In this document: one piece after another, positions 1 through 31,564 of the stretch | Layout: every line of letters begins with the position of its first letter | Position numbering within the stretch: position 1 is the first letter of the stretch | From: Thermoplasmata archaeon | Lineage (GTDB): Archaea > Thermoplasmatota > Thermoplasmata > UBA10834 > DTMW01 | NCBI GenBank assembly: GCA_029858465.1 | Contig: JAOUEZ010000001.1 | Location: 1-31,564 of the forward strand | DNA: 31,564 bases | Reading direction: 5' to 3' | Translations under genes and position numbers: made by a program | Notes under the pieces: generated by a model | Told to the model about the DNA's origin: nothing | The model's input: only the letters and a program-made list of their open reading frames with translations | The model's database searches: none

Positions 1-1
1 G

Positions 2-61
2 AAAAGCAACACCTATCTTGTGCTCGAGAGAATAAAGGAAGATCCGAAAGTGCAGTTCTGA
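2..61 (+). CDS. 3' end of a probable Lrp/AsnC-family regulator (partial, runs off the left edge)
   Basis: Frame 2 reads KSNTYLVLERIKEDPKVQF-stop (TGA 59-61), resembling the last beta-strand of Lrp/AsnC ligand-binding domains. A T7 run follows. Confidence 0.5.
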   Translation, partial: KSNTYLVLERIKEDPKVQF

Positions 62-68
62 TTTTTCT
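62..68 (+). terminator. Oligo-T tract, possible archaeal terminator
   Basis: TTTTTTT immediately after the TGA at 59-61, between convergent genes. Confidence 0.35.
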
Positions 69-78
69 CGTCGGATCT

Positions 79-1413
79 TCAGCTTTTTTCGATACCATGC
101 AGGGTCGCATCGATGATGTCCAAAGCACAATCGAGGGTCTCGGTATCCATCAACATCGACGGATGAAGCCGAATCACATTGCCGTGCAGGCCTGCGCTCA
201 GAATGACCAAGCCTTTCTTTGCGCATGAGCTGACTATTTTCCTCGTTTCTTCCTTTGCTGGCTCTTTGGTTTTTCTGTCCTTTACAAGCTCGATCGCCAT
301 CAGGAGGCCGAGTCCCCTAACATCTCCGATCATAGTGTGTCGGCTCTGCATATCGTGCAATCTGTCGGCTATTCGCTCGTTCATACCGGGCACTCTATTC
401 AGATTCTTCTGCACCAAGTCGACAACTGTTAGGGCGGCTGCGCATGACATCGGGTTCCCGCCGAAAGTCGTCCCCAGGCCTCCTTTGGGAGGTGAGTCCA
501 TTATCTCCGCTCTTCCGGTAACGGCTCCAAGCGGAAGCCCGCCACCGAGCGCTTTTCCGGTAAGAATCATGTCGGGTTCCAGATCAAAATGTTCGGCGCA
601 AAACATCTTCCCGGTCCTTCCAAGGCCTGTCTGAATCTCGTCATCTATCAATACTATTGAGTGTTCATTACAAAGGTCCCGAACGCCTCTGATGAAATCG
701 GCTGGGGGCACTATGAATCCCCCCTCGCCCTGCATCGTCTCCAGGATCAATGATCCGATGACATCCTTGTTCTCTGGAGAAGAAACGATTTTCCTCAGTG
801 CGTAAAGACATTCCAGCGAACATGAATCCCGCTCGCGCCCGAACGGACAGCGATAACAGTAGGCATATTCTGCGTGAATGACCTCCTTGGGAAAAGGCTC
901 GAACCCCTTCTTGTAGGGAACATCCTTTCCGGTGAGAGCCAGCGAAAACATAGTTCTCCCGTGAAATGAATTCACAAACGACACGATTCCTGGGCGCTTA
1001 GTGAAAAACCTTGCGATTTTCACGGAATTCTCGACGGCCTCGGCACCAGAATTGTTCAGAAAACTATGCTTAGAAAAATCTCCTGGCGTTATCATCGCAA
1101 GTTTTTCCGCCAATCTCACATATTCTTCGAAATGGACGACCCCGAAGCAGAGGTGCATGTATCTTTCGAGTTGCCGCTGCAGCGCAACTACAATCTCCTC
1201 GTGAAGGTTTCCCAGAACATTCACGCCAATCCCGCTTGCCATGTCGATGAACTTGTTCCCGTCGACATCTCGCAGATAGGAGCCCTCAGCTTTCTCAATG
1301 AATGCGGGACAGACGATTCCCAATGCGCGAGTCACGTACTCGTCCCTCAATTTCTGAAGTTCCGCCGATTTCTTTCCGGGAAGCTCGTCGATAGGTTCGA
1401 CCGACCTGCTCAA
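79..1413 (-). CDS. gabT: Class III PLP aminotransferase, 4-aminobutyrate aminotransferase-like
   Basis: 444 aa with NSGAEAVEN, SFHGRT, DEIQTGLGRTG and the PLP lysine in TGKALGGG, plus TFGGNP. TTG start preceded by GAGGGG. The exact substrate is not provable from sequence. Confidence 0.8.
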   Translation of the reverse strand: MSRSVEPIDELPGKKSAELQKLRDEYVTRALGIVCPAFIEKAEGSYLRDVDGNKFIDMASGIGVNVLGNLHEEIVVALQRQLERYMHLCFGVVHFEEYVRLAEKLAMITPGDFSKHSFLNNSGAEAVENSVKIARFFTKRPGIVSFVNSFHGRTMFSLALTGKDVPYKKGFEPFPKEVIHAEYAYCYRCPFGRERDSCSLECLYALRKIVSSPENKDVIGSLILETMQGEGGFIVPPADFIRGVRDLCNEHSIVLIDDEIQTGLGRTGKMFCAEHFDLEPDMILTGKALGGGLPLGAVTGRAEIMDSPPKGGLGTTFGGNPMSCAAALTVVDLVQKNLNRVPGMNERIADRLHDMQSRHTMIGDVRGLGLLMAIELVKDRKTKEPAKEETRKIVSSCAKKGLVILSAGLHGNVIRLHPSMLMDTETLDCALDIIDATLHGIEKS

Positions 1414-1532
1414 GTTCTTACCCCTCGAGGATTGACATCAAACGCAAAGGGGAAGTGATTATCGTATCTTCATGGTTTTCTCGAGAAAAGCGCACATCCA
1501 GAATGTCATCATATGGGCTCTTGTAATTACAA

Positions 1533-1546
1533 AGCTTTATTTATAT
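1533..1546 (+). promoter_or_regulatory. Probable TATA box for the Sm-rpl37e-purF transcript
   Basis: CTTTATTTATATCA about 30-40 nt upstream of the TTG at 1577. Confidence 0.4.
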
Positions 1547-1576
1547 CACCTCTTTATAGGGAGATTTGGTGATTAT

Positions 1577-1792
1577 TTGCAGAAGCCCTTGGCAGTCCTG
1601 AACAAATCAATCAACCAACAGGTCATCGTCGAGCTCAAAGCCAAACGATCGTACAGAGGGATCCTCGAGGGTTACGATCCGCACATGAACATTGTTCTAA
1701 AGAATGCTGAGGAAGTGTTTGAGGGTAATGTCATACGGAAATTGGAATCAACAATAGTCCGTGGAGACAACATCATTTACATATCACCGTGA
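1577..1792 (+). CDS. Sm-like archaeal protein (SmAP1/LSm)
   Basis: MQKPLAVLNKSINQQVIVELK...GILEGYDPHMNIVL (Sm1)...IVRGDNIIYISP (Sm2). The start was moved from 1472 to the TTG at 1577, which follows a GGTGA RBS. Confidence 0.93.
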   Translation: MQKPLAVLNKSINQQVIVELKAKRSYRGILEGYDPHMNIVLKNAEEVFEGNVIRKLESTIVRGDNIIYISP

Positions 1793-1810
1793 AATAAGTG
1801 AGGGGATCTT

Positions 1811-1981
1811 TTGAGCAAGGGCACGCCCTCGATGGGGAAAAAATCGTCAAAGAAGTCTCACATCATTTGCAGGAGATGCGGTAAGCACGCATTCCATGTC
1901 AGGAGAGGGATATGTGCAAGCTGCGGCTACGGCAAGACCTCCAGAATGAGAAATTACAATTGGGCGAAATCCAAGAAATAG
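1811..1981 (+). CDS. rpl37e: 50S ribosomal protein L37e (not in ORF track)
   Basis: TTG start; [56 protein letters not shown]. It has the CxxC...CxxC zinc ribbon and sits directly after the Sm gene. Confidence 0.95.
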
Positions 1982-2001
1982 TACGGGAGTGTCATGAAAA
2001 A

Positions 2002-3414
2002 ATGTGGCATGTCCCAAAAATAAGAGAAGCATGCGGCGTAATCGGGATGTGCTCACCTGGTTCTGTGTCGGATTATTTATATTTTGGACTCAGAATACTA
2101 CAGCATAGAGGGCAGGAGTCCGCGGGAATATCAGTTTTTGAAGATGGAAAGCACACCATAGTCAAGGGCATGGGACTTGTCCATCAGGTGATGGACAAGG
2201 ATCGTCTCGGACACTTGAAGAGCAACAAGGGGATCGGGCATGTCAGGTACTCAACCTTCGGCGTCTCCGCGCTCCAGAACGTCCAACCATTCGTAGTTCA
2301 GACCACCCATGGAGAGGTCTCTCTTGGGCATAACGGAGAGATAATCAATGCCGAGGCGCTAAGGACTGACCTCAAGAAGAAGGGATGGGCGTTCATGACA
2401 TCCTCCGATTCGGAGATAATCGTCAGATTGCTTGCCAACGAACTGAGCACACATGGTGACCCGGTAAAAGCTATCAAGAATCTGATGGGAATAATTGTGG
2501 GATCATATTCGCTCGTTGTGATGATAGGAGACCGCGTGTTCGGAGTGAGGGACCCCTATGCGATCCGCCCTCTTTGTCTTGGCAGGCTGAACGACGGTTG
2601 GGCCGTGGCCTCGGAGAGCGTCGTCTTCGACAATCTGGATGGCGAATTTGTCAGGGATGTGGAGGGGGGAGAAATTGTCGAGGTCGCTTGTGATGGCCCC
2701 AAATCATGGAAATATCCGTCCCCGAAGGAGAAGGCTCATTGTATGTTCGAATGGGTATATTTCGCGAGACCTGACTCGATAATCGAGGGGGGACTTGTAT
2801 ACGAGGTCAGAAAGAGGATAGGTAGCAAGCTCGCAAAGGAACATCCCGTTGACGCAGATGTTGTCATCCCGATACCCGACTCTGGACGAGCTCATGCTCT
2901 CGGATTCTCGGAGGTGTCCGGAATACCCTACCGGGAAGGACTGATGAAGAACCGATACGTCGAGAGAACATTCATAATGCCGGATCAGAGGGAGAGAGAG
3001 ACCGGCGTCATGCTTAAGTTGAACGCGATCAAAAGCGAGGTAATCGACAAGAAAGTGGTCCTGCTAGATGACAGCATAATCAGAGGGACCACCATGAAGC
3101 AAATAGTGCAGATCCTGAGGAAAGCCGGCGCAAAGGAGATTCATGTCAGGATAGGATCGCCACCTGTAACCGCGCCTTGCTATCTTGGAATTGATATGAA
3201 GACTCGGCATCAATTCGTTGCGCTGAACAGAACTGTTGAAGAGATTGCCAATGTCATAACTGCTGACAGCATAGGATATCTGAGCCTGAATGGACTCATA
3301 GAATGCATTGGTGTAGGTGACAACAATCTCTGCATCGGATGCCTTACCGGAGAATATCCAATACCGATCGAGGGGGAGAGGGTAAGGTTCCAGAAGAAAA
3401 TCGATGCATTCTAA
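2002..3414 (+). CDS. purF: Amidophosphoribosyltransferase
   Basis: Short propeptide then CGVIG nucleophile; QHRGQES, GHVRYST, HNGE, CMFEWVYFARPDS, DDSIIRGTT PRPP site, and a C-terminal CxxC for Fe-S. The start at 2002 is inferred; the ORF track start at 1912 overlaps rpl37e. Confidence 0.95.
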   Translation: MWHVPKIREACGVIGMCSPGSVSDYLYFGLRILQHRGQESAGISVFEDGKHTIVKGMGLVHQVMDKDRLGHLKSNKGIGHVRYSTFGVSALQNVQPFVVQTTHGEVSLGHNGEIINAEALRTDLKKKGWAFMTSSDSEIIVRLLANELSTHGDPVKAIKNLMGIIVGSYSLVVMIGDRVFGVRDPYAIRPLCLGRLNDGWAVASESVVFDNLDGEFVRDVEGGEIVEVACDGPKSWKYPSPKEKAHCMFEWVYFARPDSIIEGGLVYEVRKRIGSKLAKEHPVDADVVIPIPDSGRAHALGFSEVSGIPYREGLMKNRYVERTFIMPDQRERETGVMLKLNAIKSEVIDKKVVLLDDSIIRGTTMKQIVQILRKAGAKEIHVRIGSPPVTAPCYLGIDMKTRHQFVALNRTVEEIANVITADSIGYLSLNGLIECIGVGDNNLCIGCLTGEYPIPIEGERVRFQKKIDAF

Positions 3415-3418
3415 TCAA

Positions 3419-3430
3419 TTTTATATATAA
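3419..3430 (+). promoter_or_regulatory. TATA box of tRNA-Ala
   Basis: TTTTATATATAA about 35-45 nt upstream of the tRNA 5' end. Confidence 0.55.
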
Positions 3431-3464
3431 TTCCCCGCCTTCGGCGAATTGCCTCGCAACATAT

Positions 3465-3536
3465 GGGCCGATAGATCAGCGGAAGATCGCTCGCTTGGCA
3501 TGCGAGAGGTCAGGGGTTCAAATCCCCTTCGGTCCA
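3465..3536 (+). tRNA. tRNA-Ala (anticodon GGC), CCA not encoded
   Basis: Cloverleaf: acceptor GGGCCGA/TCGGTCC with the G3:U70 Ala identity pair, D-arm GATC/GATC, anticodon arm CTCGC-TT GGC AT-GCGAG (GGC at 3497-3499), T-arm AGGGG-TTCAAAT-CCCCT. Followed by TTTT. Confidence 0.97.
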
Positions 3537-3743
3537 TTTTACATAATTTTCATTCATGGAGGAGTTTATCAGTCGAACTTATTCATCAAATTGCGATGGC
3601 GAAAAACCATGATTGGCGATTTTACTGAGAATCTCTGTTGATAATGAAAAAACAAAATATATAGTGCTAAAGAATAAACAATGTCGAATTATCATAAACC
3701 ATCGATTGTGTCTTTAATTGTAATAATCTAGTAAGGTGCAAGG

Positions 3744-4394
3744 TTGACCGAGATATCTAATAATTACGCTGAGGCTAGAAGATACCTCAAGAACAAATAT
3801 CAACACGTCCCCACAGATACAAAAGAAAGAATCCTCTCCGACATTTCAAAATTTCAAGAATCGATAGCATTTGAGGCACCGCATTTGGATAAAATTCTTG
3901 ACGAGCTAGCAAGATTGATTTACCGTAATTTTGAATTTAAAGAGGTCTGCATAGGTCTTATTGATCTGAACGACAAGTCACTGAGATATAGAATTTTTAT
4001 CGGCTTGCATGAAGAGGCTAAAAAGAACTTGAGGATGTGCAAATACACCCAGACTGAGTTTTTAGATGAGAAAAAGCATCCAGGTATATGGATTTCAAAA
4101 TTAACGAAATTCTTCATATCCGGAGAGGCGGAATACGAGCAATGGGAAAGGTCTTGTTTCAACCGACCATTAATCTTGATCGGTAAACGTGACTTAATGG
4201 ATGCTGATATAGAAGGCGACTATATCGATGTGCATATTTTTGGAAAAGATAAGAGATTATTGGGATGGATCGAGCTTTCAAATACGAGGACGGGAAAAAT
4301 CCCTGAGCCAGAAACAATTCGATGGATTGAAATTCTTGCCGGAACGATGTCGCCCATTATCCAATCCCATCTGATGAAAAAATTGAAGAGTTGA
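3744..4394 (+). CDS. Hypothetical protein, possible stand-alone GAF-like domain
   Basis: 216 aa, TTG start. The pattern helix-FxEVCIGL...YIDVHIFG...LLGWIELS...helix resembles GAF folds. No output domain. Confidence 0.6.
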   Translation: MTEISNNYAEARRYLKNKYQHVPTDTKERILSDISKFQESIAFEAPHLDKILDELARLIYRNFEFKEVCIGLIDLNDKSLRYRIFIGLHEEAKKNLRMCKYTQTEFLDEKKHPGIWISKLTKFFISGEAEYEQWERSCFNRPLILIGKRDLMDADIEGDYIDVHIFGKDKRLLGWIELSNTRTGKIPEPETIRWIEILAGTMSPIIQSHLMKKLKS

Positions 4395-4425
4395 CGTTGG
4401 AAATCCAAGTCACGATTCTTATTGA

Positions 4426-5232
4426 TTAGTCAACGGTTGCTCTTTTCATTTCAGTTGCATGCTCTTCTATTCTTGACAATCTCTCCTCATTGCTTAGAGT
4501 ATAATCTGAGTAAATCGAAATAAGTTTTGACCCTTCGATTACTGCGTCAACGCCTATGGCCCGAATCTGGCGGACATGATCAGGAGAGGAAATTCCGAAC
4601 CCGACGGCTAATGGACATGTTCGGATTGAAGCAACTCTTCTGAGAAAATCGATCGACTGTTTTGATAAATTATCCCTTGCGCCCGTAGTGCCAGAAACCG
4701 ATACTGCATAAACGAAGCCAGTTGATTTAGAAAATATTTCCATCATCCGTGCTTCGCAAGTGTTCGGTGCAATGAGTCTGATGACATCCATCCCATGTTT
4801 CTTGACTATCTCATCAAGTTCTTCCGATTCTTCAATAGGCATGTCGACTAATAATATGCCGTCAGCTCCACTTTCAGCTGATTTTTTACAGAACTCATTT
4901 CCCCCAATGCGAATTATTGGATTCAAATAGGACATCACAATTATCGGGATATCAATACCTGAGGCTCTTGTCTTCTTTATAAGATTAAAAATATCGTTTA
5001 CCTTGAATCCACCTTTGAGAGATCTCATCATTGCATTCTGTATAACAGGACCATCAGCGATTGGATCAGAGAAGGGCAACCCGATTTCAAGAATATCTGC
5101 CCCTGAGGAGGATAGCGCTTCGATCAGACTCATCGAAAAATCAATATCAGGATCTCCAGCGCAGATGTAGGGAATATAAGCTGCTGAGCCGGCTTCTTTT
5201 AACCTCGTGAAAGCCTCGGAAATCCTGCTCAG
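4426..5232 (-). CDS. trpA: Tryptophan synthase alpha chain
   Basis: [32 protein letters not shown]. The frame is open and TrpA-like (SRISEAF...[11 protein letters not shown]) for 33 codons upstream of the ATG at 5133, back to a CTG at 5232 that overlaps the trpB stop. Confidence 0.93.
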
Positions 5233-6401
5233 AAATATCCCTCCATTTGGGCCACTTCTGCAACGTCCTTGTCTCCCCGCCCAGACAGATTGACGATGAT
5301 GACCTCATTTTGATTTTGTCTGGCATGCTCCACTGCATATGCGACCGCATGCGCGCTCTCGAGAGCAGGGATGATCCCTTCGGTTTCTGAGAGAAGATGA
5401 AATGCGAAGAGAGCTTTCGAATCATCTACTGCGACATAAGTTGCTCTTCCCAATCTGCTTAGATAGGGATGCTCTGGTCCGACAGCGGGATAATCCAGAC
5501 CTGCGGCCACAGAATGGGTTTCCAATATCTGGCCGTCGTCATCCTGAAGTATCAGTGTCCTCGCCCCATGCAGAACACCCTCTGCTCCTGCTACTACGCT
5601 AGCGGAGTGTTTGCCTGAGTGAACTCCATTTCCTCCAGCTTCTACGCCGAACATTTTGACATCCTTATCTTCTAAGAAGGGATGGAAAAGCCCAATCGCA
5701 TTGCTCCCTCCTCCGACACAGGCTATCAGGGAGTCTGGCAGTCGTCCAGTATCTGCGAGTATCTGCGCCTTTGTCTCCCTTCCAATCACGGATTGAAAAT
5801 CTCGTACCATCGCAGGATATGGATGGGGACCGACAACGCTGCCAATCAAGTAATGTGTATGATCGCTCGAGGCCGCATAATCTCTGAGTGCTTCATTGAT
5901 TGCATCTTTGAGAGTCTTAGAACCATTTTTAACGGTGATGACTTTGGTCCCAAGAAGATTCATCCTGTAACAATTCAGCTTCTGCCGCTCGACATCGACC
6001 TCGCCCATATAAACCTCGCATTCAAGGCCCAACAAGGCACATGCGGTCGCAGCAGCGACGCCGTGTTGTCCCGCACCTGTTTCTGCAATCACTCTTGTCT
6101 TTCCCATTTTCTTTGCTAGAAGTGCCTGTCCAAGAGCGTTATTTATCTTGTGAGAGCCCGTGTGTGCCAGGTCCTCGCGCTTGAGATAAATCCTTCCTCC
6201 GAATTTCTCGGATAATCTCTTGGCGAAATAGAGAGGAGTTGGTCTACCAGCATATCTAGAAAGAAGAGCGGATAGCTCCATGTTGAATTCATTGTCATTC
6301 TTCAATCTATCATAGCTAGATGACAGCTCCTTGAGAGCATGGACCAATATCTCCGGAACGAAGAATCCGCCGAATTCTCCGAAATATCCCTTGCGATTCA
6401 C
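5229..6401 (-). CDS. trpB: Tryptophan synthase beta chain (TrpB1)
   Basis: [15 protein letters not shown] (PLP Lys), [25 protein letters not shown] start at 6401 overlaps the trpF stop (GTGA) after GGAGGTG; 6410 is an alternative start. Confidence 0.96.
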
Positions 6402-6985
6402 TGCTTGCACCTCCTTATGAATTCGGCAACAAGCGCAGGATCCTTCATTCCAAGCTTTCGCTCTACACCCGAGGAAACGTCTAGGGCATACGGCTTCAAT
6501 TTCTTCGCCGTATGCAAGTTTTCGGGATTCAGGCCGCCAGCAATAATCACCCTAGAACAGCAGTCAAAGGGAATCTTGCTATAATCATACGATTTTCCCT
6601 GGCCAGGCATGCCGCTCTCAAAAAGGAGGGCATCCGCTGAATCTGCATATCGTATCGCATCCGCCCTTACAGGAAGAATCGCTCGGATGGTTTTGATGCC
6701 GTGAGCTCGGACAACTGTGATTTCTTTTGGAGAAAGAGAATACAACTGGATTGTGTCTACATTGCATCTCTTGACGAGATCTACCGCCTCATCGGCAGTC
6801 TTGGGCGCACAGACGAGCACTTTTGTCGTCATGGGTCCTAATTTCGAGCATATTTTCTCGATGGATTCGATGGGTATGCTTCGGCTTCTCATCGGAAAAT
6901 GAACGAAGCCCAATGCATCGGCACCGAGGGATTCGCATAGAAGGGCATCGTGTTCGTTCATGATCCCACAAATCTTAACTTTCAA
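6398..6985 (-). CDS. trpF: Phosphoribosylanthranilate isomerase
   Basis: [37 protein letters not shown] start 1 nt after the stop of the trpD-trpC fusion. Confidence 0.93.
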
Positions 6986-6986
6986 T

Positions 6987-8942
6987 TCAGATTGCCCCCG
7001 CGCAAGCTGTCATTTCCTTTACGGTCTTATTTGGATTACTAGCTTTCATGAAATAAGAGCCGATCAGGACTGCATCGAAATCTCGAAACATCTCAAGATC
7101 CTTTGGAGATTTGACTCCGCTCTCGGCGATGACAATCTTATCATCGGCGATTTTACTCCTCAATGCAGGCAGTCTCAAGAGATCAACATCGAGATTGCCG
7201 AGATTTCTCGAATTAATCCCGATAAGCCTAACCTTCGAATAAGAATCACAGGACATTATCTTCTGCAAATCATTCTCATCATGAATTTCAAGTACTGGCT
7301 CTATGTTGATATCGAACGATTTTTCAATCATTGATTGCAGAGCGTTTTTGGATAAAGCTTTAGCAATCAGAAGCACGGAATCGGCCCCAATCTCTTTCGC
7401 AATTTTCAATTGCTGTTCTGAGATTACAATATCTTTGAAGAGCATTGGAAGTGAGATTCTATTTCGAAATAATGAGAAGAGATCTGTACTCCCGGAGAAG
7501 AAATTCGATTCGACAAGAACCGAGACACCGGCCAAGCCTGACGAGGAATATACATCCGCCATCATTTCTGGCAGCGGTGCTGGACACAGGTAGGAAGATG
7601 ATGGAGATCGGGGTTTGTATTCTCCAATTACAGCGATTCCCTCGGAAGATTCGATGGAATCAGAGAGAGTGATGTTTGACTTTGGCAGTTTTTGGATAAC
7701 CTTATTCTCACAATTCGGTAGCTGCCTGATGCGATCAAGAGCGAGAACTGTGAGAACATTTGGGTTTCTGATAAGTTCCTGATTGAGATTATCAAGAAGT
7801 CTCTTGCCATCTTCACTCTTTAGAATGTCTTCGATTAGAGCCCTTGCAATCTCAGCGCTTCTTTTGCACAATATCTCAGGCAGGATTTTTCTATTTGTGA
7901 GAGTTACTGGCTCAATTGCGATTTGCACCTTCATCTCAATCTCTCTAACGATCGAAGAGTAATTTTCAAGTTGTTTCATCGCGCGCCTTTCCATTAGAGC
8001 TTTTGAGGCAATCTTGACAGCACTCTCGAGATTTTCTGCTTGCCCTGAGATGTATAACGCGGCACCCGCATTCAATGAAACAATGTCGTGCCGCGGGGAT
8101 TTTTCGCCATTTAAAATGCGCAGAGCTATTCGAGCATTTTCTGCCGGATCTCCGCCTCGGACCGAATCTATATCCGCGGAATTGAATCCGAACATCTCGG
8201 GCTCGATCGAGTATTCGACCACCTCATGATCGCTCAACTCGACTATCTGCGACTTCCCTTGGATGGATATTTCATCCATGCCCTGTCCATTAACTAACAT
8301 AATTCTTTTCGCACCCAGTTTTTCGAGTACGCTTACCATTTTAGATGCGAGAGAGAAATCGTACACGCCTATCAGTTGATTCTTGACGCATGCAGGATTA
8401 GTCATCGGGCCGAGTATATTGAAAAACGTCCTTACGCCAATCTCTCGCCGCGGGACGCTCACATTCTTCATCGAGCTGTGAAATATTGGGGCGAACATGA
8501 ATCCGAAATTGGCCTCCCTCAGGCATCTCTCGACAGCTGCCGAGTCGAAATCATACGGCATTCCCAGAGCATCAAGAAGATCTGCAGACCCGGATCTGCT
8601 CGATACTGATTTGTTACCATGTTTTGCCACCGGGACGCCGCATGCCGCCACGACGAAAGAAGAGACCGTGCTAATGTTGAATGTGTGAAGTCCATCTCCT
8701 CCAGTTCCGCAAAGATCTACCGCGCATTCGTCTGCCCTGATCTTCGTAGATCGCTCACGCATCGCTGTCGCGAAACCGAGCAATTCCTCCTCAGTCTCTC
8801 CCTTCATCCTCATCGCGGTGATGAATGAGGCAATCTGACTGCTGGTCGCCAAGCCGCTCATCATCTCATCCATTACGCTTCTTGCCATTGAGAGACTGAT
8901 GGGGTTTCCTTCAACAACTTGCTGAATTGCCTCGCGAATCAT
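6987..8942 (-). CDS. trpD-trpC: Fused anthranilate phosphoribosyltransferase (N-terminal) and indole-3-glycerol-phosphate synthase (C-terminal)
   Basis: TrpD motifs DLCGTGGDG, FNISTV, KHGNKSVSSRSGSAD, GMDE. TrpC motifs GEYKPRSPS, FKD, LEIH, GINSRNL, AESG, LIGS. One uninterrupted frame; ATG at 8942 overlaps the trpG stop (ATGA). Confidence 0.92.
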   Translation of the reverse strand: MIREAIQQVVEGNPISLSMARSVMDEMMSGLATSSQIASFITAMRMKGETEEELLGFATAMRERSTKIRADECAVDLCGTGGDGLHTFNISTVSSFVVAACGVPVAKHGNKSVSSRSGSADLLDALGMPYDFDSAAVERCLREANFGFMFAPIFHSSMKNVSVPRREIGVRTFFNILGPMTNPACVKNQLIGVYDFSLASKMVSVLEKLGAKRIMLVNGQGMDEISIQGKSQIVELSDHEVVEYSIEPEMFGFNSADIDSVRGGDPAENARIALRILNGEKSPRHDIVSLNAGAALYISGQAENLESAVKIASKALMERRAMKQLENYSSIVREIEMKVQIAIEPVTLTNRKILPEILCKRSAEIARALIEDILKSEDGKRLLDNLNQELIRNPNVLTVLALDRIRQLPNCENKVIQKLPKSNITLSDSIESSEGIAVIGEYKPRSPSSSYLCPAPLPEMMADVYSSSGLAGVSVLVESNFFSGSTDLFSLFRNRISLPMLFKDIVISEQQLKIAKEIGADSVLLIAKALSKNALQSMIEKSFDINIEPVLEIHDENDLQKIMSCDSYSKVRLIGINSRNLGNLDVDLLRLPALRSKIADDKIVIAESGVKSPKDLEMFRDFDAVLIGSYFMKASNPNKTVKEMTACAGAI

Positions 8943-9514
8943 CGCTTGCACATCCTCAGAAAATTGGAAAGGATCGTCTTGCCATGAGATGTCATCACCG
9001 ACTCTGGATGGAACTGAACCCCGTAGATGTCCTCGCCGTCAGCCCTCAGAGCCATGATCTCGGCTTCGTCAGATTCGGCCAAGATTCTCAGTGATGAAGG
9101 GAGAGAGTCCCTATCAACTATCAGAGAATGATAGCGGGTCGCAATGAAATTCTCAGGCACTCCCTCGAACAGAGGATCGTGAGTATGAGTAATCCTGCTG
9201 ACCTTTCCGTGAACAACCTGTCTCGCCCTGATGATCGAGCCGCCCCTGACATGCGCTATCGCCTGATGACCCAGGCAAACTCCCAAAACGGGCCGGCCAA
9301 AGCCATTGTTTCTCAAAATATCAAGGGAGCGGTTTGTGCTCCTCGGATGCCCGGGTCCTGGCGAGATCACGAACCCGTCTGCATCTTTCTGACATGTCTC
9401 TATCTCTGGAGAATCGTTTCTGTGAACGGTCACCTCGGCGCCGAGCTCCTGGAGATATTGGGCGATGTTGTAGACGAAGGAGTCGTAATTGTCGATGAGC
9501 AAGATCTTACTCAT
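8939..9514 (-). CDS. trpG: Anthranilate synthase component II (glutamine amidotransferase)
   Basis: IDNYDSF, SPGPG, GVCLGHQ, RYHSL, QFHPES. Confidence 0.95.
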   Translation of the reverse strand: MSKILLIDNYDSFVYNIAQYLQELGAEVTVHRNDSPEIETCQKDADGFVISPGPGHPRSTNRSLDILRNNGFGRPVLGVCLGHQAIAHVRGGSIIRARQVVHGKVSRITHTHDPLFEGVPENFIATRYHSLIVDRDSLPSSLRILAESDEAEIMALRADGEDIYGVQFHPESVMTSHGKTILSNFLRMCKR

Positions 9515-10929
9515 TTATCCTGTCCCTCCTGGAGCGATCTGATTGCCTGGAGCATCGCGCCCATCTTGTGCTCCGTTTCCTGAAATTCTCGTTGCGGAAC
9601 GGAATCCGCGACTATGCCCGCACCTGCCTGAATGCTTGCTTTGTTTCCGGTCACTGAGATAGATCGAATTGTTATCGCGAAATCCATGTTCCCGGTGAAA
9701 TCGAAATATCCGACCGCGCCCGCGTATGGGCCGCGGGGTGATTTTTCCAATTCGGAAATTATCTGCATCGCTCGTATTTTGGGAGCGCCGGTGACCGTGC
9801 CCGCCGGAAAACAGGATCGCAAAGCGTCAAACCCGTCATAATTGGGGTGAATCTCGCTCTCGACATTGCTCACAATATGTTGAACATGGGAATATTTCTC
9901 CACTGACATGAGCTCTGTGACCTTCACACTGCCGCTCTTAGAGACCCTCCCCATATCATTTCTATGAAGGTCCACGAGCATCAAATGCTCCGCCCGCTCC
10001 TTCTCATCGAGGAGCATGTCGAGCTTCAGCTTCTCGTCCTCTTCGATATCTGGGGATCTCGGCCTTGTTCCAGCCAAAGGCCTCGTTATGAGCTTGTTCC
10101 CCTCGAGCCGGACAAGCATTTCTGGCGAGGAACCCAGGAGATGAACATCGTCGAAGTCGAGATAGAAAAGATATGGTGATGGATTGAGCGCTCGAAGAGC
10201 CTTGTACATTTCTACAGGGTCGCCTTTAATCTTGAAATCTGTCTTCCTGGACAGGACAACCTGGAATATCTCGCCGTCAAGGATGCTCTCCTTGGCGGTC
10301 ATCACCATTTTTTCGAATTCGTCCTGATCAATGTTTGTCCTGCTCTCGCCTATGCTGATGCCCGAGGATTCTATCGGCCGGACTTTTTTCAAAGCTTCTC
10401 TGAGATCTGAAAGCTTGCCGTGCGAGATTAGAAAGGTGCGAGAGTTCAGATGATCGATGCAGACCAAATGCTTAGGAACGATGAATACCGCATCAGGAAG
10501 CTGGCCATTGATCGATTCAGGCTCCTTGATGCGCTCGAAATGTTTCACCATGCCATAGCCGAGATATCCTACTGCCCCTCCTGAGAAGGGAGCTATCTCG
10601 GATGCCCCGCATTTTATTGATTTGAAATACTCCTGCAGAACTGCGTATGGATTCCCCGTTTTGACAACCTCATCATCAATCTCCACCAATTGATCTCTGG
10701 CTCTGAATTTGGAGATTGGCGCGACACCGATGAATGAATATCTCGCCGTCTTTCTCGTTCCTTCAACTGATTCAAGGAGGAATGATTCTCCAGGAAATTC
10801 CTCTCGAAGGCATGAAAAAATCGATACTGGGTCGTGTTTCATCTCGCTTTCAATTGATACGCTCATCATTAGTGGCTGTTGAGCGGCTTGTTCCGCGCCC
10901 GTTTCGGCGCCAAAGTAAATCCCTGCCAT
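9511..10929 (-). CDS. trpE: Anthranilate synthase component I
   Basis: LLES...RYSFIG, GEIFQVVLS, NPSPY, SSPE, AGTRPR, EHLMLVDL, FPAGTVTGAPK, QAGAGIVADS. The start may instead be the ATG at 10869 or 10866. Confidence 0.95.
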   Translation of the reverse strand: MAGIYFGAETGAEQAAQQPLMMSVSIESEMKHDPVSIFSCLREEFPGESFLLESVEGTRKTARYSFIGVAPISKFRARDQLVEIDDEVVKTGNPYAVLQEYFKSIKCGASEIAPFSGGAVGYLGYGMVKHFERIKEPESINGQLPDAVFIVPKHLVCIDHLNSRTFLISHGKLSDLREALKKVRPIESSGISIGESRTNIDQDEFEKMVMTAKESILDGEIFQVVLSRKTDFKIKGDPVEMYKALRALNPSPYLFYLDFDDVHLLGSSPEMLVRLEGNKLITRPLAGTRPRSPDIEEDEKLKLDMLLDEKERAEHLMLVDLHRNDMGRVSKSGSVKVTELMSVEKYSHVQHIVSNVESEIHPNYDGFDALRSCFPAGTVTGAPKIRAMQIISELEKSPRGPYAGAVGYFDFTGNMDFAITIRSISVTGNKASIQAGAGIVADSVPQREFQETEHKMGAMLQAIRSLQEGQDK

Positions 10930-10955
10930 TGTCCACGAGAATAGTTGATGCTTGA

Positions 10956-10981
10956 TGTACTATTTATATCTTTATTGTACA
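10956..10981 (-). promoter_or_regulatory. trp operon promoter: TATA box flanked by TGTAC(A/T) boxes
   Basis: Minus-strand GATATAAATA at 10970-10961; TGTACA at 10976-10981 and TGTACT at 10956-10961 on the plus strand. Confidence 0.5.
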
Positions 10982-11121
10982 AATATGTTCTAAATTGACC
11001 AAAATATTGTTGAGAAAGGCGGTCGCGACTCATCATTGGAGATGATATCAGAAACACAAAGAACAGTTTAACAATATAGGTATAGGAATAATATCGGCAT
11101 CTTTCGCTCGCTCAAAGGGAC

Positions 11122-14100
11122 ATGTCGATAATGTTGGTCGATCAAATGGGCAATTACATTATCTATCTTGGAGAAAGTGGCTCCGATCTGAAGAAATTCG
11201 GGGGGAAAGCCGCCAATCTAACAATACTCGCTTCCTCGGGATTCGCTGTTCCCCCAGGAATAGTTGTAAATGTGAGTGCCTATGAAAAATTCATTGAGGA
11301 CAATAGCCTCGGAGAAGAGATAGGAAAATGCCTCGAAAATTCTAATTTGACAAATGATTCACACCTTGAGAATTGCTCCAAAACAATACAGAACATGATC
11401 CTCTCCGGAAAATTCGACCCTCAGATCTCCAACGAACTGAGGGATGCAATTCGAAGAATCGGCGAGGACAACACATGGGCGGTGAGATCATCCGCATTCG
11501 CCGAGGACATGCCGGGAGCGTCATTTGCTGGCCAGCAGGACTCTTACCTCGGTGTGGCGACCGATGATATCGAGGAATACATAAAGAAGTGCTGGGCATC
11601 CTACTGGAATATAAGGGCGATCACCTATCGCCTGGATTCTGACATCCCTCATCTCGAAGGGGGAATGGCTGTATTAATCCAGAAGATGGTCGATGCGATA
11701 TCCTCAGGCGTCGTCTTCACCATCGATCCCGTCAAGAGAAACAAGGATCGGATGATCATTGAATCGAGCTGGGGGCTTGGAGAGGCAATAGTATCGGGCA
11801 AGGTTGTTCCCGACAGGTTCACAATCGACAAGACCACCTCGGAAATCGTTCTCAGAGAGATAAGCAAGAAGACAAAGGGCGTATTCCTTTCGAAAATTGG
11901 GAGTACCGAATCTGAGATTGAGACGGCCCGTCGGAATGCCCCATCTATAAACGACCAAAATATCCGAAATCTTGCCTCATTGGGAGCGATAATAGAGGAA
12001 GAATTCGGAGCACCTCAGGACATAGAATGGGCGATCGACAAGGAGAGGATTTGGATCCTGCAGTCGAGGCCCGTGACTACGGTCAAGGCGGGGGATGAGA
12101 CTCTTTGGACAAGGGGATACGGTGATGATTATTGGTCGGAGGTAGCCTCTCCGCTATCATTCTCATTGCTCGGTCATTATCTTACTGAGTACGTTAATCG
12201 TGAAGGGTCAAAGGTGATGGGGTACAAAAATCTCACCGACAAGGATCTTCTGATTGTGCACAAGGCGCACGTCTATTTCAACAGCTCAGTCCTGGAAGAG
12301 GTATTCACATACAATCCGAGATTCTCGAGAACAAAGGAGCTTCTGAGCTATTTCCCCATGAGGGATCAGGAGCGAATCGCAAGCGCGAAGACAAGGATTC
12401 TTTCAAGATTAATGGCTGAATTCAGAATTGCACTATTCGATCCAGATGGAATAATGCTGAGAACGGACAAGGCATACAAAGAATGGTCTCAGAAATATCT
12501 TGAGGAGATGAAGACTTTTGATTCTCTCAATCTCACGAAGCTGACGGATGAGCAACTGCACAGTGAATTCCTCAAAATGGAAAAGATGTACATCAAGCAC
12601 TACAGACTGATAAGATACGGGATGGTCACTCACAGCATCGGCACCAACCTCATTATCAAGAGGTGGCTGACAGACTGGTTGAACGATCGATCTGGGGCAA
12701 TATACTCAAAGCTCATCTCGGGCTTGCGCGGGAACAAAACTATAGAGACTAATATCGCAATCTCAAAACTTGCGAATGCGGCTCGAGACAACCTTCTGGT
12801 TGTCTCAAAAATTGATAAAACATCATCGAATGATTTCCTGCAGTTGATCAGATCGGATCCGGATTATTATGATTTCAACAAGCAGCTCGAAGAATTTCTG
12901 AGAGAGTATGGCCACAGGTCTCACACCAGAGAGACTTTCTATCCAAGATGGGTGGACGACCCAACTTTGGTCATAGATATGGTTAGGACGCTGATGGCCT
13001 CGGGGAAAATCGATCTTGAGGAACTCGAGAGGAGGAGGATTCAGGAGAGGATTGAAACCGAAAAAGAGATTTTCCAGAGACTTTCGAAGATGAAATATGG
13101 TTTCTTCCGGAAGACCATCTTTAAAATGGTTCTGAATCTGGCTCAGACATATCTGATGTTCCGGGAGAACCAACGATTCTTCTTCGACCATCAGGTCTAC
13201 AGATGGAGACGACTTTTCATGGAATATGGAAGAAGATTTGCCGAAAGAAAGTTGATTGAGGCTCAGGATTGCATTTTTTTCCTGTCGAAAGAGGAAATCT
13301 TCAAAAGCGCACGAACTGGAAAGCCTTTGGATAGACAACTTTTAAAAGATAGAAGGAAGGAATTCGAGGCGTACAAGGGGGTCTTGCCGCCAAAATTCTT
13401 GCAGGGCGGAGTGGAATTCGATGATCCCATCATCGATTCCGAGGATGCAATAAAGATTACAGGGACACCCTCTAGCCCGGGAATCGTCACCAGCAGAATC
13501 AGAGTGATTGATTCAATCGAGCATCTTCCGGATATAAGGGATAAAGAGATACTCGTGACATCCAACACCGATCCTGGCTGGACCGCGATATTTTCCAAAC
13601 TCAGCGGCCTGATAACAGAAACAGGAGGGATCCTATCTCATGGCGCAGTCGTATCAAGAGAATACGGGATACCTGCAGTCACCGCTGTGAAGAATGCGAC
13701 GAATATATTGAAAACAGGCCAGGAGGTCACTCTTGATGGAAATGACGGCGTAGTGCTAATCAAGGCGGAAATGAAAGACACAGATATTTTCCACGAGTTC
13801 AAGAACCATCCGAATTGGAACGAGAGCTACTATTTCAATTTCTATGACCGGACATCTGATATTTACGGATTTATGAGGATTGGACTTAATCCGAAGATAG
13901 AGATGAAAAACGTCTTCTGCTTCTTCATAATGCCTGATGGAAAAATGATAGGGATAAAGGAAAGCACCCCGGATAGAGACAAAACATTGTCTATTAAAGG
14001 CTTGAATTTTGAAAAGCTGGTTCCGGAAAAGAAATGGAAGTTGAGATGCTCGAGCACAATGACCGGTGCTTTCACAGAAAAAGTCGAATTTGATCTCGAT

Positions 14101-14667
14101 TTTGAATCATTAAATGATATTTTTGATTATAGAGAGGCAGTGACATCCGCAGGAAGGATGATGTCGAAAGATATCGCATCAGAACATCTTGAGCAATTTG
14201 GCAAGATACAAGGAAGATTGAAAATCGGAGAGAAAGTCTATTCGATAGATGCATTAGGAGAGAGGGATCACTCATGGGGAATAAGGGATTGGATCGCCCC
14301 AAAACTCTGGTTCTGGCTGAATGCTCATTTTTCCGAGGTACTATCAGTGAACATTACGAAACTTGTCACGGACATCGGAGAGGTGTATGCGGGGTTCATA
14401 TTCGAGGACGGAAAGAACATACCGATCTTAAACGCAGAGATATCGCCCAGATACGATTCTAAAGGAAGACCGCTTGATTTTAAAATGAAATTGTACGATA
14501 AGATTGGTAACACTCACGAGATAGACGCGATCATAATAAGAGACGCTATCGTCACTTTTGAAGTGCAGGATGGCAGGATGGGTTCAGTCATGCATGAGAC
14601 ACTGGCAAAATATAAATTCAGGGATCGCACCGGGTTTGGCATCGCGGAGTTTCTGACGAGATTATAA
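11122..14667 (+). CDS. PEP/pyruvate-binding ATP-grasp plus phospho-His swivel dikinase (RPH-like architecture) with an extra C-terminal ~295-aa domain
   Basis: FGGKAANL, AVRSSA.AED...SFAGQ, QDIEW, QSRPVT. The His domain has TETGGILSHGAVVSREYGIP (H840, codon 13639). The C-terminal region has WNESYYFNFYD and GERDHSWGIRDW. No PEP-binding TIM barrel. Confidence 0.85.
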   Translation: MSIMLVDQMGNYIIYLGESGSDLKKFGGKAANLTILASSGFAVPPGIVVNVSAYEKFIEDNSLGEEIGKCLENSNLTNDSHLENCSKTIQNMILSGKFDPQISNELRDAIRRIGEDNTWAVRSSAFAEDMPGASFAGQQDSYLGVATDDIEEYIKKCWASYWNIRAITYRLDSDIPHLEGGMAVLIQKMVDAISSGVVFTIDPVKRNKDRMIIESSWGLGEAIVSGKVVPDRFTIDKTTSEIVLREISKKTKGVFLSKIGSTESEIETARRNAPSINDQNIRNLASLGAIIEEEFGAPQDIEWAIDKERIWILQSRPVTTVKAGDETLWTRGYGDDYWSEVASPLSFSLLGHYLTEYVNREGSKVMGYKNLTDKDLLIVHKAHVYFNSSVLEEVFTYNPRFSRTKELLSYFPMRDQERIASAKTRILSRLMAEFRIALFDPDGIMLRTDKAYKEWSQKYLEEMKTFDSLNLTKLTDEQLHSEFLKMEKMYIKHYRLIRYGMVTHSIGTNLIIKRWLTDWLNDRSGAIYSKLISGLRGNKTIETNIAISKLANAARDNLLVVSKIDKTSSNDFLQLIRSDPDYYDFNKQLEEFLREYGHRSHTRETFYPRWVDDPTLVIDMVRTLMASGKIDLEELERRRIQERIETEKEIFQRLSKMKYGFFRKTIFKMVLNLAQTYLMFRENQRFFFDHQVYRWRRLFMEYGRRFAERKLIEAQDCIFFLSKEEIFKSARTGKPLDRQLLKDRRKEFEAYKGVLPPKFLQGGVEFDDPIIDSEDAIKITGTPSSPGIVTSRIRVIDSIEHLPDIRDKEILVTSNTDPGWTAIFSKLSGLITETGGILSHGAVVSREYGIPAVTAVKNATNILKTGQEVTLDGNDGVVLIKAEMKDTDIFHEFKNHPNWNESYYFNFYDRTSDIYGFMRIGLNPKIEMKNVFCFFIMPDGKMIGIKESTPDRDKTLSIKGLNFEKLVPEKKWKLRCSSTMTGAFTEKVEFDLDFESLNDIFDYREAVTSAGRMMSKDIASEHLEQFGKIQGRLKIGEKVYSIDALGERDHSWGIRDWIAPKLWFWLNAHFSEVLSVNITKLVTDIGEVYAGFIFEDGKNIPILNAEISPRYDSKGRPLDFKMKLYDKIGNTHEIDAIIIRDAIVTFEVQDGRMGSVMHETLAKYKFRDRTGFGIAEFLTRL

Positions 14668-14670
14668 AAA

Positions 14671-15921
14671 TCATGTCTTACAGACTACACCCTCATCCAA
14701 TTGCTCCTTTCTGATCTTCTTCATAGTTTGCCTGAGGAGCGGTGGCGTCACTAGGACGGTAATCAGCCCCATAATTATAATCACAGAATATATCGAGCTA
14801 TTAATGATGTTGAATTGCAGACCGAACAATGCTATTATCATCGCTACTTCGAGACGCGGAGACATGCCTAGCCCGATGGATATTGATTCTCTCGGTTTCA
14901 TCTTGAATAGCCATGCTGGCAAACCTCCACCGACGATTTTTGAAAGAATGGCCACAGCTCCGAGAATAAGTGCAAACATCCATATCTCCAATGGTAGGAG
15001 AATGTTCACGAGAATGCCAAGAGAAATGAAGAATATCGGGGCGAATACCCATTCGAGGAACGCGATACCTTCCTTGAACTGCTCTCTGTACTCGCAACCG
15101 GCAAAACTTGTGCCGGCTATGAACGCTCCTACGATGGCACTTATGCCTATTCGATCCGCGATGAATGCGTACAGGAATGCGAAAGATAATGCTAGAAGAA
15201 ATCCGCTCTCTCTCAATCCGTATTTGATGCCGATTCTCTCGACTGAGCCAATTACTTTTGTGACGAATTTCATGCCGATATACGCTCCAGCGCTGACGAA
15301 AATCACCGCGAAGATGCTTATCTGAGTGAGATATATCGCATCTACACCTTCGCCCAAAGCGACTCCTGCAGTTATTGCCAGTACGACCATTCCGATGACA
15401 TCATCAACCACGGCCGCCCCGAGAATCGTCTTTGCTACAGAGGTATTGATGAGCTTCATTTCCCGAAGTACTCCTGCTGTAATTGCGACGCTTGTAGCAA
15501 CAAGAGCTGTTCCGACAAAGATCGATTGTGAAAATTTGGTGAAACCGACTCCTGGATCCGGCAGCAGGAACTCTGCAAGGAAAAAGCCAGCAATCCAGGG
15601 GAGGCTGACCCCTCCGATTGCGATTGCTATATTTTTCTTCGTGTAGATATCTCTGATCTCAAATTCAAGACCTATCATGAAAAGCATGATGATTGCACCG
15701 AATCCCGCAAGAAGAGTGACTATGCCGACTGTGCCTTCCTCAGGGAGGGAAATTATGCCGAGAATACTGGGCCCGATTATTATACCGAGGACAATCTGGC
15801 CAATAATTTTTGGCAGGTGCATTCTGACGAAGAGGAAACTTGAGAGAATCGCAACCGCTAGAATCATTGTAATCTGAAACCACTGATCCCCGAATATGTC
15901 GCCTAGGATTTCCTCAAACAT
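14671..15921 (-). CDS. Cation:proton antiporter, CPA2 (NapA/Kef-like)
   Basis: About 13 hydrophobic segments; LFMIGLE, ATSVAIT, AAVVDD, SKIVG, PRLEV. Confidence 0.88.
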   Translation of the reverse strand: MFEEILGDIFGDQWFQITMILAVAILSSFLFVRMHLPKIIGQIVLGIIIGPSILGIISLPEEGTVGIVTLLAGFGAIIMLFMIGLEFEIRDIYTKKNIAIAIGGVSLPWIAGFFLAEFLLPDPGVGFTKFSQSIFVGTALVATSVAITAGVLREMKLINTSVAKTILGAAVVDDVIGMVVLAITAGVALGEGVDAIYLTQISIFAVIFVSAGAYIGMKFVTKVIGSVERIGIKYGLRESGFLLALSFAFLYAFIADRIGISAIVGAFIAGTSFAGCEYREQFKEGIAFLEWVFAPIFFISLGILVNILLPLEIWMFALILGAVAILSKIVGGGLPAWLFKMKPRESISIGLGMSPRLEVAMIIALFGLQFNIINSSIYSVIIIMGLITVLVTPPLLRQTMKKIRKEQLDEGVVCKT

Positions 15922-16030
15922 CTCTCTGTGAATGACAAAAATGCAATTTAAGTGTTGGCAATAGTATCGTTATTCTACATTGATAAGATCGGCTAAGGAA
16001 GGTCTTTCAAAATTTCTTTTGGCTAGATTG

Positions 16031-17161
16031 CTATTGGGACAATTGCTTTGAGCGCCTTATTGGTCTCCCGCCTTCATCATAGTATTTCTTTTTGAACCAG
16101 AGGGCAACATTGACGAGACTGATAAGCACGGGAACCTCCATTAGAGGTCCTATCACGGCAGTAAAGGCTTCGATAGAAGCTATCCCGAAGGTTGCAACAG
16201 CGACAGCAATAGCAAGTTCGAAATTATTGCTTGCGGCGGTGAATGACTGTGTGGTCGATTGCCCGTAAGAAAATCCAGACCTATGAGATATCCAGAAGCT
16301 GAAGAAGAACATCAGCAGGAAATATGCAAGCAACGGGATAGCAACACGCACCACCTCAAGAGGTCTGCTAATTATCGCCTCACCTTGCAAAGAGAACATT
16401 ATGACGATTGTAAAGAGTAAACCAATCATCGCGAGCGGGCTTATCTTTGGAGCGAATACATTGTCGTACCATTCTCTGCCTTTTCTTTTTGCGAGGAAGA
16501 ACCAGCTAGCGACACCTAACGCGAAGGGAATCCCAAGGAATATGAGCACGTTCTTTGCAATCTCTTCTATTGTAATATCGATGACGATATTCCCCGATGC
16601 TGGAGAAATGACCGGAGTGAGGACAGTGATGAAGAGATATGCCAACAGAGAGTACATGAATATTTGAAATACCGAGTTCAATGCGACAAGAACCGCACAA
16701 TACTCGCAGTCGCCTTCTGCAAGCATATTCCAAACTAGAACCATCGCAATGCATCTTGCTAATCCTATCAGGATTAGGCCATTTCTAAAGGAGGTTGAAA
16801 TTTCGTCTGATCCTGGGAAGGCTATCCAAGCGAGGACCAACATAAGCACAGGTCCAATAGCCCAGTTGAGAACGAGCGATGTGCTCAGCATCTTCTTGGC
16901 CTGTTTTAGGCGCCCGAGTTCGTCATAATGAACTTTTGCCAGGGGCGGATACATCATGACAAGCAACCCAATTGCGATTGGCAAGGAAACATCGAATATC
17001 TTTATAGAATCGAAGATTTCCGCAAGCTCGGGAAAGACATAGCCAAGTCCGACTCCTGCAAACATCGCCAGAAATATCCACAGAGTCAGAAATTCGTCGA
17101 GAAAGGATAGTTTCTTTTTCGGAGAACAGCTTGCTTGTGCATCCGATGCATTAGATCTCAT
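16031..17161 (-). CDS. acr3: Arsenite/antimonite efflux permease, ACR3 family
   Basis: LDEFLTLWIFLAM, MMYPPL, LNWAIGP, GLARCIAMV (conserved Cys), SNNFELAIAVA, GPLMEVPVL. Confidence 0.93.
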   Translation of the reverse strand: MRSNASDAQASCSPKKKLSFLDEFLTLWIFLAMFAGVGLGYVFPELAEIFDSIKIFDVSLPIAIGLLVMMYPPLAKVHYDELGRLKQAKKMLSTSLVLNWAIGPVLMLVLAWIAFPGSDEISTSFRNGLILIGLARCIAMVLVWNMLAEGDCEYCAVLVALNSVFQIFMYSLLAYLFITVLTPVISPASGNIVIDITIEEIAKNVLIFLGIPFALGVASWFFLAKRKGREWYDNVFAPKISPLAMIGLLFTIVIMFSLQGEAIISRPLEVVRVAIPLLAYFLLMFFFSFWISHRSGFSYGQSTTQSFTAASNNFELAIAVAVATFGIASIEAFTAVIGPLMEVPVLISLVNVALWFKKKYYDEGGRPIRRSKQLSQ

Positions 17162-17171
17162 GAGATCTTCC

Positions 17172-17450
17172 CTAGTCGATACCGTATTTCCTCCTCAGTT
17201 CTTTAATTAACTTCGTCGTCTCTTTGATTGACGGAAAGAAAATCGCGCCTTCTTGACACTTACTCACGCAGCCAGAGCACCCCACGAGGCAATTAAATGG
17301 CTTAACGACTTTTGATTCTCCATCGATTATTGCGAATACGCTATGCTTACAGAATTCAACGCACGTTCCGCATTCTGTGCATTTCCCCTTGTCGATGGTT
17401 GGGTACCAGGGTATCTCCTCGCGCGGGACTGCTTTTCGCTTCTCCGACAT
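17172..17450 (-). CDS. 4Fe-4S dicluster ferredoxin
   Basis: WYPTID..KCTECGTCVEFC and CLVGCSGCVSKCQEGAIFFP. Confidence 0.88.
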   Translation of the reverse strand: MSEKRKAVPREEIPWYPTIDKGKCTECGTCVEFCKHSVFAIIDGESKVVKPFNCLVGCSGCVSKCQEGAIFFPSIKETTKLIKELRRKYGID

Positions 17451-17495
17451 TTAGATCATCCGCGATATTTTTAATCTGCCAAATTAGAGGAGTGA

Positions 17496-17744
17496 TTAGC
17501 AGCAGTTCCTGATCTTGAGATATTCCTGCCACATACCTTCGACATATTCTTTCTCGACCGATTTGGGGACATAATTGTGAACCCTCATTGCTTCGAGAAT
17601 CGCCGCCTTTATCTCAGCTTCTGGAGCATCGCCCACCTCCTTCGCTGCCCCGATGATGAAATCATAGCCTACGATTCCGACCATCTGATTGCCTACTTTG
17701 ATTCTCTTTATACCGTTCTTAGCACCGTTGCAGCAGCAGGACAT
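17496..17744 (-). CDS. Small hypothetical protein with N-terminal CCC and C-terminal CC
   Basis: ATG at 17744 lies 6 nt after GAGGTG. 82 aa: MSCCCNG...IKVGNQMVGIVG...NYVPKSVEKEY...KIRNCC. It is packed between corA and the ferredoxin. Confidence 0.75.
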   Translation of the reverse strand: MSCCCNGAKNGIKRIKVGNQMVGIVGYDFIIGAAKEVGDAPEAEIKAAILEAMRVHNYVPKSVEKEYVEGMWQEYLKIRNCC

Positions 17745-17770
17745 TTTTTTCACCTCTTGGTTGAAATCTA

Positions 17771-18706
17771 TCAGAATATCTTTTTCACACGGAACAGAAT
17801 CCAGAGTATCGCGACTGCGATTGCGGTGAAGCTAATCACGATCCAGAAGGCGTAAGGATCGTTCTCGAAAGGAAGCGCGATGTTCATCCCGTAAAGGCTG
17901 GCAATTAGGGTGGGAAGCATGAGAATAAGGCTGATGCTGGTAAGGATCTTCATAATCGAGGACAGATTGTTCGCTATATCTGATTCGTAAGCCCTGAGAA
18001 CGTTAGACATGATCTCCCTATAAACGGTCGTCATATCATACATCTGAGCAACGTCGTTCTCGATATCCTCCAGAAAATCTACCTGTTCCTCGGAAAATTT
18101 CAGATGTCTTGTCCGGGGAATTTGAGAGACCGCATTGAAATTCGATAGCAGGGAAGTGTTGAGGAGAATAAGGTCGCTGTTCATCGTGTAGGCATCCTCA
18201 GCGAGCTCTGCCTTCTCCTGTGTGAACACGGCTTTCTGGGTCAGGGATATCTTTCCCTCCAAGGGCCTCACGTAGCGGTCGATGTCCTTGTTGGCACGTC
18301 GAACAATCGAGAGAAAAAGATCGCTCTTGTCATTGATTTTTGGTTTGCGCTTGACATCGGCTAAGAGGTCCTTGCCATCGAATGTCGCAACTATCCGAAC
18401 TGTAATAATTCTATCCGGCGTCACGAAAATGCCAATCGGCATCGTCTGCGCCGGGTCCATCTCATGGGCTTTTTTCAACAGGCTTCTGAGAACAACGAAA
18501 TCGTAATCTTCGTCCAGCTCTACCCTTGATCGCTCGTTTGGGTCCAGACAGTCAGCAACGTCCGGGTATTGAATCTTGAACAGTCTGTTGAGAAGATCTA
18601 CTTCATCGCTCGAAGGCGCGATCGCGTCGATCCAGAGGGCGTCCTGAGGCTTGGCCTGACTGCATTCCTTCAATATTCCGGACTCGGAACAGTACAGCTT
18701 CAGCAT
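17771..18706 (-). CDS. corA: CorA-family Mg2+/divalent cation transporter
   Basis: Large soluble domain, then LTSISLILMLPTLIASLYGMN (GMN signature) and a second TM helix. ATG at 18706 follows a GGAGG RBS; the ORF track start is 18736. Confidence 0.9.
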   Translation of the reverse strand: MLKLYCSESGILKECSQAKPQDALWIDAIAPSSDEVDLLNRLFKIQYPDVADCLDPNERSRVELDEDYDFVVLRSLLKKAHEMDPAQTMPIGIFVTPDRIITVRIVATFDGKDLLADVKRKPKINDKSDLFLSIVRRANKDIDRYVRPLEGKISLTQKAVFTQEKAELAEDAYTMNSDLILLNTSLLSNFNAVSQIPRTRHLKFSEEQVDFLEDIENDVAQMYDMTTVYREIMSNVLRAYESDIANNLSSIMKILTSISLILMLPTLIASLYGMNIALPFENDPYAFWIVISFTAIAVAILWILFRVKKIF

Positions 18707-26546: not shown

Positions 26547-27470
26547 CTAGCCGAATTCGAAGGCGCTCAATGCAAATGTGCCCTCGGTGAATCTATCGAC
26601 GGCCTTCTTCGATTTGACCATCCTATAGTTGTACAATTCGGTCTTGAAACCGGCGTTCGTGCAGATATTGTGAGCTAATTTATTGGAGGCAGGCACGCCG
26701 AGAATTGTCAATTTCCCAGCTGGCAATTCTGCAAGAACCGCGCCCAGCAGCCTTGATCCAATACCTTCATCAGAAACGCTCATTGTCCAGGGGCCTATGT
26801 CGCTCATGATGGGATTGGTCCTGCAAAGGATGAATGCAATCAACTTATCATTTTCGAAAAATCCTTTGGAACACCCAGGAAATTCTTCCAAAAGAACACT
26901 CAGAATATTCCGACGGTCGAATCCTGTAACGATGAGGTCCAGCCTGGACATTTCTCCTAAATCCGATCCTGTAAGATCCCTGATGTCATCATCCGAGGCG
27001 CCTTTCTTCATTCCCTCGGTAAGCATCGTTGTGAAAGTGTCCAAATTTTCGAGATATTTGAATCCGTGCTGGGCATAGAAATCCATTGCATTCTTGACAG
27101 AATATACATCGAGGATCTCGACCCCTCTCGAGTCCATTTCTCTGATGAGATGGTTAATCATAATCTTGCCGAGGCCTTTCCGGCGCCAAGCGCTATCGAT
27201 TACCACATGCCCGAGGACACATCTGTTGCCGGACAATGTTGCTGTTATCCCTCCGATGACTTTGTCATCAAATGTTGATACGATTGAAGTCCCAGGCGAC
27301 ACTTTTAGAATCCGCTGCAATTCGGATATGTCGTAATTCCATCCCTCGATGTTGATAAGCCTTAGAACCGCTTCGAGATCTCGACTCTCCATCGGCCTAA
27401 AAACCGCCCGATCATTCTCTCTGCCCATTCTCAGCCCATTAGGGGGAATGCCGAGGGGTAAGTTCTTCAT
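26547..27470 (-). CDS. GNAT acetyltransferase with a second YitH-like domain
   Basis: VVIDSAWRRKGLGK acetyl-CoA motif, FYAQHGF; second domain D..VTGFDRRNIL...IGPW. Confidence 0.8.
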   Translation of the reverse strand: MKNLPLGIPPNGLRMGRENDRAVFRPMESRDLEAVLRLINIEGWNYDISELQRILKVSPGTSIVSTFDDKVIGGITATLSGNRCVLGHVVIDSAWRRKGLGKIMINHLIREMDSRGVEILDVYSVKNAMDFYAQHGFKYLENLDTFTTMLTEGMKKGASDDDIRDLTGSDLGEMSRLDLIVTGFDRRNILSVLLEEFPGCSKGFFENDKLIAFILCRTNPIMSDIGPWTMSVSDEGIGSRLLGAVLAELPAGKLTILGVPASNKLAHNICTNAGFKTELYNYRMVKSKKAVDRFTEGTFALSAFEFG

Positions 27471-27521
27471 TTCGCAAAAATAGTATATTCCTGATTCCTG
27501 TGCAACGGAAGGATGTCGTAC

Positions 27522-27881
27522 TCACGAAATCGATTGAAGGGCGATCGATATCACGATGGCTGCCAAAGATAATGCTGTCGCTATCATTCCGATCTTTTCG
27601 CGTCTGATGTATGAATACACGCAGATTGTCAGTAACCTGATGATGGGTGTGATTATTATTATGAAAATGCCAAGGCCGATGATGCCTTCTGGCCGAATCT
27701 TCAAAATAGAATCGAGAAGGCTCTGAAACGACATCGGAGTGCTCAGAGAACCCTCGGCCGAAGATAGAAGCATAGAGGCTATCCCGACCAAAAACAGCAG
27801 AATGGTGATTATTACAAGGATATACAGTATCTTGCGTAGAGTTGGGGATATCTCAGGAAGGTTCTCTTGTTTCATTTTCAT
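27522..27881 (-). CDS. DUF1634-like small membrane protein
   Basis: Three TM segments, GIIGLGIFIIIITPIIR. It starts 1 nt after the TSUP stop, the usual pairing. Confidence 0.72.
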   Translation of the reverse strand: MKMKQENLPEISPTLRKILYILVIITILLFLVGIASMLLSSAEGSLSTPMSFQSLLDSILKIRPEGIIGLGIFIIIITPIIRLLTICVYSYIRREKIGMIATALSLAAIVISIALQSIS

Positions 27882-27882
27882 C

Positions 27883-28734
27883 TTATAACCATCCTCCCGC
27901 TCTCAGAAACATCATTATTGAAATCACGACGAGAAGTATAGAGAAACCTATCCTCAGCGAGCCGCCCCTTATTCTTCCTAAATATTTCGTCCCAATTATT
28001 GCGCCTATGAATACTCCTATCGACGCCGCTGCAGTAATCAATGGAGCGATGAGATCGTTTGAAAGATACAGAAGGGCGCCGGCAACTGCGGTCACCCCAA
28101 TTATGAAATTACTTGTGGCAGAAGCCGCCTTCATCGGGACGCCCATGAGGACATTCATGGCAGGAACATTAACAATCCCTCCGCCAACCCCTATGAGCCC
28201 TGATAGATTACCAGCGATGAATCCTGCACCTGCGCCAATATGAGGCTTAACAATGCCGTATTCCACCATTTGACCGGAACAATCATCAAGATATTTGCCG
28301 TTGAAGATCGATCTCTTGGAGATTAATCCGCCTTGTCTTTCATCATCACTGCATTTTTCGCCTGGGTGCTCCTTGACTCTCCACATGTAATATGCCGTAT
28401 AGAGCAGAACTGTGGCGAAGATTGCCTCGATCACGAACGCCTGCAGCTGGAACGCTATAACTGCACCGACAACGGCCCCGATTATCGAGAAAAACTCGAT
28501 GAAGACTCCAAGATTGATATTTATGAATCCCTCCTTCAGATAGCGGGACGTGGATGTCGACGATGTCACAATCACGGTTACCAAGCTTGTCGCCGCCGCC
28601 ACTTTGATTTCAATGCCAAATGCAAGCGTCATCACGGGCACAAGGAAGACACCGCCGCCGATGCCGAGAAGGGATGCAATAACGCCGATAAGTATCGAGA
28701 ACAGTATCAGCAACAGCAGGTCGACAAGGAGCAG
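27883..28734 (-). CDS. TauE/SafE (TSUP) family transporter
   Basis: SLLGIGGGVFLVP, AATSL, GLIGVGGGIVNVP, ASATSNF. The start is uncertain (CTG 28734 after GGAGG, or TTG 28713); the ORF track start at 28872 overlaps the upstream gene. Confidence 0.85.
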   Translation of the reverse strand: MLLVDLLLLILFSILIGVIASLLGIGGGVFLVPVMTLAFGIEIKVAAATSLVTVIVTSSTSTSRYLKEGFININLGVFIEFFSIIGAVVGAVIAFQLQAFVIEAIFATVLLYTAYYMWRVKEHPGEKCSDDERQGGLISKRSIFNGKYLDDCSGQMVEYGIVKPHIGAGAGFIAGNLSGLIGVGGGIVNVPAMNVLMGVPMKAASATSNFIIGVTAVAGALLYLSNDLIAPLITAAASIGVFIGAIIGTKYLGRIRGGSLRIGFSILLVVISIMMFLRAGGWL

Positions 28735-28804
28735 GTAGCACCCTCCAAGAGTATTTCTGGTATACCCTATTGTCGCAGGCTCAATATATTTTGTCCGCGT
28801 CAGA

Positions 28805-29623
28805 TCATATGGACCAAGGATTCTCAAGCACATACGACGGGAAATCTTCCGAGGTCTTCCCCGTGGTGGCATATCTGTAGAGCGCTGCCATGAGCACTGC
28901 GCTGACCGCTGACTGAAGAATCCCTATGAACACCCAATATATGACTGCTATTGCGATTCCGATTAAAAGGCCGGTCAGACTCCCGATAGCAATACCTGTA
29001 AAGATGAACAGCAGACCTACTAGGGCGAGGAGGAAGAATATCAATCCTATGCCCAGATTTGAGATGAGCGCCTCGCCCCATGATTGTTTCAGAATGCTTG
29101 CTGATCTCTTGATGGCCTTGAGGGGCGTCAGTTTCTCGGCGGCGATCACAGGAACGACGAAATATGTGGCTATTGACCAGGCCAGACCGACAAGACCGAT
29201 GACGATTCTCCCAATGAATCCGGCCTTCTGCTCAAGCGCGCGAAGGATGAGCCCAACAGTGGCGGTGACGAGCGCCCACATGAGGATATATTTGATTCTC
29301 TCTGCGGCGAATCGGAAGCCGTATTTCAGATTAGGATCTCCGCCATCAAGCCTCAGGAGCGCGCATCCGACAATAGCAACGTTGAAGAAGATCGCAACGA
29401 AGAATGAAACGAAATAGAACAATATCCAGAATATGTAGAATGCGGCATCGAGATCCTGGGATGATGTTATATCCCCCATGAGAAAGACAGGCAGAAGGAA
29501 TGATGCTGCGACTGCCATTATCAGCAGTCCAGAAATCAGTGGAAAAATCAAAAGCTCCTTGTCCTTTCGTATCACGCGGAAGCTCAGTTTTGTCAGCTCG
29601 ATACCCCTTGAAAACCTTCCCAA
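28805..29623 (-). CDS. DUF6159-like membrane protein
   Basis: MGRFSRG.EL.K.SF.V.RKDKELL.FP, ATYFVVPV, KQSWGE, LYRYA. TTG start after GGTGTG. Confidence 0.7.
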   Translation of the reverse strand: MGRFSRGIELTKLSFRVIRKDKELLIFPLISGLLIMAVAASFLLPVFLMGDITSSQDLDAAFYIFWILFYFVSFFVAIFFNVAIVGCALLRLDGGDPNLKYGFRFAAERIKYILMWALVTATVGLILRALEQKAGFIGRIVIGLVGLAWSIATYFVVPVIAAEKLTPLKAIKRSASILKQSWGEALISNLGIGLIFFLLALVGLLFIFTGIAIGSLTGLLIGIAIAVIYWVFIGILQSAVSAVLMAALYRYATTGKTSEDFPSYVLENPWSI

Positions 29624-29757
29624 GAAATCACACCCGGTCAGAACCGGAGCGGATAATTGACATATGATGTAATTAATGATATTGCGAACTGGAAAAAGAT
29701 TGTTTTCTTAATTGGCATGAAAAAGCTTTAATCCCGCCGATTCCTGAGCATCAAATC

Positions 29758-31053
29758 GTGTTTGAGGATATTTGGGCTGCGCTCGTCGGCGACATATGGT
29801 TTGAGCTCACTCTGCTCTTAGCAATCGCTATAGCAACGAATTTCCTTTTTGCCAGGTTCGGACAGCCGAAAATCATCGGACAGATATTGCTTGGAATTGC
29901 TATTGGGCCGAGCTTTCTGGGCCTCATCACTGTCAGCGAATCTCCAGACAGCGGAGATATCGTGAGATTCCTCGGCCTATTGGGAGCGATAATACTTCTT
30001 TTCATGATCGGGTTGGAATGCAAGATAAAGGAGATCTACACCAAGCGGGCGATCATTATTGCTTTGGGAGGCGTCATTGTCCCCTGGATAGGAGGCTTCT
30101 TACTTGCAATATTCATGTTGCCTACGCCGGATCCTATCCTATATCCTAACATTACGATTTTTGCAGAATCCGTTTTCATAGGAGCCGCATTGGTCGCAAC
30201 GAGCGTCGCTATCACTGCCGGTGTCATGAAAGAGATGGGAATCATCAGCTCTAATGTTGCAAAGACAATATTGGGTGCTGCGGTAGTCGACGACGTTCTC
30301 GGTATGATAGTGCTCGCAATATCTAGAGGTCTCTCAACAGGAACTGGCATTGACGCTCTAGAGCTTCTTTGGGTCATTCTGATTGCAATAATATTCGTTG
30401 CGGTAGGCGCTTACGTTGGTTCAAGATATCTCTCGAAGCTGATCATCAGAATAGAGGAGAGAGGCTCCCAAAATAAACTGCCCGAAAGCGGATTCCTTGT
30501 AGCGCTATCATTCGCTTTTCTATACGCGTTCATTGCAGAGACCATCGGAATCTCGGCCATCGTAGGAGCCTTCGTCGCTGGAACCAGTCTTGCCGGTTGC
30601 CAATACGCCCCAAAGTTCAGGGAGAGAACGACTGTTCTGGAATGGGTGTTCGCGCCAATATTCTTCCTTTCTATGGGTGTACTTGTCAATCTCGCGATGC
30701 CTGACTCGATGTGGGCATTCGCAATCATTCTCATCATAGTGGCATTCTTCACAAAGGTCATAGGTTGCGGATTTCCGGCACGGAGATTAGGAATGTCGAA
30801 AGATGAGTCATTGTCGATAGGAGTCGGAATGGCCCCACGGCTTGAGGTGGCGATGATAATTGCGCTTTATGGTCTGACTGCGGGCATCATTACACGCGAT
30901 GTTTATTCTGTGATAGTCGTAATGGGTGTCGTGACTGCACTGTTCACGCCGTCAATACTAAGAAGGACTATGAAGAATGTTCCGAAATCTCCGGAAATGT
31001 GCGAGCCGAAAGAGTTGAAGAGGAAATATTATGAAAAAATTGAATTTGAATGA
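29758..31053 (+). CDS. Cation:proton antiporter, CPA2; paralog of 14671-15921
   Basis: Same motifs (LFMIGLE, ATSVAITAGV, AAVVDD, PRLEVAMIIAL). GTG start. Confidence 0.88.
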   Translation: MFEDIWAALVGDIWFELTLLLAIAIATNFLFARFGQPKIIGQILLGIAIGPSFLGLITVSESPDSGDIVRFLGLLGAIILLFMIGLECKIKEIYTKRAIIIALGGVIVPWIGGFLLAIFMLPTPDPILYPNITIFAESVFIGAALVATSVAITAGVMKEMGIISSNVAKTILGAAVVDDVLGMIVLAISRGLSTGTGIDALELLWVILIAIIFVAVGAYVGSRYLSKLIIRIEERGSQNKLPESGFLVALSFAFLYAFIAETIGISAIVGAFVAGTSLAGCQYAPKFRERTTVLEWVFAPIFFLSMGVLVNLAMPDSMWAFAIILIIVAFFTKVIGCGFPARRLGMSKDESLSIGVGMAPRLEVAMIIALYGLTAGIITRDVYSVIVVMGVVTALFTPSILRRTMKNVPKSPEMCEPKELKRKYYEKIEFE

Positions 31054-31372
31054 CATCCAAGGAACATCACCGGAAGGTACAAAGGGCGTGGATTTCAGAC
31101 CGTTGTTGACGGACAATGTAAAAGCACCGAATTTCTACATGAGGATTTTTTCAATCTCGCCTGGAGGGCACACTCCAAAACACAACCATTCTTGGGAGCA
31201 TGAGGTTTTCGTGATCGAGGGATCGGGTAAGATTGTCTTAAAGAATGGAGAAGAAAAATTGTCGCCGGGAGATGCCGTATTCGTCGAGCCAAATGAGCTT
31301 CATCAGTTCGTAAACTCAGGCGATTCCGTGATGAGGATGATATGTGTCATCCCGAAGCCAAAGAATGATTAG
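31031..31372 (+). CDS. Cupin-domain protein
   Basis: PGGHTPKHNHSWEHEVFVIEG and PNELHQF metal-binding cupin motifs. Confidence 0.88.
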   Translation: MKKLNLNDIQGTSPEGTKGVDFRPLLTDNVKAPNFYMRIFSISPGGHTPKHNHSWEHEVFVIEGSGKIVLKNGEEKLSPGDAVFVEPNELHQFVNSGDSVMRMICVIPKPKND

Positions 31373-31429
31373 ATTCACCAAAAGATTAATTTTAGTTGAT
31401 TTGTTACAGATAAAGAGAGGAGTGAGAGC

Positions 31430-31564
31430 TTGACAAAGATGCTGATTTGCTATTATTCCAGGTCTGGCAATACGAAAGCCATGGCGATGAAGATCGCCGA
31501 GGGGGCAGGAAGTAAAAAGATCACAGTAGATGTCAAGAAGGTCTCGGAGACAAAGGCCGCTGAC
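31430..31564 (+). CDS. Flavodoxin/WrbA-like protein, 5' partial (runs off the right edge)
   Basis: GAGGAG RBS, TTG start, MTKMLICYYSRSGNTKAMAMKIAEGA with the FMN phosphate loop S-x-S-G-N-T. Confidence 0.82.
   Translation, partial: MTKMLICYYSRSGNTKAMAMKIAEGAGSKKITVDVKKVSETKAAD

Follow-up and report, generated by a model that had tools for sequence, protein, structure and literature searches.

The window analyzed here, a 31,564-nucleotide stretch of a Thermoplasmata archaeon contig (JAOUEZ010000001.1), carries a gene in which a small-molecule dikinase is fused to a homologue of 25-phosphosteroid lyase (25-PSL). We think that its product is probably a dehydratase contained in one polypeptide, powered by conversion of ATP to AMP and acting on a hydrophobic, possibly isoprenoid, alcohol. 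This reading builds on (i) the domains of the protein, (ii) the conservation of its catalytic residues, (iii) the fold of its C-terminal tail, and (iv) the finding that, in other genomes, the two parts are repeatedly fused or encoded side by side.

The gene is a single open frame of 1181 residues (Table 1); the database copy of the fused protein (P0002) has 1178, and the start codon could be either of the two given in the table. A Pfam search of the 1181-residue protein returned PPDK_N (PF01326, E 8e-91) and PEP-utilizers (PF00391, E 2e-24), both above their gathering scores, then DUF7065 (E 9e-17; score 62.2 against a gathering score of 27) followed by DUF7064 (E 2e-12; 48.1 against 24.7). 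PEP-utilizers_C (PF02896), the PEP/pyruvate TIM barrel, was absent from the protein in this search. A first-pass annotation, made from the sequence alone, had proposed the order ATP-grasp, helical substrate region, H840 swivel and tail, and Pfam and alignments to rifampin phosphotransferase (RPH) agree with it; the end of the ATP-grasp domain, put at about 12085, was found near nucleotide 12090, and both motifs reported for the tail, WNESYYFNFYD (residues 899-909) and RDHSWGIRDW, are present. A full-length AlphaFold model built from a 16-sequence alignment had a mean pLDDT of 72 and a pTM of 0.45, too weak for reading domain packing or a channel between sites; we therefore took from it only the low-pLDDT, disordered linker at residues 882-900.

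Table 1. Features of the fused gene and its upstream region (positions in the window).
Feature	Position	Strand	Basis or remark
Intergenic region, presumed promoter region, between the fused ORF and divergent trpE (9511-10929, -)	10930..11121	.	
Whole ORF, fused dikinase-lyase, 1181 aa	11122..14667	+	alternative start ATG 11131
ATP-grasp nucleotide-binding domain (PPDK_N), residues 26-323, with GGKAANL and VRSSAFAED motifs	11197..12090	+	Pfam; alignment to PEP synthase 9dae
Helical substrate-binding domain, Rph/PigC/RedH type, residues about 325-770	12094..13431	+	5fbs E 2e-17; RedH 2e-32; PF27448 Rph_4th on homologues
R681-E682-N-Q-R685, putative second-phosphotransfer residues	13162..13176	+	alignment to RPH Arg666/Glu667/Lys670
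Phospho-histidine swivel (PEP-utilizers), residues 806-876; H840 codon 13639-13641	13537..13749	+	Pfam; 5fbs alignment
Junction/linker, residues 877-890, contains AAGGCGGAA-ATG (M885, codon 13774-13776)	13750..13791	+	split-homologue comparison
DUF7065 barrel, residues 892-1055, includes W899-D909 (nt 13816-13848)	13795..14286	+	Pfam; model; Foldseek
RDHSWGIRDW motif, residues 1048-1057, includes D1049	14263..14292	+	alignment to 25-PSL
DUF7064 barrel, residues 1062-1178	14305..14655	+	Pfam; model; Foldseek

On its domain order, substrate domain and catalytic residues, as read from sequence, the kinase half is an RPH/PigC-type small-molecule dikinase. H840, by alignment the counterpart of the catalytic His825 in Listeria RPH (5fbs), is invariant in 16 of 16 full-length homologues. 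R681, E682 and R685 (numbering counted along the alignment by hand) are invariant in the same 16 homologues and align with RPH Arg666, Glu667 and Lys670, which carry out the second phosphotransfer (PMC4844700). Similarity to 5fbs is weak and lies mainly in the second half of the substrate domain (residues 514-798 to 499-784), and RedH matches the whole of that domain; Rph_4th comes from precomputed annotation of homologues. The ATP-grasp domain can be aligned with PEP synthase 9dae at its GGKAANL and VRSSAxAED motifs. The profiles and alignments, together with the missing PEP/pyruvate barrel, bear out the earlier assignment to the RPH/PigC type, unlike PpsA or PPDK.

We then compared the tail with known sequences and structures. 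Its sequence matches 25-PSL with an E-value of 4e-8 at 18-20% identity. The tail model had a pLDDT of 96.5, and its top five Foldseek matches were all 25-PSL chains (E 5e-16 to 9e-15, TM 0.73-0.75), the best being 9g4c (E 5e-16, TM 0.75), a 25-PSL structure with phosphate and alkene product. Kievitone hydratase (E 1e-9, TM 0.64), fungal Diels-Alderases and AttH came after these. The expectation of a DUF7064/7065-like tail related to AttH/CrtC-superfamily barrels thus held, with both domains found by Pfam, an AttH/kievitone-hydratase double-barrel fold, and 25-PSL as the best structural match. D1049 aligns with the Asp that is replaced by Asn in the 25-PSL variant of 9g4c, and 67 of the 72 family sequences have D there. 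Because the D-to-N variant was deposited in complex with product, we regard D1049 as most likely catalytic. Ten residues (H891, E901, S902, H1022, E1024, Q1025, R1048, D1049, W1052 and R1055) are conserved in at least 90% of the 72 sequences, and the polar ones look typical of an active site. H1022 and E1024, near-invariant in the rest of the family, are Arg and Ala in 25-PSL; given these differences and the 18-20% identity, the chemistry of the tail could differ from that of 25-PSL. The tail scored 64.3 against a cut-off of 150 for the Rv3169 subfamily profile NF053593. The DUF7065/DUF7064 family comprises 915 representative clusters among 1.84 billion proteins, and DUF7065 was absent from 14 named control genomes. 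A literature search found no paper mentioning DUF7065 or DUF7064, nor one describing the 25-PSL structure.

From these homologies we infer two chemical steps, their order and the class of substrate. By homology to RPH, the ATP-grasp domain would pyrophosphorylate H840, with hydrolysis of the gamma-phosphate, and the swivel would then bring the beta-phosphate to the helical domain that binds the substrate, where R681, E682 and R685 may assist its transfer to the hydroxyl of a bound small molecule (net, ATP + R-OH + H2O -> AMP + Pi + R-O-P). By homology to 25-PSL, the phosphoester would pass to the C-terminal double barrel, where the C-O bond would be cleaved with phosphate as the leaving group and D1049 most likely would take the proton, leaving a C=C bond. 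As a minor variant of this step, the carbocation could instead lead to cyclization or isomerization. A dikinase uses two phosphoanhydride bonds, so phosphorylation of a poor acceptor, such as a tertiary alcohol, would be irreversible. The substrate is possibly isoprenoid, as fold relatives and occasional neighbors of the gene suggest. The idea of an enzyme that activates and then hydrates or dehydrates its substrate, raised when the gene was first annotated, is largely supported, as 25-PSL, the only member of the tail family to have been characterized, acts on a phosphoester made by a kinase and eliminates its phosphate.

The gene had been labeled an orphan; it is instead a widespread two-gene module in fused form. 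Among 41 genomes of the host's order, six have the fusion, five have split pairs, and six retain the lyase only, at the same locus, with the dikinase lost. Since the fusion recurs in independent assemblies, it is not an assembly artefact. In four of the five pairs, one in-frame TGA falls precisely on the junction and separates the genes; in the fifth, a change of frame does so. The stretch of split homologues that corresponds to AAGGCGGAA-ATG in the fused ORF contains GGAGG, a stop codon and the beginning of the lyase gene. Given the well-supported branches of the lyase tree, the distribution of the fused state implies two or more changes. One further candidate, P0112 (PEP-utilizers plus lyase, 445 aa), was rejected as a separate architecture, as its start coincides with the edge of a 1.4-kb contig and it is probably a piece of a longer fusion. 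Stand-alone lyase paralogues lack a kinase neighbor and adjoin MscS, CBS and STAND genes.

We extended the search to other species genomes with a 24-sequence alignment of the tail; the counts that follow refer to the best 80 of 586 lyase loci. A dikinase gene is adjacent in 37, spread over about ten phyla of archaea and bacteria; it lies immediately upstream with GGAGG and overlapping stop and start codons in 32, and downstream in five. One more dikinase-lyase fusion occurs in Acidobacteriota. APH genes adjoin the lyase in eight loci, so that a dikinase or APH kinase is adjacent to or fused with it in 46 of the 80. P0161 combines APH, SCP2 and DUF7065/64, with the same active-site residues as the tail. 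The APH gene Rv3168 shares an operon with Rv3169 (PMC5340868), whose family is the one described by NF053593. Recurrence beside two unrelated kinase types is what would be expected if a phosphoester were the substrate of the lyase. About 31 of the 80 loci have no kinase within 6 kb; with the six lyase-only relatives, this indicates that the lyase does not always depend on a kinase, at least in cis.

Clustering of neighbors at 46 loci (41 with dikinase matches and five others) found no third conserved partner, such as a hydroxylase, from which the substrate could be named, and each cluster beyond the dikinase-lyase pair was limited to at most six closely related genomes. A Pfam tally of 107 neighbors at 21 distant loci contained scattered flavoproteins, two SCP2, two SRPBCC and one geranylgeranyl-reductase-like gene, which is suggestive of lipids, not decisively so. 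The divergent trp-operon arrangement recurs in related contigs; we discarded it as a functional clue, as it is conserved solely within the family to which the host belongs and is missing from the sister family. Steroid-degradation genes were absent from the window, and no mcrA match was present in the host's own genome (86% complete).

The same two domains could work in the opposite order, with a tail like CrtC or kievitone hydratase hydrating an alkene and the dikinase then phosphorylating the new alcohol; this would pull an unfavorable hydration forward and make the phosphoester the end product. Kievitone hydratase and AttH are indeed the next fold matches after 25-PSL, and the fold family includes hydratases that yield tertiary alcohols. 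We consider this order unlikely: 25-PSL, which eliminates phosphate, is the tail's nearest relative whether judged by sequence or by fold, the conserved set rich in Arg and His (R1048, H1050, R1055, H891 and H1022) fits an anion site, and two unrelated kinase types beside the lyase would be expected if a phosphoester were its substrate. About equally doubtful is a non-catalytic, lipocalin-like tail that binds a hydrophobic substrate, delivers it to the dikinase or sequesters the product; the enzyme would then be a plain phosphotransferase of small molecules and might, like RPH, serve to inactivate a toxin. In favor of this view, lipids are bound by both AttH-like barrels and SCP2 domains, RPH homologues confer resistance, and the module is patchy, present in two domains of life and without pathway partners. 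Against a mere carrier stand the strong conservation of polar residues across the family, with the ten listed above present in 90% or more of the 72 sequences, as is typical of an active site, and the retention of the Asp that was changed in 9g4c.

It is very improbable that the protein is just a PEP synthase or rifampin phosphotransferase carrying an unrelated passenger, although homologues are labeled "pyruvate, water dikinase" or "PEP/pyruvate-binding domain-containing protein" and the host's own genome, at 86% completeness, has no other PpsA-like match. The protein has no PEP/pyruvate TIM-barrel domain, and all 40 of 40 relatives have a separate PpsA-like gene, 34-39% identical to the ATP-grasp domain. 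Its scores fall far below the cut-offs of the equivalogs for rifampin phosphotransferase (RIF_Ptrans_rph, NF041857, 430.8 against 999; NF000283, 297.6 against 1700), PEP synthase (PEP_synth, TIGR01418, 381.8 against 739.75; NF005057, 394 against 598), PigC (404.9 against 1300) and RedH (417.8 against 1350). Rifampin does not target the RNA polymerase of archaea.

Returning to the dehydratase, we tentatively suggest, with rather less confidence than for the fused protein itself, that the dikinase-lyase pair represents an undescribed, self-contained and horizontally spread class of ATP-to-AMP-driven dehydratases that strip unreactive hydroxyls from hydrophobic molecules in anaerobes of many phyla (Methanomassiliicoccales, Methanomethylicia, Methanofastidiosa, Thermococci, Actinomycetota, Chloroflexota, Myxococcota and others). 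Such enzymes might repair or remodel isoprenoid lipids that have been hydrated or hydroxylated, or might irreversibly inactivate a toxin that carries a hydroxyl group. The class would give a testable function to two large sets of unassigned proteins, the "PEP synthase-like" RPH homologues that are inactive on rifampin and the DUF7065/DUF7064 family. It would also make oxygen-free dehydration of difficult alcohols by a kinase plus a phospholyase a general strategy, not one peculiar to anaerobic steroid degraders, assembled at least twice with unrelated kinases and reaching archaea. The natural fusion is a handy one-protein target for expression and structure, and possibly for biocatalytic alcohol dehydration.

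Among known systems, AttH, kievitone hydratase, CrtC-type enzymes and fungal decalin Diels-Alderases (2ich, 7a0t, 6kaw, 7e5t) have the two-barrel fold in common with the tail (TM 0.58-0.67, E 1e-9 to 5e-7) and handle hydrophobic isoprenoid or polyene substrates, but they are only 6-15% identical to it, do not use phosphoesters and have no kinase partner. The prodigiosin/undecylprodigiosin ligases PigC, RedH and HapC belong to the same dikinase family as the kinase half, and O-phosphorylation followed by phosphate loss within one catalytic cycle, with phosphate as the leaving group, has been proposed for them (PMC13534948); there, in contrast, a second substrate displaces the phosphate inside the substrate domain, and no separate lyase domain is present. 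Listeria RPH (5hv1/5fbs; PMC4844700) has the same three-domain order and equivalents of H840 and R681/E682/R685, and it phosphorylates the hydroxyl of a hydrophobic small molecule, as we propose for the kinase half. The window protein differs in its score (431 against the RPH cut-off of 999) and in its weakly similar substrate domain; RPH itself has no lyase domain, and its reaction stops at the phosphorylated product.

The nearest parallel is the pair 25-HSK and 25-PSL of Sterolibacterium denitrificans (9fzn, 9g2i, 9g4c), which dehydrates a tertiary alcohol in two ATP-dependent steps, phosphorylation and then phosphate elimination to an alkene, through a phosphoester with ATP-like transfer potential (PMC7411048, PMC8449060); we propose the same logic here. 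The first-pass annotation knew of no described enzyme with this architecture. A two-enzyme analogue has been described, but its kinase is of an unrelated type. The tail of the window protein is homologous to 25-PSL (DUF7065 plus DUF7064) and retains the Asp altered in 9g4c, and differs from it in identity and at H1022 and E1024 as noted above; its host, an anaerobic archaeon, has no apparent steroid pathway. A dikinase would address the thermodynamic problem reported for 25-HSK, namely the ATP-like transfer potential of its tertiary phosphoester (PMC8449060). 25-HSK is a 40-kDa APH-type kinase that converts ATP to ADP, works fully reversibly and is encoded away from the lyase, whereas the window kinase is an RPH-type dikinase, predicted to convert ATP to AMP and Pi, and is covalently fused to its lyase.

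The gene under study is a single unbroken ORF encoding 1181 amino acids. Pfam resolved it into dikinase domains followed by a DUF7065+DUF7064 tail and found no PEP/pyruvate barrel in the protein. The tail motifs quoted by the first-pass annotation were located at residues 899-909 and 1048-1057, confirming the fusion that it had described. Its neighbours are a divergently transcribed trp operon on one side and a convergently transcribed Na+/H+ exchanger gene on the other. In the operon, trpD and trpC are fused (654 aa; Glycos_trans_3N, Glycos_transf_3 and IGPS), as they are in related contigs (653 aa). A 216-aa ORF between trpA and a purF-like gene had no Pfam match at E <= 0.001. The source assembly is an archaeal MAG (1.45 Mb, 86% complete), in which mcrA was not found.

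Features of the window and of compared loci
Feature	Source	Position	Detail
Fusion gene	window	11122-14667 (+)
PPDK_N	fusion protein	residues 26-323	E 8e-91 (Pfam)
PEP-utilizers	fusion protein	residues 806-876	E 2e-24 (Pfam)
DUF7065	fusion protein	residues 892-1055	E 9e-17 (Pfam)
DUF7064	fusion protein	residues 1062-1178	E 2e-12 (Pfam)
Tail	window	13771-14667
trp operon	window		trpE, trpG, trpD-trpC fusion, trpF, trpB, trpA
trpD-trpC fusion	window	6987-8951 (-)
216-aa ORF	window	3744-4394 (+)
purF-like gene	window	1912-3414
Same-frame dikinase and lyase	L004, L006, L014, L015 (G022, G020, G036, G009)		one TGA at domain junction, ATG 1-2 codons on
Same-frame dikinase/TGA/lyase	L025 (Ca. Methanomethylicus), L027		TGA and ATG placed as in the row above
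Lone lyase	L008-L013 (G015, G013, G019, G033, G011, G014)		site of the dikinase-lyase pair in sister genomes
STAND-type gene	L007	9688-12444 (-)	example
STAND-type gene	L012	2271-5009 (+)	example
STAND-type gene	L018	12413-15160 (-)	example, among others
ATP-grasp piece	L023 (Ca. Methanomethyliaceae MAG)	5622-6005	128 residues
Long dikinase ORF	L040 (Actinomycetota MAG)	435-4907	1502 aa

The best NCBIfam matches of the kinase part were uncharacterised PRK06241 'PEP synthase' subfamilies, rifampin phosphotransferase (RPH), RedH and PigC, all scoring far below the curated cut-offs (RPH, 431 versus 999; PEP synthase, 382 versus 740). We therefore rejected rifampin phosphotransferase and prodiginine ligase as identities, and likewise PEP synthase; all 40 relative genomes also carry a separate PpsA-like gene. 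The nearest solved structure was the Listeria RPH (E 2e-102). In the alignment, its catalytic His825 corresponds to H840, its rifampin-binding domain to the central domain, and its Arg666, Glu667 and Lys670, which place the phosphohistidine for transfer onto the substrate hydroxyl (PMC4844700), to R681, E682 and R685. By these correspondences the kinase part is a predicted RPH/PigC-type small-molecule dikinase. R681, E682 and R685 are invariant among 16 full-length homologues and the entire central domain is unusually well conserved, which argues for one specific substrate.

By sequence, the only PDB relatives of the tail were 9fzn, 9g2i and 9g4c, entered as '25-phosphosteroid lyase' (25-PSL; E 4e-8); our literature search found no paper on these structures. 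Modelled with AlphaFold on an alignment of 72 family members, the tail reached very high confidence (pLDDT 96.5, pTM 0.92). In Foldseek, the top five places went to 25-PSL chains (E 5e-16, TM 0.75), including 9g4c with bound phosphate and desmost-1,4-diene-3-one, followed by kievitone hydratase, fungal decalin Diels-Alderases and AttH. This list bears out the AttH/CrtC-like superfamily first proposed for the tail. Within GSRDRSWGVR, 9fzn has an Asp where 9g4c has Asn; the window equivalent is GERDHSWGIRD, so the Asp changed in 9g4c is kept as D1049 (Asp in 67 of 72 family members). One reservation is that 25-PSL has Arg and Ala at the positions of H1022 and E1024, which hardly vary across the tail family. 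P0161, a protein combining an APH-type kinase, SCP2 and DUF7065/64, shares its active-site residues with the window tail. On the lyase tree, the branch of the window tail is long (0.81 changes per site), although its catalytic motifs are intact, and it is placed away from G001, a genome of the same genus (L002; whole-protein identity only 56%).

Six of the 41 genomes examined in the window's order carry the unbroken fusion. In four, all of one genus, a single TGA interrupts the frame precisely at the domain boundary (...LQEA*HMHTD...), and an ATG follows two codons on; one has a stop and a frame change there, and six have the lyase only. Because these lone lyases occupy the syntenic locus MscS-CBS-[dikinase]-lyase-STAND regulator, we conclude that they have lost the dikinase, with at least three such losses on the lyase tree. 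The lone copy in G014 has an internal TAG. The STAND-type protein (913-957 aa; HTH_Crp_2, AAA_16/NB-ARC and TPR) is encoded convergently to the pair or lone lyase throughout the sister family and may be its regulator; the window has no such gene. Fusions are scattered over the tree, with four changes by parsimony, at least two of them forced by well-supported branches. In split pairs, the dikinase gene ends in GGAGG and a stop, with the lyase start 0-10 nt away, which indicates translational coupling. The window has AAGGCGGAA-ATG (M885) at this position and no stop, which fits a putative origin of the fusion through stop codon loss.

The tail family has 915 members in a representative library of 1.84 billion proteins. 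Most are stand-alone (290-370 aa), and the 1180-aa fusion is only one 50%-identity cluster; further long members are P0161, whose gene adjoins acyl-CoA dehydrogenase and enoyl-CoA hydratase genes, and a PPDK_N+DUF7065/64 form. Motif scanning, with each species represented by one genome, gave 586 relatives, and the best 80 of these 586 loci were retrieved and their kinase partners called by domain-wise tblastn. Among these 80, a separate dikinase ORF lay immediately upstream of the lyase at 32, downstream at 5 and partly in reach at 3; one locus was fused (Acidobacteriota), and an APH kinase adjoined the lyase at 8. The loci closest to the window tail were the dikinase-linked ones, spread over archaea (Methanomassiliicoccales, Methanomethylicia, Methanofastidiosa, Thermococci, Theionarchaea, a Halobacteria MAG and Undinarchaeales) and bacteria (Actinomycetota including Acidimicrobium, Chloroflexota, Deltaproteobacteria, Myxococcota and Proteobacteria). 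At L023, an intact lyase is directly preceded by only an ATP-grasp piece, apparently left by a deletion within the dikinase; at L040, the dikinase ahead of the lyase gene has tandemly duplicated substrate and His-swivel modules. Stand-alone members in cultured bacteria (L098, Thauera terpenica 58Eu; L100, Solimonas aquatica; one host a monoterpene degrader) had no kinase gene within 6 kb and could be experimental entry points.

The two genes have fused and split repeatedly, are tightly coupled and have counterparts fused to APH, a classic pattern for proteins working one after the other. Together with the one characterised relative, this pattern makes ATP-dependent, dikinase-driven dehydration the most likely function: (i) the dikinase would phosphorylate a substrate hydroxyl, and (ii) the C-O bond would be cleaved with phosphate as leaving group, ATP going to AMP + 2 Pi overall. 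The activate-then-(de)hydrate interpretation of the first-pass annotation thus gains support from the likeness of the tail to 25-PSL in sequence and fold and from the recurrent pairing or fusion of the genes. No third gene that would name the substrate was found travelling with the pair at the compared loci. The substrates of the fold relatives are all isoprenoids or polyenes, SCP2 and SRPBCC genes occur among the neighbours, and a geranylgeranyl-reductase-like gene lies immediately downstream of the lyase at one Chloroflexota locus; these hint at an alcohol that is hydrophobic and perhaps isoprenoid. The distribution, patchy across both domains and lacking pathway partners, would fit repair or detoxification equally well. 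The module is widespread and the predicted phosphorylation and cleavage are directly testable.

The characterised precedent is in Sterolibacterium, where 25-hydroxysteroid kinase, a 40-kDa APH-type enzyme, phosphorylates a tertiary 25-OH steroid, and elimination of the phosphate then leaves a delta-24 alkene (PMC7411048, PMC8449060, PMC11061730). The transfer potential of the tertiary phosphoester is like that of ATP, which makes the phosphorylation fully reversible (PMC8449060). A kinase-plus-phospholyase dehydration system is already known, and the protein studied here would be a new, dikinase-driven and fused version of it.
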